Positions 1 to 64,000 of a stretch of 64,000 bases of DNA are shown here, piece after piece. Below the pieces are notes generated by a model that was given only the letters and a program-made list of their open reading frames with translations, did not search any database and was not told where the DNA came from. Both the position numbers and the translations under genes were made by a program. Within the stretch, counting starts at the first letter, position 1. Every line of letters starts with the position of its first letter. The DNA comes from Parcubacteria group bacterium LiPW_30 (GTDB taxonomy: Bacteria; Patescibacteriota; Minisyncoccia; Phycocordibacterales; VMEP01): the NCBI GenBank assembly GCA_007375595.1, contig VMEP01000001.1, positions 255,883 through 319,882 of the forward strand. The letters are read 5' to 3'.

Positions 1-450
1 GTTGGATTGAAAGATACAGCAAAGACGACTGTTACCGGAATCGAAATGTTCAATAAGACATTGAACGAAGGTATGGCCGGAGACAACGCAGGTATCCTTA
101 TTCGTGGAATAAAGAAAGAGGAAATTACCCGTGGTCAGGTTTTGGCTAAGCCAGGTTCTGTTACACCTCACACAGACTTCGAAGCAGAAGTTTATATCTT
201 GAAGAAGGAAGAAGGAGGTCGTCACACACCATTCTTCTCAGGTTACAAGCCTCAGTTTTATATTCGTACAACGGATGTGACTGGAGACGTGACCCTTCCA
301 GAAGGTGTTGAAATGGTTATGCCTGGAGACACAATGAAATTCAAAGTGAAGCTCGTTGCTCCAGTTGCCCTTGAGGAAAAACAGCGTTTTGCTATCCGTG
401 AGGGAGGTAAGACTGTTGGTGCAGGCGCAGTAACAAAGATTACGGCATAA
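1..450 (+). CDS. tuf: Elongation factor Tu, C-terminal part (gene starts upstream of window)
   Basis: ORF 7..450 translation matches EF-Tu domains 2-3 (GIEMF...[17 protein letters not shown]); open at window start. Confidence 0.9.
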
Positions 451-550
451 AGACTAGCTATCAGCTTCTAGCTTATAGCTTTTAGAAAATAAGATAGAAT
501 TCTAAATTACTAATGAAGCTAACAAGCTGAAACCTAAAAAGCTAAAAATA

Positions 551-952
551 ATGGCTCAAACAGAATTAAAAACTAAAAAAGTAGTAGAAAAAAAGGTTGC
601 TTCAAAAACACCTCGTGTTTCTAAAGCTTCAGCGAAAGAAGAGGTTATCACCAAACTTCGCATAAGAGTGCGAGCATATGAGAGTAAAATCCTCGATGCT
701 TCAGTGAAACAAATCATTGATACCGCGCTTCGTTATGATGCGAAACTAGTTGGTCCAATTCCACTTCCTACTGAAATAAAGAAGTACACGGTCAACCGCT
801 CGTCATTCGTCTATAAGAATGCGCGAGAGCAATTCGAGATGAGGATTCACAAGCGAGTAATTGATATTCTTAACCCTTCGGCAAAGATTATCGAAGCGCT
901 CACAAACATGAATCTTCCGTCGGGCGTTGATATTGATGTGAAGATGTTATAA
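551..952 (+). CDS. rpsJ: 30S ribosomal protein S10 with N-terminal Lys-rich extension
   Basis: KLRIRVRAYESKILD...GPIPLPT...HKRVIDIL motif set typical of S10. Confidence 0.9.
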   Translation: MAQTELKTKKVVEKKVASKTPRVSKASAKEEVITKLRIRVRAYESKILDASVKQIIDTALRYDAKLVGPIPLPTEIKKYTVNRSSFVYKNAREQFEMRIHKRVIDILNPSAKIIEALTNMNLPSGVDIDVKML

Positions 953-973
953 AAACTGGAAAGCCAGTTTAAA

Positions 974-1006
974 CAAAAAATCCCCAACATCAGGGGATTT
1001 TTTGTT
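974..1006 (+). terminator. Rho-independent terminator after rpsJ
   Basis: aaaaaatccccaacatcaggggattttttgttg: GC stem plus T-run. Confidence 0.6.
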
Positions 1007-1115
1007 GTGTGTGGCTTTGTTTTCCCATACTGTCTCCGCTTTTGCCTTTAAAAACATTGCGTAATTTTTTTGGATCTTCCTAAAATCAAGACTTTTTCTT
1101 CTGAATTTTAATACT

Positions 1116-1212
1116 CCAAAATACCTCCAAAAAACATTGCGCAGTGCGGCGGCACGAGCATAGTAAATTTTCAGCAGAAAATTATACGTGTTTTTAGGAG
1201 GTATTTTAAAAA
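1116..1212. mobile_element. MITE-like small repeat element, short copy; 19-bp imperfect terminal inverted repeats
   Basis: aaaatacctccaaaaaaca ... tgtttttaggaggtatttt (1 mismatch); internal gcgcagtgcg and taaattttcagcagaaaattatacg core shared with the copy at 54941 and others. Confidence 0.6.
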
Positions 1213-1270
1213 AGAGAAATAATGTGTTTTTAGAAGTAAAAGCTAAAAAAAGAAATAATTTACTTATTTG

Positions 1271-1298
1271 TTGCATTTTTTATTGGCTTCTGTATAAT
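1271..1298 (+). promoter_or_regulatory. sigma70-like promoter upstream of rplC (TTGCAT - 16 nt - TGTATAAT)
   Basis: hexamers read directly from sequence; position after terminator and MITE. Confidence 0.4.
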
Positions 1299-1364
1299 CC
1301 CCGTTACTCTTCATTGAGTAGATCTAAGTCCCCGCCAGTTCACGAATTGGCCGTTTCTGGGGAC

Positions 1365-1411
1365 CAATGGACAATCACCCCGCTTTGGTGAAGTCCATTG
1401 CGGTTTTTTTA
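1365..1411 (+). promoter_or_regulatory. Leader hairpin plus U-tract in rplC 5' UTR (candidate attenuator)
   Basis: caatggac...gtccattg 8-bp stem followed by cggttttttt, 40 nt upstream of the rplC ATG. Confidence 0.4.
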
Positions 1412-1450
1412 TTGCAAAAAATGAAATTCCTTTTGGGTATAAAAAAGAAT

Positions 1451-2050
1451 ATGGAACAGTTTTTCTCCGAAGACGGGAGAGCTTTTGCAGTGACTATCGT
1501 TTCTGCAACCCCTCTTACCGTTACGAGAACTAAAACAGCAAAGTCTGATGGTTATTCCGCTGTACAGGTTGGTCACGGAGAAAAACGCGAAAAACTTCTT
1601 TCAAAGGCTGAGTTAGGTCAGAGAAAAGGTTTTGCTAATTTTCGTAAATTGAAAGAATTCAGAATGCCAGAAGAAAAACTTGGTGAATACAAGGCTGGCG
1701 ATATGCTTGATGTTTCTCAGTTTGAAGTCGGCGATAAGATTGCCGTCTCCGGTGTTTCAAAAGGAAAAGGATTCCAAGGAGTTGTGAAGCGTCACGGATT
1801 TCACGGAGGACGCCGTTCTCACGGACAAAAGCACTCAGAGCGTGAACCAGGTGCTATTGGTGGTTCTGGTGGTCGCGCTGGAGGTCGTGTTGCAAAAGGT
1901 ATCCGTATGGCTGGTAGAATGGGTTCTGACCGTGTTACGGTTAAAAACCTTATGGTTGCCGCTATTGATAAAGAGAACAACACAATTTTAATTAAGGGAG
2001 CTCTTCCAGGGAAACCAGGAACACTTCTTGAAATTAGAAAAATTTCATAA
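1451..2050 (+). CDS. rplC: 50S ribosomal protein L3
   Basis: Translation from ATG 1451 (MEQFFSEDGRAFAVTIVSATPLTV...); upstream part of ORF 1367 overlaps the leader hairpin, so the shorter start is preferred. Confidence 0.85.
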   Translation: MEQFFSEDGRAFAVTIVSATPLTVTRTKTAKSDGYSAVQVGHGEKREKLLSKAELGQRKGFANFRKLKEFRMPEEKLGEYKAGDMLDVSQFEVGDKIAVSGVSKGKGFQGVVKRHGFHGGRRSHGQKHSEREPGAIGGSGGRAGGRVAKGIRMAGRMGSDRVTVKNLMVAAIDKENNTILIKGALPGKPGTLLEIRKIS

Positions 2051-2055
2051 AAATC

Positions 2056-2796
2056 ATGGAAAAGTCTAAAACACAAAAGAATAAGGTAGCTACGGCTAAA
2101 GAAAGCGTTAAGAAAGTACGCCCTCTAGTTGATATGAACGCAAAGGTCTACAACCAAGACGGGAAAGATGCTGGCACAGTCGAACTTCCAAAGACTGTTT
2201 TTGATGTTAAGTGGAATGATGATTTGGTTCATCAGGTTATGCTTTCAATGCAGTCTAACGCTCGCGCTGGTACAGCTCACACTAAAAACAGAGGAGATGT
2301 ACGCGGAGGTGGTAAGAAACCTTGGGCACAGAAAGGAACCGGTCGCGCACGACACGGCTCTTCAAGAAGCCCTATTTGGCGTGGTGGTGGTGTGACATTT
2401 GGTCCACGTGCTGAGAAAAACTATGATCGTAAGATAAACAAGAAGATGAAGGTTAAGGCGCTTTACACTGTTTTGTCGAGGAAATTTAGAGATGGTGAAA
2501 TTCTTTTTGTTGATACATTTAAACTAGCTTCTCCAAAAACAAAAGAAGCAAAAGTTATTTTTGAAAAAATAGTAGCAGGAGCAAAGCTCACAAAGACAAC
2601 AATGAAGAAGCGAAATACTGCATATCTTGCACTTGGAGCAAAAGATGTTCAGGTAGAAAAGAGTTTCCGCAATCTTCCAAATCTTGAGACAGGTAATGTT
2701 CGCGATTTGAACCTACTTTCTTTACTTAATCACCGTTACATTATAATTTCCGAACCAAAAGAAAGTATTTCGTTTTTGTCGGCAAAGATTAAATAA
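2056..2796 (+). CDS. rplD: 50S ribosomal protein L4
   Basis: Operon position and L4-like sequence (GTGRARHGS...). Confidence 0.85.
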   Translation: MEKSKTQKNKVATAKESVKKVRPLVDMNAKVYNQDGKDAGTVELPKTVFDVKWNDDLVHQVMLSMQSNARAGTAHTKNRGDVRGGGKKPWAQKGTGRARHGSSRSPIWRGGGVTFGPRAEKNYDRKINKKMKVKALYTVLSRKFRDGEILFVDTFKLASPKTKEAKVIFEKIVAGAKLTKTTMKKRNTAYLALGAKDVQVEKSFRNLPNLETGNVRDLNLLSLLNHRYIIISEPKESISFLSAKIK

Positions 2797-2801
2797 AATA
2801 T

Positions 2802-3158
2802 ATGGCACGAACAGCAAAAAAAGAAGAAGTTAAAGGAATCGCAGTTAAGGCGAGAGTCCAGCCTGTTGCTAAGCAGGCGAAAAATACTGGTGCATATACC
2901 CTTGTTCGCCCACACATCACAGAGAAAGCATCTTTCCTTACTTCTTCAAACGTATATACACTTGTGGTTCCAGTTGAAATGAATAAAAAAGAAATTTCAA
3001 AAGTTGTTGAGAAATTATACAAAGTTAAATCCGTTAAAATCACAACAGCTCCTATTAAGAAGAAGAATATTTTCAATCGCGGAAAGTGGGGCACAAAAGG
3101 AGGTGGGAAAAAAGCTTATGTGTTTTTGAAAAAGGGCGATTCAATTGATTTTGCATAA
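2802..3158 (+). CDS. rplW: 50S ribosomal protein L23
   Basis: Operon position, size, L23-like core. Confidence 0.8.
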   Translation: MARTAKKEEVKGIAVKARVQPVAKQAKNTGAYTLVRPHITEKASFLTSSNVYTLVVPVEMNKKEISKVVEKLYKVKSVKITTAPIKKKNIFNRGKWGTKGGGKKAYVFLKKGDSIDFA

Positions 3159-3168
3159 TTAAACTATT

Positions 3169-4011
3169 ATGAAAACCTACAAACCAACATCACCATCAAG
3201 AAGAAGCATGACAGGCGTAGTATATCGCAATGTTATCACCCATACAGAGCCATTAAAAGCTCTTACCAAGGGTCGCAAGCGAGATAGTGGACGCAACTCT
3301 GCTGGACGCATTACCACTCGCCATAAAGGAGGTGGGCACAAAAGACTCTATCGTGATATAGATTTTAAATATAATAAATTTGATATTCCAGCAAAGATTG
3401 CGAGCGTTGAATACGATCCAAACCGCACTGGTTTTATAGGTCTCGCTGTTTATAAAGACGGAGAGAAGCGTTATGTGCTTTTACCTAAATCTGTTGGAGT
3501 AGGTAACTCTTTTATCGTTAGTGAAACTGCATCGATAACCCCAGGAAATCGCATGCCACTCAAACAAGTTCCTGTTGGTACTTTTGTTTACAACGTTGAA
3601 CTAAAACCAAAGGGTGGTTCAAAAATTGCGCGCGGGGCTGGTGTTTATGTGGAAGTTGTTGCAAACAACGACGGTTACACGCACTTAAAAATGCCATCTA
3701 CAGAAGTTCGAAAAGTTTCTGATAAATGTTACGCATGTATCGGGCAGGTTTCAAACGAAGAACACGGACTTGTAAAAATAGGAAAAGCAGGACGTTCTCG
3801 ATGGATGGGTATTCGCCCAACAGTTCGTGGAACAGCTATGAACCCTGTTGATCACCCACACGGTGGAGGTGAAGGACGCCAAGGACGCGGTCTTCGACGT
3901 GCAAAGAGCAAGTGGGGCAAGCCAACAGGCAAGGGCCAAAAGACACGCGCACCTAAAAAATATTCAAACGTCTTTATTGTTTCAAGACGTAAAGTTGGAA
4001 AGAAACGATAA
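3169..4011 (+). CDS. rplB: 50S ribosomal protein L2
   Basis: Hallmark GRNSAGRITTRHKGGGHKRLYR and C-terminal Gly/Arg-rich tail. Confidence 0.95.
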   Translation: MKTYKPTSPSRRSMTGVVYRNVITHTEPLKALTKGRKRDSGRNSAGRITTRHKGGGHKRLYRDIDFKYNKFDIPAKIASVEYDPNRTGFIGLAVYKDGEKRYVLLPKSVGVGNSFIVSETASITPGNRMPLKQVPVGTFVYNVELKPKGGSKIARGAGVYVEVVANNDGYTHLKMPSTEVRKVSDKCYACIGQVSNEEHGLVKIGKAGRSRWMGIRPTVRGTAMNPVDHPHGGGEGRQGRGLRRAKSKWGKPTGKGQKTRAPKKYSNVFIVSRRKVGKKR

Positions 4012-4027
4012 TAATATAGCTATAAAC

Positions 4028-4060
4028 AAAAAATCTCGTCACATGGCGAGATTTTTTATT
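4028..4060 (+). terminator. Terminator directly after rplB
   Basis: aaaaaatctcgtcacatggcgagattttttatt. Confidence 0.5.
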
Positions 4061-4062
4061 AC

Positions 4063-4145
4063 GAGTTTACTTTTATCTTTACGGGTATAGTATTTCTCTT
4101 AGTTTACTTCTTTAATTTTTTGGCGGAGGAATCATGTCAAGAGAA
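4063..4145 (+). repeat. Direct repeat copy 1 (~80 bp leader: promoter-like TATAGTAT, RBS GGAGGAA, ATG-TCA-AGA)
   Basis: Near-identical to 5081..5162; each precedes a different small ORF starting MSR. Confidence 0.8.
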
Positions 4146-4550
4146 TCAGATGGCATCCTTTTTTCAGCAGTGTGCGGACATTGCGGCGAGTGTTGGGATG
4201 ATCATGAAAATCCGTATCAGTATGGTTGGACGGAAGACATGATGAAACAACGTCAGCCTGGCTTTAAAAAGTCGCTTTATGATTGCCCGGGGTTTCAGGT
4301 CAGAAAGATTGATTTGCCAGACATCATACTTGTTTCTGCAAGACGATTGTTTTTTGGAGAACCCCAATTACCTGTTTTTTGGAAATATCCCGGAATCAAG
4401 TCTGCCGCCGAGCACTGCTTGAAACAAAATCAAGCGAAGTGGGATTCGGCCGAAAGGAAACAGCGGTGGTCAATGTATAGTGACTGTGTGGTCCTTATTG
4501 GCGTTAACCCCAAGACAGGAACATCTGTCGTTGTTGATTGTGGTAGCTGA
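4134..4550 (+). CDS. Hypothetical protein, CxxCxxC N-terminus, GC-rich cassette gene
   Basis: ORF with RBS in duplicated leader; ~50% GC against ~38% background. Confidence 0.45.
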   Translation: MSRESDGILFSAVCGHCGECWDDHENPYQYGWTEDMMKQRQPGFKKSLYDCPGFQVRKIDLPDIILVSARRLFFGEPQLPVFWKYPGIKSAAEHCLKQNQAKWDSAERKQRWSMYSDCVVLIGVNPKTGTSVVVDCGS

Positions 4551-4610
4551 TAAGCCAATTATTGTGTACAAGGTCAGATTTCCGGACGAGTAGTTCGTCG
4601 GTGTAAGATA

Positions 4611-4650
4611 ATCGGCGCAGGGTTCTCACCCCGCGCCGATTTTTATTTTA
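4611..4650 (+). terminator. Rho-independent terminator
   Basis: atcggcgc...gcgccgat stem followed by ttttatttt. Confidence 0.6.
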
Positions 4651-4722
4651 CCAAAGGAAACTTACTTGGTCGTTTACAATTTTTTCAAGATTGCGTAGTA
4701 TCACACATAGAGGGAAAGTTCG

Positions 4723-5016
4723 ATGTTTTCTTACTGGGGGATTTCACCAGTGGACGACAAATTTAAACTGTTTCATGAGATTTCTCGGTTTTTACGTACC
4801 GCCCCACAGCCTGCAGTGATTGCGTGGAGAGAAGGGTGGAGCAAAATTACCCTACATCCCGACGGGTTTGAGTCGTGGGATTCGTGTGGGTGTTGTACAA
4901 CTGGATACTCTCCGGGGTGGTATTGCGAAAATCCCAAGGGGTCTTACCGTTGGATCTGTGGTCCCAAAGGAGAGAGCGTCAAAGGAAAAGCCCCAGAAGG
5001 ACTTTGTTGTTTGTGA
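4723..5016 (+). CDS. Hypothetical Cys-rich small protein
   Basis: RBS GAGGGAAAG before ATG; overlapping alternative frame 4820..5032 cannot be excluded. Confidence 0.35.
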   Translation: MFSYWGISPVDDKFKLFHEISRFLRTAPQPAVIAWREGWSKITLHPDGFESWDSCGCCTTGYSPGWYCENPKGSYRWICGPKGESVKGKAPEGLCCL

Positions 5017-5040
5017 AAACCTGGGTGACTAAAATAAAAA

Positions 5041-5074
5041 CCTGCAAAACCATCTCGGTCCTGCAGGTTTTTCT
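5041..5074 (+). terminator. Rho-independent terminator
   Basis: cctgca...tgcagg stem then tttttc. Confidence 0.55.
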
Positions 5075-5080
5075 GTTATG

Positions 5081-5162
5081 GGTTTACTTTTATTCCTGCT
5101 GGTATAGTATTTCTCTTAGTTTACTTCTTTAATTTTTGGCGGAGGAATCATGTCAAGACTGA
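5081..5162 (+). repeat. Direct repeat copy 2 of the cassette leader
   Basis: Matches 4063..4145 with few substitutions. Confidence 0.8.
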
Positions 5163-5398
5163 GAATTACAAGCGCCCGGGTGCTTGCGAAGATTGCTGGT
5201 CCAGAATGTGGAATTCATTGTCAGGTCAGAATCACTGCACCACTCAACAGTGTTTTTCAGGGAATTACTGCACCAAGTCTCTGGTTGGCAGAAGTGAGCA
5301 GACTTTTCCCCGAAATTCCAGAAAACCATCTTTCCATGGCGCCTGACGATAGTTTCGCTGTGCTCGCGGACCGTATCGCCGAGTACTTGAATCGCTGA
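5150..5398 (+). CDS. Hypothetical small protein (second MSR... cassette gene)
   Basis: Same leader/RBS as 4134 ORF, terminator downstream. Confidence 0.4.
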   Translation: MSRLRITSARVLAKIAGPECGIHCQVRITAPLNSVFQGITAPSLWLAEVSRLFPEIPENHLSMAPDDSFAVLADRIAEYLNR

Positions 5399-5425
5399 CG
5401 AATAACTTCGCCAGAAGAATGAAAG

Positions 5426-5456
5426 AAGCCCTGCGCATGCGCAGGGCTTTGTTTGT
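5426..5456 (+). terminator. Rho-independent terminator
   Basis: agccctgcgcatgcgcagggct followed by ttgtttg. Confidence 0.6.
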
Positions 5457-5741
5457 AGGTGGCCCCGCCGATCGGGGCAGACCTCCTGGTATCTCGTCTG
5501 ATCTAGCTCTCCTTGCTTGGCCGTGCAAGTATGATGCCTGTCGTTTTGACGAGCGGACAACGCCCACCGGAGTGGCGTATTCCAGGGTGAGGGACATGAT
5601 TACAACGACTTGCCTCCTTTACTCATATCCTAAGTCCGATTAGGGAGCAGCATACATCGAGGGGAATATGTGGGCGGGGCGCCCGACGACCCCAAGATTA
5701 GTCACCAAGTCCTTTTTCGATATTATCTGGTTTAGTCTGGT

Positions 5742-5769
5742 TTGACAATGGTTTTTCTTCTGATAATAT
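5742..5769 (+). promoter_or_regulatory. sigma70-like promoter re-starting the r-protein operon (TTGACA - 16 nt - TG-n-TAATAT)
   Basis: Consensus hexamers read directly, 60 nt upstream of rpsS. Confidence 0.5.
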
Positions 5770-5831
5770 GCACGACAAGCTCACTTGGGCTGTTTTTGTT
5801 TGTTTTTCATTAATTATACTAATTACTACAA

Positions 5832-6176
5832 ATGACCAGGTCACTAAAAAAAGGACCATACGTTGATCCACGCCTTCTAAAAAAGATAGAAGGTAAAAAA
5901 CCACTTGAAGCTGGGGTTATTAAGACTTGGTCACGACCATGCCAAATTTCTCCGGAGATGGTTGGTTTTACTTTTGGTGTACATAATGGAAAGAGCCATA
6001 TTGAAGTTTTGGTTACAGAAGATATGGTTGGACATCGCCTAGGTGAATTTTCTCCAACAAAGAAATTCGTAAGACACGGAGGTAAAATGCAGAAAGAGCT
6101 TGAACAGAAGAAGAAACAAGCGGAAATTTCTGCCGCACAGTCTGCTAAGGCAACCGCCGGTGATAAAAAGAAATAA
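5832..6176 (+). CDS. rpsS: 30S ribosomal protein S19 with Lys/Ala-rich C-terminal extension
   Basis: SLKKGPYVD...TWSR...VHNGK core. Confidence 0.9.
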
Positions 6177-6181
6177 AAAAT

Positions 6182-6604
6182 ATGAAAGCTGCACTTACAA
6201 ATTATCGCCAATCACCAAGAAAGGTTAGACTCGTAACTGATTTGGTAAAAGGAAAAAGCGTTGAGCAGGCAATTGCGTTGCTTACTTTTTCTGGGAAAAG
6301 AGCAGGAGACCCAATCCAAAAGCTAATCCGTTCAGCAATAGCAAATGCTAAAACTAACAACAAAGCTGAGGGTGAACTTTTCATAAAAGAATTTCGTGTT
6401 GACGAAGGGGTAACTCTTAAGCGTTCAATGCCTCGCGCTCGTGGTTCGGCTTTTCCAATTAAGAAACGCCAGAGCCATATTTTATTGGTTCTCGGGGAGC
6501 GAGGAGTTGTAGAGCCAAAAGAGGCAAAGAAGACCACCGCTTCAGTTAAAAAAACAGAGAAATCTGAAAAAAGTATTACTAAGAAGCTAAAAGCTAAAAG
6601 CTAA
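6182..6604 (+). CDS. rplV: 50S ribosomal protein L22
   Basis: Operon position; ARGSAFPIKKRQSHI-like L22 motif. Confidence 0.9.
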   Translation: MKAALTNYRQSPRKVRLVTDLVKGKSVEQAIALLTFSGKRAGDPIQKLIRSAIANAKTNNKAEGELFIKEFRVDEGVTLKRSMPRARGSAFPIKKRQSHILLVLGERGVVEPKEAKKTTASVKKTEKSEKSITKKLKAKS

Positions 6605-6618
6605 AAGCTGTTATTATC

Positions 6619-7299
6619 ATGACTCACGTTGTCCATCCATACGCACATAGAATAGGAATTTTAAGAGACTGGAAGTCTCGCTGGTTCGCAACGCTAGGTG
6701 GGAAATACAGTACCCTTTTACGTGGAGATGTTTTACTACGCGAGTATCTTGAAAAGAAACTCCGTGGTTTTTATATTGATTCTATTGATATTGAAAGAAG
6801 TCCAAAAACATTGCGTTTAAATATTAGAACATCACGTCCAGGAATGGTTATCGGCAGAAGCGGGGAAGGTTCAACTCGTTTACGAAACGATATAGTTGCT
6901 TTCATGAGAAAGAACAAGCTTGAAACTCCTGGTGAGCTAAAAATTGATATTGAAGAGGTTTCGTCTCCGGAAACAAGCGCAGCTATTGTTTCTTATATGG
7001 TTGCTGAAGCTCTTGAAAAACGCCTACCATTCCGCCGTGTTTTGAAACAGACAGTTGAAAAGGTTATGGCAAACCGCGATGTGAAAGGTGTTAAGGTTGC
7101 TTTGTCCGGTCGCTTAGGTGGAGCTGATATGGCAAGACGAGAGCACTTGAAGAGAGGCGGAATTCCACTTCAGACAATGCGCGCTGATATCGATTTTTAT
7201 CGAGAAAAAGCCCATCTTCCATATGGTGATATCGGTATTAAAGTTTGGATTTATAAAGGCGAAATTTTTGCTAAGGATAAGGATCAGGAGAAAAAATAA
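6619..7299 (+). CDS. rpsC: 30S ribosomal protein S3
   Basis: HPYAHRIGI...KH domain...GRLGGADMAR. Confidence 0.95.
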   Translation: MTHVVHPYAHRIGILRDWKSRWFATLGGKYSTLLRGDVLLREYLEKKLRGFYIDSIDIERSPKTLRLNIRTSRPGMVIGRSGEGSTRLRNDIVAFMRKNKLETPGELKIDIEEVSSPETSAAIVSYMVAEALEKRLPFRRVLKQTVEKVMANRDVKGVKVALSGRLGGADMARREHLKRGGIPLQTMRADIDFYREKAHLPYGDIGIKVWIYKGEIFAKDKDQEKK

Positions 7300-7311
7300 C
7301 CCAATAAATTT

Positions 7312-7740
7312 ATGTTATTCCCTAAAAAAGTTAAATACCGAAAGTGGCAGACAACTAGAAAGAATCCTGCTAAGTTAAAGGTGGAGACACGTGGTCTTTC
7401 TCTTTCGTATGGAGCTTTTGGGTTAAAGGCCCAGACCGAGGCTCGTGTAGATAGTAAGCAGATCGAAGCGGCAAGACGCGCAATGTCACGCGCCCTTGGT
7501 AAAACTGGCCGTATTTGGATCCGTATCTTCCCCGACCGCCCAGTTACCGCAAAGGCGGCTGAAGTTCCTATGGGTAAAGGAAAAGGAGACCCAAAGGGGT
7601 ATTGTTTCCAGGTTAAACCAGGAAGGATTTTGTTTGAGGTTGATGGTGTAGTAGAATCAGTCGCGCGCGAGGCCCTACGTAAGGGTGGTACAAAACTTCC
7701 ACTTAAGACAAAGTTTATGAGTCGCGCTGGAATGTTTTAA
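7312..7740 (+). CDS. rplP: 50S ribosomal protein L16
   Basis: MLFPKKVKYRK...RMGKGKG. Confidence 0.95.
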   Translation: MLFPKKVKYRKWQTTRKNPAKLKVETRGLSLSYGAFGLKAQTEARVDSKQIEAARRAMSRALGKTGRIWIRIFPDRPVTAKAAEVPMGKGKGDPKGYCFQVKPGRILFEVDGVVESVAREALRKGGTKLPLKTKFMSRAGMF

Positions 7741-7750
7741 TTATATTTTT

Positions 7751-7948
7751 ATGAAAGATTTAAAAACAAAAAAAGACGAAGACCTAAAGAAACTTCTTGT
7801 TGAGAAACAAGATGCTTTGAGAGCTTTTCGCCTCGGTCTTTCTGGAAGTAAGATTAAGAATGTAAAAGAAGGAGCAGAGATAAAAAAAGATATCGCGCGC
7901 ATCATGACCGAAGTTTCAAGTCGCCGAATTGCAGTTATCGCCAAATAA
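7751..7948 (+). CDS. rpmC: 50S ribosomal protein L29
   Basis: Size and position between L16 and S17; [10 protein letters not shown]-like. Confidence 0.8.
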
Positions 7949-7956
7949 ATATTTAT

Positions 7957-8211
7957 ATGACAAAAGCTACTGAACAAAAGAATAAGAAAGTACTAAAGGG
8001 GAAAGTTGTCTCTGATAAAATGGGTAAGACTGTGGTTGTTCTTATTGAGCGATATGTAAAGCACCCTAAGTATGGTAAGTTTATGAACCTAACAAAGCGT
8101 TACAAGGCACATGATGAGACAAACGCCTTCAAGGTTGGAGATGTGGTCGAAATAGAAGAAACTAGACCTATGTCTAAGGATAAGTGTTTCGTGGTCCGCA
8201 CAACAAAATAA
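7957..8211 (+). CDS. rpsQ: 30S ribosomal protein S17
   Basis: [14 protein letters not shown]...KRYKAHDE. Confidence 0.9.
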
Positions 8212-8215
8212 TTTT

Positions 8216-8584
8216 ATGATACAAGATGGCACAGTAGTAAAAGTTACAGATAACTCCGGAGCAAAAATCGGAAAGGTTTTCAAAGTGCTCGGTGGTTCAA
8301 AGAGACGATACGCGCAAATCGGAGATCTTGTTGTACTTTCAATCAAGATTGCAGAACCACGTAAGGCAACAAAGAAAAAAGATGTTGTTAAGGGTGTTGT
8401 TGTTCGCCAGCGAAAGCCTTTCAAGCGTAAGGATGGTTCTTATATTTCTTTTGATGACACAGCCGTTGTTCTTGTTGACGATAAGGGAGAGCCAAAGGCA
8501 GGACGTGTTTTCGGACCAATTCCTCGAGAGATTGGGGAGCGTGGTTATCAGAAGATTGTTTCGCTTGCGCCTGAGGTTATATAG
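8216..8584 (+). CDS. rplN: 50S ribosomal protein L14
   Basis: MIQ..T...V.DNSGAK. Confidence 0.95.
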   Translation: MIQDGTVVKVTDNSGAKIGKVFKVLGGSKRRYAQIGDLVVLSIKIAEPRKATKKKDVVKGVVVRQRKPFKRKDGSYISFDDTAVVLVDDKGEPKAGRVFGPIPREIGERGYQKIVSLAPEVI

Positions 8585-8590
8585 AAAAAT

Positions 8591-8896
8591 ATGAAAATCA
8601 AAAAAGGAGACAATATAATAATCATTGCCGGTAAGGATCGCGGCAAAAAAGGAAAGGTTGTTAAGGCCATGCCTAAAGACGGTAAAGTTATCGTCGAAGG
8701 TTTAAATATGGTTAAACGCCACAAGAAGGCTCGCAAGGCGGGAACAAAAGGACAGACTGTTTCTGTTGCTATGCCAATCAACGTTTCAAACGTTATGATT
8801 ATTGATCCAAAGGATGGAACACAGACACGCGTTGGGAAGAAACTTTCTGGTGGAAGATTTGTTCGTATAGCAAAGAAGAGCGGAAGTGAAATATAA
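8591..8896 (+). CDS. rplX: 50S ribosomal protein L24
   Basis: KIKKGD.V.IIAGKDRGK KOW motif. Confidence 0.9.
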   Translation: MKIKKGDNIIIIAGKDRGKKGKVVKAMPKDGKVIVEGLNMVKRHKKARKAGTKGQTVSVAMPINVSNVMIIDPKDGTQTRVGKKLSGGRFVRIAKKSGSEI

Positions 8897-9449
8897 AAAC
8901 ATGAAAATAAAAACGACAAAAGAAAAAGAAATAGAAGCCTATAGCAAACTAAAGGAGGAATTTGGCTATAAGAATAAAATGGCTGCACCAAAACTTTCTA
9001 AAGTTGTTATTTCTGTTGGTGTCGGTAATCTTTTGAAAAAAGACAGAACTAAAGGGGATTTCGTAAACGGCAGACTCGGCAAGATAGCTGGACAGAAATC
9101 AGTTGCTCGTGGGGCAAAAAAGGCTATTGCAACCTTTAAATCTAGACAAGGCGACATTATCGGCTACATGGTTACACTTCGTGGAGCACGCATGTACTCT
9201 TTCCTTGAAAAACTTTTCAATGTTGCGCTTCCTCGCACTAAAGACTTTCGTGGTATAAACCGGACCGCTGTTGATGAAATGGGTAATCTTACGATTGGTA
9301 TTAAAGAGCACACAATTTTCCCAGAAACAGCCGATGAAGAACTAAAAGATGTTTTTGGAATGGCTATAACACTTGTTAGTACCGCAAAAAGCAAGAAGGA
9401 AGGAATGGCTTTTTACGAATTACTCGGAACTCCGTTTAAGAGAAAGTAG
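8886..9449 (+). CDS. rplE: 50S ribosomal protein L5
   Basis: L5 core (DFRGI...YSFLEKL...). Confidence 0.95.
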   Translation: MKYKNMKIKTTKEKEIEAYSKLKEEFGYKNKMAAPKLSKVVISVGVGNLLKKDRTKGDFVNGRLGKIAGQKSVARGAKKAIATFKSRQGDIIGYMVTLRGARMYSFLEKLFNVALPRTKDFRGINRTAVDEMGNLTIGIKEHTIFPETADEELKDVFGMAITLVSTAKSKKEGMAFYELLGTPFKRK

Positions 9450-9472
9450 AATATTTTTACCTAAAAACAAAA

Positions 9473-9506
9473 AACCCTCTCTGTTTACAGAGAGGGTTTT
9501 TTGTTG
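9473..9506 (+). terminator. Rho-independent terminator after rplE
   Basis: aaccctctctgtttacagagagggttttttgttg. Confidence 0.65.
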
Positions 9507-9595
9507 ACAGATAAAAGCTAAGGAGTAGTCTTTTAAATAGATGTATGTAGTACGGCGTTTCAATCAAAATCGTTTCTATACAAAAGAGGTGTGCC

Positions 9596-10048
9596 ATGGC
9601 AAAGAAGGTGGTGTCAGAAGGAGTGTTGGCGGCAAGGGCAAATGAGGCCGCCAGGAGAAAGTGCAGAAAGAGCCTGATCGCGTGGAGCGCTCACCCGATT
9701 TCGAAGGAGTCATTCCCCGATGACTTCGCGGATGGGTTTGATTTCGCCGACCGGGCTGGTTCAGGGGCTTTTGAAGCTTTCGCCGGTCGGCTTGAGACGA
9801 ATCTCGCCTCAGCGCCGTGTGCTCAGTGTTCAAAGGATTGTCCCGGTTCACACGGGGAATGTCTCCTCGATGTTGACCCTGGGGCACTTCAGGACCAGGA
9901 AGATCTCGCAGTCGAGGAGGCCGAAATGAGCCCCTTCGTGTTGGCTGCGAGGCGTGCTGGTTTCGACCATGATACCGCCTTGCGCATGGAGGCCGAAATG
10001 GAAATTGAGATGAGTCGTCTTTCTGGGGAAATGGACAGCATCCATTAG
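9596..10048 (+). CDS. Hypothetical acidic protein, GC-rich (~58%) cassette gene inserted between rplE and rpsZ
   Basis: RBS AAGAGG then ATG; own terminator downstream; compositional outlier. Confidence 0.4.
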   Translation: MAKKVVSEGVLAARANEAARRKCRKSLIAWSAHPISKESFPDDFADGFDFADRAGSGAFEAFAGRLETNLASAPCAQCSKDCPGSHGECLLDVDPGALQDQEDLAVEEAEMSPFVLAARRAGFDHDTALRMEAEMEIEMSRLSGEMDSIH

Positions 10049-10093
10049 GCAGACCTCTGTCAAAATTGGTTGTTCGCTCTTCGGAGACGTTTA

Positions 10094-10129
10094 CGCCCCG
10101 ACACGATGTTTGTGTTCGGGGCGTTTTCT
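10094..10129 (+). terminator. Rho-independent terminator
   Basis: cgccccgacacgatgtttgtgttcggggcg followed by ttttct. Confidence 0.6.
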
Positions 10130-10148
10130 ATTGTTAGTTTGTGCCAGT

Positions 10149-10176
10149 TTGACATTAAAGGGCGTTTTGGTAGTAT
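10149..10176 (+). promoter_or_regulatory. sigma70-like promoter (TTGACA - 16 nt - TAGTAT) reading toward rpsZ
   Basis: Hexamers read directly. Confidence 0.45.
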
Positions 10177-10353
10177 ATGCGGGAGCTCATTTGAGCCAGT
10201 TTTTTGGGAAACTATCCGTTCTGATCCGTTTTTCTCCTTTAGGGCTTCGGCATTAAAGAATAAAAACGAGACATCGAAAGGGAAAGTCCCGAATTTAAAT
10301 TATTCCGACGAACGATTAACGTGCTGTCGGAATAAAAAGAAAACTTTTTATTT

Positions 10354-10539
10354 ATGGCAAAAACATCAACTAGAGTTCGCGCGTTAAAGACGCCAAAATT
10401 CAGCACACGAAAAGTAAATCGTTGTTTTCGTTGTGGACGTAAGCGTGCTTTCATGCGTGATTTCGGTCTTTGTCGTATTTGTTTCCGTGAATTAGCCAAC
10501 GATGGAAAATTGCCTGGCATTAAGAAATCATCCTGGTAA
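10354..10539 (+). CDS. rpsZ: 30S ribosomal protein S14 type Z (zinc-binding, 61 aa)
   Basis: CFRCGR...CRIC zinc ribbon, typical short S14. Confidence 0.9.
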
Positions 10540-10547
10540 AAAATATT

Positions 10548-10943
10548 ATGACCACTGACCCTATTGCAGACATGTTAATTCGTATAAAGAATGGTAGTAA
10601 AGCCAAAAAGGAAACGGTGCTTATTCCTTATTCACAGTTACGGTTTTCTATCGCTCAAATCCTACTTCGTGAAGGATATCTTTCATCTGTTACAAAGAGA
10701 CTACGAAAGGCATCTCGATTACTTGAGGTTGGTTTGATTTATGATGGAAACGGAACACCAAAAGTCACAGACGTAGAGCGTGTTTCGAAATCATCAAAGC
10801 GTATTTATGCCGGCGTTCGTGATGTTCGTCCCGTTAAATACGGTTACGGTATTATGGTTCTTTCAACTCCAAAAGGTCTTTTGACTGGAGATGAGGCGCG
10901 AAAAGAACATGTCGGAGGAGAAGTAATGTTTAAAATCTGGTAA
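10548..10943 (+). CDS. rpsH: 30S ribosomal protein S8
   Basis: MTTDPIADMLIRIKN. Confidence 0.95.
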   Translation: MTTDPIADMLIRIKNGSKAKKETVLIPYSQLRFSIAQILLREGYLSSVTKRLRKASRLLEVGLIYDGNGTPKVTDVERVSKSSKRIYAGVRDVRPVKYGYGIMVLSTPKGLLTGDEARKEHVGGEVMFKIW

Positions 10944-10947
10944 TTAT

Positions 10948-11481
10948 ATGAGCAGACTAGGAAAACAAATTATCGCAATTCCCGAAAAAACCACAATTAC
11001 AATGGAGGGTAATATTGTTACGGTTAAGGGACCGTTGGGAGAAATCTCGCGCGTTTTCCGTGATAGCGAAATTACAATAAACATTGCCGACACAGTTACT
11101 TTGGTTCCAAAAAGAAATGACGTTTTCTCCCGCGCTCTTTGGGGAACCTATGCATCGCACATAAAAAACATGCTTGCTGGCGTTAATAAGGCCTACGAAA
11201 AAAAGCTTATTCTTGAAGGAGTTGGTTTTAAATCAGAAGTTGTCGGGACATCACTTAATCTTGCTCTTGGTTTTTCACATCCAGTAAAAATGGCAATTCC
11301 AGAAGGTCTTACTGTTAAGGCGGAGAAAAACGTTATTACAATTTCTGGTATTGATAAGGAAAAGGTCGGACAGTTTGCTTCACAAGTTCGTAGTATGAAA
11401 AAACCAGAACCATATAAGGGTAAAGGATTCCGTTACGAAGGTGAAGTTATTCGCAGAAAACAAGGGAAGAAGTCCGCATAA
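10948..11481 (+). CDS. rplF: 50S ribosomal protein L6
   Basis: SRLGK.PI.IP two-domain L6. Confidence 0.95.
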   Translation: MSRLGKQIIAIPEKTTITMEGNIVTVKGPLGEISRVFRDSEITINIADTVTLVPKRNDVFSRALWGTYASHIKNMLAGVNKAYEKKLILEGVGFKSEVVGTSLNLALGFSHPVKMAIPEGLTVKAEKNVITISGIDKEKVGQFASQVRSMKKPEPYKGKGFRYEGEVIRRKQGKKSA

Positions 11482-11490
11482 TATAAATAT

Positions 11491-11841
11491 ATGAAAACAG
11501 GTAATTCAAAAACTGAACTTCGAGCAAGGCGACACAAAAAGATTCGCTCACAGGTTTCTGGAACAGCAGAGCGCCCTCGTCTTGCTGTGTATAAATCAAA
11601 CCGTTATCTTTATGCGCAAGTAATAGACGATGTTCTAGGCAAGACACTTGCTCAAGCATCAGACATGACCCTTAAAGGAAAAACAAAGACCGACAAAGCA
11701 AAACAGGTTGGTGTTGAAATTGCGAAGAATGCACTTTCAAAAAAAATCAGCAAGGTCGTTTTTGATCGAGGTGGTTTTAATTATACGGGGCGAATTAAAG
11801 CATTGGCCGAAGCAGCCCGTGAAGGTGGCCTTCAATTTTAA
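11491..11841 (+). CDS. rplR: 50S ribosomal protein L18
   Basis: [18 protein letters not shown]. Confidence 0.9.
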
Positions 11842-11852
11842 TTTTTAAATAT

Positions 11853-12518
11853 ATGACGAAAGAAGAAATAATAAAAGAAGAAATTGTAAACGCTGATGTT
11901 CCAGCTGTTTCTTCTCCTGTCACAGAGATAGCTATTCCTGTGGAAGCTCAAAAGCCAAAGAATGATTTTTCTCCGCGCCGAGACGCCGGAAAGAAAAAAG
12001 GTGGTGGTTCACGCCCTTTTAGAAAAGGGTTTGAAAGAGTTAAACCTGAATTTGATCACAAGATAATAAATATTCGTCGTGTTGCCCGCGTTGTTGCCGG
12101 GGGACGTCGCTTTAGTTTTAGTGTTGTGTTGGTCGCAGGCGACCGAAAGGGAACTGTTGGAGTTGGAATGGGTAAGGCCGGAGACACAGCGCTTGCAATA
12201 GAAAAGGCAATGCGTTCGGCTAAGAAAAACATGTTCAAAGTTTCTTTGAATAAGAAAATGTCTATTCCTCACGACGTGGAAGCAAAATACTCAAGCGGAA
12301 CAGTGATGTTAATGCCCAACAAATCACGCGGACTTATCGCGGGTAGTGCGGTTCGTATTGTTGCTGATTTAGCTGGAGTGAAAGACATTACTGGAAAAGT
12401 TTTTTCTGGAAGTAAGAACTCTCTTAACATCGCAATGGCAACAGTTAAAGCATTAAAGATGTTGAAGCCGGCTAAGGTTAATGCCGTGGTCGCAACAGAA
12501 GATAAGGTTAGTAAATAA
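11853..12518 (+). CDS. rpsE: 30S ribosomal protein S5 with N-terminal extension
   Basis: S5 core (INIRRVARVVAGGRRFSFSVVLV...). Confidence 0.9.
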   Translation: MTKEEIIKEEIVNADVPAVSSPVTEIAIPVEAQKPKNDFSPRRDAGKKKGGGSRPFRKGFERVKPEFDHKIINIRRVARVVAGGRRFSFSVVLVAGDRKGTVGVGMGKAGDTALAIEKAMRSAKKNMFKVSLNKKMSIPHDVEAKYSSGTVMLMPNKSRGLIAGSAVRIVADLAGVKDITGKVFSGSKNSLNIAMATVKALKMLKPAKVNAVVATEDKVSK

Positions 12519-12523
12519 ATACC

Positions 12524-12973
12524 ATGCAAACTCATAACGTAAAAAGGAATACTAAAAATAGAAAAAACCCAGCTGTTGGGCGTGGTGGAAAGCGTGGTAA
12601 AACTTCTGGTCGTGGTACCAAAGGACAGAAAGCTCGCGCTGGTAACAAGAGACGCCCACAAATGCGCGATACCATCAAGAAGTTACCAAAACGCCGTGGT
12701 CATGGTATGAACCGTGCTCGCACAGTTAACTCAAGTATTGTTACTACTGCTGTTGTAAATATTGATCTTCTTGAAAAAGTATTTCCAGCTGGTTCTGTTA
12801 TAACACCAGAAGTTCTCGCAGAAAATAAACTAATCAGAAAGGTTTCTGGTAAATTCCCTCCAATCAAGATTTTGGCTAGAGGAACACTCAATAAAAATTT
12901 TACCTTCAAAGGATGTTCAATGTCTGTGAAGGCGAAAGAAATAGTTGAGTCGGTTGGTGGAAAGGTTGAATAA
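12524..12973 (+). CDS. rplO: 50S ribosomal protein L15; no L30 gene lies between rpsE and this gene
   Basis: GRGGKRGKTSGRGTKGQ motif; only a 5-nt gap to rpsE. Confidence 0.9.
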   Translation: MQTHNVKRNTKNRKNPAVGRGGKRGKTSGRGTKGQKARAGNKRRPQMRDTIKKLPKRRGHGMNRARTVNSSIVTTAVVNIDLLEKVFPAGSVITPEVLAENKLIRKVSGKFPPIKILARGTLNKNFTFKGCSMSVKAKEIVESVGGKVE

Positions 12974-12983
12974 TAAAAATTTT

Positions 12984-14255
12984 ATGGACGCATTTATAAA
13001 CAAGCTCAAAATCATAATCGGCGACAGAGCTCTTTTAAAGCGCATCCTTTTTGTTATTTTCATGCTTTTTGTTTTCCGTGCTTTAGCGGCTATTCCAATC
13101 CCAGGTGTTGACCCACTTCGCTTGTCTCAGTTTTTGAGTGGCAATCAATTTTTAGGTTTACTTAACATCTTTTCTGGCGGTGGTTTGGCGACCTTGTCGA
13201 TAGTGATGCTTGGAGTTGGACCTTACATCACAGCCTCTATTATCATGCAGCTTTTGACGATAATGGTACCTAGTTTAAAACAGATGTACCACGAAGAGGG
13301 GGATTTGGGTCGTAGAAAATTTACCCAGTATTCACGCCTCATTACATTACCACTCGCTCTTATTCAGGGATTTAGTTTGCTTGTTTTGCTTGAGCGACAA
13401 GGAATCATTGAACACCTCACTCTTTTTAGTAAAGTAACAAATCTTATTGTTATTACAGGTGGTACCGTTTTGTTGATGTGGCTCGGAGAATTGATTTCAC
13501 AATATGGAATTGGCAATGGAGTTTCCCTTATTATTTTTGCCGGCATTGTCTCGAGCCTTCCTTCGAGCGTTGGGCAGTTGCTATTCACGTTTGATGTTTC
13601 TCAGATTCCACTATATCTAGCCTTTTTGGTTGCTGGCTTATTGATTGTTGCCGGCGTTGTCTTTGTTACAGAAGCCGAACGACCGTTGCCGGTGACATAC
13701 GCTAAGCGTGTTCGTGGAAGTAAGATGTTTGGTGGGGTTTCAACTTATCTACCATTACGTATTAATCAGGCTGGTGTTATTCCAATAATTTTTGCCCTCT
13801 CAATCCTTCTCTTTCCTCAAATGATTGGCGCCTTTTTGGCAACATTTAGTAATAGTATATTGCAGACTATTTCTTCATTCCTTATTTCTTTCTCTCAAAA
13901 TACTTGGGTTTATGGGATTTTCTATTTCGTTCTTGTTTTCTTATTTACTTATTTTTACACCGCGGTTACTTTTGACCCAGATTCAATCGCAACTAATCTA
14001 CAGAAAAATGGAGCATTTATTCCAGGTGTTCGCCCAGGGCAATCAACCTCTGAATATATCGCTAAGATTTTAAATCGTATTACTCTCTTTGGCGCATTAT
14101 TCCTTGGCGCTATCGCCGTTTTGCCTCTAATAATGCAAGGGTTAACTGGTATTGCAACGCTTGCAATCGGGGGAACAGCTTTGCTTATCGTTGTTTCAGT
14201 TGTTCTTGATCTCGTTAAAAAGGTTGACGCTCAGGTTTCAATGAGGGAATACTAG
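12984..14255 (+). CDS. secY: Preprotein translocase SecY
   Basis: 10-TM profile, SecY motifs; start set at ATG after rplO stop. Confidence 0.9.
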   Translation: MDAFINKLKIIIGDRALLKRILFVIFMLFVFRALAAIPIPGVDPLRLSQFLSGNQFLGLLNIFSGGGLATLSIVMLGVGPYITASIIMQLLTIMVPSLKQMYHEEGDLGRRKFTQYSRLITLPLALIQGFSLLVLLERQGIIEHLTLFSKVTNLIVITGGTVLLMWLGELISQYGIGNGVSLIIFAGIVSSLPSSVGQLLFTFDVSQIPLYLAFLVAGLLIVAGVVFVTEAERPLPVTYAKRVRGSKMFGGVSTYLPLRINQAGVIPIIFALSILLFPQMIGAFLATFSNSILQTISSFLISFSQNTWVYGIFYFVLVFLFTYFYTAVTFDPDSIATNLQKNGAFIPGVRPGQSTSEYIAKILNRITLFGALFLGAIAVLPLIMQGLTGIATLAIGGTALLIVVSVVLDLVKKVDAQVSMREY

Positions 14256-14411
14256 GAAGAAGTCATTAGCTTTCAGGTATCAGCTTCGTTAGAAAAGTTC
14301 TTAACTCGATGATTTTTCTAATAAGCTAAAAACTAACGCAGCTATCCCGCCGTTCAATTGTTTGATAGGATTTTAAGAAGCTAACAACTAACAGACTAAA
14401 AGCCAATTAAC

Positions 14412-15011
14412 ATGGATTTACAAACTTTTATTTTTATCGGACGCTCTGGGTGTGGCAAAGGAACACAGGCTGAATTGTTAAAAAAATACGTAGAAGAACA
14501 TGATACTGAAAAGAGATCGATTTATTACCTTGAAACCGGTGAGCGCTTCAGAAATTTTCTCTCCAAGGATGGTTATTCTAATAAACTAGCGCGTGAAATA
14601 GCAGAGAATTCAGAACTTCAGCCTTCGTTTTTAGCTGTTTCCATGTGGTCAAGTAGTTTTATAGAAAATTTAAACGGAGAAGAGCATGTTTTTATTGATG
14701 GCACTCCAAGAACGTTACCAGAGACATATATATTAGAGACTGCTTTAAACTTCTATAAAAGAGGACGAGCAAAAGTTATTTATATAAATGTTTCTCGAGA
14801 GGAATCAGAAAAAAGATTGCTCGCTCGTGGTAGGAAAGACGATAAGAAAATTGGAGATATAGAAAAAAGATTAAATTGGTTTGATAATGACGTCGTTCCG
14901 GCGGTTATGTATTTAAGTCAAAGTAAGAATCATGATTTTTACGATATAGATGGAGAGCAGTCTATTGAAGATGTGCACAAAGAGCTTATTTCTAAGGTAT
15001 TTTCTGGTTAA
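14412..15011 (+). CDS. adk: Adenylate kinase-like nucleoside monophosphate kinase
   Basis: P-loop GRSGCGKGTQAELL; operon position after secY. Confidence 0.7.
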   Translation: MDLQTFIFIGRSGCGKGTQAELLKKYVEEHDTEKRSIYYLETGERFRNFLSKDGYSNKLAREIAENSELQPSFLAVSMWSSSFIENLNGEEHVFIDGTPRTLPETYILETALNFYKRGRAKVIYINVSREESEKRLLARGRKDDKKIGDIEKRLNWFDNDVVPAVMYLSQSKNHDFYDIDGEQSIEDVHKELISKVFSG

Positions 15012-15020
15012 CTAAATTTA

Positions 15021-15062
15021 TTTCCTACAATTATAACGCTATAGCGTTATAATTGTAGGAAA
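15021..15062. repeat. Perfect 42-bp palindrome centred on GCTATAGC
   Basis: tttcctacaattataacgc TATA gcgttataattgtaggaaa; no flanking U-tract. Confidence 0.8.
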
Positions 15063-15079
15063 TAAAAAAAACAAAAACA

Positions 15080-15850
15080 ATGGCAACAATACTAACAACT
15101 GAAGAAGAATATGAGATTGTCCGCGAAGGGGGGAAGCGTCTTGGCTTGATACTTCAGGTTTTGGCATCTTCTGCAAAACCAGGTGTTACGACAATGGAAC
15201 TTGACCAAATTGCACACAAATTAATTACCAAAGAAGGTGATAAACCAGCTTTTCTTGGTTATACCCCCGATGGGTCCGATAGACCATACCCAGCGACTCT
15301 CTGTATTTCTGTAAATAGCGAAGTGGTACACGGAATTCCCAAAGATAGAGTTTTAAGAGATGGAGACATTGTTGGTCTTGATTTAGGTCTTTCACACAGA
15401 GGTCTTTATGTTGATAGCGCTATAACGGTTCCAGTTGGAGAGATAGACGATGTTGCAAAAAGACTTATCGAAACCACAAGAGAGGCGCTTTCTCGTGGAA
15501 TGAATGTTGTTAAAGTAGGGGCAAGGATTGGAGATATTGGCGAAGCGATTGAAAGATATGTTAAGACAGAAGGTTTTGCTATCGTTAAAATTTTAGGAGG
15601 GCACGCTCTTGGCGTACACCCACACGAAGAGCCATACATACCAAATTATGGTAAACGCGGCACTGGGCCAATTCTTAAAGAAGGAATGCTTATTGCGCTT
15701 GAACCAATCGTTAATGAAGGATCTCCGAAAGTAACCCTAGATGAAAAAGATGGATATACCTTCCATACAGAAGATGGCAAACGCTCCGCACACTTTGAAC
15801 ATACTCTACTCATAACAAAAGATGGCGCAGAAATAATAACTCTCGTTTAA
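15080..15850 (+). CDS. map: Methionine aminopeptidase type I
   Basis: Pita-bread fold metal ligands (D..D..H..E..E) in conserved context. Confidence 0.9.
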   Translation: MATILTTEEEYEIVREGGKRLGLILQVLASSAKPGVTTMELDQIAHKLITKEGDKPAFLGYTPDGSDRPYPATLCISVNSEVVHGIPKDRVLRDGDIVGLDLGLSHRGLYVDSAITVPVGEIDDVAKRLIETTREALSRGMNVVKVGARIGDIGEAIERYVKTEGFAIVKILGGHALGVHPHEEPYIPNYGKRGTGPILKEGMLIALEPIVNEGSPKVTLDEKDGYTFHTEDGKRSAHFEHTLLITKDGAEIITLV

Positions 15851-15924
15851 GGGCGAGGTTTCCTTGTTTAAAATTTTTTCTAATATCTTCCAACTTTCTC
15901 GTATCCGCGGTATCATAAAACTTA

Positions 15925-18675
15925 ATGGTTTTAAACTTTAACGGAGAAAGTCATGAAAAATTTGTAAATCCCGAAGAGGAGATTAATTTTTTGCGTGAAC
16001 GTCTTGCAGAAAAGGAAAAAGAAGCCTCGTTTGGTAAAGAATCGGCGCCAGTTAATCATGAAAAAGAGGTTATTAGGGAATATTCGGAAAAGCCAGCTCG
16101 GGAAATTTTGCATCACGAAAAGGTGCTGGGGGAACAAGAGGTAGAGCGTATCGTTCTTGATTTGAAGCCAGAAGAGCACGATAAACAAATGGAGGAGCTT
16201 CTAGGACTTCTTATTGAAAAAGGTGCTCGTAACACTATTTCAGTTGTGGAGAAGATGGATAATCCCCACATAACTGACGACTTTCACAGAATACTTGTTC
16301 AATATGTTAAAAGCGTAGGAAAAGTTCCAGACTTAGAAAAAGATAAACAAGTTTGGAAGGCGGTACATATGCGTCTTTATGAAATCCTTCTTCCAGAAGG
16401 AGACGCAGAAAAGCAGGCAAAAAGCTTTAAAGAAATTGTTACGATAATGGAACAGTTTTACGCTGGGATGCTTTCTGTTTCCGATGGTCGAGATAATTTT
16501 CCAGGGAAGAATTATTTTACGCTTGAGATAGCTTTGTCTAATCAAAGCAGTGAAATAGTTTTTTACGCTTCTGTTCCTGATGATAAGAGTGGTTTGTTGG
16601 AAAAACAGTTACTCGGTTTATATAAAGACGCTCGAATTAGGGAGGTAAAGGATGATTATAATATTTTTAACGAAAAGGGAGCATCTTTGGGCGCCTACGG
16701 AGCTTTCACAAAAAGTCAGGTCTATCCAATAAAAACATATGCAGATTTTGAACATGATCCACTTCCGGTAATTCTTAACGTTTTTTCTAAACTTAAAAAT
16801 AAAGGAGAGGGGGCGGCAATTCAATTTTCAGTTTCTCCTGTTGGTGATTATTTCTTGAAAAGATACGGAAGAGTGCTTGACGATTTAAAACGAGGAGTGC
16901 CAAAAGATGAAGCAACAAATATTTCGCCAACTGTCGGACAAGAGGTGGGGAGGTTTGCCAAGGAACTCATTATGGGTGTTTCTGTGCCTAAAAAAATTGA
17001 TGGGAAAGAGGTTATTGATGAAGACGCGGTAAAATATGTTTCGGAAAAAATTAGTAGCACTATTGTTAATACAAACATTCGAGTAATTGCTTCCGCAGAG
17101 ACAACCTTGCGCGCTGAAGAAATTTTAGGTGAACTACAATCGGCTTTTAATCAATTCACAGATACTAAAGGAAATGGTGTTGAGTTTAAGTCGTTAAAAC
17201 GCCACGACCTGTTGAAGCTTTTTCAAGAATTTTCTTATAGGCTATTTTCTCAAGATCATTCTTTGCCGCTCAACCTAAAAGAACTTACCACAATGTTCCA
17301 TTTTCCAGAGCAGGTTTCGTCGGCGCCACAACTAAAACAAGCCCGTTCCACGACAGCGCCTGCACCGCTTGATGCTCCAACCTACGGGACACTTCTTGGA
17401 ATAAATAAACACCGTGGAGAAAATAAGGAAATTTTTATTACCGACGAAGATCGAATGCGTCACTTTTATGTTGTCGGACAAACAGGCACTGGTAAGACCG
17501 CAATCATGAAGAACATGATTATTCAGAATATTAAAGCTGGGCACGGGGTGTGCATGATAGACCCACACGGAACCGATATTGAGGATATTTTAGGAAATAT
17601 TCCACCTGAGAGAGAAAAAGACGTTATTTATTTTGACCCAGCTTACACAGAAAGAGTGATGGGTTTGAACATGCTGGAGTATGACCAAACTCGACCAGAG
17701 CGGAAAACTTTCGTGGTTAACGAGTTGATTTCGATTTTTAATAAATTATTTGATATGAAAGTTGCTGGCGGACCAGCATTTGAACAGTACTTCAGAAACT
17801 CTGCTCTTTTGGTTATGGAACACCCAGAATCTGGCAGCACTCTTCTTGAAATTGTGCGTGTTTTGGCTGACAAATCTTTTCGTGACATGAAATTGTCTTA
17901 TTGTAAGAATCCAGTGATTACGCAGTTTTGGCAAAACGCGATTAAGACAAGCGGGGAGCAGTCGCTCGCCAACTTTGTCCCTTATATCTCAAGCAAATTT
18001 GATCCATTTTTATCAAACGATATTATGCGTCCAGTTATTGCTCAAGAAAAATCATCATTTAATTTTAGGCAAATAATGGATGAGAAAAAAATACTCTTGG
18101 TTAATTTGTCTAAAGGGAGGTTGGGAGATTTAAACGCCAATTTAATAGGGCTTATCTTGGTTGGCAAGATTCTTATTGCCGCGCTTTCTCGTGTTGATAT
18201 TGTTGGCGGAAAACCTGCTGATTTTTATTTATACATTGATGAGTTCCAAAATATAACCACTGACTCAATTTCCACAATCCTTTCAGAAGCGCGAAAATAC
18301 AGATTATCTCTAAATGTTGCCCATCAATTTATTAAACAACTTGATGAAAAAACAAAGAACGCTATTTTCGGCAACGTTGGTTCAATGGCGGTGTTTCGTG
18401 TTGGTAGTGAGGATGCAGAATTTTTAGAGAAACAACTTGCGCCAGTTTTTTCTGCAAGAGATATTATGAATTTGGACAATTATAACGCTTACGTGAAAAT
18501 GCTTATGAATGGTCAACCAGCCAGAGCTTTTAACATTGAAACGATTTCGCCAAGGAAGGGGGACGTAAATACCGCTACAAGAATTAAAGAGGCGTCTTAC
18601 CAAAAATACGGAACCCCCCGTGTAGAAATTGAGGAGCATATCGCTCAAAAGTATCGCCAAACAGGAACAGTTTAG
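15925..18675 (+). CDS. Large soluble P-loop ATPase: C-terminal VirD4/TraD/TrwB-like (type IV coupling protein family) domain with an uncharacterised ~480-aa N-terminal region
   Basis: Walker A GQTGTGKT, Walker B LYIDEF, downstream RKYR...NVAHQFIKQL resembling the T4CP R..QS..QL motif; no TM segments. Confidence 0.5.
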   Translation: MVLNFNGESHEKFVNPEEEINFLRERLAEKEKEASFGKESAPVNHEKEVIREYSEKPAREILHHEKVLGEQEVERIVLDLKPEEHDKQMEELLGLLIEKGARNTISVVEKMDNPHITDDFHRILVQYVKSVGKVPDLEKDKQVWKAVHMRLYEILLPEGDAEKQAKSFKEIVTIMEQFYAGMLSVSDGRDNFPGKNYFTLEIALSNQSSEIVFYASVPDDKSGLLEKQLLGLYKDARIREVKDDYNIFNEKGASLGAYGAFTKSQVYPIKTYADFEHDPLPVILNVFSKLKNKGEGAAIQFSVSPVGDYFLKRYGRVLDDLKRGVPKDEATNISPTVGQEVGRFAKELIMGVSVPKKIDGKEVIDEDAVKYVSEKISSTIVNTNIRVIASAETTLRAEEILGELQSAFNQFTDTKGNGVEFKSLKRHDLLKLFQEFSYRLFSQDHSLPLNLKELTTMFHFPEQVSSAPQLKQARSTTAPAPLDAPTYGTLLGINKHRGENKEIFITDEDRMRHFYVVGQTGTGKTAIMKNMIIQNIKAGHGVCMIDPHGTDIEDILGNIPPEREKDVIYFDPAYTERVMGLNMLEYDQTRPERKTFVVNELISIFNKLFDMKVAGGPAFEQYFRNSALLVMEHPESGSTLLEIVRVLADKSFRDMKLSYCKNPVITQFWQNAIKTSGEQSLANFVPYISSKFDPFLSNDIMRPVIAQEKSSFNFRQIMDEKKILLVNLSKGRLGDLNANLIGLILVGKILIAALSRVDIVGGKPADFYLYIDEFQNITTDSISTILSEARKYRLSLNVAHQFIKQLDEKTKNAIFGNVGSMAVFRVGSEDAEFLEKQLAPVFSARDIMNLDNYNAYVKMLMNGQPARAFNIETISPRKGDVNTATRIKEASYQKYGTPRVEIEEHIAQKYRQTGTV

Positions 18676-18779
18676 TCTATACGTTTTAATTTAATTATAG
18701 GTGGTAGGGATTTTTTTGTCAGGTTAGTTTCCGTACGGTAAATTACTTTTTAGAGCACAGTCTTTAATTAATAGTTAGT

Positions 18780-18829
18780 TTCCATACCTCCAATCCATGT
18801 GCTATAGCACATGGATTGGAGGTATGGAA
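18780..18829. repeat. Perfect 50-bp palindrome centred on GCTATAGC
   Basis: ttccatacctccaatccatgt GCTATAGC acatggattggaggtatggaa. Confidence 0.8.
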
Positions 18830-18940
18830 TTGTCTTGAGAATTTTAGGAGGTTGCAGTATGTAGGCGTTCTTTGTTAGGATAAGCCCTACATCACACTAA
18901 AAGGTGATAGGGCTAGACCGGGTGTCCCACGGACGCCATA

Positions 18941-19033
18941 GGGCGAACAGTCTGGGTACAGACTGTTTTAGCCCTAAAACATTATTACCAAAATGTTCGG
19001 GCGAACAAATTTTAAATAAAATTTGTTTTAGCC
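18941..19033 (+). repeat. Two tandem copies of the TTCGGGCGA-hairpin-TTTTAGCC motif
   Basis: gggcgaaCAGTCTGggtaCAGACTGttttagcc then ctaaaa..ttcgggcgaaCAAATTTtaaataAAATTTGttttagcc. Confidence 0.6.
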
Positions 19034-19062
19034 ATTAAACAGTTAATTAAATTTCTAAATTT

Positions 19063-19539
19063 ATGGCTCACGAGAAAAAAGAAACTTCGCTTATTATTTT
19101 TAAACCAGATACTCTCCAAAGAGGTTTGCTTGGAGAAATGATTCATCGTTTTGAAAGAAAGGGCTTGAAGATTCGCGGACTCAAAATGATGCAATTAGAA
19201 GATGTGGTTCTTGAAGAGCATTACGCTCATATAAAAGATAAACCATTTTTTGGCGGGATAAAGGAGTATATGAAAGCAACACCAGTCGTTGTTTTTGCGG
19301 TAACAGGAATTAATGCAATCTCGGCAATTCGTACCATTATCGGACCAACAAAAGGACATGAAGCTCCAGCCGGGACAATCCGCGGAGATTTTTCTATGAG
19401 TGGTCAATCAAATATTGTTCATGCGTCAGACTCAAAAGAATCAGCAGAAGCAGAACTAAAGCGTTTCTTTAAAGAAGATGAGTTGTTTGATTATGAACGT
19501 CCTAATTTCCCTTTTATCTACGCAGACGAAGCATTCTAG
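19063..19539 (+). CDS. ndk: Nucleoside diphosphate kinase
   Basis: NDK fold motifs (FKPD..QRGL, active-site His region NIVHASDS). Confidence 0.9.
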   Translation: MAHEKKETSLIIFKPDTLQRGLLGEMIHRFERKGLKIRGLKMMQLEDVVLEEHYAHIKDKPFFGGIKEYMKATPVVVFAVTGINAISAIRTIIGPTKGHEAPAGTIRGDFSMSGQSNIVHASDSKESAEAELKRFFKEDELFDYERPNFPFIYADEAF

Positions 19540-19547
19540 TTGATTAA

Positions 19548-19832
19548 AATAATTAGATAAATCAAGTATTTTTTGAAATTAAGGTTACTCGAGAATAAAT
19601 TTCTAATTAAATTTGGCTTGTCACTTTAGAAATATTCATAATTTCTGATAAATGTCAGAAATGGTTTGTTAAATATAGATATTTTAATTTTTAGTCCATT
19701 CCAATATAAATTTCTGATTAAATGGGGCCTGCCCCGTTAGAAATAAACGCTGTTTTACTTACAGCATCAAAATAATTATATAAATCAACCTGTTTTTGAA
19801 ATTATCTTTACTCGAGAATAAATTTCTAATGG
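19548..19832 (+). repeat. Two ~60-bp direct repeats (19548-19607, 19774-19832) sharing ttactcgagaataaatttctaat
   Basis: ~85% identity read by eye. Confidence 0.5.
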
Positions 19833-19849
19833 GGTCAATATTGCAAACC

Positions 19850-20035
19850 AATTCTTCGGTGATACGATTTAAGTAGGGTTATTTGGGAGGTTATCTAGAT
19901 CAAGTCATTAGTTCCGGGAGCTTAGCTTACACTACGTCTTGGCGCAGTGTAGAGGGCACCCACGTATTACTACGCTAGTGGCTAACTTCACTAAGTAACC
20001 CTAAAGAAAGATTCCTGCAGGGCAGGATTTTTCTT
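19850..20035 (+). ncRNA. Candidate structured small RNA ending in an intrinsic terminator
   Basis: Long-range helix agggttat...gtaaccct enclosing ~120 nt with internal helices, then cctgcagggcagg plus T-run at 20005-20035. Confidence 0.25.
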
Positions 20036-20088
20036 TTTTAGAATGGGTGTTAGAATACAGAAACGATAGAACGTCTTTATTCGAACGA

Positions 20089-21462
20089 ATGGCAATTTCA
20101 AAAAAATTAAAACTTTCATTTTTTGGCGGAGCCGGTGAAGTCACTGGCTCCAATTTTCTTATTGAGGGAGAAGGTAAGAAAATATTAATTGATTGTGGGC
20201 TATATCAAGGTAGTAAAATTGGTGACCTCAGAAATCTAGACCCACTTTTGTATAATGCGGCTGAAATTGATGTTGTTTTTGTGACCCACGCTCATATTGA
20301 CCACATTGGGCGTATTCCAAAGCTTATTAAAGACGGTTTTCGTGGTGAAATTTACTCAACAATACCAACGAAAGAAATAGGAGAATTGTCTTTAATGGAT
20401 AGCCTCGGTGTTTTAGGGAAGGAAGCGAAACGAGATAATCACCCAGTTATTTATCGCGAAGAAGATGTTCTTCATGCTGTTAAGTTATGGAAAACGGTCG
20501 GCTATCACGAACCAGTAAAAGTTGGGGAAAATATCTCCGTTGTGTTTAGGGATGCCGGACACATTTTAGGTTCAGCGATGGTTGAAATTACATACAACGG
20601 AAAGAAAATTCTTTTTACCGGTGATTTGGGAAATTCTCCGGCACCACTGCTTCGTGATACAGAAAAAGTAACAGATGCTGATTATATGGTTATTGAGAGC
20701 GTTTATGGTGACCGCAACCACGAAAGCGTGGATGAACGAAAGAAAAAAACAGAGCAGGTTATTGAAGACACAATTAGTAAGGGTGGTGTTCTTATGATTC
20801 CAGCATTTTCAATAGAACGAACACAAGACCTTTTGCTTGAAATAAACAATCTTGTTGAAAACAAAAGAATTCCACCAGTTTCAATATTTTTGGATTCACC
20901 GCTTGCAATAAATGTGACAAAAATTTATCGAAATAATCAGGATTTTTTCAACAAAGAAGCGTTAGGGATTATTCATGGAGGAGATGACATTTTTAATTTT
21001 CCAGGGTTGAAACTTACCCCCACCACAGAGGAGTCTAAAAAAATTATCGACTATCCAAATCCAAAAATAATTATTGCAGGCTCCGGTATGTCAAACGGAG
21101 GGAGAATAGTGCACCACGAGCAGAATTATCTCGGAGATCCTAGAAGCACTCTGATGCTTATTGGTTATCAAGCAGTTGGTACACCAGGGAGAATGCTTCA
21201 AGAAGGAGCAAAAAGAGTTAGAATAAACGCCACAGAAGTAGAGGTTAAGGCGAAGGTTGTCAGCATTTCTGGTTACTCTGCGCATAAAGATGGTGACCAT
21301 TTGTTTAAATTTGTTAAAGGCACTGCCGATACTCTTAAAAAAGTTTTTGTAGTTCACGGAGAACCAAAAACAACAATGTTTTTTGTTCAAAGATTGCGTG
21401 ATTACTTAGGACTCAACGCAATGGCCCCACAGGCCGGTGAATCAGTCGAACTTGATTTCTGA
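20089..21462 (+). CDS. MBL-fold beta-CASP ribonuclease (RNase J-like)
   Basis: HAHIDHIG motif and beta-CASP C-terminal region; start set at ATG (MAISKK), ORF track begins at an upstream GTG. Confidence 0.75.
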   Translation: MAISKKLKLSFFGGAGEVTGSNFLIEGEGKKILIDCGLYQGSKIGDLRNLDPLLYNAAEIDVVFVTHAHIDHIGRIPKLIKDGFRGEIYSTIPTKEIGELSLMDSLGVLGKEAKRDNHPVIYREEDVLHAVKLWKTVGYHEPVKVGENISVVFRDAGHILGSAMVEITYNGKKILFTGDLGNSPAPLLRDTEKVTDADYMVIESVYGDRNHESVDERKKKTEQVIEDTISKGGVLMIPAFSIERTQDLLLEINNLVENKRIPPVSIFLDSPLAINVTKIYRNNQDFFNKEALGIIHGGDDIFNFPGLKLTPTTEESKKIIDYPNPKIIIAGSGMSNGGRIVHHEQNYLGDPRSTLMLIGYQAVGTPGRMLQEGAKRVRINATEVEVKAKVVSISGYSAHKDGDHLFKFVKGTADTLKKVFVVHGEPKTTMFFVQRLRDYLGLNAMAPQAGESVELDF

Positions 21463-21485
21463 TATAATAAAAAACATTAAAATAT

Positions 21486-22124
21486 ATGGAAGAAAACGAT
21501 AAGCATTTTCATAATAGGATAAGAATTTGTGTTTCCGGCGCCGCTGAAACGGGGCATTGTGGTATTGGGGCATTAGAAAAAGCAAAAGAGCTCGGCAAGG
21601 AAATTGCGAGACAAGGGGCAATTTTAGAGAACGGCGCTACAACTGGATTTCCATTATGGGCTGCTATTGGGGCAAAAGAAGTGAGTGGTATTGTTGTTGG
21701 TTTTTCTCCTGCCGCCAACGAAAAAGAACATCGCGAGGTTTACCGTTTACCTGTTGATTATCACGACATTATTGTTTACACCGGATTTGGTTACTCTGGG
21801 CGAGATCTTCTCTTAACCCGATCTGCAGAGGCTATTATTATAGGTTGTGGGCGTATTGGTACCGTGCACGAATTTACTATCGCTTATGAAGACGATAAGC
21901 CGATTGGGATATTACAAGGCGATTGGGATATGGATGAAGTTTTGAAAAATATTATGGATAAAAGTAATCGCGTAAATAATAAGATTATTTTTGAATCTGA
22001 TCCAAAAAGACTTGTTGAGAGAGTTATAGAAATTGTTAAAAAAGACAGAGCCACACGAGGGGAGACAACTCGTTTACCAGATACTCCTCCAAGTAACGAA
22101 GAATTACTGAAAGCAGTTCAGTAG
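21486..22124 (+). CDS. LOG/TIGR00725-like Rossmann-fold protein
   Basis: GCGRIGTVHE resembles the LOG PGGxGTxxE motif; glycine-rich N-terminal nucleotide-binding region. Confidence 0.45.
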   Translation: MEENDKHFHNRIRICVSGAAETGHCGIGALEKAKELGKEIARQGAILENGATTGFPLWAAIGAKEVSGIVVGFSPAANEKEHREVYRLPVDYHDIIVYTGFGYSGRDLLLTRSAEAIIIGCGRIGTVHEFTIAYEDDKPIGILQGDWDMDEVLKNIMDKSNRVNNKIIFESDPKRLVERVIEIVKKDRATRGETTRLPDTPPSNEELLKAVQ

Positions 22125-22139
22125 AAAACGAAGCTAAAA

Positions 22140-22172
22140 CAAAAAAACCACCATTTGGTGGTTTTTTTGTTT
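22140..22172. terminator. Bidirectional terminator between convergent genes
   Basis: aaaaaaaccaccatttggtggtttttttg. Confidence 0.7.
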
Positions 22173-22179
22173 TAGGTAT

Positions 22180-22530
22180 TTATTTTGCGAGTGCGAATTC
22201 TACGATTCTCTTGAAACTTTCTGGTTTCTTGTCCGCGATATCAGACATAACCTTTCTGTCTATTTCAATATTTTTTAATTTCAAAATGTTGATGAACTTG
22301 CTGTACGAAAGACCATGTGGACGAATTGCTGCGTTTATGCGAACTGTCCAAAGACGACGAAAATCATTTTTCTTATCTTTTCTGTGTGCAAAAGAATACT
22401 TCCCAGCATGAACCAAAGCCTCATGGGCCATGATTTCTTTAGTTGAGCGACCAAAACGAAAACCCTTTACCTTCTTAAGGACGTTACGTCGTGTCTTGCT
22501 TGCAATTGTTCCTCTTTTTACTCTTGTCAT
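22180..22530 (-). CDS. rplT: 50S ribosomal protein L20
   Basis: MTRVKRG...KKVKGFRFGRS. Confidence 0.9.
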   Translation of the reverse strand: MTRVKRGTIASKTRRNVLKKVKGFRFGRSTKEIMAHEALVHAGKYSFAHRKDKKNDFRRLWTVRINAAIRPHGLSYSKFINILKLKNIEIDRKVMSDIADKKPESFKRIVEFALAK

Positions 22531-22540
22531 ATTATTTAAA

Positions 22541-22738
22541 TTACCTCTGTTTTAATCCTGGAAGAAAACGACTCTTTTCTTTGTTGGTCATTTTAAAAGC
22601 AACACCAAGCTTTCCAGCAAGTTGTTTTTCGCGACTTTGCTTAGCATTGAAATGGTTAAAACCAGGCTTTCGGCCGATAATTTTACCGTTCTTTGTTACA
22701 CGGAGTCTTTTTGAAAATGATTTGTTTGTTTTTGTCAT
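22541..22738 (-). CDS. rpmI: 50S ribosomal protein L35
   Basis: 65-aa basic protein between infC and rplT. Confidence 0.85.
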   Translation of the reverse strand: MTKTNKSFSKRLRVTKNGKIIGRKPGFNHFNAKQSREKQLAGKLGVAFKMTNKEKSRFLPGLKQR

Positions 22739-22756
22739 TTGTTTGCTTGTTCGGAT

Positions 22757-23278
22757 CTAGTTTTTCTTGGTATCTCTTTCGAGAACAATACTATATCCTT
22801 TTGGCCCCTTTTTGAAAGGGTCCGCAATTTTGTAGTTTTCGCTAATCAAAACAAGTATGCGTTCAAGGCGACTTTTAAGGAATTTTTCCTCCATATACTT
22901 CGCGCGCCCCGCTAAATATAGGTCTGCTCTAACGCGATGGCCATCTTTAAGCCACTCTGACGCTTTTTTGGCTTTTATGCCGAGATCGTGCTCAGAAGTG
23001 CCGATTTTAACCTGAACCGTCTTGGTTTCGGTCACATGAGCGTGAGCTTTGATTTTCTTGTTTTTCTTGCTCTGCTCGTACTGAAATTTACCATAATCCA
23101 TTATTTTTGCAACCGGTGGGACTATATCTGGCGATATTTCAATTAAATCTAGGCCTTTCTCCTTGGCTTTGGCTAAGGCGTCGGCAAACGACATAACGCC
23201 TAAATTCCCGTCTTCGTTGTCAATGATACGTAATTCTGGGGCTCTTATTTGATTGTTTATGCGGAGTTTAACGGACAC
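22757..23278 (-). CDS. infC: Translation initiation factor IF-3
   Basis: RINNQIRAPELRIIDNEDGNLGVM... Confidence 0.9.
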   Translation of the reverse strand: MSVKLRINNQIRAPELRIIDNEDGNLGVMSFADALAKAKEKGLDLIEISPDIVPPVAKIMDYGKFQYEQSKKNKKIKAHAHVTETKTVQVKIGTSEHDLGIKAKKASEWLKDGHRVRADLYLAGRAKYMEEKFLKSRLERILVLISENYKIADPFKKGPKGYSIVLERDTKKN

Positions 23279-23329
23279 GTGTTTGTTTATTCAGTGAATT
23301 GTAGCCGAGAAGGGGGGAATAATCAATAT

Positions 23330-23700
23330 GTTTTTTAATGTTCGCCCTTAAAATGCGCGTATAATTTTTTGCTAAAAATTTACTATACTCGCCTCGCCAG
23401 GCTCCGTAATGCATTTTAAGGGCGAACATAGAGATATTAAATACAAAAAACTTTGCTGAATTTTCGCTCTGCTCGATTCGTCAATCTGCGCAAGGTATTT
23501 TAGGGGTGTATGCAGGAAATAAAATACTTAGAAATGCACGTATAATTTTCTGCTGAAAATTTACTATACTCGGCTCGTCAGCCTCCGTCTCTCAATTGCT
23601 TCACTTATCGCAATTGAGCATCGCACTGCGCCCGCCTGCGCGTACACGCGGGCAGGCAATGTTTTTAAATACAAAAAATTGGATTTTTGAAGAAGGAGGA
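23330..23700 (-). mobile_element. Cluster of two partial MITE-family copies, minus orientation
   Basis: 23341-23430 bounded by ttcgcccttaaaatgc / gcattttaagggcgaa inverted repeats; 23536-23690 is the reverse complement of modules seen at 54961-55105 (ctcaattgcgataagtgaagcaattgagagacggaggctgacgagccgag). Confidence 0.55.
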
Positions 23701-23715
23701 AGGTTTATTTTTACA

Positions 23716-23748
23716 AAAAAAAGAACAGGACCCGGAGGTCCTGTTTGT
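23716..23748 (-). terminator. Terminator for minus-strand gene 23757..24827
   Basis: acaggacccggaggtcctgt followed by a T-run on the minus strand. Confidence 0.6.
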
Positions 23749-23756
23749 CGCCAGTG

Positions 23757-24827
23757 TTACTTATCGGCGGGCGTGGTGGCTAGCCTCTTCAGGTTTTGTT
23801 CGGCTTCTTCCGTTTGCCGTTCTGCTTCCCGAATTGCCGCGAGGCGGGCGTATTCAGCCTTCCTTATTTCATACAGCTTAAGGAATTCCGCCGCCTTTGA
23901 GTTTACGAGACAGGCTTCTTCGACGGTAGTCGCTAGGCGAGTTTTACCGACAGGGGATTTGGTTGTGCGGAGTTCTGTTCGCAGAGAGATTTCTTTGAGC
24001 TTTGCCAAACATGGTTCATCAAGCTCTTCGAAACCCCAGAAACTGCTTCGCATACCATAAATATCCCACAGCAGGTCAATCTTGCCGATGGAGGACAGCA
24101 CTTCAAGCATCCAGAGTTTTGCCGAGTTGATGTTTTTGCGCATCTCGGCATTTTGCTTTGCTTTCTCTTCTGGACGGATATGCCACGACTTGATTTCTTC
24201 TCCCTTCCACTTGAAAACAAACGCTGCGAGTCGCAGTAGGAAATTGATGGCCTGTTGTTCGTTGTGGTTGGAGGCCTCTAGTCCAGATAGGTTGCGAACA
24301 GCCCCCCCTTCGACCGCGAAAAAGTTCATGAGGATTGGAAGGATTCGCCCTGAAACAAAGTCAGTGCCCCATGGGTCTCTGCTCCTGTGTTGCACGGAGA
24401 GGGAGTTCTCAATCTCGACCTTGAAGAAGTTCTGGGCGAGTACGTCAAACGCTTTGCGTGCCAACTTCTGGCGAAACCATGCTGGGTTTCCTGGTTGGCG
24501 ATTTCCGTACCTGTCGTAGCCGATGACATATCCTTTGCCTTCATCTGACTCAAGATGCCACTGGGAATAACCACGTTCCCAACCATCAGCAATGGCGAAG
24601 TAGGTTTCCAGGCGATCAGCATGGTCGTACTCTTGTTCGCCATGACTGAAACGCTCAAACCCCACATTGAAACCCTCGTGGAGCAGTCCGGCCAGCTGGT
24701 GCGTGGTGGTGGACTCTTGCCAGCAGGTTCGCCACTCGTTCCAATTACGGGGCGGGCGAATTTCGCGCACCATGAGGGGGTGTGGTAGAGCACTTACGGC
24801 ACTTACGAGATCTTCAATTTGCGACAT
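23757..24827 (-). CDS. Hypothetical 357-aa protein, GC-rich (~52%), coiled-coil C-terminus
   Basis: Start moved to internal Met (MSQIEDL) because the longer ORF overlaps tRNA-Ala; RBS AGAGAGG upstream. Confidence 0.5.
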   Translation of the reverse strand: MSQIEDLVSAVSALPHPLMVREIRPPRNWNEWRTCWQESTTTHQLAGLLHEGFNVGFERFSHGEQEYDHADRLETYFAIADGWERGYSQWHLESDEGKGYVIGYDRYGNRQPGNPAWFRQKLARKAFDVLAQNFFKVEIENSLSVQHRSRDPWGTDFVSGRILPILMNFFAVEGGAVRNLSGLEASNHNEQQAINFLLRLAAFVFKWKGEEIKSWHIRPEEKAKQNAEMRKNINSAKLWMLEVLSSIGKIDLLWDIYGMRSSFWGFEELDEPCLAKLKEISLRTELRTTKSPVGKTRLATTVEEACLVNSKAAEFLKLYEIRKAEYARLAAIREAERQTEEAEQNLKRLATTPADK

Positions 24828-24929
24828 TTTGTTGCCTCTCTTTCTTTCTTGGGTTATGCCCCGTACTGTGACGGGACGAGGTACTGCTATGCCAAATATA
24901 CCTCGGGGCTTGATTAAGTCAAACTGTTG

Positions 24930-25005
24930 TGGTGGACCATACCGGATTCGAACCGGTCGCCTCATCCATGCCATGGATGCGCTCTACCAAATGAGCTAAT
25001 GGCCC
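24930..25005 (-). tRNA. tRNA-Ala (anticodon GGC), CCA encoded
   Basis: Cloverleaf folded by hand: acceptor GGGCCAT/ATGGTCC, D-arm GCTC..GAGC, anticodon loop ATGGCAT, T-loop TTCGAAT. Confidence 0.8.
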
Positions 25006-25064
25006 CTAAAATATTTTACAGAAAAATATTCGGGCGACCATTTTCTTTAGAAAATGGTTTAGCC
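25006..25064 (+). promoter_or_regulatory. CTAAAA-hairpin-TTCGGGCGA-hairpin-TTTTAGCC motif, antisense orientation abutting the tRNA-Ala 5' end
   Basis: Read on minus strand the motif ends TTTTAG immediately before mature tRNA G1. Confidence 0.5.
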
Positions 25065-25097
25065 TTTAAATTTTGAAACACTATACCAAAACAAACA

Positions 25098-25135
25098 AAA
25101 ACAGCCCGACGAAAGTCGGGGCTGTTTTTGTTTCT
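25098..25135. terminator. Bidirectional terminator
   Basis: aaaaacagccccgactttcgtcgggctgtttttgtttg-type hairpin flanked by A-run and T-run. Confidence 0.6.
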
Positions 25136-25145
25136 ATTAATTAAA

Positions 25146-25305
25146 ACTATTTCTTTGAAGGAAGGATTTTGTACATTCCAGTTCCACACACTGTACATGT
25201 ACCTTTTGCTGCAGGGCGTCCAGGCTTTATTTCAGTCTGCTGAACATCCTTCATCTCACGCTTTTCCTTACACTTCACACAATACCCAATTATTTTTTCA
25301 TCCAT
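25146..25305 (-). pseudogene. Small double-CxxC zinc-ribbon protein gene (52 aa expected) disrupted by a single extra G (frameshift)
   Basis: Minus-strand translation MDEKIIGYCVKCKEKA* then +1 frame ...REMKDVQQTEIKPGRPAAKGTCTVCGTGMYKILPSKK*; intact reading is restored by deleting one g in aaggaaaagGcgtgag. Confidence 0.35.
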
Positions 25306-25451
25306 AGTTATATAGTCTAGCCTATTTTAGGGTAAATACACAAGGAGGAAGGGGAATATACCCGTTTGACCTTTCTGTGATTATCATGTAGTAGTTAGTG
25401 TTAGTAATTGTTGAATTTTCAATCAACGGGATAGAAAAGGAAAAAACGATC

Positions 25452-26861
25452 ATGCACATTTCAACTCGCGGTTTGGCTCCGGCGGTTAATTTTGCCTACA
25501 CGGTGCTCAAGGGAATTGCGCCAGATGGTGGTTTATACGTTCCGGAGAAGATTTTCCAGTTTGCCGAAGATGACATTCGTCGGCTTGCTGGACTTTCCTA
25601 TACGGAGGTTGCCAAAATTGTCATGGATCGGTTTGCTCCGGACATGGACAAAGTCGCGCTTCACGGCGCGATAGACAAGGCTTATACCCCCGACGTTTTT
25701 GCAAACGTTACCGAAAAGGATGACAATCCCATCGACATCGTCCCTGTGCGCCATCTTGGTCAAGATTTGTATCTTGCTCGGCTGAGCAATGGGCCAACTC
25801 TCGCATTCAAGGATTTGGCGTTGCAGTTGCTTGGCCACCTCTTCGAAATCGTTCTCGACGGGAAACCACTCAACGTGCTTGGGGCGACGTCGGGCGACAC
25901 GGGGTCGGCGGCTATTCATGCCATGCTCGGAAGAAAGGATATACGCGTTTTCATGCTCTCTCCGCATGGCAGGATGAGTCAATTTCAATCGGCTCAGATT
26001 TTGGGCGTCAATGACCCGATGATTCACAACATTTCGGTCAACGGTTCGTTCGACGATTGCCAAGACGTGGTGAAGGCGGTTAGCGGGGACGCTAGCTTCA
26101 GGGAGGAGTACAACATCGGCGCCGTAAACTCAATCAATTGGGCAAGGGTTGCCGCGCAGGTGGTCTACTACTTCTTTGTTTGCTCCCGCATCCGTGGTCG
26201 TGATGGTGGCCAAATTGACGTCGCCGTCCCGACAGGGAATTACGGCAACATCTATGCGGCCTGGGTTGCGAAAATGATGGGGTTGCCGATTCGTCGGCTG
26301 ATTCTCGCAACCAACGAAAACGATGTTCTGCATGAGTTTTTCACAACGGGCATTTACAGGCCCAGACTGAAGACCATCGAAACGTCGAGTCCGTCGATGG
26401 ACATCACCAAGGCGTCGAATTTCGAGCGTTACGTTTTTGACGTTTTTGGCGGCAACTCAACCAAGGTTGCAAGGCTGTGGGCGGCACTCGACAAGACGGG
26501 GCAGTTTGATTTGTCGCACAGGATGGCGAAGATTCGCGAGACAGGTATTACTTCCTGCGCAGTTCAGCAGGAACAAGTCGCCGAGACCATCAACTACGCC
26601 TTCGTGAAGTACGGCATCGTCATCGACCCCCACACGGCGGTAGCAATGCACTCGGCAATTAATACGCAGCAGTCCGGCGTGCCGATGGTCGTGATGGAGA
26701 CAGCTCAGCCCTGCAAGTTTGACCTTGCTATAAAGCAGGCGCTTGGTTTCACTGTATCGCCTCCTTCGAGCATGAAGGACCTTATGTCCACAAAGCAGTT
26801 CTTTACGCAGATGGATCCAAACGTCGAAGCGACCAAGGAATTCATTCGCGCGCGGGCATGA
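25452..26861 (+). CDS. thrC: Threonine synthase
   Basis: PLP-enzyme motifs GPTLAFKD and ATSGDTGSAA; GC ~55-60%, well above background. Confidence 0.85.
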   Translation: MHISTRGLAPAVNFAYTVLKGIAPDGGLYVPEKIFQFAEDDIRRLAGLSYTEVAKIVMDRFAPDMDKVALHGAIDKAYTPDVFANVTEKDDNPIDIVPVRHLGQDLYLARLSNGPTLAFKDLALQLLGHLFEIVLDGKPLNVLGATSGDTGSAAIHAMLGRKDIRVFMLSPHGRMSQFQSAQILGVNDPMIHNISVNGSFDDCQDVVKAVSGDASFREEYNIGAVNSINWARVAAQVVYYFFVCSRIRGRDGGQIDVAVPTGNYGNIYAAWVAKMMGLPIRRLILATNENDVLHEFFTTGIYRPRLKTIETSSPSMDITKASNFERYVFDVFGGNSTKVARLWAALDKTGQFDLSHRMAKIRETGITSCAVQQEQVAETINYAFVKYGIVIDPHTAVAMHSAINTQQSGVPMVVMETAQPCKFDLAIKQALGFTVSPPSSMKDLMSTKQFFTQMDPNVEATKEFIRARA

Positions 26862-26883
26862 GCGAATTCATTTTCGCTTTTCA

Positions 26884-26985
26884 AAACCTAGTCTTCGGGC
26901 TAGGTTTTTTGTTTGGTGAGGCGTTGATTTCATAACTAAAATTTTTGAATTAATAAAACCCGCCGGAGCGGGTTTTTTGTGACTT
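26884..26985. terminator. Two successive intrinsic terminator hairpins
   Basis: aaaacctagtcttcgggctaggttttttg and aaaacccgccggagcgggttttttg. Confidence 0.65.
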
Positions 26986-26989
26986 CTTT

Positions 26990-27493
26990 TTACCATGGCG
27001 TTTTATTTCCAGGATATTCTGCGATTGCAAACTCGAGGCCATCTATCCCGTAATCAGCGAGACGGACACACCCACCCATGAAGCAAAACTGCTTGGCTTG
27101 GAGAATGTCGAGAGCCACGGTTGTTTCCATGCCCTGGAAAAGATTCCAGAGGTAGTGGGATTTCACCCTTTCGTCCACAACAGGTTCACCTCGTCGCTGG
27201 ATGTTTACAAGCCAGAAGATAGTGAAGACGGTCGGGGCGAGGAGGTCGCTCTTGTACTTCTTGTAGAGGCGGTATTCGGTACGGTTTGCGACGATACCGG
27301 CCAGAAGATACTTGATTACGGCAAGGAGCGGGTTCCGGTGATGTTTCTCAAGGTTACCCCGTACTTGTTTCTTCTGAATTGATTCGAAGAGCTTGATGAA
27401 CGGCCTTAGTGGGCGAAATCGCGCAATCTTGATGGCGTACTGCCCAATCAAAATTACACAGCGGGTAGAACCACACGCGAAATCAAGGTACAT
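26990..27493 (-). CDS. Hypothetical 167-aa protein, possibly small kinase-like fold
   Basis: AIKIAR (beta-3 Lys-like) and VRLADYG (DFG-like) motifs; GC-rich; weak inference. Confidence 0.3.
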   Translation of the reverse strand: MYLDFACGSTRCVILIGQYAIKIARFRPLRPFIKLFESIQKKQVRGNLEKHHRNPLLAVIKYLLAGIVANRTEYRLYKKYKSDLLAPTVFTIFWLVNIQRRGEPVVDERVKSHYLWNLFQGMETTVALDILQAKQFCFMGGCVRLADYGIDGLEFAIAEYPGNKTPW

Positions 27494-27621
27494 GATGCCT
27501 CCCGTTCCTGTTGGTTGAAGAGACTACCTATGTTTACTCGCTACACTTCATCATCTTTGGGGCTGGAAGTCAAGGATAAAAAACAAACCCATGGAAACCT
27601 GTGCTTGTGTTTTTGTGGGGT

Positions 27622-27683
27622 GGCTAAAACATCTCTACAAAAGAGATGTTCGCCCGAATATTTTGTAATTGCAAAATATTTTA
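27622..27683 (-). promoter_or_regulatory. Fifth copy of the TTCGGGCGA hairpin motif, sense orientation ahead of gene 27705
   Basis: ggctaaaaCATCTCTacaaaAGAGATGttcgcccgaa tattttgtaattgcaaaatat tttag | gagggg. Confidence 0.5.
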
Positions 27684-27704
27684 GGAGGGGTAGGATTGGG
27701 GGAC

Positions 27705-28049
27705 ATGGAGAAGGTAATACTAAGTGTGTTTGTTGGGGTACTTTTGGTTCCACAAATTGCTTTTGCTCACCCTGGTAGGACAGACTCTTCTGGTTGTCAC
27801 ACGTGTAAAACAAATTGTTCCAATTGGGGTCTTTCGTATGGAGAATATCATTGTCATAATTCAAAAGGAGTTTCTCAGCCAAAGGAACCAATAAAAAGTA
27901 CGTATGGTGAAAATGGAACAGGTTACGTTTCTAAAGCTCCTGAATATAAGACACAGAAAGTTAATACGGTGAAAAGTGTAAATACACAACAAAACAAAAA
28001 AGTAGAAGAAAAAGGAAATTGGTTTAGTAGATTATTAGGGTGGAGGTAA
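27705..28049 (+). CDS. Secreted small protein with His/Cys metal-binding-like motif (HPGRTDSSGCH...GEYHCH) and C-terminal WFSRLLGW tail
   Basis: Signal peptide MEKVILSVFVGVLLVPQIAFA; RBS AGGAGGGG; start set at ATG (track ORF begins at an upstream TTG). Confidence 0.5.
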   Translation: MEKVILSVFVGVLLVPQIAFAHPGRTDSSGCHTCKTNCSNWGLSYGEYHCHNSKGVSQPKEPIKSTYGENGTGYVSKAPEYKTQKVNTVKSVNTQQNKKVEEKGNWFSRLLGWR

Positions 28050-28058
28050 TAAAAGGAG

Positions 28059-29042
28059 ATGAAGAAAATATTTATTGCATCATTATTAATATTTACACCA
28101 GTTCTGTTTTTAAGTGCAAGCTCTATTAAGGGTGTTTCGCTTGGTGAGTTTGCCAGCTGTAGTTATTATTTAATAGAGGACAGTTCTGGGGACTATACAC
28201 TCGCAGAGTGGTACGGTGGTATTACTCCATACGAAGGAGATGTTTTATATGGGGAGTTACATTCCTATGGATTTAAGGATTTGTACAATATTACAAGGGA
28301 TAATTCTACTCGTGTGTGGATTGATGACTACTTATTGTCCGAGGACAGGGCAACGGAAAAGCTAATAGATGAATGTGGTTGGGACAGGGAAATTTTTAAT
28401 TATTTTGGTAACACGTCCTATTACCCTTCCTCTTATACACAACCACCGCGCGTATCACCGCCTACAATTTCTTGTCCTGTTAATTCAACTTTAAATTCTT
28501 CTGATTCAAAATGTTATTGTAACTCTGGGTATTCTATAAATTCAAATGGAAATGCTTGTGTAGTAAATATGCCCACTTGTACAGCCAATTCGTCTAGGAG
28601 GGCAGATAATCAATGTTATTGTGACACAAGTTTTACGCGTGTTGGAGATAGGTGTATTAGTTACACAGAAAAGTGTCAATTGACTTATGGGTCAAATTCT
28701 TATGGAACTGAAACAAATTGTTATTGTTCAAACGGTTATATTTTTAATAGTGCTGGCAATTACTGTGTTCCTAAGCCCGTAACAGTTACTACTAATCCGG
28801 TACCTAATAACGTAAGTGCTAATAAATTAACCACAGACTTAACAGAACCTGCTGTATCAAAAAAAGAAATAAAAACAATCACAACAAAAACAAATATTCT
28901 TAAAACAAAAACGATAAAGTCACAATTATCTAGTACAACTATTTCTGCGAAAGCGTCGACAACTATTGAAACACCTAATTCTAAAACAAAAATAGATCCA
29001 AAAATATCATGGTTCAATAGATTGTTTGGTTGGTTTAAATAG
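28059..29042 (+). CDS. Secreted Cys-repeat protein (three C-x-C-x2-GY-x3-N/S-x-G-N-x-C-V repeats, Thr/Lys-rich linker, C-terminal SWFNRLFGWFK)
   Basis: Signal peptide; repeats CYCNSGYSINSNGNACV / CYCDTSFTRVGDRCI / CYCSNGYIFNSAGNYCV. Confidence 0.6.
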   Translation: MKKIFIASLLIFTPVLFLSASSIKGVSLGEFASCSYYLIEDSSGDYTLAEWYGGITPYEGDVLYGELHSYGFKDLYNITRDNSTRVWIDDYLLSEDRATEKLIDECGWDREIFNYFGNTSYYPSSYTQPPRVSPPTISCPVNSTLNSSDSKCYCNSGYSINSNGNACVVNMPTCTANSSRRADNQCYCDTSFTRVGDRCISYTEKCQLTYGSNSYGTETNCYCSNGYIFNSAGNYCVPKPVTVTTNPVPNNVSANKLTTDLTEPAVSKKEIKTITTKTNILKTKTIKSQLSSTTISAKASTTIETPNSKTKIDPKISWFNRLFGWFK

Positions 29043-29087
29043 TTTATGTGATTGTGTTTTATCGTAAGAATGGAGTCAAAATAAAAA

Positions 29088-29696
29088 ATGACAAGTGATT
29101 TAAATACCATTGTGGGACTTTACAGGGAAAAAGTTTTTCAAATTTTAAAAGTGTCATTTATCCTAGAGTACTTAGAGGAATATAATTATGAATTTTCTGT
29201 AAAATACAGAGAACAGAATGCATCATTAATAACAGTGATTGAATCTATTGATTTTTGTCACACGATGCTTTTATCACGTATTTTTGACGAGGATAACAAA
29301 TCTTTCTCAGTTAAAAATATACTTAAAAAACTAAATAAGAATTATAACAATGGTGTAATTTCTGAGATTACGGAGTTAGAGCTTAAGGGGACTTTAAAAA
29401 ATCTTAGTATGTGGAGGGGAAATGTTTTTGCTCATGATAATTTTAATGTTTCAATGTCTTCAGAGCATTACGATATGTACCCTTCTCATACGATAGATTT
29501 TGAAACATTACATCAATATCTTATCGATACTCTTATAACATACGAATTTGATTTGATTAATAATGATAAATCAGTTGAATATTTAACTAATGTTTTTAAT
29601 GAGGAGTTAGAAGCTAAGAAAAAACAATGGGAAGGTGATATTAATTTAGTATTAAAGTTTATTGGTAATTATAGAGTTCAAAATCTATTAAAGTAA
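29088..29696 (+). CDS. Hypothetical protein in AT-rich island; possible HEPN-like Rx5H motif (WRGNVFAHD)
   Basis: ~28% GC; motif-level inference only. Confidence 0.35.
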   Translation: MTSDLNTIVGLYREKVFQILKVSFILEYLEEYNYEFSVKYREQNASLITVIESIDFCHTMLLSRIFDEDNKSFSVKNILKKLNKNYNNGVISEITELELKGTLKNLSMWRGNVFAHDNFNVSMSSEHYDMYPSHTIDFETLHQYLIDTLITYEFDLINNDKSVEYLTNVFNEELEAKKKQWEGDINLVLKFIGNYRVQNLLK

Positions 29697-29830
29697 TTTA
29701 TTGCTCGCTAAATTTTGTGTTGTTTGAACGTAAGGGTTTTCATCAGTTTAGTTAAATTATGGGTTTCGGTTGCATAAACACTCTAGAACTGTAAGTATTA
29801 ACGTGTTAGGATATTTGTGATTTTATAACC

Positions 29831-30241
29831 ATGTCAAAGCATAAAGGAATATGGGAGTATGTAAAAATTAGTTCTTCGGAATACTACTATTCTGAAATAC
29901 AACCAGAAGGAATAAATTATTTTCTTCGAGCTGCAACAGCAAAAATTCTATGGGTGACTTTTTGTTACATACTGGTTTTAAAGATGATCCCGCTAACTAA
30001 CTTTATCCTTTTGAACGCCTCGGTTCTTCTTGCGGGAAGCGCGTTTATTTTCTTTTGGGAACAGGTTGTAAAAGATCATGCTCCAAAATGGTGTGACGAT
30101 TTTGTAACTGGAAAGATATTTTTTGAAGTTGACATATCTTCATTAAACAAGTATATTTTCTACCTCTTTATAGCAAACCTACTTATGTTCCTTTTCCCTG
30201 GAACTAAATTAGGATTAACAACATCTTATGACAAAAAATAG
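29831..30241 (+). CDS. Hypothetical membrane protein
   Basis: Three predicted TM segments; AT-rich. Confidence 0.4.
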   Translation: MSKHKGIWEYVKISSSEYYYSEIQPEGINYFLRAATAKILWVTFCYILVLKMIPLTNFILLNASVLLAGSAFIFFWEQVVKDHAPKWCDDFVTGKIFFEVDISSLNKYIFYLFIANLLMFLFPGTKLGLTTSYDKK

Positions 30242-30872
30242 TCTTACAACTAGTATTATATTGTTTATTTTGGCAGTATCATTGCTCTTCTTTGCAATAA
30301 AGAATAGTAGCAAAGAGGATAGTAAAACTAATATATCCATCGAGACCATAAAGGAAGAAGTTATTCCGTATAAAGCAAAAGATTCGATGAGCAAAGTTTT
30401 AGTTGTGAAAGATTTTAAGAATTCCTCAATTTCCCACAGCCCGACAGATACTTTTAAAAAAACACTAGAGGTCAACGGGACCATCGTTGGTGGTTATATA
30501 TACATTAAGGCCGATGTTGACAACAGGGCCCTTACTAGTTTTGATGATATATATGTAAAACTCATAGAGTCTTCCCATGGGTTGTATAAAGAATATGGGG
30601 GACATTTAATACAAAGCCAAAGTCTTGACACCCCTAAAAATGATAAACAAACCGAATTTTTATACGAACTTTCGTCTATAAAATATAAAAAAAGTTTTAC
30701 CGATTCTGACAAAGAGGTACTTTCTGGTAACTGGCTCGCTATTTTAAATGATTCTACAACTAAGAAAATTTTGGGGTTCTCCTCAACTTCTCGAAATGGG
30801 GATATGCAAGAGATGTATATTTATTATAAATGTTTAGATAACACCGATTGTTCGATTAGTATTTCCCAGTGA
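30228..30872 (+). CDS. Hypothetical N-terminally anchored extracytoplasmic protein
   Basis: Single N-terminal TM then Ser/Lys-rich domain. Confidence 0.4.
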   Translation: MTKNSLTTSIILFILAVSLLFFAIKNSSKEDSKTNISIETIKEEVIPYKAKDSMSKVLVVKDFKNSSISHSPTDTFKKTLEVNGTIVGGYIYIKADVDNRALTSFDDIYVKLIESSHGLYKEYGGHLIQSQSLDTPKNDKQTEFLYELSSIKYKKSFTDSDKEVLSGNWLAILNDSTTKKILGFSSTSRNGDMQEMYIYYKCLDNTDCSISISQ

Positions 30873-30916
30873 TTTAAGGTTATTTTTTTATTTAAAATAT
30901 GTAAATAGAACCAAAT

Positions 30917-31228
30917 GTGGTTAGTTACTTTCTGGTTATTACGTCTGGATTTGCTGTTGTGTGGGGTTTTCGGGCTTTTAGTGATAGTGGTGAAAAGAAG
31001 ATATCTGAGTTCGAATATGCCGGGTTCAGTACTTTTTGGGGAAGTTTAGTTTTCATTTTATTTATCTGGATATTAAAAAACAAATCAGATATTTTGCTTG
31101 GGGCACTTTCTTATCCTTTTACGGCTACGCCCACATTGTTTTTACTCGGAGGTATTACTGGAGCTTCCACTGGGTGGATTTTTAAACATACGCATGAGTT
31201 GCGGACTTGGTTGCAAAGTAAACTATGA
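30917..31228 (+). CDS. Hypothetical small membrane protein
   Basis: Hydrophobic segments; weak. Confidence 0.3.
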   Translation: MVSYFLVITSGFAVVWGFRAFSDSGEKKISEFEYAGFSTFWGSLVFILFIWILKNKSDILLGALSYPFTATPTLFLLGGITGASTGWIFKHTHELRTWLQSKL

Positions 31229-31364
31229 CAAGGGAGATTGACTATAAATAACTTTTTGCCGTCGCAAAAAGTTTTGAGGATTAGTTCGATGTGGGAATTG
31301 GTCACAAATCTTTTGTTGCTACAAAAGTTCGCGACCCCGCCTCGCGCCGTCGCGCTCCGGCTTT

Positions 31365-31447
31365 CAATTCCCCACACAAGACATGCAGATGTCTTGCTCC
31401 ATCTCCACAAACAAAAATGGCTCACCGAAAGGTGAGCTCATTTTTGA
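31365..31447. repeat. Inverted partial copy of the tmRNA 3' end next to a bidirectional terminator hairpin
   Basis: ttcaattcccc...tccatctccacaa is the reverse complement of tmRNA 3' segments tgtggagatgg / ggggaattgaa; terminator ggctcaccgaaaggtgagcc. Confidence 0.5.
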
Positions 31448-31452
31448 TAATT

Positions 31453-31849
31453 GTGGAGATGGGGGGAATTGAACCCCCGTGCAGATGATTTTCAGGCGCG
31501 GGTCTACGAAGCTTAGTTTGTTTTTTTGTTTTCAGCACGAAAGGTTTAAAGCAAACAAAATCCTTTCACACTTATCCTCTATGTTTTTTAGTTAGTATCC
31601 CCGAGAAGTGAAATACGCTTAGTCCGGAAATATAACGCCCGTTCACATCTACCAGACTGCAATGTGACGAACGACCTTAGCTTATTTTATTAAGCGAAAG
31701 CGACGGCGAAGCTGTTTGCCTTAAAATAAGGAGAAACAGATAAGCCCTGTGCAGTTTTGTTTGCACTTATGTTTTGTGACGGTTTAACAAGTCATCACAG
31801 CTTGGCTTGCGCGCGCGAGAATGGTCAGCTGTCTAAGCAAATCATCCCC
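31453..31849 (-). ncRNA. ssrA: tmRNA (ssrA)
   Basis: Minus-strand 5' GGGGATG pairs with 3' CATCTCC; T-arm GGGGGTTCAATTCCCCC; candidate tag reading frame GCA AAC AGC TTC GCC GTC GCT TTC GCT TAA TAA; smpB adjacent. Confidence 0.75.
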
Positions 31850-31910
31850 CTAAAACATTTTTGTTGCAAAAATGTTCGGGCGACCATTTTCTTTAGAAAA
31901 TGGTTTAGCC
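31850..31910 (+). promoter_or_regulatory. CTAAAA-hairpin-TTCGGGCGA-hairpin-TTTTAGCC motif abutting the tmRNA 5' end (antisense as written)
   Basis: 45-nt core identical to the copy at 25019-25064. Confidence 0.5.
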
Positions 31911-31913
31911 AAT

Positions 31914-32183
31914 TTAATGGCACACCCTATTTTGTTTATATTTCTTTAAAATCTTTTGTTTGAATCTAGCCGACCACAGACTTTTTAGGAATCTCTCTCT
32001 GTTGAACGCTTCACTTTTATCATCTAATTTTTCAGAATAAATGATTTCAAACGGTCGGCGTTTTACAGTCGCGATAACCTTGCCTTGATTGTGGTCTTTG
32101 ATTCTGCGTTCAAGATTTTCTGTACATCCTACATACAGTTTCTCGTCTTTTAAACTGAGTAGAATATAAACAAAATAGGGCAT
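31914..32183 (-). CDS. GIY-YIG domain nuclease (UPF0213/YhbQ-like)
   Basis: YFVYILLS..KLYVGCT..L.RRI.DHN motif set. Confidence 0.75.
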   Translation of the reverse strand: MPYFVYILLSLKDEKLYVGCTENLERRIKDHNQGKVIATVKRRPFEIIYSEKLDDKSEAFNRERFLKSLWSARFKQKILKKYKQNRVCH

Positions 32184-32184
32184 A

Positions 32185-32631
32185 CTACATGTTTTTCAAT
32201 GATCTCCTTACTTCACGCATGTCGTCTCGTTTTTTTATTGTCTCGCGTTTATCAAATTTCTTTTTACCGCGAGCAACTCCGAGCGACACCTTGACCTTAC
32301 CTTTTTTATTATACATCGAAAGTGGCACTATTGTCAACTTCTTTTCTTGCTCCATTTGGGCAAGTTCAATGATTTCTTTCTTGGTTAGAAGGAGTTTTCT
32401 GGTGCGGAGAGGATCATAACCTTTTGGCATATTTCCGGCTTGATATGGCGGGATATTTGAACCAAGTAAAAAAACTTCGCCACCACGGACGACAGCATAA
32501 GCCCCCTCAAGGGAACCCATACCTCCTTTAATAGACTTAACCTCAGGACCTAAAAGCTCAATACCAGCTTCTAGTGTTTCCGTAATTTCGTAATTAAATC
32601 TAGCTTTTTTGTTTTCTATGAAAGAAGACAT
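32185..32631 (-). CDS. smpB: SsrA-binding protein SmpB
   Basis: SmpB family sequence; adjacent to tmRNA. Confidence 0.9.
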   Translation of the reverse strand: MSSFIENKKARFNYEITETLEAGIELLGPEVKSIKGGMGSLEGAYAVVRGGEVFLLGSNIPPYQAGNMPKGYDPLRTRKLLLTKKEIIELAQMEQEKKLTIVPLSMYNKKGKVKVSLGVARGKKKFDKRETIKKRDDMREVRRSLKNM

Positions 32632-32699
32632 ATTGCGATTCTAACACGCCTTAAGATATTTTTTCATATACTTTTAAACTGGTGTATAATGTCGAAACT

Positions 32700-34634
32700 A
32701 TGGAAATAAAAATGCCAAAAATGAAGGGTGGAAAAGACGAAAAGGGGAATAAAAAAGAATTGAAAAAAATGACCACTATTCAATTGGTCAGCAATATTGC
32801 TACAGCTCTTTTAATTTTCCTACTCTTAACTTCTCTATATTCATATATTTCCGAGCGCGCTAAAAAACCAGCCAACATTCCAGTCTCCGAAGCTGCTCAA
32901 TTAGTTCAAGATGGAAAGGTAAAAAAGATTTCGGTTGTTGGTGAGGAATTGAAAATCACACTTACTGACGATACAGAGCGCACTTCAAAGAAAGAAAAAG
33001 AGTCGGCAGTTTCTGAAACACTTTCGCGCTACGGTGTTACTTCTGAAAAATTATCTAAAGTTGAAGTTTCTATTTCAGATGACCGTGGTGTTTCATTTTG
33101 GTTACTCAACATTTTACCTTTTCTTATTCCCGTTCTTTTCATTGTCTTTTTCTTTTGGTTCTTATCTCGACAAGTTAAGGGCGCTGGCATGCAAGCATTT
33201 ACTTTCGGACAATCCAAAGCCCGCGTTATTGACCCTCTAGATTTAAATCAAAAAGTAACATTTAAAGATGTCGCAGGGGTGAAAGAAGCAAAGGAAGAAT
33301 TACGTGAGATTGTCGACTTTTTGAAAAACCCTAAAAAATTCTTAGACATCGGCGCACGTATTCCAAAAGGTGTTCTTTTGATGGGTGCTCCCGGCACAGG
33401 AAAAACATTGCTTGCAAGAGCGGTGGCGGGGGAAGCAGCCGTGCCATTTTTCTATCTATCCGGTTCTGAATTCGTGGAAATGTTTGTTGGCGTTGGCGCT
33501 TCTCGTGTACGCGACTTGTTTATGATGGCAAAGAAAGCAGCTCCAGCAATTGTTTTCGTTGATGAAATTGACGCCGTTGGTCGCGTGCGCGGAACAGGTG
33601 TTGGTGGTGGCAACGATGAACGCGAGCAAACACTGAATCAAATTCTAGTCGAGATGGATGGTTTTGAACCAACCGAGAAAGTTATTGTTATGGCAGCAAC
33701 CAACAGGCCTGATGTTTTGGACCCAGCTTTGCTTCGTCCAGGTCGTTTTGATCGTCGAGTAATTCTTGATTTACCAGACCGCGACGAACGTGAAGAGATT
33801 TTGAAAATTCACAGTTTGAAAAAGCCATTAACCGAAGATGTTAACCTCCGTGTGATTGCTGAACGTACACCTGGTTTTTCTGGCGCTGATTTATTCTCAC
33901 TTATGAACGAAGGTGCAATTTTGGCCGCACGAGAAATAAGAAAGAAAGTTTCCCAATACGACCTTATTCGTTCTATTGAAAAAGTGATGATGGGCCCAGA
34001 AAGAAAGAGCCACCTTCTCTCTATTAAAGAAAAAGAAATTACCGCCTACCACGAAGCAGGGCACGCGCTACTTGCTTCCGTCTTACCATATGCTGACCCA
34101 GTGCATAAAGTTTCAATCGTTGCTCGTGGTCGCGCTGGTGGATACACACTAAAACTTCCAATCGAAGAAAGAAAATTACAATCGAAGAAAGAGTTTTTGG
34201 ATGATATTGTTGTTTCTCTTGGTGGATACGTTGCTGAAGAAACAGTTTTTGGTGATTTAACAACAGGACCATCAAACGACCTTCAAGTCGCAACCGCCTT
34301 AGCGCGCGACATGGTTACTAAATATGGAATGTCTGAAAAGATGGGACCAGTCGCGCTTGAAGGTTCTGGTGGGCGAGTTTTATTTGGAACCGGTGTTTCG
34401 GATCACGGCTATTCCGAAGTTGTTTCCGCAAAAATTGACGAAGAGGTTTCAAAGATAATGAACGATTCAATGAAAAAAGCGCAGGCGGAAATAAAAACAC
34501 ACAGAAAAATACTTGATGCTATCGCCAAAGAACTTGTTTCAGTTGAAACGATTGAGCGAGAAGAGTTTGAAAAAATTCTTGTTGCCAATGGCATAATGCC
34601 AAAGAAGGGAGAGGGAATCGACATCGTTTCGTAA
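32700..34634 (+). CDS. ftsH: ATP-dependent zinc metalloprotease FtsH
   Basis: AAA Walker [18 protein letters not shown] zinc site; start uncertain (a -10-like TGTATAAT at 32683-32690 argues against the 32682 start). Confidence 0.9.
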
Positions 34635-34644
34635 AAATAAATAT

Positions 34645-34678
34645 AAAACAAAAAAACCGCCAAATGGCGGTTTTTTTA
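34645..34678. terminator. Bidirectional terminator
   Basis: aaaaaaaccgccaaatggcggttttttta. Confidence 0.7.
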
Positions 34679-35671
34679 TTACTTAAGATTTAATCTTTCA
34701 GAAATCAAATCTACTTTTCCACGCACGTTTTCATAGTTAGATTTCTTTGAAGCGTAAAGCTCATAGTCTTTCTTTGTGTGTGAGTCACCACCACCACTTT
34801 CAAGTGCTTTGTATTTTTTTATCAACCCTTTTAGTATTTCTTGTTCTTTTTTTATTCCCTCTTTAAATTTACCTTTAAAGCCCAATCCATAAGTTGTTTC
34901 AAGACCATCAATACGCTTTTGTTTCAAAAGCTTCTCTACTAGTTTTAGTGGAATTTCTTTTGCGGTGGTGAAATAGTGGGCGATAAAGGCAAGACCTCCG
35001 GCATTTCTAATAAGCTTAACGGCTTCGTCTAAATCAGGTCGGTCATCTATTTCAACAGAACATGGTTTAAATGCGTGATGTCCAAGGAAAAGACTATAGG
35101 GTTGTTGATATTCGCCAACGTTCATCATTAAGTCGTATTCTTTTTTAATTTTGTCATTTGTTTTTGAAGCCTCCTTCATTTCCTCTATAGATTTCTTAAA
35201 AATAAGAAGATTCCTCTTTTTTGAAAGAAGGATGGAAACGATATGTGGTTTATTAACTACTCCTTCGCCAGCCTTTCGAAGACACTCTTTTGCTGTTATA
35301 GAAAGACCATATTTTTGAAGATTTAAAACCGTCTTTTCCATGCGAGTAATTCTCAATCGTGATATTTTTTCCGTGAACGCGCGAAGTTTTTTATTTTGAG
35401 GGTTAACAAACAAACCTATTGTATGTAGCGTGCCGTTTCCACGGAGGGCCTCTTTGGGGTGCTTTGCAGAAATTTCAATTCCCATAACCACATTCACAGG
35501 ACCTTTATATTTTTTTAGAAAAGTAAGTGTTTTATCACTCGGTAATACATCGTGGTCAGTAAAAGCTAGAGTTTTGTAACCTAGTTTTTCAGTAAGAGCT
35601 AAGACTTCTTTGTGGCTTAAATCGCCGTCTGAAATTTTTGTATGATTATGTAGGGATTCAATATTTTTCAT
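34679..35671 (-). CDS. PHP-domain metal-dependent phosphoesterase
   Basis: N-terminal H.H..SDG and later His/Asp ligand pattern of the PHP family. Confidence 0.65.
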   Translation of the reverse strand: MKNIESLHNHTKISDGDLSHKEVLALTEKLGYKTLAFTDHDVLPSDKTLTFLKKYKGPVNVVMGIEISAKHPKEALRGNGTLHTIGLFVNPQNKKLRAFTEKISRLRITRMEKTVLNLQKYGLSITAKECLRKAGEGVVNKPHIVSILLSKKRNLLIFKKSIEEMKEASKTNDKIKKEYDLMMNVGEYQQPYSLFLGHHAFKPCSVEIDDRPDLDEAVKLIRNAGGLAFIAHYFTTAKEIPLKLVEKLLKQKRIDGLETTYGLGFKGKFKEGIKKEQEILKGLIKKYKALESGGGDSHTKKDYELYASKKSNYENVRGKVDLISERLNLK

Positions 35672-35744
35672 TTCGTATGGTATTTTGAGCCGTCAGTATA
35701 ACATTTTGTCTTAATCTTAGTTTTCCTGTTTTTATTAGAAACCA

Positions 35745-35786
35745 TCCCCCGACTATAATTACGCTATAGCGTAATTATAGTCGGGG
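35745..35786. repeat. Perfect 42-bp palindrome centred on GCTATAGC
   Basis: cccccgactataattacgc TATA gcgtaattatagtcggggg. Confidence 0.8.
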
Positions 35787-35882
35787 GGGGTTATTTAAAA
35801 CTTGTGCAGTTTCTCTTGAAAATGTAAACTTCGATTTACGTTCTATTTATTTATGTAGCCAAGAACTTGATTGAAAATATGC

Positions 35883-35960
35883 GTCCGCCCTTAGCTCAGT
35901 TGGTTAGAGCACAGAGCTTATACCTCTGCGGTCCCTGGTTCGAATCCAGGAGGGCGGACA
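35883..35960 (+). tRNA. tRNA with anticodon TAT (UAU; reads AUA, Ile); acceptor helix can extend to 9 bp
   Basis: Cloverleaf folded by hand: D-arm TAGCTCAGTTGGTTAGAGC, anticodon stem CAGAG/CTCTG, loop CTTATAC, T-loop TTCGAAT, acceptor CCGCCCT/AGGGCGG. Confidence 0.6.
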
Positions 35961-35974
35961 TATATTTTCAGTTT

Positions 35975-38134
35975 CTACTCAAAGTGTATCGTTGCTTCTT
36001 TTTCCGCTAGTTTTTCTTTAAGTCTAGGATATTTAGTGAGCTTGTTTTCAAGAATTATTTTTTTTGCTTCCTCTCGCGCTGCTTCCACCATCTTTAGATT
36101 TTTTAGCGCCTCCATTCCAATATCAGAAAGCCCCCATTGTTTTCCGCCAGAGAGTTCTCCTGGGCCACGTAGTTTTAAATCAAGTTCGGCAAGCTCAAAT
36201 CCATTTTTCGCTTCAGTGATTGCCTTTAGGCGAGCTTTTGATTTTTCGTTGTCTGACTCAGGGAATAAATAACAATATGATTGATGACTACTTCGCTGGA
36301 CTCGTCCGCGAAGTTGGTGAAGTTGAGCTAGTCCAAATCTTTCCGCACCCTCAATAATAATTGAAGTTGCGTTGGGAACATTTAATCCAACTTCTACCAC
36401 AGAAGTTGCAACCAAAATATTCATTTTCCCAAAAAGAAAATCTTCCATCACTCGGTCACGTTCTTCGCGCTTCATCTTGCTGTGTAAAATTCCGATAGTA
36501 GATTTTGGGAAAACACTTTTCTTTAAACGTTTAGCTTCAGCTGTTACCGACTTCGCATTCAGTGCCATTGATTTGTCTGGATCTGGTTCGTCAATTCGCG
36601 GACAAATTATATATGCCTGCCTACCAGCGGTAATTTCTTCTTGGATTTTTTCATAAACTTTTTCGCGTTTTCCTTTGGTGACAATTTCTGTAATAACTTG
36701 TTTTCGCCCAACAGGCATTTCGTCTATCAGTGTTAAATCTAGGTCTCCATAGACGGTTAGCGCGAGCGTGCGTGGGATTGGAGTTGCGGTCATTGAAAGA
36801 AGGTGTGGAGCGGAAGTATCTTTGCGAGCAAGCCTCATTCGCTGGTTTGTGCCGAATCGATGTTGTTCGTCAATAACAACTAAACCTAAGTTTTTAAAAG
36901 AAACACTTTTTTGTATTAAGGCGTGTGTTCCAATTACGATTGGAATTTCCCCATTTGCCACCCATTTCAGAAATTGAGTTCTTGAAATATTTGTCCAAGA
37001 GCTCGGATTTACTTTTGATGGAAATTTTCTACACCCTGAACCCGTAATTAAACCAACGGAGATATTCATGTGGGTAAAATATTTTATGAAGGATTCAAAA
37101 TGCTGAGAAGCCAATATTTCAGTTGGCGCCATATAAGCGACCTGCATTCTGGCGGCGCGGTTTTCTTTAGGGCTTGTGGAAATAACCGCGTAAGAAGCAG
37201 TTGCCGCAACGGCAGTTTTTCCCGAACCAACATCTCCTTCAAGTAGGCGCGACATTGGTTTTCCACTTTTGAAATCTTCCAAAATGTCTTTTATCGCATT
37301 GTTCTGCGCCTCGGTTGCTTCAAAAGGGAAGCGTTCAATAAACCCTTGAACATCCTCTTTGTCGGGTTCTATAACAAACGAGTTATTTTTTTCAAATTCA
37401 AACTTTGCTTGTTGTCGTTGTAGTTGGATGAAAAAGACTTCTTCGAAAGCGAAACGTTTGCGCGCCGCAGAAGCGTGAGATTCATTTTTGGGATTATGTA
37501 TAAAAATGAGCGCATCTTTTAACTGAGGAAGTTTGTATTTTGTAAGAATCTCGTTTGGTATTGGGTCATCTAAAGTATTTAAAAAATTTGCTTGAAGTAA
37601 TTTTCTTATTGAGTGCTGAAACCACAAAGAAGAAATTCCCTTACTTTCCTCATATACAGGAATCATGCTCTCGGTTGTGACCGCCTCTCCCAGTAACCCG
37701 TTTTGAAGAGGGAGGCTCGCAACACGCTCTATATCTGGGTTTGCTAAATATCGTGAACCACTTCTTTCTGAAATAACACCACTTACTCTCACAGAAGATT
37801 CGGCAGGAATCATTTTTGCGAGATATGGTTGGTTGAACCAAACTATTTTTATTGAGCCTGTGTGGTCGGTGAGAGTTCCTTCGGCCATTGGGATTTTTTT
37901 TCGGAAAGCTTTGCTTGTTTTAAGATTGGTTAGTTTGCCGAAAAAAATAACCCGGTCGCCAGAACGAGAAGATAAAATTGCTTGAGACGAACCAAAGTCT
38001 ATATAGCGCGAGGGAAGGTGATAAAGAAGATCTCTTACTGTTATTATTTTTAGTTTAACAAGAGCTTCTTTCTGAGATTGATTTAACCTAAAAAGAGAAG
38101 ATATTGGGGTTTTTTCCTCAAAGGTTGTTTGCAT
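35975..38134 (-). CDS. recG: ATP-dependent DNA helicase RecG
   Basis: Wedge domain plus SF2 helicase motifs GDVGSGKT, DEQHRFG. Confidence 0.9.
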   Translation of the reverse strand: MQTTFEEKTPISSLFRLNQSQKEALVKLKIITVRDLLYHLPSRYIDFGSSQAILSSRSGDRVIFFGKLTNLKTSKAFRKKIPMAEGTLTDHTGSIKIVWFNQPYLAKMIPAESSVRVSGVISERSGSRYLANPDIERVASLPLQNGLLGEAVTTESMIPVYEESKGISSLWFQHSIRKLLQANFLNTLDDPIPNEILTKYKLPQLKDALIFIHNPKNESHASAARKRFAFEEVFFIQLQRQQAKFEFEKNNSFVIEPDKEDVQGFIERFPFEATEAQNNAIKDILEDFKSGKPMSRLLEGDVGSGKTAVAATASYAVISTSPKENRAARMQVAYMAPTEILASQHFESFIKYFTHMNISVGLITGSGCRKFPSKVNPSSWTNISRTQFLKWVANGEIPIVIGTHALIQKSVSFKNLGLVVIDEQHRFGTNQRMRLARKDTSAPHLLSMTATPIPRTLALTVYGDLDLTLIDEMPVGRKQVITEIVTKGKREKVYEKIQEEITAGRQAYIICPRIDEPDPDKSMALNAKSVTAEAKRLKKSVFPKSTIGILHSKMKREERDRVMEDFLFGKMNILVATSVVEVGLNVPNATSIIIEGAERFGLAQLHQLRGRVQRSSHQSYCYLFPESDNEKSKARLKAITEAKNGFELAELDLKLRGPGELSGGKQWGLSDIGMEALKNLKMVEAAREEAKKIILENKLTKYPRLKEKLAEKEATIHFE

Positions 38135-38169
38135 ACGTGTTGCCTTTTAGTATAGCAAACTCATTGAGG

Positions 38170-38766
38170 TTAATTTTTCTTGTTACTACCAAGAATATTT
38201 TCTTCAAAAATTGTAGTGATAAGACGCTCAACCACAAGGAAAAGAAGAAGACCTAAGGCGAGCCCAATTTCGGCATAGCGGAAATAATATTTAAGGTGAG
38301 GTATCCAAGCGCTTGTAGTATAAGCAATCCCTCCGACTATAAAGATCCAGACAAGCACTGCTTTTACGTCAGCTCTAAAAAATTTTCTAACTGGGACGTT
38401 AAGCATTCCTGAACGAATTAAGGTTATACGATTGGTGCCATAGATAAATTTCGTGGCCATAAGGAGAGTATCTGTACGGTTTAAAATGCCGTCATCAAAG
38501 CGTTTAGTTACCTTGCTAATTATTTTAGAAGGTAGACTTTCGGGATGTCTGTTGGCAAATTTTCCTAATGAGTACCATAAAAAATCCCCAATGAGCGCGC
38601 CTAAAATAAGAAGTGGGGCGATATATGGAAGATAGAAAAATCCTTGTTTTGTAAGAAAAGCGGAAACGAAGACAACAACATCACCTTCAATCATCATTAA
38701 AGCAAAGGCCCCTAAATAGGCGGATAGTTTCCAAGAGATTAAGTATTTTAGGAAGAGGGTTTTCAT
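38170..38766 (-). CDS. DedA/VTT-family membrane protein
   Basis: TM topology and DedA-like core. Confidence 0.65.
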   Translation of the reverse strand: MKTLFLKYLISWKLSAYLGAFALMMIEGDVVVFVSAFLTKQGFFYLPYIAPLLILGALIGDFLWYSLGKFANRHPESLPSKIISKVTKRFDDGILNRTDTLLMATKFIYGTNRITLIRSGMLNVPVRKFFRADVKAVLVWIFIVGGIAYTTSAWIPHLKYYFRYAEIGLALGLLLFLVVERLITTIFEENILGSNKKN

Positions 38767-38874
38767 GGGAGCTTATCTATAATTTGTTTCAGCATATCAT
38801 AATTTTTTATCATAAAAACAAAAAGGCGCATGTAGATTTTTCTACACACGCCTCCTAAGGTTAGGCTGAAGGTT

Positions 38875-39327
38875 TTATTCCAGCCCGACCAAACTCAGGG
38901 TCATCCCCAGAATCGGCAGATGGTTTGGAAAAAAGTTCTGGAGCCCTCGGATTTGGTCAAGGGAGAACGACTTCACAATTTCTCCCTCGTCGCCAGTTGC
39001 CGCGAGATCTGCAAAGTCCCCAAGTCCGACGTAGAGATACTGGGTGTGGGTCCTCTTGTCGAGTTTCCCGAGCCTGGATACTCGCACCGTCACACCAGTC
39101 TCTTCTTTGACCTCACGTACGGCGGCATTGTCTGCTGCCAAATGGTCGTCGTATGGATGTTCTGGATTGACGTCCTCCTTGTCGATTTTTCCGCCAGGGA
39201 ACTTCCAGTAATGTGGCTCAGGTTTCGTTTTGTCGAGGACTAAGGCAAATCGCCCCGTATTCTCGTCAATTACCGCAACAACAGACGCGCCAATACCGGC
39301 CGTCTTATCAGATTTTTGATTAGCCAA
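38875..39327 (-). CDS. NUDIX hydrolase
   Basis: Nudix box GGKIDKED....AAVREVKEETGV; GC-rich. Confidence 0.7.
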   Translation of the reverse strand: MANQKSDKTAGIGASVVAVIDENTGRFALVLDKTKPEPHYWKFPGGKIDKEDVNPEHPYDDHLAADNAAVREVKEETGVTVRVSRLGKLDKRTHTQYLYVGLGDFADLAATGDEGEIVKSFSLDQIRGLQNFFPNHLPILGMTLSLVGLE

Positions 39328-39534
39328 TTTAACCCACCTCCTAGCGGGGGAAAATCAAGTTAAGTTAAAGGGTCTTGCTACTTTTTATGATAGCACGTTT
39401 GTATAAAAAAGTCAATGCGGGGTGGTAATGTGTACACATTACCCATAGAGCTTGACTACTTAATTCTGCCATGTTACCGTACAAAAAGATTCATTGTCCC
39501 GCTCCGAAAGGAGCTTTCCTTAAAGGAGGAACCC

Positions 39535-39894
39535 ATGCTACTGTCCAGCGAGTTAGCCTTGCAATTGAAATCCGTTCGGAAACCGATCGTGTTCTCTCTT
39601 TTCGGACCGGAAGGCGCCGATGACGAGCGGGAACAAATCATCTTCAAGAATGCTCTGGTCGTCGAAGTAATTAACGCCTTGCGACTCTGTGGCTTCTGTC
39701 AAATCTATGCCGCCAAACTCCTGATTGGAACCTCCAATGAGGCAAGAGTGCGGAGAGAAACCTTCGAGCTTCTTGAGCTTTTCCAAAGGCAGATCATGCT
39801 TTTGAGGATCGGCGGAGAGACCCTCAAGTTCGAGACACTCGAATTTGGCGAACCGGGCTCAGTGTCGATTCGGCTGGATGTACTTTTGATTTGA
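39535..39894 (+). CDS. Hypothetical protein (GC-rich)
   Basis: RBS AAAGGAGGAA before internal Met; terminator downstream. Confidence 0.35.
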   Translation: MLLSSELALQLKSVRKPIVFSLFGPEGADDEREQIIFKNALVVEVINALRLCGFCQIYAAKLLIGTSNEARVRRETFELLELFQRQIMLLRIGGETLKFETLEFGEPGSVSIRLDVLLI

Positions 39895-39912
39895 CGCGAA
39901 CTGTCAAAACAG

Positions 39913-39945
39913 GCCGCCCCAATTGGGGCGGCTAACTTTTTTAAT
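39913..39945 (+). terminator. Rho-independent terminator
   Basis: caggccgccccaattggggcggctaacttttttaa. Confidence 0.65.
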
Positions 39946-39959
39946 TATTTTCTTCGGCC

Positions 39960-40165
39960 AAATATCTTACTTGCTGTTGCTCGTAAAAATTTAAAACGGA
40001 GACGGTGGTTCGGCCACGAATATTTTACTCGCCGTCGCTCGTAAAATTTCTTGACCACGGCTCGCGACCTGTTCTGCTGAACAGGTGCCCGCTCCGCCTT
40101 TCGAATCCCACCGTCTTTACGAAAAATATAGTCACAAAATGCTTCACATTTTGTTCCTTGTTTTA
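39960..40165. repeat. Degenerate repeats derived from the tRNA-Ser 3' end
   Basis: aacggagacggtgg at 40002 and 40165; ttcgaatcccaccgtct at 40097 is an inverted copy of the T-arm/acceptor; direct repeats ttact[ct]gc[ct]gt[ct]gctcgtaaaa at 39969 and 40025. Confidence 0.5.
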
Positions 40166-40252
40166 CGGAGACGGTGGGATTCGAACCCACGGTCCCGATT
40201 AAGGGACGCCTCGTTAGCAGTGAGGTGCTTTCGACCACTCAGCCACGTCTCC
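40166..40252 (-). tRNA. tRNA-Ser (anticodon GCT) with long variable arm
   Basis: GGAGACGTGGCTGAGTGGTCGAAAGC...CTGCTAA loop...long extra arm...GGTTCGAATCC. Confidence 0.85.
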
Positions 40253-40340
40253 ATATATTATATAAACATTGCACGCTTTCTCTTTTTAATGCACCGCCGA
40301 TATGAGAAAACTTAACACATTTTTATTAGTTGAGCCAATG

Positions 40341-41030
40341 TTATTTTGCCACAGTGATTTTTAAAAAATTCCTTGCTCCAGATTTTTTAAGAGCTTTTTC
40401 TGCTTCATGGAGGGTTGCGCCAGTAGTTGAAACATCGTCTATTAAAATTATATTTTTTCCGCGCACTAATTCTTTGTTTTTAACAGCAAAACAACCGCGA
40501 ACATTATTTTTTCTTTCTCCTTTATTTTTTATTTCCGCTTGTGGGGGTGTGTCAATCGCACGGAGAAGAATATCTTTTTTAAGTGTGAAGTTTTCTCCCG
40601 CATCTTTTTCAATTAAAGCTTCCGCCAAAAGTTCCGCCTGGTTATATCCTCGTTTTTTAAAACGTTTTGTAGAAAGTGGAACGGGAATCAGAACGGCATC
40701 GCTCCAGTTTTTTAGTAATTTTAGGTCGGCAAGTTCTGGAAGTAGTCTTTCATAAAGAGCTTCCGCTAAAATTGGAGCTAAGTATCTTCCATTTCTGTAC
40801 TTTAGTTTCCAGATAGCTCTTTTAACTATTTTGTTCTGGTAAGAAAACACAGCAACAACCTCTTCTTCTTGTTTAAAATCTGGTGGCGGTAAAACGACGA
40901 GGCATTTTGCGCATAAACCAACCTCTTTTTCCCCACAACCAACACAAGAAATAGGGTAGAGGGTATTTGATAGCAAAAAAGAAAGGGGCTGTAATAAATC
41001 GGTTAGTTTTTTTAAATCAACACTAAACAT
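40341..41030 (-). CDS. comFC: Competence protein ComFC (double zinc ribbon plus phosphoribosyltransferase domain)
   Basis: CxxC..CxxC N-terminus and PRTase motif IILIDDVSTTGAT. Confidence 0.8.
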   Translation of the reverse strand: MFSVDLKKLTDLLQPLSFLLSNTLYPISCVGCGEKEVGLCAKCLVVLPPPDFKQEEEVVAVFSYQNKIVKRAIWKLKYRNGRYLAPILAEALYERLLPELADLKLLKNWSDAVLIPVPLSTKRFKKRGYNQAELLAEALIEKDAGENFTLKKDILLRAIDTPPQAEIKNKGERKNNVRGCFAVKNKELVRGKNIILIDDVSTTGATLHEAEKALKKSGARNFLKITVAK

Positions 41031-41115
41031 CGCAAATTTTTAAAACTTTTTTATGTTATACTTTTAAAAAGACTTTTCAAACATGGCTATTGTAATTGTA
41101 ATTGATTTTTAGGTT

Positions 41116-42267
41116 ATGGATAATCCCTTCAACAAAATTCTTGGGTCACTTAAATCGGGCTTCGCCAAAAGAAGCCAGAGTGTTGTTGGTATCGATATTG
41201 GTTCTTCTTTCGTTAAAGTTGTGCAACTTAAAAAGAAAGGTGGACGCGCCGTGCTTGAAACATATGGCGAGCTTGCTTTGGGCCCAATCGCTGGGCTTGA
41301 AGTTGGAAGAATGACCAACCTTTCTGCGGAGAAAGTTGCCCAAGCGGTAGCAGATATTTTTCGTGAGGCCAACGTGACAACAAAAGAGAGCGCAATCGCA
41401 ATTCCGCTTTCTGGTAGCCTTATCTCTTTTGTGGAGATTCCGTATCTTGTAGAAAAACAACTTCAAGAAATTATTCCGATTGAAGCGAGAAAGTATATTC
41501 CTGTGCCAATCTCCGAAGTCACTCTTGATTGGTGGATTATTCCAAAATTTGATAGCGCAACAACCGAAGTTAGCGAATCGGAAAAATCGAGTATTACTGC
41601 CGGAGCAAGAGTTCAGAAGGCCGATGTGTTGATTGCTGCAATTCACAATGAGGTGCTTATGAAGCTAAAAAGCGTAGCAACTTTAAATAGTTTAAATGCT
41701 GGGTTTTTTGAAATAGAGGTTTTCAGTACAGTTCGTTCTACTTTTGGACACGACTTGGTACCAACAATGCTTTTTGATATGGGTGCCGGAATGACCAAGC
41801 TTTCTATTGTGGAAAGAGGAATCATGCAAAGCTCGCACATAATAAATAGAGGATCACAAGACATCACGATGAACATTTCAAACTCTCTCGGGGTCTCGTC
41901 TTCGCGCGCGGAAGAGCTGAAGCGTTTATACGGATTATCTCAAACAGAGACCGAAGAAGGAAAAGTTGTCGCCGAAATCTCATCCACAGTTCTTGAGTAT
42001 GTATTTTCCGAAGCGAATAGGATATTATTAAACTACGAAAGGAAATATAATAAAACTGTCTCAAAGGTTATCCTTATCGGTGGCGGCGTTCTTTTAAAAG
42101 GGTTTAAAGAAGCAGCAGAAAAAAATCTAGAAGCCGAAGTTCTTTACGGAGATCCATTTGCAAAAGTCGAAGCCCCTGCGTTTTTAACAGATGTATTAAA
42201 AGAGGCTGGACCAGAGTTTGCTGTGGCAATAGGATTGGCTCTAAGAAGACTACAAGAACTTGATTAA
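41116..42267 (+). CDS. pilM: Type IV pilus assembly protein PilM (actin-like ATPase fold)
   Basis: VVGIDIGSSFVKVV and later conserved blocks. Confidence 0.85.
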   Translation: MDNPFNKILGSLKSGFAKRSQSVVGIDIGSSFVKVVQLKKKGGRAVLETYGELALGPIAGLEVGRMTNLSAEKVAQAVADIFREANVTTKESAIAIPLSGSLISFVEIPYLVEKQLQEIIPIEARKYIPVPISEVTLDWWIIPKFDSATTEVSESEKSSITAGARVQKADVLIAAIHNEVLMKLKSVATLNSLNAGFFEIEVFSTVRSTFGHDLVPTMLFDMGAGMTKLSIVERGIMQSSHIINRGSQDITMNISNSLGVSSSRAEELKRLYGLSQTETEEGKVVAEISSTVLEYVFSEANRILLNYERKYNKTVSKVILIGGGVLLKGFKEAAEKNLEAEVLYGDPFAKVEAPAFLTDVLKEAGPEFAVAIGLALRRLQELD

Positions 42268-42298
42268 AAAATTTTTATATTAGGCACTTCGTAATTTA

Positions 42299-42919
42299 AT
42301 GGATTACCCATCACAAAATCAAACATCATTTATTCCAAGAAAGTCCTTGGTTAAAGAAGGAAACGGGGGTGAAAAACCTGTTGGGGTCTTTCTTATTATT
42401 TCTGTTTTTATTTTTCTAGTTGCCGTTCTTGGTGGTGTTGGCGTCTTTCTTTACGAGAAAAAATTATCTAACGATATACAAAGTGCTAGCGATAGTTTAA
42501 AAAGGGCACAAGGGGCTTTTGAAATTCCAACGATAGAGAATTTGAAATTATTAGGAAGAAGAATTGAAATGTCTAAAAACTTAGTTCAAAGACACACCGT
42601 AGTGTCGCCGGTTTTTGAATTACTACAAAACGAAACTTTGAAAAGTGTGCGATTTAATAAATTTGAATACTCTAATGACCTTAAAGGTGTTGTGAAGGTG
42701 GATTTGGACGGAGAAGCAAAAAGCTATGAAACTCTTGCTTTGCAGTCATCTGAGTTTGCCAAAAATAAGAACATTAAAGGTAATGTCTTTTCAAATATCA
42801 ATTTGGATGAAAAAGGCAATGTTGTTTTTAAAGTAGAACTCACTCTTGACCCAACTGTTATTTCTTACCGCGACCAATTATTACGATTAAGTGGTGGTAG
42901 TGAAGATTTCCAATTTTAA
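42299..42919 (+). CDS. PilN-like bitopic membrane protein
   Basis: Single TM after short N-terminus; follows pilM. Confidence 0.5.
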   Translation: MDYPSQNQTSFIPRKSLVKEGNGGEKPVGVFLIISVFIFLVAVLGGVGVFLYEKKLSNDIQSASDSLKRAQGAFEIPTIENLKLLGRRIEMSKNLVQRHTVVSPVFELLQNETLKSVRFNKFEYSNDLKGVVKVDLDGEAKSYETLALQSSEFAKNKNIKGNVFSNINLDEKGNVVFKVELTLDPTVISYRDQLLRLSGGSEDFQF

Positions 42920-42922
42920 AAT

Positions 42923-43516
42923 ATGCTTAAAGTAATTTTTCCAATTTTATTGCTCTCCACGTCAGTCTTGATGTTTTTCACTTTTATTAATCCGCATTAT
43001 CAGAAAATAAAAACAGAACAGGTTGAACTTGCGGATTATAATGAGGCACTCGATAATTCGAAGATTATTTTAGGTCAAAAAAACGATCTTCTGGCTACCG
43101 TTAATGAAATTCCACAAGAACAAAAAGATAAATTAGAAAAATTACTTCCAAGTAATATTGATAATATCCGTCTTATAATCGAAATTAATAATATCGCCAA
43201 AAGATACGGAATAGTGCTTCGGGCAATTGAATTTGGTAGCACCCCTGGTAGTGGAGACAAGAAGACTGACAGCTCTCAGGCGGGACAAAAGGGCGCTGCA
43301 CCAAGCACTACTGGCGGAAATAATGAATACGGGACGGTCACTCTTGGTTTTACCACAGTCGCATCGTACAAGACATGCGTTTCTTTCTTAAAAGAAATAG
43401 AAACGAGTTTACGTTTGGTCGAAATAAAATCTGTCTTGTTTGATGCTCCAGCTTCTTCACAAGATAAAGATTTGTACACCTTTAGAATTGAGCTTAGTAC
43501 CTTTTGGTTAAAATAA
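42923..43516 (+). CDS. PilO-like bitopic membrane protein
   Basis: Single N-terminal TM; operon position. Confidence 0.45.
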   Translation: MLKVIFPILLLSTSVLMFFTFINPHYQKIKTEQVELADYNEALDNSKIILGQKNDLLATVNEIPQEQKDKLEKLLPSNIDNIRLIIEINNIAKRYGIVLRAIEFGSTPGSGDKKTDSSQAGQKGAAPSTTGGNNEYGTVTLGFTTVASYKTCVSFLKEIETSLRLVEIKSVLFDAPASSQDKDLYTFRIELSTFWLK

Positions 43517-43525
43517 AAAAGATAT

Positions 43526-43882
43526 ATGATTTCTAAAAATATAAAGAATATAGTAATAGCCGGGGTGATAATAGGCGCAAGTTTTCTTGTTTATTCTTTT
43601 TTTATAAAATCTAGTGATTCAAACGAATCTATTTCTTCAACCCCGTCTGCTGTTGAAATGAATCAGACTGATAACACCACAGGAAATCAAATCTTAAAAA
43701 TATTAAGTAATTTAAAAACTATCAGAATAGATAAAAACTTCTTTTCTGAACCAGCCTTCATTGAGTTACAAGATTATAGTGTTAATTTGACCGAGGAACA
43801 GGTTGGTAGACAGAATCCATTTATTTCCGTAGGAGCTGAGCCGGTACAGGCACCACAGGCTACCCCTAAGGTAACACAGTAA
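43526..43882 (+). CDS. Hypothetical bitopic protein in pilus operon
   Basis: N-terminal TM; position before pilB. Confidence 0.35.
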   Translation: MISKNIKNIVIAGVIIGASFLVYSFFIKSSDSNESISSTPSAVEMNQTDNTTGNQILKILSNLKTIRIDKNFFSEPAFIELQDYSVNLTEEQVGRQNPFISVGAEPVQAPQATPKVTQ

Positions 43883-43930
43883 GTTGTGGTTTTGTGATAG
43901 TTAACAGTTAAAAATTATTTTTGAAAAACT

Positions 43931-45637
43931 ATGAGTTTTCTCGACAAGCTTGCTGAAGAAAAAATAATTAAACAAAGTGAGCTTGAAGAAATAAGCTTGC
44001 GTTTAGCTGAGGGGAATACAGATGTTGACGATATTCTTATCGCCAAGGGAGTGAAAGAGGATGTTATTGTTAAGCTAAAATCTGAATATTCCAATGTTCC
44101 AATGCGAAGAATAGATATAAAAGCTATTTCTTTTGACGTTTTAAAATATATTCCAGAGGAGTCGGCAACTTATTATAAATTTGTTCCAATTGGAGTCACT
44201 CAGGGTGTGCTTGAAGTTGGCCTTTTGGACCCAGATAACCTAGATACTCGCGATGCGTTACAGTTTATTGCTTCGAAAATTGGGATGCCGTTTAAGATGT
44301 TTGTTATTTCAAAATCTGATTTCAACGGGATAATTAATAACTACAAAGGATTAACCGGGGAAGTGACCCACGCACTTGAAGATCTTACTCCACCTCAAGG
44401 AGACATGGATCTTGATGCGGAAAAAGCTGAAGGAAAGGTTGATACAGAAAAAATAATAGAAGACGCCCCAGTTTCTAAAATAGTTGCGGTTATTTTAAGA
44501 CATGCCACAGAGGGTGGCGCCTCAGATATTCATATCGAAAACGCTGGAGACAAAGTTAAGGTTAGGTTTCGTGTTGACGGTGTTTTGCATACAAGTTTGT
44601 TTCTGCCGTTAAAAGTTTACGCGGCGGTTATTTCTCGTATTAAAATTCTCGCCAACTTAAAGCTCGACGAAAAAAGAAAACCACAAGACGGACGTTTCTC
44701 GGTAAAACTAGAAGGTAGGAAAGTGGATATTCGTGTTTCTTCTTTGCCAACATTTTACGGAGAGAAGATAGCAATGAGAATTCTTGATTCGGAAAAGGGT
44801 GTTAAGCCACTTGATAGCATTGGTCTTACTGAAGGAAATTTGGCGAAAATAAGAAAGGCCATGCTTGAGCCGTATGGTTTGATTTTAGTTAGTGGACCAA
44901 CCGGTTCTGGAAAGACGACCACTCTTTACTCGATGTTAAATGAGCTTGATAGAGAAAAAAGAAACGTAGTAAGTTTGGAAGATCCGGTTGAATACAATAT
45001 TCCAGGGATGAATCAATCTCAAATTGTTCCTGAGATTGGATATAGTTTTGCTTCTGGTCTCCGTTCTATTTTGCGTCAGGACCCAGACGTGATAATGGTT
45101 GGTGAAATTCGTGATAAAGAAACTGCCGAACTTGCAATTCAGGCTTCTTTGACTGGGCACATGGTGTTCGCAACCATCCACACTAATAACGCAATCGGTA
45201 CAGTTCCTCGTTTGGTTGATATGGGTATAGACCCATATTTGATTGCTCCGACTTTAACTCTCTCGATTGCTCAGCGTTTGGTTCGTGTCGCTTGCCCTGC
45301 CTCTATTCGGCCAGTACCGGTTGAGGGTGCAATTAAAATGATGTTTGATAAACAATTCGCAGATTTACCAGAGGAGTTTAAGAAAGAATTGAATCTTGGG
45401 GGGAATGTTTACAACGTTGAGCCGTCTCCGGAATGCCCTTCAGGTACTCGTGGTCGCGTCGCGGTGTTTGAGATTTTTGATATAGATAAAGAGGTGGAGG
45501 CTATGATCTTGAAAGACCCAACAGACATAGAACTTTGGAAGATTGCTCGTAAAAAGGGGATGCTCACAATGAGAGAAGACGCTATCCAAAAGGCTCTTCG
45601 TGGAGAGATTGCTTTTCAAGAAGTAAACTCATTGTAA
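43931..45637 (+). CDS. pilB: Type IV pilus assembly ATPase PilB (GspE family)
   Basis: Walker A GPTGSGKTTT, Asp and His boxes, C-terminal tetracysteine motif. Confidence 0.9.
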   Translation: MSFLDKLAEEKIIKQSELEEISLRLAEGNTDVDDILIAKGVKEDVIVKLKSEYSNVPMRRIDIKAISFDVLKYIPEESATYYKFVPIGVTQGVLEVGLLDPDNLDTRDALQFIASKIGMPFKMFVISKSDFNGIINNYKGLTGEVTHALEDLTPPQGDMDLDAEKAEGKVDTEKIIEDAPVSKIVAVILRHATEGGASDIHIENAGDKVKVRFRVDGVLHTSLFLPLKVYAAVISRIKILANLKLDEKRKPQDGRFSVKLEGRKVDIRVSSLPTFYGEKIAMRILDSEKGVKPLDSIGLTEGNLAKIRKAMLEPYGLILVSGPTGSGKTTTLYSMLNELDREKRNVVSLEDPVEYNIPGMNQSQIVPEIGYSFASGLRSILRQDPDVIMVGEIRDKETAELAIQASLTGHMVFATIHTNNAIGTVPRLVDMGIDPYLIAPTLTLSIAQRLVRVACPASIRPVPVEGAIKMMFDKQFADLPEEFKKELNLGGNVYNVEPSPECPSGTRGRVAVFEIFDIDKEVEAMILKDPTDIELWKIARKKGMLTMREDAIQKALRGEIAFQEVNSL

Positions 45638-45730
45638 TGAGGTGGATAACACGTTTTGTAGTATGATATATAATATTCAGTGGATTAAGAAGTATAAAAT
45701 ATTTCTTAAAAATCTGAATAGATACATATT

Positions 45731-46123
45731 ATGGAGAAAATGAATAAAAAAATACTTATTGTTGATGACGATAATTTTTTGCTTGATATGTACAGTTTAA
45801 AATTCACCGAACGTGGTTTTAGCGTGGACTCATCTTTGGGGAGCGTTGACCTAATTCAGAAGCTACGCGGTGGAGCGACCCCAGACATTTTGTTATTAGA
45901 CATTGTTATGCCGACAATGGATGGTTTTGAAGTTTTGGAGGCAATAAAAAAAGAAAATTTAGCAAAAGGTGCTATTAAAATAATACTTTCAAACCGCGGA
46001 CAGAAGGAGGATATAGACCGCGGGATAAGTTTAGGGGCAAAGGGATATATTGTAAAAGCAACAGCTACACCAACGGAAGTGGTTGATAAGGTGATAGAAA
46101 TAATTGGATCTTCTCAGAAATAA
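45731..46123 (+). CDS. Single-domain response regulator (CheY-like receiver) inside the pilus operon
   Basis: ILIVDDD...LLLDIVMPTMDG...K receiver signature. Confidence 0.75.
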   Translation: MEKMNKKILIVDDDNFLLDMYSLKFTERGFSVDSSLGSVDLIQKLRGGATPDILLLDIVMPTMDGFEVLEAIKKENLAKGAIKIILSNRGQKEDIDRGISLGAKGYIVKATATPTEVVDKVIEIIGSSQK

Positions 46124-46143
46124 TAAAATATTAATTATTTAAA

Positions 46144-47208
46144 ATGGATTATCAAAAAATACTCGCAGAATTGATTTCTATCGTTATTAAAGAAGGTGGC
46201 TCAGACCTCCACTTATCAGAAGGTCGGTATCCGGCAGTTCGTGTCGCGGGGACGTTGAGTTATCTTGTAAAAAAAGAAGTACTTAAAAAAGAAGATACCC
46301 TTGGTTTACTCGAGGCTCTTATTGGAAAAGAGAGAGTTAAAAAATTTTTAGAAAAACAAGAGTTTGATTTTTCATATGAATTTAATAAAGGGGAGGCAAG
46401 AATGAGAGGTAATGCTTTTATAGAAAAAGGGGCAATAAGTGTTGCTTTGAGACTTATTCCAAGGGTAAAAACTTTAGCTGAGTTGAGACTTCCTCCGATA
46501 CTCACTGAATTTGCAAGAAAAAAACAAGGATTTTTCTTGGTAGTGGGCCCAGTTGGGCAAGGTAAATCAACAACACTCGCTTCGATGATTAATCTTATCA
46601 ACGCCGAACGAGCAGAACATATTGTTACGATTGAAGACCCTATTGAATATATCTTTGAACAAGAGCGCTCAATGATAGACCAACGTGAAGTTGGTATAGA
46701 CACAAAAGATTTTCAAACAGCGTTGAATTCTGTTTTTAGGCAAGACGTGAATGTCATTATGATTGGAGAAATGAGAAACCCAGAGACGATGGCAACAGCC
46801 GTAACCGCCGCTGAAACAGGACACCTTGTTTTTTCAACACTACACACAAACAACGCCTCTCAAACAATAGACCGTATTATTGACTCATTTAGTGCTGGGC
46901 AACAAGACCAGATTCGTGTACAACTTGCTTCAAGTTTACTCGGAATTTTTTCACAACGTCTTGTACCGCGCATTTCTGGTGGCATGGTTCCAGCATACGA
47001 GCTTTTGATAAAAAATAATGCTGTTGCTAATTTGATTCGAGAAAAAAGAACACATGAAATAAATATGATTATTGAAACAGGGTCAGAACAGGGGATGATT
47101 GATATGAACCACTCTTTATTAGAGCTTGTTTCTATGGGAGAAATAACACCAGAAAGTGCATATACTTATTCCCTTAATCCCAAAGGACTAGAAAGATCGC
47201 TTTCTTAA
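46144..47208 (+). CDS. pilT: Twitching motility ATPase PilT
   Basis: Walker A GPVGQGKSTT; PilT-size (354 aa) lacking the N-terminal GSPII domain. Confidence 0.9.
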   Translation: MDYQKILAELISIVIKEGGSDLHLSEGRYPAVRVAGTLSYLVKKEVLKKEDTLGLLEALIGKERVKKFLEKQEFDFSYEFNKGEARMRGNAFIEKGAISVALRLIPRVKTLAELRLPPILTEFARKKQGFFLVVGPVGQGKSTTLASMINLINAERAEHIVTIEDPIEYIFEQERSMIDQREVGIDTKDFQTALNSVFRQDVNVIMIGEMRNPETMATAVTAAETGHLVFSTLHTNNASQTIDRIIDSFSAGQQDQIRVQLASSLLGIFSQRLVPRISGGMVPAYELLIKNNAVANLIREKRTHEINMIIETGSEQGMIDMNHSLLELVSMGEITPESAYTYSLNPKGLERSLS

Positions 47209-47228
47209 GATAATTAAATTTTACTCAG

Positions 47229-48446
47229 ATGATTTTTTCATACAAAGCGATAACTCAAGATGGGCAAGAGAAGAAAGGCACTATTGAGGTTGCAACACAA
47301 GATATGGCAATTGTTGCGCTTCAGCGCCGAGGACTCGTTGTTGCTTCTATAGAGGAAGTCAAAGAAGGACAAGGTGGTTCTATTTTTAATTACAACCTCG
47401 CTTTTCTTGAAAGTGTTTCTTCAAAAGATGTGGTTATGCTTTCACGACAAGTTGCAACACTTTTTGACGCGAACGTTTCAGTTCTCAAGGCTTTTAGAAT
47501 GCTTGCAGCTGAATCAGAGAAATCGATTATTCGAAATAACCTAACATTACTATCTGACGATATACAAGGAGGGTTGTCTATTTCTGAATCAATGCTCAAA
47601 AGACCAGTATTATTCTCTCCTTTCTATGTGAACATGGTTAGGGCGGGGGAGGAATCAGGAAAATTATCAGACACATTTATGAGCCTTGCGGACCAAATGG
47701 AACGTTCGTACGAATTAACCTCAAAAGCTCGTGGGGCAATGATTTACCCAGCTTTCGTCATCGGGACGTTCGTGGTTGTTATGATATTAATGCTCACGAT
47801 GGTTATTCCAAAATTAGCAGGTATTTTGGAAGAGAGTGGACAAGCTGTTCCAGTTTATACGCAAATAGTTTTGTTCATGAGTAAGTTCCTTGTTGATTAT
47901 GGAATATTTTTTCTATTTCTCCTTGTTGGAATCGTTGTGTATCTTTGGAAGTTTAAATTTAAAGATGAAGGGGGGTTTTATCTTGACCGTATGAAATTGT
48001 CTATCCCTTTTGTGAAAGACCTTTTTGAGAAGTTATATTTATCTCGTATCTCCGATAACATGGACACGATGCTCTCTTCTGGAATTTCAATGGTGCGTTC
48101 TCTTGAGATTAGCGCCTCGGTTGTTGATAATAAAGTTTACGAACAAATATTGATTAAGACCGCTGAAGATGTGCGTGGTGGTGTTCCTCTTTCAGACGCT
48201 TTATACAAATACGAGGAAATGCCAAACATGATGATACAGATGATTCGAGTTGGAGAGGAAACTGGTAAACTCGCCCCAATCCTAAAAACAGTCGCCCGTT
48301 TTTATCGTCGTGAAGTTAATACCGCCGTTGATACCTTGGTGAGTTTGATTGAGCCAATTATGATTGTCGCCCTAGGTTTGGGTGTTGGTATCTTACTCGC
48401 ATCTGTTTTGGTCCCAATTTACAACATCGCTTCGGCTGGATTCTAG
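47229..48446 (+). CDS. pilC: Type IV pilus platform protein PilC (GspF family)
   Basis: Duplicated GspF domains, 3 TM. Confidence 0.9.
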   Translation: MIFSYKAITQDGQEKKGTIEVATQDMAIVALQRRGLVVASIEEVKEGQGGSIFNYNLAFLESVSSKDVVMLSRQVATLFDANVSVLKAFRMLAAESEKSIIRNNLTLLSDDIQGGLSISESMLKRPVLFSPFYVNMVRAGEESGKLSDTFMSLADQMERSYELTSKARGAMIYPAFVIGTFVVVMILMLTMVIPKLAGILEESGQAVPVYTQIVLFMSKFLVDYGIFFLFLLVGIVVYLWKFKFKDEGGFYLDRMKLSIPFVKDLFEKLYLSRISDNMDTMLSSGISMVRSLEISASVVDNKVYEQILIKTAEDVRGGVPLSDALYKYEEMPNMMIQMIRVGEETGKLAPILKTVARFYRREVNTAVDTLVSLIEPIMIVALGLGVGILLASVLVPIYNIASAGF

Positions 48447-48675
48447 TGGCAGAAAGATAGCTTTTAGCTTCACCAGCTTCTTTAGGGGATAGGGGGCAGG
48501 TTGTATAGTTAAAAGCTCTCTCCTATCGGTCTAACAAGCTAATGAAGCTATGTTAGCTAACACCTGCTTAAAGTTGTCCACATAATCCTTCCCACAATAA
48601 AGATTGGCTGGTATAATAAGACAATCTTAAAAATTGAGGCTTTTTAATGGGTCAAATTATAATTTAAATTAAAAT

Positions 48676-49155
48676 ATGAATAGAAATAATAAAGGTTTTA
48701 CGCTTATCGAACTCTTGGTTGTTATCGCAATCATCGGTATTTTGTCGTCTATCGTTCTTGCTTCCCTAAACACAGCTCGTGGTAAGGGTGCAGACGCAGC
48801 TATTAAGGGGAACCTTGAAGGTATCCGTGTTCAAGCAGAAATGCTCTACGACACTAATGGTGGTTATGGTGTTGATGCTACACCTACAGCATTTACTGCC
48901 GCTGCTTGTGCAGCAACAGCAGATACTCTCTTTGCTGACACTGTAATCAAAGGTCAAATCACCTCTGCTGGTACTGCCGTGGACAGTGATGGTATGGCTA
49001 ATGGTAGTTGTGTAAGCACCGCTTCAGAATGGGCAGTATCAATGCCACTAAAGACAGCTCCCTCAACATCTTGGTGTGTTGATAGTACAGGAGCATCAAG
49101 GGTCGTTAGTCCAGCTGGTACAGATAAAGGATTTAGTGGTAATGCTTGTAAATAG
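48676..49155 (+). CDS. Type IV major pilin
   Basis: Class III signal KGFTLIELLVVIAIIGIL; C-terminal Cys pair. Confidence 0.8.
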   Translation: MNRNNKGFTLIELLVVIAIIGILSSIVLASLNTARGKGADAAIKGNLEGIRVQAEMLYDTNGGYGVDATPTAFTAAACAATADTLFADTVIKGQITSAGTAVDSDGMANGSCVSTASEWAVSMPLKTAPSTSWCVDSTGASRVVSPAGTDKGFSGNACK

Positions 49156-49171
49156 TCTTAATTTTCTATCA

Positions 49172-49205
49172 AACAAAAAACCCCGCTTTTCTGCGGGGTT
49201 TTTTG
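49172..49205 (+). terminator. Rho-independent terminator after pilin
   Basis: aaacaaaaaaccccgcttttctgcggggttttttgttg. Confidence 0.75.
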
Positions 49206-49230
49206 TTGTTGCATGATATAATTTAAGTAT

Positions 49231-50073
49231 ATGGAAGCGCTTATTGGATTATTTTCTTTTATTTTAGGAACAGTTGTTGGTAGTTTTCTGAATGTTGTAA
49301 GTTTGCGCCACAATACAGGCAGAGGTCTTTCTGGGCGTTCTTTTTGCTTTACTTGTGGAAAAACACTTAGTTGGTACGAACTAATACCCGTCTTTAGTTT
49401 TCTTTTTCAAAAGGGTAGATGTCGGGCATGTGAGAGTGCAATTTCTTGGCAGTATCCAACAGTTGAAGTAATAACTGGTATTTTGTTCTTTGCCCTTTCT
49501 CAAAAATTTTTAGACTTTTTTATGTTAGGTGCAATTGTTGGGGTTGGCAATTTTTATGGAGCGATGATTCTTTCCGCAATGGTTATTTACGCAGTACTTT
49601 TCGGTCTACTTATTGCTATCGGTGTTTATGACCTTAAGCACAAAATAATTCCCAATAAACTCGTTTATATATTTATTTTAGTTGCTTTTATACGTGTTGT
49701 TGGTGTTTCATTCATCAATATTTTTGTTTTAGGTGATACGCTCATTTCTGTTTTGCCGAACCTTTTATCGGGCCCTATTGTAGCTTTACCGCTTTTTCTT
49801 ATCTGGTTTTTATCAAATGGTCGTGCGATGGGGTTTGGGGATGTTAAATTGGCGCTTGGCCTTGGTTGGATGATGTCTTTGTGGGGAGCTTTAGCAGCAC
49901 TTATGATTTCGTTTTGGGTTGGCGGTATTGTTGGTATTATTTTATTGTTTTTGTTTAGTAAAAAAATTACAATGAAGACAGAGGTGCCGTTTGCTCCTTT
50001 CTTAATCTCCGGCACTATTATTGCTTTTTTCTTTAACATCAACATTTTCAGTTTTTTAGAATTTTTTGGCTAA
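49231..50073 (+). CDS. pilD: Prepilin peptidase PilD (A24 family)
   Basis: N-terminal CxxC..CxxC zinc motif, polytopic membrane, conserved Asp residues. Confidence 0.85.
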   Translation: MEALIGLFSFILGTVVGSFLNVVSLRHNTGRGLSGRSFCFTCGKTLSWYELIPVFSFLFQKGRCRACESAISWQYPTVEVITGILFFALSQKFLDFFMLGAIVGVGNFYGAMILSAMVIYAVLFGLLIAIGVYDLKHKIIPNKLVYIFILVAFIRVVGVSFINIFVLGDTLISVLPNLLSGPIVALPLFLIWFLSNGRAMGFGDVKLALGLGWMMSLWGALAALMISFWVGGIVGIILLFLFSKKITMKTEVPFAPFLISGTIIAFFFNINIFSFLEFFG

Positions 50074-50095
50074 AAAACTTGAAGTAGAATAATAA

Positions 50096-50722
50096 ATGAA
50101 ACAAAAACTAATTAACCGAATACCTAAAAGCTACAGAATAATTCCTGAACGTGGTTTTACGATTATTGAACTATTAGTTGTTATCGGAATAATTGGGTTA
50201 CTTTCGTCGGTTACTTTGGCAAATTATAGAGACGTGTCAGCGCGTATTTCTCTTGAGAACTTAGTTCAACAAATGGCTATTATTGTTAGACAAGCTCAGG
50301 TTTACGGCATTTCTGTTGCGAAAACGAAAAATGTTGTTAGTGAATACCCTCCTTATGGAGTTCATTTTAATACGAGCCCAGCAACATCCTTCATTCTTTT
50401 TGTTGATAACGATGGAAGTGGACAATATTCTGGACAAAGCGAGGATGTTGAAATAATAAATTTAAAAAATAATAATGTGATAAGTGGTTTATCGGGGAAT
50501 AAAATTTCAAGTAGCTGTTTAAATATTCTTCCTCTTGGAACTTTGGACATTATTTTTACTCGACCAAATCCAGAGGCTGTTTTTTATGCTATCAGTGGAG
50601 AGTCGCAAGCTTATCCATCGGATGTGGAGATTACAGTGAAATCCCCAGATGGTTTATATAGAGAGGTAAGTGTATGGTCGACAGGACAAATAAGTGTTGG
50701 TAATGAGGCTTGTCCTTCTTAA
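50096..50722 (+). CDS. Minor pilin / pseudopilin
   Basis: ERGFTIIELLVVIGIIGLL prepilin signal. Confidence 0.6.
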   Translation: MKQKLINRIPKSYRIIPERGFTIIELLVVIGIIGLLSSVTLANYRDVSARISLENLVQQMAIIVRQAQVYGISVAKTKNVVSEYPPYGVHFNTSPATSFILFVDNDGSGQYSGQSEDVEIINLKNNNVISGLSGNKISSSCLNILPLGTLDIIFTRPNPEAVFYAISGESQAYPSDVEITVKSPDGLYREVSVWSTGQISVGNEACPS

Positions 50723-51336
50723 TTAACCCCATGTCTCTTTTAAATAAATTTAAGAAATTAAATAAGGATAACTTTAAAAAAGGTTTTACACTTGTCGAAC
50801 TTTTGGTTGCAGTGTCGCTTTTTGTGGTTGTTTCAACGGTTAGTATTATGGCGTTAATTACGGTCAAAGAAGCTAATGCAAAAGCTCAGGTAAAAAGAAA
50901 CGTTTTGAATAATTTAAGTTTCGCTGTTGAGAATATGGCAAGAAATCTTCGTGTTGGGACTGTTTATAGTTGTAATAGAAGTAGTTTATCTCCAGCCGAA
51001 ACACCAGTTGGTGTTGACTGTGTTAACGGAGAAGACAACATTACCTTTAAGGATTATTTAGGAGATGCCGTGACATATTCTTTAGATGGTGATAGTAAGG
51101 TGATATTGAAAAAGATAACTGGTATCGAAAATCAAGGGAGAACAACACCCGCTTTGCCAATTACTTCTCCGGATGTTCAAATTGACACCCTTCGCTTTAT
51201 TGTGAGAGAGGCAGGCGCTGGTGGCTTACAGCCATTTGCTGTTATTTTTGTTGAGGGTGTTGCTAAACCAGGAACAAAATTAGAAACTAGGTTTAAGGTT
51301 CAAACGTCGGCTTCACAAAGAGTTCTTGATTTTTAA
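50710..51336 (+). CDS. Minor pilin
   Basis: KKGFTLVELLVAVSLF prepilin signal. Confidence 0.6.
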   Translation: MSFLINPMSLLNKFKKLNKDNFKKGFTLVELLVAVSLFVVVSTVSIMALITVKEANAKAQVKRNVLNNLSFAVENMARNLRVGTVYSCNRSSLSPAETPVGVDCVNGEDNITFKDYLGDAVTYSLDGDSKVILKKITGIENQGRTTPALPITSPDVQIDTLRFIVREAGAGGLQPFAVIFVEGVAKPGTKLETRFKVQTSASQRVLDF

Positions 51337-51880
51337 TATGAATATTTTTATAAAAAGAAATAATAGTGTGAGCAATGAAAGAGGTTTTACTTTAATAGAA
51401 TCTATTGTTGCTATTTTTATTCTCTTGATTGCGATTGTGATGCCGATGGCAGTAGTGGCCCGAGCGCTTTTTGCCGCAAATTATGCTCAAGACCAAATTA
51501 CTGCGGTTTATTTAGCACAAGAAGGTGTGGAGTTGGTGCGTAACACGAGAGACAACAATGTTTTGAGCGGCAGTGCTTTATGGGATCAGGGAGACTTGAG
51601 TAACTGTTATGGTGCGAGTGGTTGTTATGTTGACGCAGTTCATAGTAGTAACATGGTTAATGTTTGTTCTGGAACATGCCCGTATGTTCAAGAAGGTGTG
51701 GGTGGTGGTATTTCTTGGTATGGAAACAATAGCGATTGGGGAAACACTAAATATATAAGAACAATAAAGCTTTCAAAAATTAGCGATTATGAAATCAAGG
51801 TTAATTCAACTGTTACTTGGGCTACTCGCGCTGCACCAAGAACAGTTTTGGTCGAAGACGTCATAACGAATTGGCCATAA
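51326..51880 (+). CDS. Minor pilin (PilV-like)
   Basis: ERGFTLIESIVAIFIL prepilin signal. Confidence 0.6.
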   Translation: MIFNMNIFIKRNNSVSNERGFTLIESIVAIFILLIAIVMPMAVVARALFAANYAQDQITAVYLAQEGVELVRNTRDNNVLSGSALWDQGDLSNCYGASGCYVDAVHSSNMVNVCSGTCPYVQEGVGGGISWYGNNSDWGNTKYIRTIKLSKISDYEIKVNSTVTWATRAAPRTVLVEDVITNWP

Positions 51881-51885
51881 TTTTT

Positions 51886-54416
<2,531 letters not shown>

Positions 54417-54505
54417 TTTTTACTCATTGACTTTTACGTAAAAGTATGATAGTGTTTTTGATAGTTTGCTGTACCTAATATTAACCTTTCGTGAGGAGGC
54501 TCTGA

Positions 54506-54841
54506 ATGAAGCCACGTGAAAAAAGCGCACTAAAGAGTGTCGTCGTCTTGTTCTTCTGTGCTGTGATGATGTCGGTTACGGCGATGTTTTTTCCCGAGTA
54601 CTTTGTCGAGATGTTTTTTATTGTTTTTCTCGCCACTGTATTTGTAATCAACCGACACCTCTGTGCCTCGTGCCCGAAATGCGGAAGCTGGGACACGTCT
54701 CGGAAGAGCAGTATGTCATTTGATTCACATCTTGGCTCCTTTCATTCGGTTGAATGGCAGATCTGTTCATGTGGATATGAATGGGGGAGTCATCACGAAA
54801 TCCTTTCAGCGAGAGAACATTCCCGTAGAAGCCCTATGTAA
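54506..54841 (+). CDS. Hypothetical 2-TM protein with C-terminal CxxC...CxC zinc-ribbon-like segment
   Basis: ORF with hydrophobic N-terminal half; GC higher than neighbours. Confidence 0.35.
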   Translation: MKPREKSALKSVVVLFFCAVMMSVTAMFFPEYFVEMFFIVFLATVFVINRHLCASCPKCGSWDTSRKSSMSFDSHLGSFHSVEWQICSCGYEWGSHHEILSAREHSRRSPM

Positions 54842-54940
54842 TTTCCCTCAAGTGGATAAAAGGCGGAGTGGTAGCAATACCCCCGCCTTTTTGTTTTGTT
54901 TTTAAAAATATTACGGAATTGTATTTTTTTAATTTAAGAC

Positions 54941-55127
54941 CCAAAATACCCCCAAAAAACATTGCGCAGTGCGACTGGCTCAATTGCGATAAGTGAAGCA
55001 ATTGAGAGACGGAGGCTGACGAGCCGAGTCGGGGTAGCGCAAATTTCTAGCAAGAAATTATGCGTGACCGAGCATAGTAAATTTTTAGCAAAAAATTATA
55101 CGCGTTTTTTGGGGGTATTTTAAAAAA
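54941..55127. mobile_element. MITE-like element, long copy; perfect 18-bp terminal inverted repeats
   Basis: ccaaaatacccccaaaaaac ... gttttttgggggtattttaa; internal modules shared with 1116, 23536-23690 (reverse complement), 59842-59937, 57740-57800. Confidence 0.65.
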
Positions 55128-55169
55128 AGAGATTTACTACCAACTTTTGATTTCTTGCGTTAGTATAAA

Positions 55170-55295
55170 GGGATGAATCCCGTTAGAAATCAGTATGTTA
55201 TATTTTGACGATGAATACATTTATCACACAACTAAATAGTCGAGCAATAGTTGCCAAACTAATACACGGAAGCGTCGACGCTTCCTATTTCTAAC
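55170..55295 (+). promoter_or_regulatory. Long-range inverted repeat plus internal palindrome in the gatC leader
   Basis: gggatgaatcccgttagaaat ... atttctaacgggatgaag; internal ggaagcgtcgacgcttcc. Confidence 0.35.
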
Positions 55296-55298
55296 GGG

Positions 55299-55577
55299 AT
55301 GAAGAAAGAAGATTTAGACAAATTAGCCAAGCTTTCACGTCTTTCCATTACCGACGAGGAAAAAGAAAAGCTCGCTTTGGAATTTGACTCAATTTTGGGT
55401 TATGTTTCTGAAATTGAAAAAGTTTCAGTGGGAGAGCGCATTCTTGAGGCTGGTCCTTTAAGAAACGTTATGCGTGAAGACGGAGAGCCACACGAAAGCG
55501 GTCTTTATACTAAAGCCATTTTAAATAATGCTCCAGATACGGAAGATGGGTATTTGAAAGTTAAACAAGTTTTTTAA
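55299..55577 (+). CDS. gatC: Glu-tRNA(Gln) amidotransferase subunit C
   Basis: Size, position before gatA, GatC-like sequence. Confidence 0.8.
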   Translation: MKKEDLDKLAKLSRLSITDEEKEKLALEFDSILGYVSEIEKVSVGERILEAGPLRNVMREDGEPHESGLYTKAILNNAPDTEDGYLKVKQVF

Positions 55578-55579
55578 AC

Positions 55580-57004
55580 ATGTCAGTTGATTTAAACAAG
55601 TTAATAATAGAGGAAGCATTGAAAGGACTCTCAAACGGAGATTTTTCGTCAGTTGACTTGGTAAAAAGTTCATTAAATATTATTTCCGAAAAAGAGGGAG
55701 ACATCCACGCCTATCTCGAAGTTTTTGATGACGCAATAGAGCAAGCAAAAAAAGCAGACGAGGAAAGAAAAAACGGTGGGAAAGGAATGCTTCTTGGAAT
55801 TCCTCTTGCTGTAAAAGATAACATTCTTATAGAAGGTCGCCGTGTTACTGCGGCTTCAAAAATACTTGAAGGCTATGTGGCGCCATATGACGCGACTGTC
55901 ATCAAACAACTTAAAAAAGAGGGGGCAATTTTTATCGGAAGAACAAACATGGACGAATTTGCCATGGGTGGTTCTACGGAAAATTCTGCGTTTGGTGTGA
56001 CAAAAAATCCACATGATTTGTCGAGAGTCGCTGGTGGTTCTTCGGGCGGGTCTGCCGCTGCCGTTGCCATGGGAAGTGTTTTGGGCGCGCTCGGCTCTGA
56101 TACGGGCGGTTCTATCAGACAACCTGCATCACTCTGCGGAGTTGTTGGTTTAAAAACTACATATGGTAGTGTGTCGCGTTTCGGGCTTATGGCGATGGGT
56201 TCTTCTCTTGATCAGATTGGACCATTTGCAAAAACAGTTGGCGACGCAGAAATATTATTTAAAGCAATTTCGGGTCACGATGAAATGGATAGCACTTCTT
56301 TGCCGGATGATTTTTATAAAACAGAGAGCAAGAAAGATAAATTGGTGATAGGTGTTCCTCGAAACTTTATTTTTACCGAAGGTATAGACAAAGAGGTGCT
56401 TTCAAATTTCGAAAAATCACTTAATCTTTTGGAAAAATCTGGCGCGGAAATAAAAGATATTGATTTGCCGAGTCTGAAGCACTCATTGGCTGTTTATTAT
56501 ATTTTGATGCCAGCGGAAGCTTCAACAAACTTGGCTCGCTTTGACGGTGTACGGTTTGGTCTTTCGGAAGATGGTGGAGATGTTTTAGGTTCTTACATGA
56601 AAACTCGTGGTGATGGATTTGGACGCGAGGTTCGTCGAAGAATTATGCTCGGAGCTTATGTTCTTTCTTCCGGGTATTATGACGCTTATTACAACAAGGC
56701 AAATGGTGTGAGGGCTCTTATAAACGACGACTTCAAGAAAGCTTTTAGTTCTGTTGATATTATTGCAACGCCGACTTCCCCGGTGCCGGCCTTTAAAATA
56801 GGGGAGAAATCAGAGGACCCACTTTCGATGTATCTTGCTGATATTTTCACAGTTCCTGTAAACTTAGCAGGAGTACCAGCGATTTCTATTCCATCAGGAT
56901 TTACAGAGGAAAAACTCCCGCTTGGAATTCAGTTTATTGCAGGACACGATAGAGAAGGAATACTTTTTGAGTTAGGAAAGAAGTTTGAATCAATTCGCGA
57001 ATAA
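55580..57004 (+). CDS. gatA: Glu-tRNA(Gln) amidotransferase subunit A (amidase signature)
   Basis: Amidase signature GGSSGGSAAAV, catalytic Ser-cisSer-Lys context. Confidence 0.9.
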   Translation: MSVDLNKLIIEEALKGLSNGDFSSVDLVKSSLNIISEKEGDIHAYLEVFDDAIEQAKKADEERKNGGKGMLLGIPLAVKDNILIEGRRVTAASKILEGYVAPYDATVIKQLKKEGAIFIGRTNMDEFAMGGSTENSAFGVTKNPHDLSRVAGGSSGGSAAAVAMGSVLGALGSDTGGSIRQPASLCGVVGLKTTYGSVSRFGLMAMGSSLDQIGPFAKTVGDAEILFKAISGHDEMDSTSLPDDFYKTESKKDKLVIGVPRNFIFTEGIDKEVLSNFEKSLNLLEKSGAEIKDIDLPSLKHSLAVYYILMPAEASTNLARFDGVRFGLSEDGGDVLGSYMKTRGDGFGREVRRRIMLGAYVLSSGYYDAYYNKANGVRALINDDFKKAFSSVDIIATPTSPVPAFKIGEKSEDPLSMYLADIFTVPVNLAGVPAISIPSGFTEEKLPLGIQFIAGHDREGILFELGKKFESIRE

Positions 57005-57005
57005 T

Positions 57006-57620
57006 ATGTTAGACCAAGAAACATTAACAAGACTAGGAAAGGGTGATGAAATTAATTATCTAAATCTAGAGTATTTTTTTAATTTAATATATCAAGGTTT
57101 AAACAATATTTATTTGCTTCTTTCCGGTGGTATTCCAGGTGTTTCATTTAGTGAAATTTTTTTGACCTTAAAAAATATTTTGCAAATATTGATTGTTTTT
57201 CTTATTGTGGGAATAGTTTATTGTTTTCTTCGTCTTCGTGAAATACGAAAAGAACAAAACGATAAATTAACTATCATTGAAATAAAAGATGATGGTGAGA
57301 AAATTAGAAATGAACGCTGGGCTATTGTTCAAGATCATTTGAATAGCGACAACGAAGCAGACTGGAAATTTGCAGTTATTGAGGCAGATAACATATTAGA
57401 TGAGCTCGTCAGAAAAATGGGATATGACGGAGAAGATTTAGGGGAACGTTTGAAGGCCGTTGAGCCATCCGATTTTCAAAGTTTACAAAGTGCGTGGGAG
57501 GCACATAAGGTACGTAATCAGATTGTTCATGAAAGTTCTGGTTTTAAGCTTACATACGCCGAAACAAAAAGAATAATTGGTTTATATGAACAGGTATTCC
57601 GTGAGTTTGAATATTTGTAA
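57006..57620 (+). CDS. Hypothetical membrane-anchored protein with C-terminal HEPN-like R-N-x-x-x-H motif (HKVRNQIVHE)
   Basis: TM helix ILQILIVFLIVGIVYCFL then soluble domain; motif-level inference. Confidence 0.4.
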   Translation: MLDQETLTRLGKGDEINYLNLEYFFNLIYQGLNNIYLLLSGGIPGVSFSEIFLTLKNILQILIVFLIVGIVYCFLRLREIRKEQNDKLTIIEIKDDGEKIRNERWAIVQDHLNSDNEADWKFAVIEADNILDELVRKMGYDGEDLGERLKAVEPSDFQSLQSAWEAHKVRNQIVHESSGFKLTYAETKRIIGLYEQVFREFEYL

Positions 57621-57655
57621 ATTTAGTTGAATTTTTTTGGTTTTGGGGTATTATT

Positions 57656-57685
57656 AGCACGAACGCCTGTAGAGACAGGCCTTTT
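57656..57685 (+). terminator. Terminator hairpin
   Basis: gcctgtagagacaggcctttt. Confidence 0.5.
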
Positions 57686-57719
57686 CAGTTAAAAACTGAG
57701 AAATTATATAGCGGGATGC

Positions 57720-57858
57720 GGGCTTATGGAGTAAGACCGGGCCGGAGCGTGGCGACGCGAGGCGGGGTCGCAGAATTTTTCAGCAGAAAAATATCTGTGA
57801 CGAAGTGGTACTCCTTGTGGTTTAACCACAAAGTTTGTTAAGGTAGTTGTTGAAAGAA
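57720..57858. mobile_element. MITE-family fragment inserted at the tRNA-Met 5' end, flanked by a direct repeat of the tRNA start
   Basis: Direct repeat aattata(t)agcgggatg at 57703 and 57856; internal ccggagcgtggcgacgcgaggcggggtcgcagaatttttcagcagaaaaatat matches family modules. Confidence 0.45.
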
Positions 57859-57863
57859 TTATA

Positions 57864-57932
57864 GCGGGATGGAGAAGTGGTATCTCGCAAGGCTCATAAC
57901 CTTGAGGCGCCCGTTCGAGTCGGGCTCCCGCA
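57864..57932 (+). tRNA. tRNA (anticodon CAT; Met or Ile-lysidine type), compact D-region
   Basis: Acceptor GCGGGAT/CTCCCGC, D-stem GAGA/TCTC, anticodon stem CAAGG/CCTTG, loop CTCATAA, T-loop TTCGAGT. Confidence 0.55.
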
Positions 57933-57993
57933 ACAAGTAAGCGTGGGTGACAGTCGCGAAGTTTCTAGTGTCACAGTACGATTATGATAGCTT

Positions 57994-58064
57994 GCCGATG
58001 TAGTTCAATGGTAGAACGAAGGACTCATAAGCCTTAGACAATGGTCCGATTCCATTCATCGGCA
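57994..58064 (+). tRNA. tRNA (anticodon CAT), second copy type
   Basis: Acceptor GCCGATG/CATCGGC, D-arm TAGTTCAATGGTAGAAC, loop CTCATAA, T-arm AATGG/CCATT. Confidence 0.55.
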
Positions 58065-58086
58065 CTCGGTTTAAAAAATCGAAAAT

Positions 58087-58162
58087 GCGGCCATAGCTCA
58101 ACTGGTTAGAGCACTCGCCTGTCACGCGAGAGGTTGTGGGTTCAAGTCCCATTGGCCGCGCA
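58087..58162 (+). tRNA. tRNA-Asp (anticodon GTC)
   Basis: Acceptor GCGGCCA/TGGCCGC, anticodon stem CTCGC/GCGAG, loop CTGTCAC, T-loop TTCAAGT. Confidence 0.85.
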
Positions 58163-58196
58163 AAATTAATCCCCGAAAGGGGATTTAATTTTGCGT
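58163..58196 (+). terminator. Terminator after the tRNA cluster
   Basis: aaattaatccccgaaaggggatttaatttt. Confidence 0.6.
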
Positions 58197-58209
58197 GACA
58201 AAGCAAGAC

Positions 58210-58325
58210 ACTTGAGTGCCTTGCGGTGGGACTTGAAGCCCGGAGCGATGTTTTTGTTTGAGCGTAGCGAAAGGCAAAAACCGCGAGGGCGGGCTGGGCG
58301 ATTTTTCAGTCAGGAAAAATACGAC
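58210..58325. repeat. GC-rich MITE-family fragment
   Basis: gggcgatttttcagtcaggaaaaatacgac resembles the aatttttcagcagaaaa core. Confidence 0.35.
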
Positions 58326-58462
58326 TAGCCAAGTCCAATTAGTATTTCTTTTTTGGTTTTTTTACAATTAAAATAACCCACTTGTCTTAAAGGTAAAATG
58401 GGTATTAAATTAAGCTAAATTTATCTCCCAGGAAGAGATTATGAAAATTACAATTACTCTAA

Positions 58463-59572
58463 ATGAAGATTTTTTACCATATACGAAACGCAGTAATTTC
58501 AATTATATTTTTAGGAAGTTTTTTTATTTTACCTTCGCTATCATATGCTGTATCAGGCACATGTTCATATCATGGAGGCGTTAACTGTTCGGCAGGATTT
58601 GATTGGGATGGAAGCGCTATTTGTAACGATGGATGGCGAGATAGTAGTGAACTATATTCTCAAGTCAATGGATGTTCTACTGATAGACGTCCTTTATGCA
58701 CGTCCGAAGAGGTTACCCAGCTTCAGAATAAATATGGTCTTCCTGAAATAAAACAAAGATGGGATAGTATTTCCCAAAAAATAGACGCTATTGCAAATAG
58801 CTCACAGTCATCCACTGACACCAATACTCTTCGGAATAATGCCATAGAATCAAGTAAACTTTATATAGAATTTTTACCCGTACAAGTTGAGTACCAAAAT
58901 GCATTCAACCACGCAATGGAAGATTGTTACGAACTAGGAGCTAAAGAAGAACAACAATTTAAGGATAATTTATACAAGCAACAGCAACAGAATCAAGATA
59001 ATTTGCGGAAGAAAGACCAAGAATTGGAAGATTACTTGTATAAGCTACTTCAATCTCAACAAACACAACCTACATCACAGCCAGCACAAACTAGTGGTGA
59101 TGTATGTGTAGAAAGAGGGGTTGCACATTCTCATTTAAAAAATTCTGCCTGTGAGTGTGATTCGGGGTATTACAACATTAACAATTCTTGTGTCCCATAC
59201 GATAACGCATGCAAGAGTCAGATGGGGTCTAGTGCTTACTATATTGGAAATAATCAATGCTCATGTTCAGCAGGTTATATTATGGAAAATAGTAAATGTG
59301 TTCCGCAGACTCTTCCTGTCAATAACAATAATGCAAATACATCGTCTGTGAATACGACTAACACTGTCTCACCAAAAGAAACTGTATTGCCATATAAACC
59401 TAAAGTAGAAGTTAAGAACCTTCCTGCCAAAACTAGTATTTCAAAATCAAAATCATTAGATAAACCACAAGCAACAACCACAAGCACGACAACTGCTCCA
59501 GTAATTCAAAAAAACACTAAACCAACAATTACTTCTAGAATTGGCTCGTGGCTCAAGAGTTTATTCAGATAA
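58463..59572 (+). CDS. Secreted Cys-repeat protein, paralog of 28059..29042
   Basis: Signal peptide; CECDSGYYNINNSCVP / CSCSAGYIMENSKCVP repeats, Thr/Asn-rich linker, C-terminal SWLKSLFR. Confidence 0.6.
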   Translation: MKIFYHIRNAVISIIFLGSFFILPSLSYAVSGTCSYHGGVNCSAGFDWDGSAICNDGWRDSSELYSQVNGCSTDRRPLCTSEEVTQLQNKYGLPEIKQRWDSISQKIDAIANSSQSSTDTNTLRNNAIESSKLYIEFLPVQVEYQNAFNHAMEDCYELGAKEEQQFKDNLYKQQQQNQDNLRKKDQELEDYLYKLLQSQQTQPTSQPAQTSGDVCVERGVAHSHLKNSACECDSGYYNINNSCVPYDNACKSQMGSSAYYIGNNQCSCSAGYIMENSKCVPQTLPVNNNNANTSSVNTTNTVSPKETVLPYKPKVEVKNLPAKTSISKSKSLDKPQATTTSTTTAPVIQKNTKPTITSRIGSWLKSLFR

Positions 59573-59682
59573 AGTTAGTCAGTTGAAGCTTTGGAATGTA
59601 AATACTCGTATCATTTATTCTTTCAAAACTGGTTCTGGTGTCGTTCAGTAAGTCGCGCAAAGTTAATCCCGTTCGCTTTGAG

Positions 59683-59717
59683 AAAACGCAGAAATAGATT
59701 ACTATTTCTGCGTGTTT
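59683..59717 (+). terminator. Rho-independent terminator
   Basis: aaaacgcagaaatagattactatttctgcgtgttt. Confidence 0.65.
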
Positions 59718-59722
59718 AGTTT

Positions 59723-59795
59723 GCCGTTGTAGCTCAGTTGGTAGAGCACGTCATTGGTAATGACGAGGTCTCCGGTTCAATCCCGGACAACGGCT
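59723..59795 (+). tRNA. tRNA-Thr (anticodon GGT)
   Basis: Acceptor GCCGTTG/CAACGGC, anticodon stem CGTCA/TGACG, loop TTGGTAA, T-loop TTCAATC. Confidence 0.85.
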
Positions 59796-59960
59796 CTGGG
59801 TTGTAACCAGTAAATAATTTTACTGGTGTACGGGATTGAAAGCCGGAGGCAGACGTGCCGAGGCGGGGTAGCGCAACCGGAGGCAGACGTGCCGAGGCGG
59901 GGTAGCGCAAAAATTTAGCAAAATTTTATGCGTGACCAATCCCGGACAACGGCTCTGGGT
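59779..59960. mobile_element. 137-bp MITE-family insert bounded by a 23-bp direct repeat of the tRNA-Thr 3' end
   Basis: aatcccggacaacggctctgggt at 59779-59801 and 59938-59960; insert has tandem 34-bp repeat ccggaggcagacgtgccgaggcggggtagcgcaa x2 plus aaatttagcaaaattttatgcgtgacc. Confidence 0.6.
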
Positions 59961-59972
59961 ATATAGGAATAT

Positions 59973-60048
59973 GCCACCTTAGCTCAGTTGGTAGAGCGAC
60001 CCCTTCGTAAGGGGTAGGTCCCCAGTTCGATTCTGGGAGGTGGCTCCA
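59973..60048 (+). tRNA. tRNA-Thr (anticodon CGT), CCA encoded
   Basis: Acceptor GCCACCT/AGGTGGC, anticodon stem ACCCC/GGGGT, loop TTCGTAA, T-loop TTCGATT. Confidence 0.85.
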
Positions 60049-60050
60049 AA

Positions 60051-60938
60051 ATGAAAGATAAACAGTCTATAGAAAAACGTATAGCAGAAATCGAAGCCCA
60101 AATGGCGGGGGCGGATTTTTGGAATGATAAGGTCACAGCGCAAGCAATATTAAAAGAATTTCAGCAATTAAAAAACGACCTTGAGGGCGCGTCTCGATAC
60201 GACAAGGGAAACGCTGTGATGACTATTTTCTCTGGGGCTGGTGGCGATGATTCTGAAGATTTTTCACGGATGCTTCTTAATATGTATGAAAAGTTTTTTG
60301 CGAAAAAAGGTTGGACCTCGCACGTTGTGCATGAAAATAAAAATGATTTAGGGGGATATCGTAATATCACAATCGAAATTAGTGGGAAAAACGCATATGG
60401 TTTGTTAAAAAATGAATCCGGTGTTCACAGGCTTGTTCGTATTTCTCCTTTTAATGCAAAAAAACTTCGCCACACCTCATTTTCAATGGTTGAAGTTATT
60501 CCAGATTTTGAAGAGGGAGATGAAAGTGATGTTCAGATTGCACCAGAAGACGTAAGGGTTGAATTTGCACGCTCGTCTGGTCCTGGTGGGCAAAACGTCA
60601 ATAAAAGAGAGACCGCAGTAAGAGTGGTGTATTTGGCGACAAATATTGCGGTTCACGCTGAGACGGAGCGTTCTCAAGAGCAGAACCGCGCGCGGGCTAT
60701 GCAGATTTTGCGAGGGAAATTATTTAAGAAAATGGAAGATGAGCGAAAGTCTAGAGAAAGTGGAATGTATGTTTCTAAGACAACTGAGGTTGAATGGGGT
60801 AATCAAATTCGCTCATACGTTTTGCATCCCTATAAAATGGTTAAGGACCACAGAACTGGTGTAGAAACAGGGGACGTGGACGGAGTTTTGGAAGAAGGAA
60901 AATTGGAGGAGTTTATTGAAGCAGAAAAAGGACTCTAG
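60051..60938 (+). CDS. prfB: Peptide chain release factor 2, short form (295 aa) with no programmed-frameshift leader
   Basis: SPF tripeptide (RISPFNAKKLRHTSF) and GGQ (SGPGGQNVNK); ATG 3 nt after the tRNA-Thr CCA end. Confidence 0.85.
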   Translation: MKDKQSIEKRIAEIEAQMAGADFWNDKVTAQAILKEFQQLKNDLEGASRYDKGNAVMTIFSGAGGDDSEDFSRMLLNMYEKFFAKKGWTSHVVHENKNDLGGYRNITIEISGKNAYGLLKNESGVHRLVRISPFNAKKLRHTSFSMVEVIPDFEEGDESDVQIAPEDVRVEFARSSGPGGQNVNKRETAVRVVYLATNIAVHAETERSQEQNRARAMQILRGKLFKKMEDERKSRESGMYVSKTTEVEWGNQIRSYVLHPYKMVKDHRTGVETGDVDGVLEEGKLEEFIEAEKGL

Positions 60939-61089
60939 ATTTGACCACAAACCTACTCTGAGAAATAACATTGAGGTAATTTTTTTGATATAATGCTTTG
61001 ATAATTCTTTTACTGTTTATATTTATGCTAAGGTAGAGTAGGCACGTGGTCACTGTCTTCTAAGACTCGCTCCGCTCGCCAAGAAAACA

Positions 61090-61770
61090 ATGATTTATTT
61101 TGATAAAGTTTCAAAAATATATAAAGACCAATCGGTTGCTCTTGAAGACGTTACAATAACAATCTCCCCCGGGGAATTTGTTTCTATTGTTGGACACTCT
61201 GGCGCTGGGAAGACTACGCTTCTTAAAATGCTCATGGTTGAGGAAAAGCCAACAGCGGGCAAAGTTTTTTTTGAATCGATAGATGTTCAGACACTTCGCG
61301 GGAAGGAAATACCAACATACCGCAGACGAATTGGTGTAGTTTTTCAGGATTTTAAGCTTTTGCCAAACAAAACTGCGTATGAAAATATCGCTTTTGCTAT
61401 GGAGGCTGCTGGGCGTAGCGATGAAGAGATTGCCTCAGATGTCCCTCACGCATTAGAGCTCGTTGATCTTGGTTTAAAGAGGTGGAATTTCCCTCATCAG
61501 CTTTCTGGTGGGGAACGCCAGAGGGTCGCTATTGCGCGTTCCATAATAAATCAACCAGATGTTTTGATTGCTGATGAGCCAACAGGTAATCTCGACCCTA
61601 TAAACACACAAGAAATCATCCAAATCTTGAAAAAAATCAACGACCTCGGCACAACCGTTATTTTAACCACCCATAACAAAGGAGTTATCGATTCTTTGGG
61701 GAAAAGAGTGGTAACAATGGAGAACGGAAGGATTTCTCGAGATGACGAGAAAGGGCGTTACGTGATGTAA
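61090..61770 (+). CDS. ftsE: Cell division ATP-binding protein FtsE
   Basis: ABC ATPase motifs GHSGAGKTT, LSGGERQRVAIARS, ADEPTGNLD. Confidence 0.9.
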   Translation: MIYFDKVSKIYKDQSVALEDVTITISPGEFVSIVGHSGAGKTTLLKMLMVEEKPTAGKVFFESIDVQTLRGKEIPTYRRRIGVVFQDFKLLPNKTAYENIAFAMEAAGRSDEEIASDVPHALELVDLGLKRWNFPHQLSGGERQRVAIARSIINQPDVLIADEPTGNLDPINTQEIIQILKKINDLGTTVILTTHNKGVIDSLGKRVVTMENGRISRDDEKGRYVM

Positions 61771-61819
61771 TTTTAGTAATTTTGTCCGCACTTCTAGTTT
61801 CTGATATAATGCGGGAGAT

Positions 61820-62740
61820 ATGATTTGGACAGACTTGAGACGTATCATAAAAGCCGGCATAACCAACTTTTGGCGCACTGGCACCGTCTCCCTCTCCTCG
61901 GTTTTTATCTTCACGGTAACTCTCTATTTTCTTGGCTCGCTAATTTTTTTGCAAGCAGTTTTGGACTACACACTAACGCAGATTAAAGACCGCGTTGACG
62001 TGAATACATATTTTACAATCGCAACCGATGAATCAAAGATTCTTTCAATAAAGAAAAAATTAGAGGCGCTTCCAGAAGTTGCCTCTGTTAACTACACCTC
62101 TCGAGACGAAGCGCTCGCGCAATTTAAGAAACGACACGAAAATGATTATCTAACCCTTCAAGCGCTTGATGAATTGGGCGATAATCCTCTTGGTGCATCA
62201 CTAAATATTAAAGCAAAAGACCCTTCGCAATATGAATCGGTTGTTAGATTTTTGCAGAGTGATAGTTTGGGCGCTCAGTCTGGCGGTCTTATTGATAAAA
62301 TTAATTACAACCAAAACAAGAGTGTCATAGAGCGACTCTCAGGTATTATTAATGGTTCTAAAAAAATTGGTTTTGGTGTCGCGTTTGCGCTCGCAATACT
62401 TTCTATTTTAATTACCTTCAACACAATCCGTTTAGTCATCTATGTTGCAAGGGAGGAGATTGGCATTATGCAACTTGTTGGGGCAAATGATTCTTATGTG
62501 CGTGGGCCATTTATCGTTGGTGGAATAATGTATGGAATTTTTTCTGCAATTTTTGCTTTGATACTTTTCGTTCCGACAACTATTTGGTTTGGGGAGACAA
62601 CCACAAGTTTCTTTGGTGGAATAAATATTTTTGACTATTACATGTCTAATTTCTTGGAGATAGCTTTCATTTTGCTTTTGTCTGGAGTGCTTTTGGGTGC
62701 GATATCGAGCGTCCTTGCCGTTAGGAAATATTTAAAATAA
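61820..62740 (+). CDS. ftsX: Cell division permease FtsX
   Basis: Topology: TM, periplasmic loop, three C-terminal TM; follows ftsE. Confidence 0.8.
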   Translation: MIWTDLRRIIKAGITNFWRTGTVSLSSVFIFTVTLYFLGSLIFLQAVLDYTLTQIKDRVDVNTYFTIATDESKILSIKKKLEALPEVASVNYTSRDEALAQFKKRHENDYLTLQALDELGDNPLGASLNIKAKDPSQYESVVRFLQSDSLGAQSGGLIDKINYNQNKSVIERLSGIINGSKKIGFGVAFALAILSILITFNTIRLVIYVAREEIGIMQLVGANDSYVRGPFIVGGIMYGIFSAIFALILFVPTTIWFGETTTSFFGGINIFDYYMSNFLEIAFILLLSGVLLGAISSVLAVRKYLK

Positions 62741-62744
62741 TGAA

Positions 62745-64000
62745 ATGAAAAGAAACAAAACAAAATACATTTTTGTGGTAGGAGGCGTGATATCAGGAGT
62801 CGGCAAGGGGGTAACTGTCTCATCAATAGGAAAAATCTTACAATCCCGCGGTCTTAAAGTGACCGCGATTAAAATTGACCCGTATGTAAACGTGGATGCT
62901 GGCACCATGAATCCAACAGAGCACGGCGAAGTTTTTGTGCTTGAAGATGGTTTTGAGACCGATCAAGACATGGGTAATTACGAGCGTTTCTTGGGAATAA
63001 AACTCTCCCGCGCTAATTACATGACGACAGGTCGTGTTTATGAGGCTGTTATAAAAAAAGAACGAAACCTAGAATACGGTGGGAAGTGTGTGCAGGTGGT
63101 GCCACATATTCCGCTTGAAATTATTGGGCGTATTGAACGCGCAGGCACAAGAGCAAGCGCTGATATTGTTGTGATTGAAATTGGTGGAACAGTCGGGGAA
63201 TACGAAAATATTTTATTCCTTGAAGCTGCTCGCATGATGAAGCTTCGCAAACCAGACGATGTGGCTTTCGTAATTGTCTCTTATCTCCCCGTGCCATCGA
63301 AAGTTGGAGAAATGAAAACAAAACCAACCCAGCACGCTGTTCGCGCTCTCTCAAGTGCTGGTATTCACCCAGATATTATTGTTGCGCGAAGTCAGGGGGC
63401 GATTGATAAAAAAAGAAAAGATAAACTAGCGCTTTTCTGTAATGTTTCACCGGAGTGTGTCATCTCTGCTCCAGATGTTGATAGTATTTACGATATCCCA
63501 TTAAATTTAGAGCGTGATCATTTAGGTGAAATTTTGTTAAAGAAATTAAAAGTGAAGGCAAAGAACGGCGCTGATCTAGCAGATTGGAAAAAGTTTTTTG
63601 ATGGTGTCGGAAAGTTTAAAGATGAAATAAAAATTGCGGTGGTTGGGAAATATTTTGATACCGGAGATTTCGTTTTGGCGGATTCATATATTTCCGTGAT
63701 TGAGGCAATAAAGTTTTCTGCGTATCATTTGAAAAAGCGCCCAGTTCTCACTTGGATAAACGCTAAAGATTTTGAGGTTGATCCAAAGAAAGTTAAACAG
63801 CTCGATAAATACGACGGCGTGGTTGTTCCTGGGGGATTTGGTGAATCGGGGATTGCAGGTAAACTCTCAGCTATTAAATATGCTCGCGAAAATAAGATTC
63901 CATATCTCGGGCTTTGTTATGGAATGCAACTTATTGTTATTGAATATGCAAGAAATGTTTTAGGTTTAAAGAATGCTAATACTGCTGAAATAGATCCTGA
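62745..64000 (+). CDS. pyrG: CTP synthase, N-terminal part (continues beyond window)
   Basis: Translation MKRNKTKYIFVVGGVISGVGKG...IDPYVNVDAGTM...LCYGMQL; open at window end, hence absent from the ORF track. Confidence 0.9.
   Translation, partial: MKRNKTKYIFVVGGVISGVGKGVTVSSIGKILQSRGLKVTAIKIDPYVNVDAGTMNPTEHGEVFVLEDGFETDQDMGNYERFLGIKLSRANYMTTGRVYEAVIKKERNLEYGGKCVQVVPHIPLEIIGRIERAGTRASADIVVIEIGGTVGEYENILFLEAARMMKLRKPDDVAFVIVSYLPVPSKVGEMKTKPTQHAVRALSSAGIHPDIIVARSQGAIDKKRKDKLALFCNVSPECVISAPDVDSIYDIPLNLERDHLGEILLKKLKVKAKNGADLADWKKFFDGVGKFKDEIKIAVVGKYFDTGDFVLADSYISVIEAIKFSAYHLKKRPVLTWINAKDFEVDPKKVKQLDKYDGVVVPGGFGESGIAGKLSAIKYARENKIPYLGLCYGMQLIVIEYARNVLGLKNANTAEIDP

Follow-up and report, generated by a model that had tools for sequence, protein, structure and literature searches.

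Ribosomal-protein leaders are the main known means by which bacteria balance ribosomal-protein and rRNA synthesis, and one of them is the S10 leader of E. coli. There, termination depends on L4 and is stimulated by both L4 and NusA, L4 regulates translation as well as transcription, and the RNA has been reported from Gammaproteobacteria only, a restriction that applies to most of the well-studied E. coli ribosomal-protein leaders (PMC3616713). L20-dependent transcription attenuation has been shown experimentally for the infC-rpmI-rplT leader of B. subtilis (PMC1865079). Neither in Rfam 15 nor in the literature did we find a leader described for the rplC-rplD block of Patescibacteria. In the window, the 64,000-nucleotide stretch of DNA analyzed here, the S10 operon is split after rpsJ, and it is fairly probable that the detached rplC operon is headed by an undescribed ribosomal-protein leader attenuator with two states.

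The rpsJ-rplC junction and the rplC promoter

The final gene of the upstream unit, rpsJ (S10; 551–952, + strand, 133 aa, stop codon 950–952), was identified as an open reading frame and from tblastn S10 matches in related loci; the tuf-rpsJ spacer is only ~100 nt. The terminator that the initial annotation had placed after rpsJ (974–1006) is real. A strong predicted hairpin with its core at 971–1006 (AAACAAAAAAUCCCC-AACAUCA-GGGGAUUUUUUGUU) is lengthened to 960–1018 by AAAGCCA/UGGCUUU pairing (predicted fold, ΔG −30.1 kcal/mol), and this intrinsic terminator, assigned to neither strand, looks bidirectional because an A-tract and a U-tract flank it on opposite sides. It corresponds to inverted repeat I20 and is similar to further terminators of the window (family D1), and its Rfam match is to the terminator part of IS128 RNA only. 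The distance between rpsJ and rplC varies from 5 to 3560 nt across loci, marking their junction as an insertion hot spot. In all leader-bearing loci rplC is detached from rpsJ: the gap is ≥468 nt, or rplC has other genes upstream, and the ACCAATGG core is absent from every locus in which the rpsJ-rplC gap is <130 nt. A conserved gene between rpsJ and rplC was sought in the leader-bearing loci and none was found; open reading frames in the rplB-rpsS insert gave no matches in a Pfam scan.

The spacer also contains a copy of a structured multi-copy repeat (1107–1217, + strand; outer stem AAAATACCTCCAAAAAAC/GTTTTTAGGAGGTATTTT, inner hairpin AATTTTC-AGCA-GAAAATT) and, at 1050–1061 (+ strand), a 12-nt partial repeat, AAAAACATTGCG, which was read directly from the sequence, recurs at 1130–1141 and has a homologous stretch in the relative L164. 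The repeat at 1107–1217, which contains a 19-bp inverted repeat and is present in multiple copies in the window, has further copies at 54931–55135, 23331–23417 and 23520–23631 (both − strand) and 59835–59937, and also matches 57734–57804 and 31298–31380; the 23-mer at 1119–1141 is found again at 54944, against a chance expectation of 0.01 matches. It occupies the same position in the relatives L161 and L164, its inverted repeats vary between copies by compensatory changes (CCTCC/GGAGG, CCCCC/GGGGG, CCTTT/AAAGG), and no target-site duplication was identified around it. These elements had been described as a partial and a full MITE copy. The repeat and its 12-mer partial copy stand, but the mobile identity implied by that name is no more than possible, as the compensatory changes and the shared position appear to fit a structured repeat better than recent transposition.

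A sigma-70-type promoter at 1271–1298 (+ strand; −35 TTGCAT at 1271–1276, 16-nt spacer, −10 TATAAT at 1293–1298), already recognized in the initial annotation, is identical in L161 and L164, and its arrangement is conserved: TTGCA, ~17 nt and TATA(A/C/G)T occur in each of the 18 related loci, at a constant distance from the leader. With only 3/6 positions of its −35 hexamer matching, it escaped a generic promoter scanner. Transcription would start at approximately 1304–1306. Downstream, rplC (L3; 1421–2050, 209 aa), rplD (2056–2796), rplW (2802–3158) and rplB (3169–4011) are open reading frames on the + strand, in a gene order examined also in L161 and L164. The rplC product is 99% identical over 209 aa to its homologue P0001, and since its length and N-terminus agree with those of P0001 and P0002, the start codon was assigned to ATG 1421 (MKFLLGIKKNMEQFF...) and no longer to ~1451; the rplC 5′ UTR is therefore shorter than had been assumed, and in the window 10 nt separate the end of the U-tract from the start codon. 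There is no Shine-Dalgarno sequence before rplC. An in-frame ATG at 1367 (227-aa ORF) was rejected as the rplC start, as the homologues have 209 aa, and is non-coding because its counterpart in the 93%-identical L164 is not in frame with rplC and meets stop codons.

The strong terminator after rpsJ and the conservation of promoter and leader in 18 loci bear out the view that rplC is a separate transcription unit. The classical S10 operon is thus interrupted behind rpsJ in many Paceibacteria and resumes from a dedicated promoter and leader, a split that matters for operon annotation and for the use of ribosomal-protein blocks as syntenic markers in metagenome bins.

Architecture and conservation of the leader

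The leader RNA is ~105 nt long (about 1304–1410) and with the promoter occupies 1271–1410. Folding of the region 1299–1425 gave ΔG −42.5 kcal/mol, z = −4.48, with 0/200 shuffles as good; leader energies are all predicted and all sequences are from metagenome assemblies. All elements of the leader are on the + strand. An optional 5′ hairpin seen in folds, P0 (1304–1321; UUACUC/GAGUAG), is replaced by a hairpin of different sequence in L003, L010 and L115 and is absent in L023 and L041. It is followed by J1 (1323–1327; U-CUA-A), the P2 hairpin (1328–1364; GUCCCC...GGGGAC, inner stem GCCAGUU/AAUUGGC) and the invariant ACCAAUGG (1363–1370), identical in 18/18 sequences. In constrained folds, UCUA of J1 (1323–1326) is the 5′ strand and UGGA (1368–1371) the 3′ strand of a 4-bp helix, P1′, which with a 1x3 internal loop and P2 makes up the P1′ hairpin. 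The overlapping CAAUGGAC (1365–1372) is the 5′ strand of P3 (1365–1400), in which it pairs with GUCCAUUG (1393–1400). This is the 8-bp stem caatggac/gtccattg noted before, and both it and the U7 tract (1404–1410) are present as described. P3, the proposed antiterminator, is formed in the minimum-free-energy fold and encloses P3a (within 1365–1400; UCACC 1375–1379/GGUGA 1387–1391). The proposed terminator (1380–1410) consists of CCGC (1380–1383) paired with GCGG (1400–1403) and inner UGG/CCA pairs, flush with U7, and is mutually exclusive with both P3 and P3a.

In Paceibacteria-type Patescibacteria, 18 loci (~16 independent) have the promoter and leader directly before rplC and share the leader core CUAN-GU[P2 hairpin]AC-CAAUGG. 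The core-bearing loci are the window, L161/L162/L163, L164, L003/L085, L010, L023, L041, L114/L030, L105, L115, L036, L022, L024, L027, L034, L110, L116 and L123. Members were found by eye and with a regular expression; the invariant core is very small (~13 nucleotides), and blastn and nhmmer searches of the related loci with the leader returned noise only. The loci have unrelated upstream genes, and the leader occurs also in lineages whose L3 is only 50–62% identical to that of the window. In two close relatives (L3 99% and 93% identical), no part of the spacer is better conserved than promoter and leader. A covariance model of the core (R1) gave 24 matches at E ≤ 0.14, duplicate contigs counted, all of them on the rplC strand just upstream of rplC and thus associated with this gene only; elsewhere in 1.09 Mb, on both strands, nothing scored better than E = 0.7. 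The window contains a single R1 match (1318–1373, E = 9e-4). Scans against Rfam 15 gave no match to 1299–1420 at E ≤ 1 (positions 1–8000) or at gathering thresholds (all 64 kb) and no family for the leader in 13 related loci (E ≤ 1), the leaders of L003, L010, L024, L027 and L114 being without a match. Type-B leaders share the core and differ in the downstream domain, which is a long hairpin with a conserved apical GAGCUUGUGCUC; a distal GACCUAUG/UAUGGGUC helix is also present, and in these leaders the switch is less clear.

Covariation across the related genomes was strong in P2 and was detected also at the pair flanking P1′ and at two pairs of P3. P2 has compensatory changes in 5/7 pairs (0/500 shuffles as good), with 89.9% of cells paired versus 67.7% in shuffles, and sliding the 3′ partners destroys the signal; P2 of L164 (GUUCCC/GGGAAC) is compensatory with respect to the window. 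The CUA/CCA of J1, conserved in 18/18 sequences, pairs with UGG of CAAUGG to form P1′, whose flanking pair is paired in 16/18 (CG 7, GC 3, GU 3, UA 3, unpaired 2) and whose middle pair is U-G except in 2 sequences with C-G; P1′ has 4 bp only, with one truly covarying pair, and its CG, UA, GC and GU classes partly follow lineages. CAAUGG can alternatively pair downstream with CCAUUG, forming P3 in 9/10 type-A leaders, and P3 covaries at two pairs beyond GG (AU, CG, UA, UG at one and CG, AU at the other).

Because MAFFT alignments of the 3′ domain are not structural, P3 and the terminators were analyzed in each sequence by constrained folding. The two states differ by 0.2–3.4 kcal/mol in all 10 type-A leaders; in the window, state 1 is at −36.0 and state 2 at −39.4 kcal/mol. 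With P1′ formed (state 1), a GC hairpin lies flush with the U-tract in 8/10 type-A leaders, and L115 and L023 have it upstream of the tract, at distances within 2–7 nt; the equivalent in L023 is GCCCGC-CAUU-GCGGGC. With P3 formed (state 2), the terminator hairpin is lost in 7/10. A conserved, structured 5′ UTR RNA with covariation, as expected of ribosomal-protein leaders in general, was therefore found in 18 loci, and in the type-A leaders a GC hairpin at the U-tract is predicted to be exclusive with a helix of similar stability, as expected of an attenuator. With rplC a separate unit and terminator-like hairpins with U-tracts in every type-A member, "candidate attenuator", the term used in the initial annotation, is an apt description.

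The proposed attenuator and its alternatives

In the mechanism proposed here, the rpsJ unit would end at its strong terminator and rplC-rplD-rplW-rplB would be transcribed from the promoter at 1271–1298, with the leader (~1304–1410) acting as a two-state transcription attenuator. In state 1, UCUA (1323–1326) would pair with UGGA (1368–1371), closing the compact P1′/P2 hairpin, the freed downstream strand would form the GC hairpin at the U-tract (1380–1410), and transcription would stop 10 nt before the rplC AUG. In state 2, CAAUGGAC would pair with GUCCAUUG, forming P3 plus P3a, the terminator hairpin would be blocked, and RNA polymerase would read into rplC. An operon-encoded ribosomal protein in excess over rRNA would bind the conserved hairpin of P1′, internal loop and P2, locking state 1 and lowering its own synthesis. 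What we infer here, from folds and comparison, is the transcription start, termination itself and the identity of the bound state and of the ligand. L4 may be the ligand, by precedent, and L3 is a candidate because it is encoded by the first gene of the operon. As a compact RNA of ~50–105 nt with covariation support and a clear two-state design, the candidate leader is amenable to study in vitro without culturing the organism.

The role of P3 bears most directly on this mechanism. According to an unlikely but simpler explanation, the terminator is the 1365–1400 hairpin followed by U7, which would be leaky and constitutive or else stabilized by a ribosomal protein, with no antiterminator and with the pairing of J1 to UGG incidental. 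The P3 hairpin is the minimum-free-energy structure in both the window and L164, it ends 3 nt before U7 in the window (1–3 nt when the C1364-G1402 pair is counted), and the alternative CCGC/GCGG hairpin of state 1 is weak, with 4 + 3 pairs plus an internal loop. However, P3 and the hairpin at or beside the U-tract are distinct and mutually exclusive in L010, L003, L041, L114 and L115, the pair flanking J1:UGG covaries, and the invariance of CUA would be left without a reason. P3 is more likely the antiterminator, because 7/10 leaders have another GC-rich hairpin, at the U-tract or beside it, with which P3 competes, and the initial identification of the 8-bp stem as the terminator was accordingly revised; in the lineage of the window P3 could act as a terminator by itself, in which case the logic would be the opposite of that in the other members.

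The position of the U-tract, which ends 7–11 nt before the start codon in 7/10 type-A leaders, can also be read as an A/U-rich ribosome landing site upstream of a gene without a Shine-Dalgarno sequence. The leader would then be mainly a translational operator, in which a protein-bound hairpin blocks rplC initiation, a doubtful reading to which only a small probability is given here. It would accommodate the related short "type C" spacers, which have no terminator and in which a helix reaches the AUG, and E. coli L4 controls translation as well as transcription (PMC3616713). Such an operator would not account for the GC-rich hairpins kept with the U run in 10/10 type-A leaders despite differing sequences, and the leader lies 243 nt (L105) and ~100 nt (L161) upstream of the AUG.

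Two further explanations replace the protein ligand of the proposed attenuator by another signal. It is improbable that the leader is a tiny riboswitch-like sensor of a growth-state signal (a nucleotide, an alarmone or similar) and not a site of ribosomal-protein feedback; Patescibacteria have very reduced regulatory repertoires, and such a sensor, if real, would gate their main large-subunit protein operon. In a variant, this may be the first bacterial L3-responsive leader, with a sarcin-ricin-loop-like core as the L3 site. Control of the operon by a small-molecule or nucleotide riboswitch in place of a protein-binding leader has a slim chance of being correct. A sensor whose 3′ strand is common to an antiterminator followed by a terminator is a standard expression platform, but the core is very small, with ~13 invariant nucleotides, one helix of 4 bp and an internal loop of 1x3, and was found before ribosomal-protein genes only, exclusive placement of this kind being a hallmark of ribosomal-protein leaders.

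With its own promoter, a U-tract terminator and a stable structure (z = −4.48), the ~105-nt RNA could be taken for an independent small RNA gene that merely adjoins rplC. This is very improbable, as its orientation is constant and its place directly before rplC is kept across differing upstream contexts; most members leave no space for a separate rplC promoter, the U-tract ending 7–11 nt from the start codon in 7/10 type-A leaders, so that rplC must be transcribed through the leader. That the leader is non-functional debris of insertions plus a chance hairpin, as a hot-spot junction (5 to 3560 nt) with a repeat element in the spacer might suggest, is hardly credible, since it is conserved across lineages with L3 50–62% identical, its helices covary and the comparative data contradict it.

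rRNA resemblance and comparison with known systems

Resemblances of the core to E. coli 23S rRNA are confined to short strings. The type-B core YGUAC..GGACC equals strings of the sarcin-ricin loop (2655–2667), and CCAAUGG occurs at 2703 (H97). As uL3 organizes domain VI and contacts H95 in yeast (PMC9935924, PMC9508819), the sarcin-ricin loop (2654–2667) together with CCAAUGG of H97 is attractive as a model, but mimicry of these elements found no support in the covariance model, R1 giving no match to E. coli 23S rRNA, and the resemblance is not kept in type A, which has C-G where the type-B core has an A-G pair. Mimicry of 23S 424–452 (CUAAAUAC..GACCGAUAG) and of 197–211 (CAUCUAAGUACCCCG) looks like chance and was set aside.

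As in riboswitch platforms, the 3′ strand of the sensor helix in the rplC leader is common to the antiterminator, coupling closure of the sensor to the terminator, whereas the sensor itself is a small irregular hairpin located before ribosomal-protein genes only, with no metabolite implicated. The L20 leader of B. subtilis follows the logic proposed here, in which the ribosomal protein favors the terminator over the antiterminator; operon, protein and RNA fold all differ, and the rplC leader is known from predictions. The L4-Archaeoglobi candidate (Eckert & Weinberg 2020, PMC7247131), likewise located directly upstream of rplC-rplD-rplW-rplB and likewise derived from comparative genomics alone, is archaeal and has a different motif, and the Rfam 15 scan of the window and 13 related loci gave no match to the leader.

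The E. coli S10 leader controls the same gene block (rplC, rplD, rplW, rplB onward) as the leader described here (PMC3616713). Both have a structured 5′ leader with a hairpin and then a terminator hairpin with a U-tract, and in both a primary rRNA-binding protein encoded in the operon presumably exerts feedback. In E. coli the leader lies ahead of rpsJ, whereas the rplC leader follows it, behind a terminator and with its own promoter; the former uses protein-stabilized pausing at one terminator, the latter a predicted alternative between terminator and antiterminator, and hairpins HA-HE/HG of E. coli have no counterpart in the rplC leader. Rfam 15 has no model of the E. coli S10 leader, and homology was compared with R1 only, which, with filters off, gave no match at E ≤ 10 to that leader (L175, 5272–5450). 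A by-eye similarity to the HD string CUAC-GUAA..UUAC is short and has no match at the level of the model, and homology was rejected. The link to L4 attenuation drawn in the initial annotation is therefore retained as an analogy only, for a leader that stands before rplC and not before rpsJ. The best reading is that the rplC leader works like the E. coli S10 leader and is not a member of that family.

The rpsJ-rplC spacer

The window opens with the end of tuf, followed by rpsJ (551-952), a spacer of 468 nt, and rplC, rplD, rplW and rplB in that order. The nearest genomes come from Patescibacteria of Paceibacteria/Parcubacteria type (L3 identity ≤62% for species representatives), and two metagenome loci are closer, L161 (L3 99% identical) and L164 (93%). 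The rplC start was placed at ATG 1421 (MKFLLGIKKNMEQFF...), in agreement with 209-aa homologues; an in-frame ATG at 1367 was rejected because in L164 it is frame-shifted and broken by stops.

The initial annotation's observation of a terminator, a MITE copy, a promoter and a stem with U-tract in this spacer is confirmed, all four elements being found. Downstream of rpsJ, the terminator forms a strong hairpin flanked by A-tract and U-tract (core 971-1006, extended 960-1018, dG -30.1 kcal/mol) and belongs to a family of like terminators within the window. The promoter, TTGCAT/16 nt/TATAAT at 1271-1298, was passed over by a generic scanner solely because its -35 hexamer has 3/6 matches. Both the 8-bp stem (1365-1372/1393-1400) and U7 (1404-1410) are present, and the fold of 1299-1425 far exceeds that of shuffled sequence (z = -4.48).

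The supposed MITE at 1107-1217 is indeed a multi-copy repeat with a 19-bp inverted repeat. Across its copies (1107-1217; 54931-55135; 23331-23631, minus strand; 59823-59937; 57734-57804; 31298-31380, minus strand), the outer and inner stems vary by compensatory changes and the loop (C/U)AGCA(G/A) is kept. Because of these differences in both stems, and because L161 and L164 carry the element at the same site, the term structured intergenic repeat appears to fit it better. Each unit reads approximately CGAG..TAG(T/C)RAA-stem-(C/T)AGCA(G/A)-stem-TATRCGYG, and the family is modular, with covarying stems and some copies in tandem; a TATAAT-like box lies on its complementary strand, tRNA or tmRNA genes adjoin several copies, and the family had no Rfam match at gathering thresholds. 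Separately, a tRNA-Ile with anticodon UAU (gene TAT) was predicted at 35885-35959; this tRNA is uncommon in bacteria, where AUA is usually read by a lysidine-modified CAU tRNA.

The leader family upstream of rplC

DNA upstream of rplC was compared across 160 loci fetched by L3 protein. In 17 of the 160, G(A/G)CCAATGG stands 55-250 nt upstream of rplC, and addition of close relatives gave 18 leader sequences, ~16 of them independent. All 18 share the order -10 TATAMT, an optional hairpin P0, CUAN, GU-[hairpin P2]-AC and CAAUGG, with a -35/-10 pair at the equal position (18/18). In the three closest genomes, no other part of the spacer is as well conserved as promoter and leader. The predicted helix P2 is well supported, with compensatory changes in 5/7 pairs and 89.9% paired cells vs 67.7% in shuffles (0/500 shuffles attained the observed values); the signal collapses once partners are slid, and L164 carries compensatory changes within P2.

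A covariance model of the core CUAN-GU[P2 hairpin]AC-CAAUGG (R1) was searched against the window and 173 loci (1.09 Mb, both strands). It matched leader sites exclusively, all on the rplC strand and just upstream of rplC (1318-1373 being the single match in the window), and the next best hit had E = 0.7. Rfam 15 returned no family matching the leader when the window and related loci were scanned, and the surveys of ribosomal leaders consulted list before rplC an archaeal L4 candidate alone (PMC7247131).

The leaders fall into two subtypes. In type A (window, L161, L164, L003, L010, L023, L041, L114, L105, L115 and L036), the core is followed by the helix CAAUGGNN/NNCCAUUG (P3) and by a small GC hairpin plus a U-tract, which ends 7-11 nt short of the AUG in 7/10. 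In type B (L022, L024, L027, L034, L110, L116 and L123), AAAGACCUAYGUAC-P2-GACCAAUGGGCACAAA is invariant; 3′ of the core, a long GC hairpin bears GAGCUUGUGCUC at its apex as well as a U-rich tail, and a distal UAUGGGUC is able to pair with GACCUAUG.

In every leader-bearing locus rplC is apart from rpsJ, by 468-3560 nt or with entirely different genes upstream, and the ACCAATGG core was found in none of the loci with an rpsJ-rplC gap <130 nt. In L161, four unrelated genes (two opposite-strand) separate rpsJ from the same promoter and leader. From this arrangement, the leader is predicted to mark where a separate transcription unit of rplC begins.

In Patescibacteria the rpsJ-rplC junction is an insertion hot spot, with gaps of 5 to 3560 nt (L001-L044, L081-L128, L161). 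In L161 the gap is occupied by a DUF5667 gene together with three small ORFs, of which two are opposite-strand; a 90-nt insertion (~2902-2995) between leader terminator and rplC ATG carries GTTCGGGTGACC, resembling window repeat family D4 (TTCGGGCGACC at 18989, 25022 and 31868). The genes rplB and rpsS, normally adjacent, are separated in the window by a 1.8-kb insert (4012-5831) without Pfam matches. A ~90-bp segment is duplicated in it (4052-4142 and 5069-5158, 87-94% identical), holding a promoter-like TTTAC..GGTATAGT and a GGAGG Shine-Dalgarno sequence, and each copy is followed by an ORF beginning ATGTCAAGA (4134-4550, 138 aa; 5150-5398, 82 aa). Between rplB and rpsS lie 783 bp in L161 but 183 bp in L164, so the junction varies as well.

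Two predicted states of the leader

CUA of segment J1 can pair with UGG of CAAUGG, the core of a 4-bp helix, P1′. Its flanking pair is C-G, G-C, G-U or U-A in 16/18, and its middle pair is U-G, with C-G in two sequences; P1′, a 1x3 internal loop (N/CAA) and P2 make a compact irregular hairpin. The alternative partner of CAAUGG lies downstream, in P3, where G7 and G8 find CC or CU as partners in 9/10 type-A leaders and covariation is seen at the two pairs that follow (A-U, C-G, U-A, U-G; then C-G, A-U).

Each type-A leader was folded twice, with UGG restricted to upstream or downstream partners and the U-tract forced single-stranded. In state 1, P1′ and P2 formed together with a GC-rich hairpin, which abutted the U-tract directly in 8/10; the hairpin lies 2 nt upstream of it in L115 and 7 nt in L023, and in L114 UUUGU is directly 3′ of the stem, before the main U run. 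State 2 comprised P3, to which an inner P3a and an outer helix were often added to give a three-way junction, and the terminator hairpin was gone in 7/10. The predicted folds of the two states differ by 0.2-3.4 kcal/mol in every type-A sequence. The terminator sequences are mutually unrelated, and each overlaps the 3′ strand or interior of P3. As modeled, the layout is that of a terminator/antiterminator switch.

In the window, the state-1 hairpin is CCGC (1380-1383)...GCGG (1400-1403) with U7 immediately after; its L023 counterpart is GCCCGC-CAUU-GCGGGC. State 2 is the 8-bp stem of the initial annotation and ends 3 nt short of the U-tract. In this lineage the predicted state-1 terminator is weak, and P3 itself could terminate. 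The earlier reading of a candidate attenuator finds partial support and is refined to the terminator/antiterminator design.

Candidate ligands and comparison with known leaders

The comparison shows conserved elements, covariation, mutually exclusive pairings and where the leader lies with respect to promoter and start codon; a protein-feedback mechanism is inferred from the established behavior of ribosomal-protein leaders, such as those of E. coli S10/L4 (PMC3616713) and B. subtilis L20 (PMC1865079). In this mechanism, a primary rRNA-binding protein that is encoded by the operon and present in surplus would bind the P1′/loop/P2 hairpin and block P3, so that the terminator would be allowed and rplC-rplD-rplW-rplB transcription reduced. 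The favored candidate ligands are L4, by precedent, and L3, as product of the first gene and for the role of uL3, which organizes 23S domain VI and in yeast touches H95 (PMC9935924, PMC9508819). Strings of the sarcin-ricin loop match the type-B core YGUAC..GGACC exactly, and CCAAUGG is present in H97. Because type A has C-G where type B has an A-G pair, and R1 had no match in E. coli 23S rRNA, rRNA mimicry is a lead and not a result.

In the next-closest relatives (L3 64-67% identical), the rpsJ-rplC spacer is just 75-88 nt and holds another motif, likewise conserved, AGUUAAUAUAGGUACAAUGYC-[covarying hairpin]-GRUAACUUAACUAU-AUG (L165 1426-1500; L169 1422-1500; L170/L172; L088 2913-3000). These spacers are without promoter or terminator and a helix extends to the start codon; the motif may be related to the leader as a reduced form acting on translation (UAGGUAC-AAUG vs CUAYGUAC..ACCAAUGG). 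In Chitinophagales (Bacteroidota), a similar-looking motif without Rfam match stands just upstream of rplC in the rpsJ-rplC spacers, as CUAUGUCCC-uauacc-GGGACCGCUGGGUAUAA in L068 (3953-3987, R1 E = 0.7) and as ACAUCCAUCU-hairpin-GCGCUGGUAUAA in L047, L070, L053, L072 and L076. It may represent an rplC leader from outside Patescibacteria, through either relatedness or convergence.

Rfam 15 returned no family for the characterized E. coli K-12 S10 (L4) leader itself (L175 5272-5450); it is without a model of that RNA, so the negative Rfam scan cannot exclude relatedness to it. The Patescibacteria leader would resemble the E. coli S10 leader in function, as a predicted attenuator serving the same genes. 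However, the E. coli leader precedes rpsJ whereas this one follows it, R1 detected no homology between the two, and the E. coli RNA is reported in Gammaproteobacteria only (PMC3616713). The Patescibacteria leader does not belong to the E. coli S10 leader family; it is proposed as a new candidate for a ribosomal-protein leader in Patescibacteria, with support from covariation and the design of a terminator/antiterminator switch.

Follow-up and report, generated by a model that had tools for sequence, protein, structure and literature searches.

The genes rplB and rpsS form one of the most conserved adjacencies in bacterial genomes, and the synteny of the ribosomal-protein genes serves as a phylogenetic marker block. 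The S10-spc-alpha cluster, to which such genes belong, is regulated in Escherichia coli through the S10 leader attenuator under the control of L4, and in Bacillus it contains internal promoters. Extra transcription units lodged between conserved genes are familiar from phages as morons, a concept due to Hendrix and Juhala. Integrons accumulate small genes as well; their cassettes have no promoters, are flanked by attC sites and adjoin an integrase. Long GC-rich intergenic regions of AT-rich genomes, finally, are the source of the structured non-coding RNA candidates found in the GC-IGR searches of the Breaker laboratory (PMC8632094, PMC11109978). The locus described here, from a tiny groundwater bacterium with a reduced genome of the ~0.7 Mb class, recalls each of these in some respects and departs from it in others.

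Throughout, ‘the window’ is the whole 64-kb stretch of DNA that was analysed. Within it, rplB (3169–4011) and rpsS (5832–6176) lie 1.82 kb apart, as the preliminary description of this DNA had it, and the gap contains four predicted intrinsic terminators, each with a T-tract, two leaders, three small ORFs and, close to rpsS, a strong predicted promoter. At least six samples, assembled independently, show the same arrangement, and so an assembly artefact is excluded. For comparison we used about 20 related contigs, numbered here as L-loci. The insert was put earlier at ~50% GC in a ~38% genome; that its composition deviates is correct, but the figures are 45.3% for the insert and 39.9% for the window, and ~50% is reached only by ORF2 and ORF3 (~50%) and by the RNA region (56%). 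GC3 is 0.43–0.46 in the insert versus 0.30 in the host.

Our explanation, which we consider probable though well short of certain, is that clade-specific internal restart promoters opened a permissive slot, now occupied by a minus-strand RNA gene and by swappable monocistronic cassettes. In the S10-spc cluster of this Parcubacteria clade, internal promoters with a consensus extended -10, each with a short hairpin and then a U-tract immediately downstream, would restart transcription upstream of rpsS and, in the source genome, upstream of rpsN too. The bases between rplB and the promoter would then be permissive, and would collect foreign DNA, because the essential genes downstream would not depend on read-through. 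In the window's genus the slot would hold a structured RNA gene of ~290 nt on the minus strand—directed away from rpsS, with a -35 that overlaps the rpsS -35, and ending at a bidirectional terminator—together with one to three small genes in operon orientation, each with its own promoter, strong Shine-Dalgarno sequence, ORF and terminator, that come and go one by one.

The case for the slot is a correlation across relatives. The predicted rpsS promoter, TTGACA-16-TGaTAATAT (5742–5769, plus strand), was recognized from the outset; it is invariant in all close relatives, and the same promoter type precedes rpsS throughout the clade. A hairpin, AGCUC-ACUU-GGGCU, with a U-rich tract (5778–5808, plus strand) begins ~2–3 nt past the predicted transcription start, and although its stem varies in sequence, the hairpin is retained in at least 20 relatives. 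Synteny comparison, which the preliminary description had proposed, reveals a gap widened across the clade: of the 33 relatives with 65–75% RplB identity, 32 have 66–2067 bp between rplB and rpsS, whereas the gap in more distant relatives is -16 to +66 bp, L092 excepted (63% RplB identity, 799 bp). What the relatives carry in the gap is unrelated—DAGK, an N6-methyltransferase fragment, DUF3298—and promoter and hairpin are the only sequence that the clade's gaps have in common. Where the gap is minimal (66–76 bp), it consists of promoter and hairpin and nothing else. The operon had earlier been pictured as ‘colonised’ by one module, but relatives with the minimal gap already possess the restart elements; as judged from these comparisons, the split appears to be older than the cargo, which looks like a mosaic built piecewise.

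A second site with the same anatomy occurs between rplE and rpsN (9466–10204, plus strand). It consists of a terminator, ORF4 (9596–10048, plus strand; 150 aa, 57% GC, dN/dS 0.2), another terminator, a restart promoter at 10149–10176, and a hairpin followed by U6; the hairpin, at 10184–10204 upstream of rpsN, has the motif found before rpsS. Like the leaders of the S10-spc-alpha cluster, these elements place a promoter and then a terminator-like hairpin before a block of ribosomal-protein genes, and they are conserved in the clade. They differ in position (rplB/rpsS and rplE/rpsN) and in the extreme shortness of the leader, whose hairpin all but coincides with the predicted start, and the restart leader bears no similarity to any ribosomal-protein leader in Rfam. 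In position, the short hairpin at 5778–5791 corresponds to an autoregulatory ribosomal-protein leader; a stabilising stem-loop at the 5' end is an equally good reading of it.

The GC-rich stretch nearest rpsS was said to contain no convincing ORF, and we agree. Coding potential was rejected on both strands: the plus-strand frame does not stay open in L006, L001 or L014, and the overlapping minus-strand ORF has indels and a dN/dS above 1, in contrast to 0.05–0.34 for ORF1–ORF3. What was overlooked is that this ‘ORF-less’ stretch is the conserved core of the insert and, on the opposite strand, most likely encodes a structured RNA. The candidate RNA (5420–5715, minus strand, ~290 nt) comprises a 5' domain (5712–5592), a variable middle (~5580–5498) and a 3' hairpin (5486–5457). 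It is preceded by a promoter-like site, TTGTCA-17-TAATAT (5720–5748, minus strand), the -35 of which shares five of its six bases with that of the rpsS promoter; L006 (with TAACAT) and L014 keep the two hexamers at the same 17-nt distance. The RNA ends in T4 (5426–5449, both strands; inverted repeat I7), a perfect palindrome, AAGCCCTGCGCA/TGCGCAGGGCTT, that is flanked by T-rich sequence on either strand and has folding energies of -20.4 kcal/mol on the plus strand and -18.7 on the minus. T4 is predicted to be a bidirectional terminator, serving the last cassette on the plus strand and the RNA on the minus, and it is the constant companion of the RNA region, even in L014 where it lies directly 3' of ORF2.

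The RNA region is conserved beyond the cassette genes and beyond rplB synonymous sites; its 5' domain keeps a mean column identity of 95% among lineages that differ at rplB by a dS of up to 0.71. The loops of its hairpins vary, and L010 has lost one of the hairpins. A 38-pair model of the minus strand, built from these same sequences, has 98.7% of its cells paired and includes three compensatory pairs; slid controls reach 31–48%. All three fully compensatory pairs occur in one sequence (L014), several G-U/Watson-Crick switches occur elsewhere, and the covariation as a whole comes from only about four to six independent lineages. Most of the helices are strand-symmetric, and the stretch lies directly upstream of the ribosomal operon, which raises the question of whether it acts instead on the plus strand, belonging to the last cassette as a 3'-UTR or read-through element, or serving rpsS as a long regulatory leader such as a ribosomal-protein-binding site. 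Minimum free energies are mixed in this regard, the plus strand being the more stable in four of six lineages (L006, L010, L014 and L016), while within the window the minus strand folds with z = -2.6 versus -0.85 for the plus. Mirrored onto the plus strand, however, the same helices are only 93.0% paired because six variable positions read G-U on the minus strand and A-C on the plus, and the sole helix peculiar to the plus strand, GGGUGAGGGA/UCCUUUACUC, loses pairing in L010 and L016 through changes that nothing compensates. In the plus-strand direction the strong T4 comes before the stretch and leaves no space for a promoter, and an autoregulatory leader would stand between promoter and regulated gene, whereas this stretch stands upstream of the conserved rpsS promoter and is better accounted for on the other strand. 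A plus-strand element thus seems unlikely to us.

The minus-strand RNA, if that is what it is, has few known relations. Rfam (4227 families, among them RNase P, SRP, 6S, tmRNA, ribosomal-protein leaders and riboswitches), which the preliminary description suggested consulting for this stretch, returned nothing for 5420–5715 at the gathering threshold; relaxing the cut-off to E = 10 brought up nothing but chance matches of a terminator-like kind, far below that threshold. A covariance model of the 5' domain detected no diverged copy in the loci of 68 relatives or elsewhere in the window, and no complementarity of 12 nt or more was found between the RNA and the remainder of the window. Motifs that by eye suggested SRP RNA or RNase P (AAGUCCG, AGCAGC) were rejected as a simple covarying hairpin, CCUAA-GUCCGA-UUAGG, with no Rfam support. 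Compared with 6S RNA, which is rod-like with paired ends and a large central bubble, the predicted folds have several branches, a 5' domain that is self-contained and a middle for which no consistent fold was obtained. The closest resemblance is to the GC-IGR candidates: ~300 bp of conserved, ORF-free sequence, at 56% GC versus 40%, with variable-loop hairpins and compensatory changes. Unlike those candidates, it matches none of the Rfam families and is found in only two GTDB species. Our best guess is a small RNA that acts in trans or forms an RNP, with a promoter in competition with that of rpsS. A bolder version, quite unlikely in our estimation, would have it represent a functional RNA of a new class, linked to the supply of ribosomes. 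The shared -35 would admit RNA polymerase to one promoter only, making a reciprocal switch with the ~20 ribosomal-protein genes downstream; the highly structured RNA would carry an exposed AAAGGAGG and act on ribosomes or ribosomal proteins; and the hairpin and U-tract modules would be a clade-specific attenuation that replaces the classical S10/spc feedback leaders.

The rest of the slot is taken up by the cassettes. T1, the terminator after rplB (4025–4060, plus strand; inverted repeat I2), has a 13-bp stem, a T6 tail and a folding energy of -15.1 kcal/mol, and is conserved in L001, L006, L010 and L016. Leader copy 1 (4052–4142, plus strand) follows, with a promoter-like TTTACT...TATAGTAT, the Shine-Dalgarno sequence GGAGGAA and codons 1–3 of ORF1. 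Copy 2 (5069–5158, plus strand), upstream of ORF3, repeats it directly: 4052–4120 matches 5069–5137 at 87% and 4112–4142 matches 5128–5158 at 94% (direct repeats D1 and D2). The duplication and the shared GGAGGAA and initial codons had been noticed before; the repeat, which also contains ATGTCAAGA, measures roughly 90 bp rather than ~80. Its cores of 27 and 18 nt occur exactly twice in the window versus 0–0.05 times expected by chance, and its promoter-like site has a non-canonical 15-nt spacer and was left uncalled by the promoter scanner. ORF2 has a different promoter-like site, TTTACA-17-TAGTAT (4673–4701, plus strand), that is conserved in L006. The ORF1 cassette ends at T2 (4610–4651; I5, -23.5 kcal/mol) and the ORF2 cassette at T3 (5036–5078; I1, -19.3 kcal/mol), both on the plus strand with T-tracts. 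T2 travels together with ORF1: a homologous hairpin lies downstream of a 64%-identical ORF1 homologue in an unrelated locus (L009).

ORF1 (4134–4550, plus strand, 138 aa) encodes a putative CCHC zinc-binding protein of a rare orphan family. For ORF2 (plus strand) a start at ATG 4723, giving 97 aa, was favoured earlier; GTG 4750, giving 88 aa (4750–5016), is preferable because the homologues are 88 aa long. ORF3 (5150–5398, plus strand) encodes 82 aa of no known family. Cysteines had been remarked upon in these proteins; ORF2 is indeed Cys-rich, in its C-terminal half, but the cysteines of ORF3 are not conserved. Values of dN/dS are 0.05–0.10 for ORF2 and 0.24–0.34 for ORF3, and all three ORFs are real genes under purifying selection. 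The profile searches proposed earlier found no match for ORF1–ORF4 in Pfam, PHROGs, PADLOC or NCBIfam, and word-indexed searches only two to three close relatives per ORF. A family-profile match of ORF1 to yeast RQT4 (E = 0.0012) was dismissed as compositional, a matter of the CxHCG motif and a charged helix. The contigs of more distant ORF1-family members are mostly too short for informative gene context. Our best guess is that the products are dispensable niche or accessory factors, in the case of ORF1 zinc-binding.

Among closely related strains the cassettes occur in the combinations 1+2+3, 1+3, 2+3, 3 only and 2 only. The whole ORF2 cassette (4652–5067) is missing from L001, L002 and L003 at 97–98% identity. 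In L016 it is the ORF1 cassette that is missing, and the junction falls at the T-tracts of T1/T2. L017 lacks the leader-to-leader segment, ORF1 plus ORF2, and retains exactly one leader and ORF3. ORF3 is the sole cassette in L010, L012 and L013 as well, and ORF2 in L014, where ORF3 is absent. ORF1, ORF2 and ORF3 thus behave as independent cassettes, each a predicted promoter-ORF-terminator unit. Recombination between the 90-bp leader repeats would remove or add ORF1 and ORF2 together, and breaks at the T-tracts behind the terminators would remove or add single cassettes. ORF1 is identical in the window and in L001; a recent cassette transfer was considered and rejected, the identity being part of locus-wide mosaic recombination; because such recombination spans the whole locus, cassette identity between strains is uninformative on mobility. 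The view of the insert as a self-contained accessory module was right about its accessory nature, its deviant composition and its self-contained transcription units, but not about its being one module.

Like morons, the cassettes are predicted to be autonomous units, of deviant composition, that lie between genes adjacent in relatives and vary among close relatives. Unlike morons they reside in a chromosomal ribosomal-protein cluster, rather than in a phage, and no phage genes or homologues were found. Like integron arrays, they are ordered small genes individually gained and lost at one chromosomal site. Unlike integron cassettes, each has its own predicted promoter and terminator, and the junctions fall at terminator T-tracts or in the 90-bp repeat; the inverted repeats, inspected informally for attC, are ordinary GC-stem/T-tail terminators, and the neighbours are rplB and rpsS with no integrase nearby.

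Could the whole insert be a decaying remnant—moron-bearing phage DNA, an integron-like array, MITE cargo—with no present function? The deviant GC and GC3 and the cassette-like organisation would suit such an origin, and a MITE-like element is inserted at the same spot in L011. It is very unlikely, however, since integrase, transposase, terminal repeats and attC-like sites (the last, again, judged informally) do not bound the insert, no DNA or protein similarity was found in phages, plasmids, IMG/VR or PHROGs, and both the selection on the ORFs and the constraint on the RNA region speak of function retained. Highly improbable is the toxin/antitoxin-like or secreted-peptide-like organisation first proposed, in which coupled small genes would move as one unit: the ORFs are small and adjacent, ORF2 is Cys-rich, and the ORF1 homologue in L009 (P0003) has HicA/NikA-like genes on one side and MazE/PemK genes on the other, in a toxin-antitoxin-rich locus, but T2, T3 and separate promoter-like sites lie between the ORFs so that no co-transcribed operon is predicted, their varied combinations argue against toxin-antitoxin pairing, no toxin or antitoxin family is matched in the four databases searched, and none of the three ORF sequences has, by inspection, a signal-like hydrophobic segment at its N-terminus.

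An opened slot with interchangeable occupants overturns no principle. What it offers is an ultra-small CPR lineage in which the rplB-rpsS and rplE-rpsN junctions would be opened by internal restart promoters, and the gap would become a landing pad for accessory DNA. This bears on annotation and binning, for the opened junctions fall within the synteny marker block, and it illustrates the flexible gene content that reduced genomes of ~0.7 Mb maintain. For gene discovery, the locus provides, first, a clean candidate for a structured RNA not described before and, second, a rare, putatively zinc-binding protein family without detectable fold relatives.

The window is Parcubacteria (CPR) DNA, and its ORF1 matches a hypothetical protein of Parcubacteria group bacterium LiPW_30 exactly. 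The gap between rplB, which ends at position 4011 of the window, and rpsS, which starts at 5832, is 1820 bases long and holds three small genes. Beyond rplB come a predicted intrinsic terminator (T1, 4025–4060), the first copy of a ~90-bp leader (4052–4142) with a promoter-like TATAGTAT, GGAGGAA and the start ATG TCA AGA, and ORF1 (4134–4550); then terminator T2, a TTTACA-17-TAGTAT site and ORF2 (4750/4723–5016); then T3, the second leader copy (5069–5158) and ORF3 (5150–5398). These are followed by a fourth terminator, T4, a perfect palindrome (5426–5449), by ~270 bp of 56% GC DNA with no conserved ORF, by the predicted rpsS promoter TTGACA-16-TGaTAATAT (5742–5769), and by a small hairpin and U-tract (5778–5808) just ahead of rpsS. 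Each leader core is found at exactly two places in the 64 kb, where ~0 would be expected by chance, which bears out the preliminary description's claim of a duplicated leader. That account was accurate in general, but overstated the GC contrast, which is 45.3% for the insert versus 39.9% for the window; GC3 is 0.43–0.46 in the insert ORFs versus 0.30 in rplB and rpsS. Each leader also carries the octamer GTTTACTT twice (4065–4072 and 4103–4110; 5082–5089 and 5120–5127), 38 bp apart on either side of the –10-like TATAGTAT; a regulator might bind there.

Exact-protein and homologue look-ups supplied ~20 related contigs for comparison with the window, drawn from groundwater metagenomes and from two MAGs. 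Judged by sequence, ORF1, ORF2 and ORF3 (dN/dS 0.08, 0.05–0.10 and 0.24–0.34) are real genes, but independent cassettes. Gene content of the slot—the space upstream of the rpsS promoter—varies among strains 97–98% identical in the flanking ribosomal genes. All three ORFs are present in the window and in contig L006; L001, L002 and L003 lack exactly 4652–5067, the ORF2 cassette; the ORF1 cassette is absent from L016; ORF3 is the only cassette in L010, L012 and L013 and, behind a single leader, in L017; and L014 has ORF2 only, joined directly to T4. In L017 the 90-bp leader itself forms the junction, as would be expected from recombination between two leader copies; Campbell-type integration through the leader would equally create the duplication. 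The other junctions lie in T-tracts after terminators, with 9–11 bp overlaps. In an unrelated locus, HicA/NikA-like and MazE/PemK genes flank P0003, a 64%-identical ORF1 homologue; its upstream region differs from that of ORF1 and its terminator hairpin is homologous, so ORF1 and its terminator move as a unit. Across the whole ribosomal cluster (1–10600), alignment with L001, L017 and L016 gives zero-difference blocks alternating with blocks 5–15% diverged, a pattern that indicates frequent homologous recombination within the population.

The presence or absence of individual cassettes among near-identical strains agrees with the original idea of accessory DNA made of self-contained units. The independent occurrence of the genes and their separate terminators speak against a toxin–antitoxin pair, as does the failure of the ORF proteins to match Pfam, PADLOC, PHROG or NCBIfam families; the suggested secreted-peptide organization we judge to be wrong. 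Among 1.84 billion cluster representatives, a profile search turned up no more than 10 ORF1-family proteins. Residues C14, C17, D22, H24, C51 and W103 are invariant among them and point to a likely CCHC zinc site, making this a putative orphan family of zinc proteins. ORF2, with a Cys-rich C-terminus, and ORF3 have only two close homologues each in homologue searches, and neither has a PDB match or viral relatives.

T4 and the GC-rich stretch beyond it are present in every relative compared, whichever cassettes accompany them. The stretch has a hypervariable middle between two nearly invariant blocks, and 5580–5715 averages 95% column identity across lineages diverged at rplB synonymous sites by up to 0.71. 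No conserved protein is encoded on either strand (a convincing ORF had already been missed in 5450–5700 by the preliminary description), and a long overlapping minus-strand ORF has dN/dS > 1 and frame-breaking indels; what escaped notice is that this ORF-free stretch is the conserved element of the insert. It forms the core that all the relatives share and is most likely a minus-strand RNA gene. Read on the plus strand, the stretch has a strong terminator on one side and the rpsS promoter on the other. The minus strand offers a complete predicted transcription unit of promoter, structure and T4: a promoter-like TTGTCA-17-TAATAT (5748–5720) is kept in all lineages, conserved structure starts ~4 nt after the predicted start, and T4 is followed by a U-rich tail, UUUUUU in most relatives.

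Hairpin stems are kept while loop lengths vary (CCCC-loop-GGGG, 3–9 nt), and L010 lacks one hairpin through a clean deletion. Helices change in compensatory fashion: CCUAA/UUAGG to CCCAA/UUGGG, GGGC/GCCC to GGCC/GGCC, and ACGCC/GGCGU to ACGG/CCGU. For the 5' domain, a model of 38 pairs, derived from the sequences that also served to score it, has 98.7% of cells paired on the minus strand, with three compensatory pairs; slid controls reach 31–48%, and 2 of 500 shuffles attain the observed value. On the plus strand the same helices are 93.0% paired, because variable positions there read A-C instead of G-U. Support of this kind is limited: all three full compensations occur in one sequence, L014, and RNA lineages are few in total; MFE by strand gave a mixed result, and no consistent fold was obtained for the middle. 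No Rfam family matches the stretch. A conserved core of 23 nt within it is confined to the genomes of two GTDB species and absent from IMG/VR contigs, and a covariance model found no diverged copy in the loci of 68 relatives.

For the rplB–rpsS gap itself, we retrieved 80 metagenomic relatives through RplB. It measures 66–2067 bp in 32 of the 33 with 65–75% RplB identity, a group in which L044 (70%) is placed by gap length, its upstream sequence failing to match the module described below. A gap of 799 bp, likewise long, is present in the more distant L092 (63%); the remaining distant relatives (52–63%) have a canonical one, –16 to +66 bp. Slot cargo is unrelated between lineages: prokaryotic diacylglycerol kinase, an N6-adenine methyltransferase fragment, DUF3298 membrane proteins, orphan ORFs, and GC-rich ORF-free DNA. 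In two related lineages, L046 (4843–6911) and L049 (4843–6789), the slot contains ~2 kb of AT-rich DNA with minus-strand ORFs; among these is the methyltransferase-like fragment, which has an NPPY/NPSY motif and is apparently broken up or degenerating.

Only the last 60–70 bp are common to these slots: TTGAC(A/T)-17-TAnTAT, a co-varying hairpin stem (AGCUCguuaGGAGCU, GGCUCacagGAGAGCC, CCCGCugaGCGGG and others), and a U-tract. This recurrence upholds the promoter proposed earlier to restart transcription into rpsS. The smallest gaps, 66–76 bp, consist of this restart module and nothing else, which suggests that the internal promoter came first and split the operon. The DNA upstream of it would then have become a tolerated landing site, occupied in the genus of the window by the RNA gene and cassettes. 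The hairpin begins 2–3 nt after the predicted transcription start and may act as an attenuator or as a 5'-terminal stabilizing stem-loop. In L011 (739–838; JGI 3300009285) a MITE-like insertion of ~125 bp, with 14-nt terminal inverted repeats ATCCCGTTAGAGGT...ACCTCTAACGGGAT at its ends and an ATG flanking it on either side, sits exactly at the rpsS start codon (equivalent to 5832), and is a second kind of mobile DNA at the same spot.

The restart module is found once more in the window, before rpsN (10149–10204: TTGACA-16-TGgTAGTAT, AGCUCAUUUGAGCC, U6). It is part of a second GC-rich insertion, between rplE and rpsN (9450–10355), composed of terminator, ORF4, terminator, and restart promoter, hairpin and U6; the first terminator, a strong one, is predicted at –27.8 kcal/mol. 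ORF4 (9596–10048) encodes 150 aa, is 57% GC, has a dN/dS of 0.2 against related contigs, and belongs to no family. A leader of ~150 nt, unexplained, separates the module from rpsN. Unlike at the rplB–rpsS site, the non-coding parts are poorly conserved relative to L006. A 414-bp AT-rich gap (953–1366, 35% GC) separates rpsJ and rplC, normally adjacent, and is possibly a third interruption of the cluster. L001 and L006 have this gap too, the L006 version being ~10% diverged. Directly after secY-adk-map, where infA-rpmJ-rpsM normally come next, lies a gene for a 916-aa HerA/TraG/VirD4-like ATPase (15925–18675).

The cassettes at rplB–rpsS are not of the integron kind: neither attC nor an integrase was seen, and every one carries a predicted promoter of its own. 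Phage morons come closer, being autonomous promoter–ORF–terminator units of deviant composition between conserved neighbours, but the rplB–rpsS cassettes do not lie in a phage, and searches of the insert against phages and plasmids showed no similarity. Searches of GC-rich intergenic regions find ncRNA candidates like this RNA (PMC8632094), which is typical of them but belongs to no described family. Our literature search returned nothing on insertions at rplB–rpsS in CPR bacteria. The interpretation first put on the insert was partly right, as to accessory, self-contained units and a restart promoter. Internal promoters and leader attenuators are known in principle in ribosomal operons; placement at rplB–rpsS and recurrence of the restart module make this case a variant specific to the clade. 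The whole arrangement is unusual but explicable, with the RNA a good new candidate and the zinc protein family an orphan; the insert is a variant of phenomena already known, and of moderate interest.

Follow-up and report, generated by a model that had tools for sequence, protein, structure and literature searches.

In the Nomurabacteria/Paceibacterota-like class of CPR bacteria, the junction between the ribosomal protein genes rplE and rpsZ behaves as a hotspot for accessory genes, and the promoter and leader of rpsZ are almost certainly native to it. In the window (the whole 64-kb stretch of DNA analysed here), this junction holds a GC-rich open reading frame (ORF) for a 150-aa acidic protein. 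The original prediction had read the ORF as an orphan insertion that interrupts a normally contiguous operon and carries a promoter pointing outward at rpsZ.

The junction was compared in the 62 nearest species representatives from Nomurabacteria/Paceibacterota (uL5 at most 72% identical). The median rplE–rpsZ distance was 628 nt (range 129–2905 nt). All 62 distances were above 100 nt and 35 were above 400 nt; thus, the expectation that rplE and rpsN/rpsZ normally lie next to each other is untrue in this class. At the six junctions nearby, between rpsQ and rplR, genes typically lie 6–28 nt apart (medians) or overlap (rplX–rplE), with almost no outliers apart from two distances above 400 nt at rplX–rplE. 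Other interruptions had been proposed for this operon as well, and the rplB–rpsS gap proved to be likewise variable.

The content of the slot differs from species to species. Its cargo elsewhere includes seven pilin-like proteins, two reverse transcriptases, MazE/MazF, a SocA antitoxin, AAA_14/DUF4143 proteins, nucleotide kinases, a dCTP deaminase and a sigma factor, and in several species the first cargo gene is GC-rich. The family of our ORF is absent from the cargo of the 62 representatives, in which the slot holds either unrelated genes or none. Variable, unrelated content at a single junction with tight neighbours is what defines a hotspot, and the junction shows this pattern across the class. 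It resembles known integration hotspots and flexible islets in its fixed position, conserved flanks and differing, often compositionally odd cargo, toxin-antitoxin genes and reverse transcriptases among it. It differs from them in lying inside a ribosomal protein cluster, in lacking an integrase, tRNA gene or attachment repeats, and in holding only one to three small genes. Its location, past the last gene of one native unit and ahead of the promoter that starts the following one, accounts for the tolerance of insertions.

The promoter of rpsZ (P2) carries a TG upstream and agrees with the consensus at 10 of 12 positions. About 60 species have a promoter of the same type (TTGACt-17-TGcTAGTAT) equally far from rpsZ, even where the gap is cargo-free and only 129–190 nt long; in some species its −35 element begins right after the rplE stop codon. 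The proposal that the insert had brought an outward promoter therefore fails, since species without any insert have it as well. It is worth adding that promoter-like consensus matches are, as a class, not above chance in the window (33 against 27.5 ± 5 in shuffled sequences). P2, the promoter of the ORF (P1) and the terminators are judged real because they are conserved in related genomes, not because they match a consensus. Both promoters consist of sigma-70-type hexamers with spacers within 16–18 nt, and both keep a fixed distance from their genes in relatives.

Between P2 and rpsZ lies a leader predicted to fold into a long hairpin, in which an internal loop is conserved. RNAalifold applied to 58 aligned leaders recovered this hairpin with compensatory changes in 13 of 17 pairs. 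With two pairs added, 15 of 19 pairs were compensatory and 96.3% of cells were paired, compared with 79% in shuffles and 31–53% in slid controls; none of 500 shuffles reached the observed score. A covariance model built for the leader has a single match in the 64-kb window, at the leader itself (65.6 bits), and it also matches held-out loci, only just upstream of rpsZ, the distant locus L102 among them. The leader is thus a covarying 5′UTR structure of a ribosomal protein unit, and we consider it very probable that the RNA structure is real. Rfam 15 gave no match to the leader, the only hits being spurious hairpin matches to the rplE terminator. A further hairpin at the 5′ end of the leader (10185–10196) was considered as an attenuator and rejected (−4.8 kcal/mol, z = −0.1).

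Within the hairpin, a short core resembles the binding site of ribosomal protein S8. Its general form is 5′-U(G/A)AUC-3′ opposite 5′-GA[UA]U(C/U)-3′, with a bulged A in 58 of 58 leaders, preceded by U in 53 and by C in 5, the window being one of the latter. The flanking pairs are UA in 58 leaders; CG in 57; AU in 55 and GC in 3; and GC in 33, AU in 24 and CG in 1. The S8 site in 16S helix 21 consists of the pairs U598-A640, C599-G639, G597-C643 and A596-U644 with a bulged U641 and an invariant A642 (PMC4176348); we checked the numbering on E. coli rrsH and compared the stretch A595–C599/G639–U644. Both sites have a bulge of two bases, the second always an A (A642), which mostly follows a U (U641). 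U598-A640 and C599-G639 have exact counterparts in the U-A and C-G pairs of the leader, and covariation preserves the two pairs that follow. On the other hand, 55 of 58 leaders have A-U and 3 have G-C in place of G597-C643. At the position of base 595, which is often paired, 42 leaders carry U, 10 carry C and 6 carry A, so that neither an unpaired A595 nor its triple with A596-U644, whose equivalent pair covaries, is conserved. The core therefore resembles the S8 site and departs from it at two defining positions, with the E. coli site as the reference, from which that of this lineage may itself differ.

The wider setting is comparable to the E. coli S8 operator in some respects. Both are structured mRNA elements within the spc cluster, in a unit that contains rpsH, and both are helices with a small asymmetric loop. 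In E. coli, S8 is the known repressor of the spc operon and acts at rplE; in the unit headed by the leader, rpsH (10548–10943) is the second gene. However, the E. coli operator sits at the rplE translation start, while the leader lies about 750 nt past the rplE stop codon, upstream of rpsZ, has a predicted promoter of its own and is built on a long hairpin with a second conserved internal loop (UUCUCC/AGAAAAA). This may be an autoregulatory ribosomal protein leader with S8 as its most likely ligand, and we give S8 slightly less than even chances.

Regulation of the spc cluster outside Gammaproteobacteria was called unknown in a 2024 review (PMC10931766). The 20 candidate ribosomal protein leaders described by Eckert and Weinberg in 2020 (PMC7247131) are comparable to ours as covarying 5′UTR elements located before ribosomal genes within one lineage, but none precedes rpsN or rpsZ, none has S8 or S14 as its proposed ligand and none comes from Patescibacteria. 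Tentatively, the leader could be a new S8- (or S14-) responsive autoregulator that controls the later part (second half) of the spc cluster in a large class of CPR bacteria, whose operon split turns the junction into a landing pad for small genes, the four-cysteine gene included, that lineages exchange by recombination through the ribosomal genes. If it does respond to S8 or S14, no such element would have been described before outside Gammaproteobacteria. The leader is apparently undescribed, and with its S8-like core in a large uncultivated class, it is a testable candidate for spc regulation.

As for the window itself, the interval is predicted to be arranged as three units: the rplE unit, the ORF cassette and the rpsZ unit (Table 1). 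All the features listed in the original prediction, that is the ORF, both terminators and the TTGACA-16-TAGTAT promoter, were found where it had placed them. It had overlooked P1, the conserved promoter belonging to the ORF itself. The 182-aa product of rplE has the same length in relatives, the gene is 93–95% identical in nucleotide sequence across six related loci, and the rpsZ protein is identical in relatives. The ribosomal cluster as a whole is of the CPR type, with about 40% GC, and lacks rpmD between rpsE and rplO.

Table 1. Annotated and predicted features of the rplE–rpsZ interval (window coordinates).
Feature	Position	Strand	Basis
rplE (uL5), last gene of the upstream unit	8901–9449	+	Pfam Ribosomal_L5 and L5_C
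Predicted intrinsic terminator after rplE (T1), symmetric hairpin (A-run/T-run)	9466–9505	both	Scan and fold
Predicted ORF promoter (P1)	9504–9531	+	TTGACA, 16-nt spacer, TAGTCT; read from sequence
Shine-Dalgarno-like AAAGAGGTG	9582–9590	+	Ends five bases 5′ of the ORF ATG; read from sequence
Accessory gene, 150-aa acidic protein	9596–10048	+	Translation, homologues, dN/dS, GC3
Predicted intrinsic terminator of the ORF (T2), long GC-rich hairpin with U-rich tail	10093–10131	+	Fold, conservation
Predicted rpsZ promoter (P2)	10149–10176	+	TTGACA, 16-nt spacer, TG-extended TAGTAT; scan match
Conserved, very probably structured leader RNA of the rpsZ-rpsH-rplF... unit	10197–10304	+	Covariation, covariance model
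S8-site-like core of the leader	10222–10276	+	5′ strand UGAUC 10222–10226; 3′ strand GACAUCG 10270–10276; bulge C10272-A10273
Extra hairpin just 5′ of the rpsZ start codon	10300–10335	+	Fold −16 kcal/mol, z = −4.4
rpsZ (zinc-ribbon type uS14), first gene of the downstream unit	10354–10539	+	Pfam Ribosomal_S14

The promoters, the terminators and the resulting split into separate transcription units are predictions made from sequence. T1 was matched by the terminator scan on both strands (stem 9477–9496 plus T-run), folds with −27.4 kcal/mol (z = −8.2) over 9466–9505 and is directly followed by U6; the hairpin is kept in the alignment of related loci. T2 falls outside the simple scan owing to its limit on loop size and was detected by folding (10093–10124, −22.2 kcal/mol, z = −5.0, with UUUUCU next). 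Its stem is kept in related loci, where substitutions preserve the pairing. Both thus combine a stable GC-rich hairpin with a direct U-tract, as expected of intrinsic terminators. The −35 element of P1 overlaps the T-tract of T1. Its −10 element matches TATAAT at 3 of 6 positions only, yet fits the TAGNNT type of this lineage; TTGACA and TA.TCT are unchanged across 7 close loci, and a like arrangement occurs in the distant loci L096 and L094. The ATG of the ORF is preceded by AAGAGGTG, and the Shine-Dalgarno-like AAAGAGGTG is kept in the alignment of related loci.

We are highly confident that the ORF is a real gene under purifying selection. In codon alignments, dN/dS is 0.10–0.36 with dS reaching values above 2, and all gaps are whole codons, which indicates that the frame is translated. 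The product has a pI of 4.67 (28 D+E against 16 K+R) and contains four conserved cysteines, of which C75, C82 and C89 are invariant in the alignment of close homologues and C78 nearly so. The motif APC..C...CPGS...CLL and the C-terminal EMDSIH are also invariant among close homologues.

In the databases searched, the family is very small, unannotated and confined to Paceibacteria-like CPR genomes. A search of 5.8 billion proteins returned 10 homologues at 63–93% identity, none of which carries a name or a Pfam domain, and only 14 clusters, all unnamed, emerged when 1.84 billion cluster representatives were searched with a profile; a second profile search with a wider alignment gave nothing further. 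Distant homologues retain the core D.F...D......EA...R ... APC..C....CPG[ST]..G.CLL and differ elsewhere. Sequence searches with the ORF product and its distant homologues against Pfam, PHROGs, PADLOC, NCBIfam and PDB gave no match. The viral contigs searched yielded no relatives and hence no indication that the gene came from a phage.

AlphaFold2 models of the product reached a pLDDT of 63 with 11 sequences and 69 with 21, with confidence limited to one helix at the N-terminus and a pair of helices at the C-terminus. The pLDDT of the cysteine core is about 50, and a Foldseek search of the model against PDB found no match. The protein is small, acidic and presumably cytoplasmic. The four-cysteine motif, taken alone, makes metal binding somewhat likely, whereas we have little confidence in any specific cellular role.

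All 10 close homologues are encoded between rplE and rpsZ (loci L001–L013), and a metagenome scan with the narrow alignment, the wide one offering no conserved stretch fit for scanning, revealed four more loci on JGI contigs (L098–L101) with the ORF in the same slot. Three of five distant homologues also occupy it, namely P0018 (L096), P0013 (L095) and P0017 (L102). The uL5 fragments of L095 and L096 are only 71–76% identical to that of the window, and L102 differs in cluster layout; nevertheless, all three loci retain one succession of elements (terminator, promoter, gene, second terminator, second promoter, leader), even though these homologues are only about 30% identical. The remaining two lie elsewhere, one near infC-rpmI-rplT and the other 55 nt past a cation-efflux gene. 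With 10 of 10 close and 3 of 5 distant homologues at the same site, the insertion is neither recent nor private.

The foreign composition of the ORF, in contrast, was borne out. Its GC content is 56.7% and its GC3 0.60, against 39–41% and 0.28–0.32 in rplE, rpsZ and rpsH, and amino-acid content does not account for the high GC3. All orthologs in the clade have a GC3 of 0.55–0.60, with rplE at about 0.30. Of the two observations that the original prediction had named as speaking against an insertion, conservation at this position was thus found in relatives, while native codon usage was not. In the GC-richer L102, the homologue has a GC3 of 0.52, similar to that of its rplE, rpsZ and rpsH (0.52–0.55), and L104 is similar. 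This suggests that the composition of the family is native in GC-richer relatives and foreign in the window, and whether the ORF was imported from such relatives seems to us evenly balanced. Its description as compositionally foreign accessory cargo between ribosomal genes, with its own promoter and terminator, is supported.

The ORF also differs from its flanks in the pattern of divergence. Between the window and L003, nucleotide identity is 90–98% as far as 9565, a stretch that covers rplX, rplE and the spacer. It is only 58–70% in 9566–9940 and is back at 93–98% from 10016. The corresponding dS is 1.24 for the ORF, 0.33 for rplE and 0.095 for rplX, although weaker constraint on codon usage than in ribosomal genes could account for part of the higher value. 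Six loci in which rplE is 93–95% identical carry two classes of ORF alleles that are 71–74% identical to each other, a gap equal to that between alleles from lineages whose rplE is 83–86% identical. At the protein level, the ORF product is 63–70% identical where uL5 is 99% identical.

Divergent alleles in near-identical backgrounds with sharp boundaries make recombinational replacement of the cassette the most likely process, and we regard it as likely that alleles have been exchanged by homologous recombination through the conserved ribosomal flanks, although no donor allele was found. Capsule and O-antigen loci are known for such cassette-type allelic replacement through conserved flanks. 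The likeness lies in the divergent alleles, near-identical backgrounds and sharp boundaries at conserved flanks; the difference is that here the cassette is a single 150-aa gene. Natural competence has been reported in Saccharibacteria (PMC10187176).

On balance, we lean towards an explanation that combines a native operon split, a leader, a permissive slot and a recombining GC-rich cassette. The spc cluster would be naturally split after rplE in this class, with rpsZ and the later genes running from their own conserved promoter and structured 5′ leader; the leader may act as an autoregulatory element, with S8 as its likeliest ligand. The short spacer from the rplE stop codon to P2 forms a permissive slot, filled by unrelated accessory genes in different species. 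In the clade of the window, the slot holds a self-contained cassette (the rplE terminator, a promoter, a 5′UTR with a ribosome-binding site, the gene and a terminator) that may have been imported and then repeatedly replaced through homologous recombination via the ribosomal flanks.

The persistence of the ORF in one slot across deep divergence is also compatible with vertical inheritance of a gene tied to the ribosome, for example an assembly or metal-handling factor for the zinc-ribbon S14, its GC content resulting from amino-acid content and selection on the mRNA. Homologues only about 30% identical keep the slot, the gene is under purifying selection behind its own conserved, strong-looking promoter, it combines a four-cysteine motif with a position next to the gene of a zinc-ribbon protein, and one distant homologue adjoins a cation-efflux gene. 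Nonetheless, such a gene would not be expected to be missing from all 62 nearest species representatives, to evolve far faster than its flanks or to show an allele pattern discordant with them, and two distant homologues are located elsewhere. The GC3 is not explained by amino-acid content either. Additionally, one allele, that of the L012/L013 and L098 assemblies (three data sets), carries a frameshift near codon 33, which suggests that the gene is dispensable. We therefore consider a native ribosome-tied gene unlikely.

Recent horizontal insertion into a contiguous operon, with a terminator and an outward promoter restarting rpsZ, would explain the foreign GC and GC3, the presence of both signals and the absence of any known family. 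It is nevertheless largely refuted: all relatives sampled have the ORF in this slot, as do genomes with distant homologues, P2 and the leader are present in about 60 species with or without cargo, and the junction is never contiguous. Moreover, no repeat pairs, inverted or direct, bracket 9450–10148 and no further copies of this segment were found within the 64-kb window; the locus has no mobility domains, integrase or transposase, and does not have the features of an IS, a MITE or an integrative island. We judge this scenario improbable.

Allele exchange through the flanks also has to be weighed against targeted hypermutation, for instance by a diversity-generating retroelement. A drop in identity sharply bounded within one gene is what such a process could produce, and reverse transcriptases occupy the same slot in two other species. 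However, the 64-kb window contains no template repeat, that is no second copy of any part of the ORF, and the differences extend over two thirds of the gene, synonymous and non-synonymous alike, which makes hypermutation highly improbable. The possibility that the ORF arose by chance, as an open frame within GC-rich DNA that is non-coding or encodes a structured RNA, suggested by long minus-strand ORFs in the same DNA (9576–9887 and 9848–10063) and by the lack of a known family, is practically negligible, refuted as it is by dN/dS well below 1 at saturated dS and opposed by whole-codon gaps, invariant motifs and a conserved ribosome-binding site and start codon.

Ribosomal protein clusters are usually treated as the most stable region of a genome and as phylogenetic markers, and here such a cluster contains a fixed slot of gene turnover. 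This is relevant to the binning of CPR genomes, to marker-gene concatenation and to annotation. As long as it is without a function, the orphan protein is a minor item, and the class-wide rpsZ promoter and leader together with the slot are the most informative result.

A further variation was observed at the 3′ end of the leader region. The extra hairpin just 5′ of the rpsZ start codon occurs once in the window; L007, L008, L099 and L101 have it at the same place, L001, L003, L011 and L098 lack it, and it thus represents a presence/absence polymorphism.

The gap between rplB and rpsS (window 4012–5831) contains a block of ~1017 bp (about 4143–5068), in which two small ORFs are found (see the table). 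The block is present in the window and in L001, one of the related loci that carry close homologues of the 150-aa acidic ORF, and it is missing from L007 (the closest relative), L003 and L009. It is flanked on both sides by a direct repeat of ~90 nt (copies at 4052–4142 and 5069–5158), which includes a promoter, a 5′UTR and a start (ATGTCAAGA). The bracketing by promoter-bearing repeats and the patchy presence of the block suggest that it was gained or lost via recombination between repeated promoter modules.

Hairpin elements with the ends CCGGGTAGTRRAWTTTGG...CCAAAWYTMCTACCSGG also lie next to promoters. In L094, a locus of distant comparison, they directly precede the TTGAC promoters at both cassette boundaries (1–346 and 862–1139). 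Such an element is also located directly 5′ of the rpsZ promoter in L053, a locus of another species (about 3540–3660), where TTTGAC is seemingly duplicated and flanks the element on either side. The hairpins have the appearance of a small mobile element for which promoter −35 boxes would be either the target or part of the cargo.

The original prediction placed a MITE between rpsJ and rplC, and the repeated nature of this element was borne out: other copies in the window share 76–100% identity. A predicted promoter, TTGCAT-16-TGTATAAT, can be read from the sequence 3′ of the element (about 1272–1299), and a leader of ~70 nt separates it from rplC.

Features in the window and in the rplE–rpsZ slot of other species (window coordinates unless a locus is named)
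Feature	Coordinates	Strand or orientation	Location	Remarks
Small cysteine-rich ORF	4134–4550		rplB–rpsS gap block	family: none known
Small cysteine-rich ORF	4723–5016		rplB–rpsS gap block	family: none known
rpsJ–rplC repeated element and copies	1116–1213, 23345–23619, 54941–55127	direct and inverted		families D7, D13, I1, I2, I4, I7
ORF, 405 aa	23757–24974	−	GC-rich stretch
ORF, 487 aa	25398–26861	+	GC-rich stretch	looks like a threonine synthase (candidate); resemblance judged by eye
GC-rich ORF, about 200–220 aa	L018 3745–4353; L031 3692–4360		rplE–rpsZ slot, two other species	GC3 up to 0.72
Reverse transcriptase (RVT_1), about 340 aa	L018 5216–6244; L031 5223–6236		rplE–rpsZ slot, after GC-rich ORF

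The slot between rplE and rpsZ holds other cargo as well. The related loci L009 (6469–6846) and L010 (3313–4030) diverge completely from the other contigs beyond the terminator of the 150-aa ORF, and an additional ORF of at least 176 aa lies between this terminator and the contig end. This arrangement indicates that a putative second cargo gene occupies the slot in the L009/L010 strain. In L018 and L031, the GC-rich ORF and the reverse transcriptase could together form a diversity-generating retroelement or a retron. Two other stretches of the window reach 52–58% GC; therefore, GC-rich genes also occur outside the ribosomal cluster.

In three different data sets, the allele of the 150-aa ORF (L012, 2945–3403; L013; L098, 2428–2880) carries a frameshift near codon 33, as a result of which the called protein, P0002, begins in a different frame. 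This allele may be a pseudogene. In L104 (131–1597), the gene of a distant family member, P0020, lies 55 nt 3′ of a cation-efflux (CDF) transporter gene, and this neighbor is weakly suggestive of a connection between the four-cysteine family and metals.

A short way 5′ of the rpsZ start codon, we observed an insertion in the form of a 36-nt hairpin (10300–10335; −16 kcal/mol), which is single-copy within the window. Among the related loci, it is found in L007, L008, L099 and L101 and not in L001, L003, L011 and L098, a distribution that does not track rplE relatedness. In most species, an obvious Shine–Dalgarno sequence is missing at rpsZ. The hairpin of the conserved rpsZ leader has a second, nearly invariant internal loop, in which UUCUCC (10234–10239) faces AGAA(U/A)AA (10257–10263). 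The CUCCUU stretch at this loop appears similar to the anti-Shine–Dalgarno end of 16S rRNA.

Follow-up and report, generated by a model that had tools for sequence, protein, structure and literature searches.

The window, the whole 64-kb stretch of DNA that was analysed, carries three long palindromes, P1, P2 and P3, each located between genes. It belongs to a Patescibacteria (Paceibacterota-type) metagenome-assembled genome of groundwater-type origin. P1 lies between adk and map, in a secY-adk-map block that is followed directly, after map, by the gene for a 916-aa TraG/VirD4/HerA-like ATPase. P2 is found between this gene and ndk, and P3 occupies a divergent region between a PHP-domain gene and a tRNA gene. 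The features are as follows:

14412-15011: adk
15003-15072: P1-carrying block, in place of a 6-bp junction (a stretch unaligned by BLAST) of the related strain L002
15017-15066: P1, 50 bp, 21-nt arms plus octamer; centre GCTATAGC at 15038-15045; half-sites CCTACAAT at 15024-15031 and ATTGTAGG at 15052-15059
15080-15850: map
15925-18675: TraG/VirD4-like gene
18687-18845: P2-carrying inserted block, about 160 bp, window-specific in the alignment with L001 and L002
18780-18829: P2, 50 bp; centre GCTATAGC at 18801-18808; half-sites CCTCCAAT at 18787-18794 and ATTGGAGG at 18815-18822
19063-19539: ndk
34679-35671: PHP-domain gene, minus strand
35746-35787: P3, 42 bp, 17-nt arms; centre GCTATAGC at 35763-35770; half-sites CCGACTAT at 35749-35756 and ATAGTCGG at 35777-35784
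35885-35959: tRNA-Ile(UAU), plus strand

Sequence and context of the three palindromes

P1, P2 and P3 are perfect palindromes with zero spacer and are the longest perfect palindromes of the window. An earlier note had reported three perfect palindromes built on one self-complementary octamer, and this description holds, with GCTATAGC at all three centres. Its coordinates were right for P2 and needed correction for the other two: P1 covers 15017-15066 instead of 15021-15062, and P3, placed there at 35745-35786 with 19-nt arms, covers 35746-35787 with 17-nt arms. The octamer was found three times in the window, against 0.26 occurrences expected, each time at the centre of a palindrome and nowhere else, and none of 100 shuffles reached three copies. 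These shuffles, together with the viral-contig control described below, ruled out a chance or generic motif.

The other long palindromes in the window belong to the canonical class of bidirectional terminators, built as AACAAAAAA-stem-TTTTTTGTT. When both strands were inspected, no real T-tract was seen after P1, P2 or P3, so the G+C stem plus U-tract of an intrinsic terminator is found at none of them, and P3 is flanked by the 5' ends of its neighbouring genes. Since P1-P3 lack a T-tract while canonical terminators are present in the same genome, and since P3 stands in a divergent context, canonical termination was ruled out, as the earlier note had argued, and the palindromes must be something else. 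In single-stranded DNA folding, each palindrome formed one hairpin with a TATA loop, with free energies of -21.8, -26.8 and -21.4 kcal/mol for P1, P2 and P3 and z-scores of -13, -12 and -10, respectively. The sigma-70 consensus scan called no promoter within P1-P3. A scan of the window with the Rfam 15 covariance models brought only tRNAs and tmRNA to the gathering score, and around P2 it returned only sub-threshold matches to generic miRNA hairpins.

The arms differ in sequence, as had been noted before, but they are not unrelated. The arms of P1 and P3 adjoining the core are identical at 10 of 14 positions, and the motif CCKMCWAT at -18 to -11 from the centre is common to P1 (CCTACAAT), P2 (CCTCCAAT) and P3 (CCGACTAT). 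All three have C at positions 14, 17 and 18, giving CCNNC-N26-GNNGG, and within this one genome they vary at positions 10, 13, 15 and 16, each change being mirrored on the opposite arm. To judge from these sequences, P1-P3 are diverged copies of one element family. No additional degenerate copies were detected in the window, whether as octamers with one mismatch or, around any centre, as arms complementary at 14 or more of 17 positions, a level that mononucleotide shuffles reached at 0.4 sites per window.

Comparison with two close strains, L001 (SecY 98% identical) and L002 (SecY 97%), showed that the sites come and go. P1 is identical in L001 and absent from L002, while P2 is present in the window only, both strains being without it. 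In the window and in L001, the P1 block gives adk a new stop codon and map an A-rich leader in which no Shine-Dalgarno (SD) sequence is obvious; in L002 (12033-12038, versus 15003-15079 of the window), the two genes overlap (TAATAATGA) and a GAGGGA SD sequence precedes map. In the P2 block, the outer left arm is directly repeated over 14 nt (18723-18736 versus 18774-18787, 13 of 14 identical), and no similarity of this block to any other compared sequence was found. No target-site duplication or clean insertion boundary was seen at P1 or P2. P3 is kept in the orthologous loci L229 and L236, where the flanks are about 92% identical and where a compensatory change from C:G to T:A at ±21 affects both arms. 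Identical cores also recur at unrelated places. The 40-bp core of P1 is found downstream of groEL in locus L211, and the 34-bp core of P3 is identical both to the palindromes flanking a PaaX-like gene in L150 and to a solo copy (position 3247) in L157, a contig that bears such a gene cassette as well.

No remnant of a gene cassette was found in the secY-adk spacer. An extra 1.2-kb segment beside P1 in L001 was considered as a possible mobility gene and rejected, because it encodes a secreted repeat protein; this 373-aa protein (L001 3882-5003) is inserted ahead of the TraG/VirD4/HerA-like gene. Related strains also have many small additional ORFs between their ribosomal-protein genes.

Several other elements were observed in or near the window. 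In the P2 block, about 60 bp upstream of P2, the consensus scan returned a promoter-like back-to-back pair at 18694-18744, with CTGACA-17-TATAAT on the minus strand (11 of 12 matches) and TTGTCA-17-TAAATT on the plus strand. Upstream of ndk (18935-19045), there are two tandem units of the form GGGCGAACA-[hairpin]-TGTTTTAGCC, whose stems differ and are each perfectly paired; L001 has one such unit and L002 none, and there was no Rfam match. They may be a leader element or, alternatively, a small hairpin unit that is mobile or can expand. The 22-bp perfect palindrome ACCATTTTCTTTAGAAAATGGT occurs at 25037-25058 and 31883-31904, 32-34 bp upstream, on the minus strand, of tRNA-Ala (24930-25005) and tmRNA (31453-31849), and may be a promoter or operator element shared by these two stable-RNA genes. 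A 28-nt hairpin, CTCAATTGCTTCACTTATCGCAATTGAG, is present twice at a distance of 31 kb, once as its exact reverse complement (23591-23618 and 54979-55006). About 2.3-5.0 kb past the right end of the window, on a contig 100% identical to the window end (L263 6459-9111), radC is followed by a pair of neighbouring genes for N6/N4 DNA methyltransferases.

A palindrome family in Patescibacteria

The first relative outside the window was a 40-bp perfect palindrome with the same GCTATAGC centre in the Taylorbacteria locus L019, accompanied by a second, imperfect palindrome with compensatory differences. Scanning metagenomes with the inner 18-mer ATWACGCTATAGCGTWAT gave 116 contig stretches, in which 96 of the 154 occurrences of GCTATAGC stood at the centre of a perfect palindrome spanning 32 bp or more (16 nt or more per arm). 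In the viral-contig control, performed with the P1 core 14-mer AACGCTATAGCGTT, symmetry did not exceed 13 nt per arm in any of 101 stretches. The earlier note had named as its refutation an octamer that occurs at random frequency and outside palindromes, and both counts came out the other way.

After near-identical copies had been collapsed, 71 non-redundant members were available for the analysis of covariation. Positions 1-17 from the centre were 93-100% Watson-Crick paired and positions 10-17 included all four pair types, and beyond position 17 complementarity fell abruptly to 77%, 69% and 49%. Because members were retained at 12 or more of 16 complementary positions, the percentages are somewhat inflated by this filter; the count of 96 in 154 and the boundary at position 17 are independent of it. 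Among the 923 pairs at positions 5-17, there were one G·T, five A·C and 25 other mismatches. Wobble pairs thus have no advantage over other mismatches, and the constraint is one of strict Watson-Crick symmetry, unlike the pattern of a conserved RNA.

A typical site consists of the invariant centre GCTATAGC, A/T-rich conserved inner arms with the consensus (T)ATAATTAC, and lineage-specific outer half-sites at about positions 13-18; its symmetric core measures 2 x 17 bp. As the sample was chosen on its inner arms, conservation at positions 5-9 is partly by design; in loci reached through the protein described below, position 5 is T or C and the inner arms are variable. Outer arms are alike among copies of one contig, and no conserved terminal tetranucleotide was found among the 71 members.

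According to a simple longest-ORF caller, which gives only crude gene contexts, the 71 classifiable sites comprise 40 between tandem genes, 20 between convergent genes and 11, besides P3, between divergent genes. Of the 96 non-redundant sites, 23 lie within one gene's length of a contig end. The genes beside solo sites had no functional theme (tRNA synthetases, Ddl, RecR, SHMT, MurB, GroEL, S6, L10). The family is widespread in Patescibacteria and apparently undescribed: a non-exhaustive literature search for the octamer, for PaaX together with Cas2 and for palindromes of the Candidate Phyla Radiation (CPR) found no description of the motif or of its gene association.

Other long perfect palindromes, unrelated to this family, were noticed between ribosomal-protein genes of other Patescibacteria, in L017, L010, L004 (12591-12656) and L009 (2848-2898). 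L017 has 29-31-bp perfect hairpins with a TTCG/TTTG centre at 1382-1410, 2153-2181, 4530-4558 and 9359-9389, two copies of which flank rpsC, and L010 has a pair of 63-68-bp palindromes (3328-3395 and 4692-4754) around rpsQ/rplN. Long intercistronic hairpins may be general in Patescibacteria.

The bracketed gene and the geometry of its sites

About one-third of the family sites touch a conserved ORF of about 190 aa, which is bracketed by paired palindromes 650-780 bp apart. The linkage was also seen from the side of the protein: in six of six homologues chosen by protein identity alone, GCTATAGC was present on both flanks, preceding the start by 28-64 bp and following the stop at a distance of 22-90 bp. 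Contigs L157, L187 and L213 each bear flanking copies, solo copies or both, and two paralogues on a single 476-kb contig each have a separate arm type.

The encoded protein combines a winged helix-turn-helix with the Pfam domain PaaX_M ("PaaX central Cas2-like domain", E about 1e-20) and also exceeds the NCBIfam cut-off for Cas2 (30 versus 24.5 bits). Its best sequence (profile) match in the PDB was E. coli PaaX (8a39). When the AlphaFold model was searched with Foldseek, PaaX and Rv0674 were the top matches, followed by Cas2 and VapD; the pLDDT of this model was about 80 for residues 57-189 and below 50 for residues 7-56. A hydrophobic N-terminal segment may be either a membrane anchor or a piece of the winged-helix core. 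The protein matched only PaaX_M, Cas2 and wHTH models and not the HUH/Y1 transposase. It has no PaaX_C effector domain and its gene has no paa genes nearby. An invariant Asp in the motif IFDI is kept, at the position of the catalytic Asp of Cas2. A supposed distinction, that E. coli PaaX has no acidic residue at the Cas2 catalytic position, was dropped because the alignment shows Glu.

At least 2595 homologues (clusters at 90% identity) were found, all of about 190 aa, and wherever the source name gave a taxon it was of the Patescibacteria group or simply "bacterium". Annotation pipelines automatically name these genes "Cas2" or "PaaX". No cas genes were present near the gene in the gene lists of seven 20-kb loci, and in view of these lists the name "Cas2" would be a systematic misannotation. 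Similar recognition-helix sequences go with similar half-sites, a correlation that shared ancestry could also give.

A PaaX-like gene was found neither in the 64-kb window nor in the roughly 19 kb adjoining it (about 10 kb at each end, one side taken from a strain with 98% identity), nor in the L001 and L002 loci; we assume that the source genome carries one. Six 20-kb loci around six homologues (about 120 kb, of which about 80 kb belong to the clade with imperfect sites and about 40 kb surround the perfect sites of L256/L257) contained no solo copies. Divergent paralogues carry other flanking motifs in the same layout, such as GGTACC...CTGCTATCGCA...GGTACC. Two divergent PaaX_M paralogues, at L266 2870-3343 and L268 4662-5222, lie between the IleRS gene and an MBL-fold gene and have flanking repeats of their own, L266 showing GGTAYC...CTGCTATCGCA...GGTACC and L268 showing CACGGCCGTTG on each flank.

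In one clade (L223, L259, L266-L268), the gene order GlyRS, PaaX-like gene, peptidase M16 is conserved and the flanking sites are not perfect palindromes: pairing holds at positions 1-6, gives way to a 6 x 6 asymmetric stretch at positions 7-12 and resumes at positions 13-19. The outer half-sites in L267 and L268 read TTGTA-N26-TACAA. PaaX is known as a repressor in E. coli and Pseudomonas. The operator of E. coli PaaX is TGATTC-N27-GAATCA, with 6-bp inverted repeats, and PaaX represses its own promoter Px (PMC9493321). Inverted half-sites about 26-27 bp apart are thus found in the window (CCNNC-N26-GNNGG) as well as in L267/L268. To judge from sequence, the three-part layout of this clade is what a protein-binding site resembles, and it agrees with the PaaX operator. 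The likeness extends to the partner protein, with its winged helix and PaaX_M/Cas2-like domain, to a total span of about 40 bp and to the placing of a site upstream of the protein's own gene. The differences are equally clear, in that PaaX_C and neighbouring paa genes are lacking, the spacer of the family sites has the invariant centre GCTATAGC, the site is usually a perfect palindrome over its whole 34-58 bp, and there is a second site downstream of the gene along with solo copies dispersed in housekeeping intergenic DNA.

Candidate function of the palindromes

As these palindromes bracket a PaaX/Cas2-like gene elsewhere, they are most likely candidate binding sites of the encoded protein and not terminators. 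From the sequence comparisons, P1-P3 are on balance probably cognate sites of a PaaX-like protein, dispersed as solo copies of a family specific to Patescibacteria/Paceibacterota. The comparisons establish the palindrome family, the covariation within it, its linkage to the gene and its geometry; that the protein binds these sites, that its binding has a regulatory effect and how the copies spread are inferred. A dimer joined via the Cas2-like domain would sit on the centre of the palindrome, and its two winged helices would contact outer half-sites separated by about 26 bp, as in E. coli PaaX. Occupied sites would serve as operators or roadblocks in intergenic DNA, which would place them here ahead of map, ahead of ndk and in the region that separates tRNA-Ile from the PHP gene. 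Among the roles raised in the earlier note, protein recognition by a dimeric regulator is the one favoured by the bracketed gene and the PaaX-operator geometry; a recombination or nicking role is a minority possibility, and nothing was found in support of a restriction-modification or partition-like site.

A plain operator does not fit all of the observations. No operator role is obvious for the 20 of 71 classifiable sites between convergent genes, base reading by a dimer alone leaves the mirrored differences among P1-P3 unexplained, and a perfect palindrome of 42-58 bp far exceeds what a winged-helix dimer requires. That no PaaX-like gene was found in the window, its adjoining 19 kb or the L001 and L002 loci, and that the neighbours of solo sites have no common function, also count against this reading. 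Arm-to-arm correction mediated by the hairpin, or a need for cruciform extrusion, would maintain perfect symmetry, and because the symmetry includes positions that the protein probably does not read, one of these two is the best explanation for it. We further infer that formation of a hairpin or cruciform matters, either functionally or through the correction that keeps long palindromes perfect. As a family site cannot arise through point mutation, copies must come from a copying process.

In the main alternative, the system would be a selfish one resembling REP/REPIN-RAYT elements. The palindromes would then be non-autonomous mobile hairpins, the wHTH-Cas2-like protein would be a mobilising nuclease that cuts or copies them instead of a regulator, and P1-P3 would be recent insertions with little host function. 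The architecture is that of a REPtron, since the palindrome type bracketing the gene is also dispersed elsewhere and is specific to the genome or paralogue; the elements are exclusively intergenic and form hairpins. The same reading would suit the variable presence of P1 and P2 among close strains, the identical cores at unrelated loci, the occurrence of sites in every intergenic type, convergent included, and a domain that scores above the NCBIfam Cas2 cut-off and has the invariant Asp in IFDI. REP and REPIN elements occur in tens to hundreds of copies per genome and carry a GTAG or CGTC tag at one end. The family sites have no GTAG/CGTC tag, their hairpins are perfect where those of REP are imperfect, and their number is low (three in 64 kb and none in the adjacent 19 kb). 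The partner protein is not an HUH Y1 transposase, and we know of no nuclease activity in PaaX-type domains. The conserved synteny of the gene across genomes and the missing target-site duplication or clean boundary at P1 and P2 also weigh against such mobility. Solo copies in the sample were confined to contigs with perfect-hairpin sites, yet none occurred around L256/L257, and for this reason the REP/RAYT-like explanation is kept, as an unlikely one.

In a related and rather improbable scenario, the palindromes would be a novel type of self-propagating hairpin element: GC-TATA-GC hairpins, either extruded or single-stranded, would be bound by the winged-helix Cas2-domain protein and nicked or copied by it, which would maintain the perfect palindromes and now and then spread them through the tiny genomes of Patescibacteria. 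If true, this would be a non-HUH analogue of REPIN-RAYT and a case of the Cas2 fold acting on DNA hairpins outside CRISPR. Integron attC sites offer another comparison, since they too retain palindrome structure while most of the sequence varies, and single genes are bracketed. However, the family has no integrase or array, and attC sites are imperfect, with extrahelical bases and conserved ends, where the family has a conserved centre. Bidirectional terminators likewise are stable intergenic stem-loops, often at 3' ends; the family differs from them in lacking T/A tracts, in its fixed loop and in its presence at 5' ends and in divergent regions. With a minimal, effector-less PaaX, an invariant centre, two-sided sites and no HUH transposase, the system differs from both of its nearest known counterparts, PaaX with its operator and the REPtrons.

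A function at the RNA level appears quite improbable. Hairpins between cistrons would in this case serve RNase III processing, stabilisation or factor-dependent termination, with the conserved UAUA loop bound by an RNA-binding protein, possibly through the RRM-like Cas2 domain. The very stable predicted hairpins, the position of P1, the L019 sites and many more between co-directional operon genes, and the different long hairpins between ribosomal-protein genes of other Patescibacteria would all agree with it. Against it stand the missing U-tract in a genome with canonical terminators, the position of P3 and 11 more sites between divergent genes, the lack of preferential wobble tolerance at positions 5-17, the conservation of the GlyRS-clade sites in spite of their 6 x 6 asymmetric middle, and the absence of an Rfam family above threshold.

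Symmetric, bidirectional sigma-70-type promoters, in which TATAAT in the arms would serve as a -10-like element and the outer half-sites (TTGACA/TTGTAC) as -35-like ones, are very improbable: TATAAT does occur within the consensus inner arm, in the GlyRS clade 17 bp separate the outer half-site TTGTAC/TTGACA from a TAnnnT hexamer on the other side of the centre and P3 stands between divergent genes, but P1-P3 were not called in the consensus scan, TATAAT has opposite orientations in P1 and P3, the -10 element is missing from many members (AAAATTAC arms), 20 sites lie between convergent genes and the full-length symmetry is left unexplained.

Hardly any experimental work is known to us on how Patescibacteria (CPR) regulate their genes or on the dynamics of their genomes. 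Binding of the PaaX-like protein to the palindromes, the reading we favour, would offer a testable protein-DNA pair, in which a family of at least 2595 members is matched with a sharply delimited site that measures 34 bp or more, and would account for one class of the long perfect palindromes in Patescibacteria genomes. The more than 70 covarying sites constitute a natural data set on how perfect palindromes are maintained.
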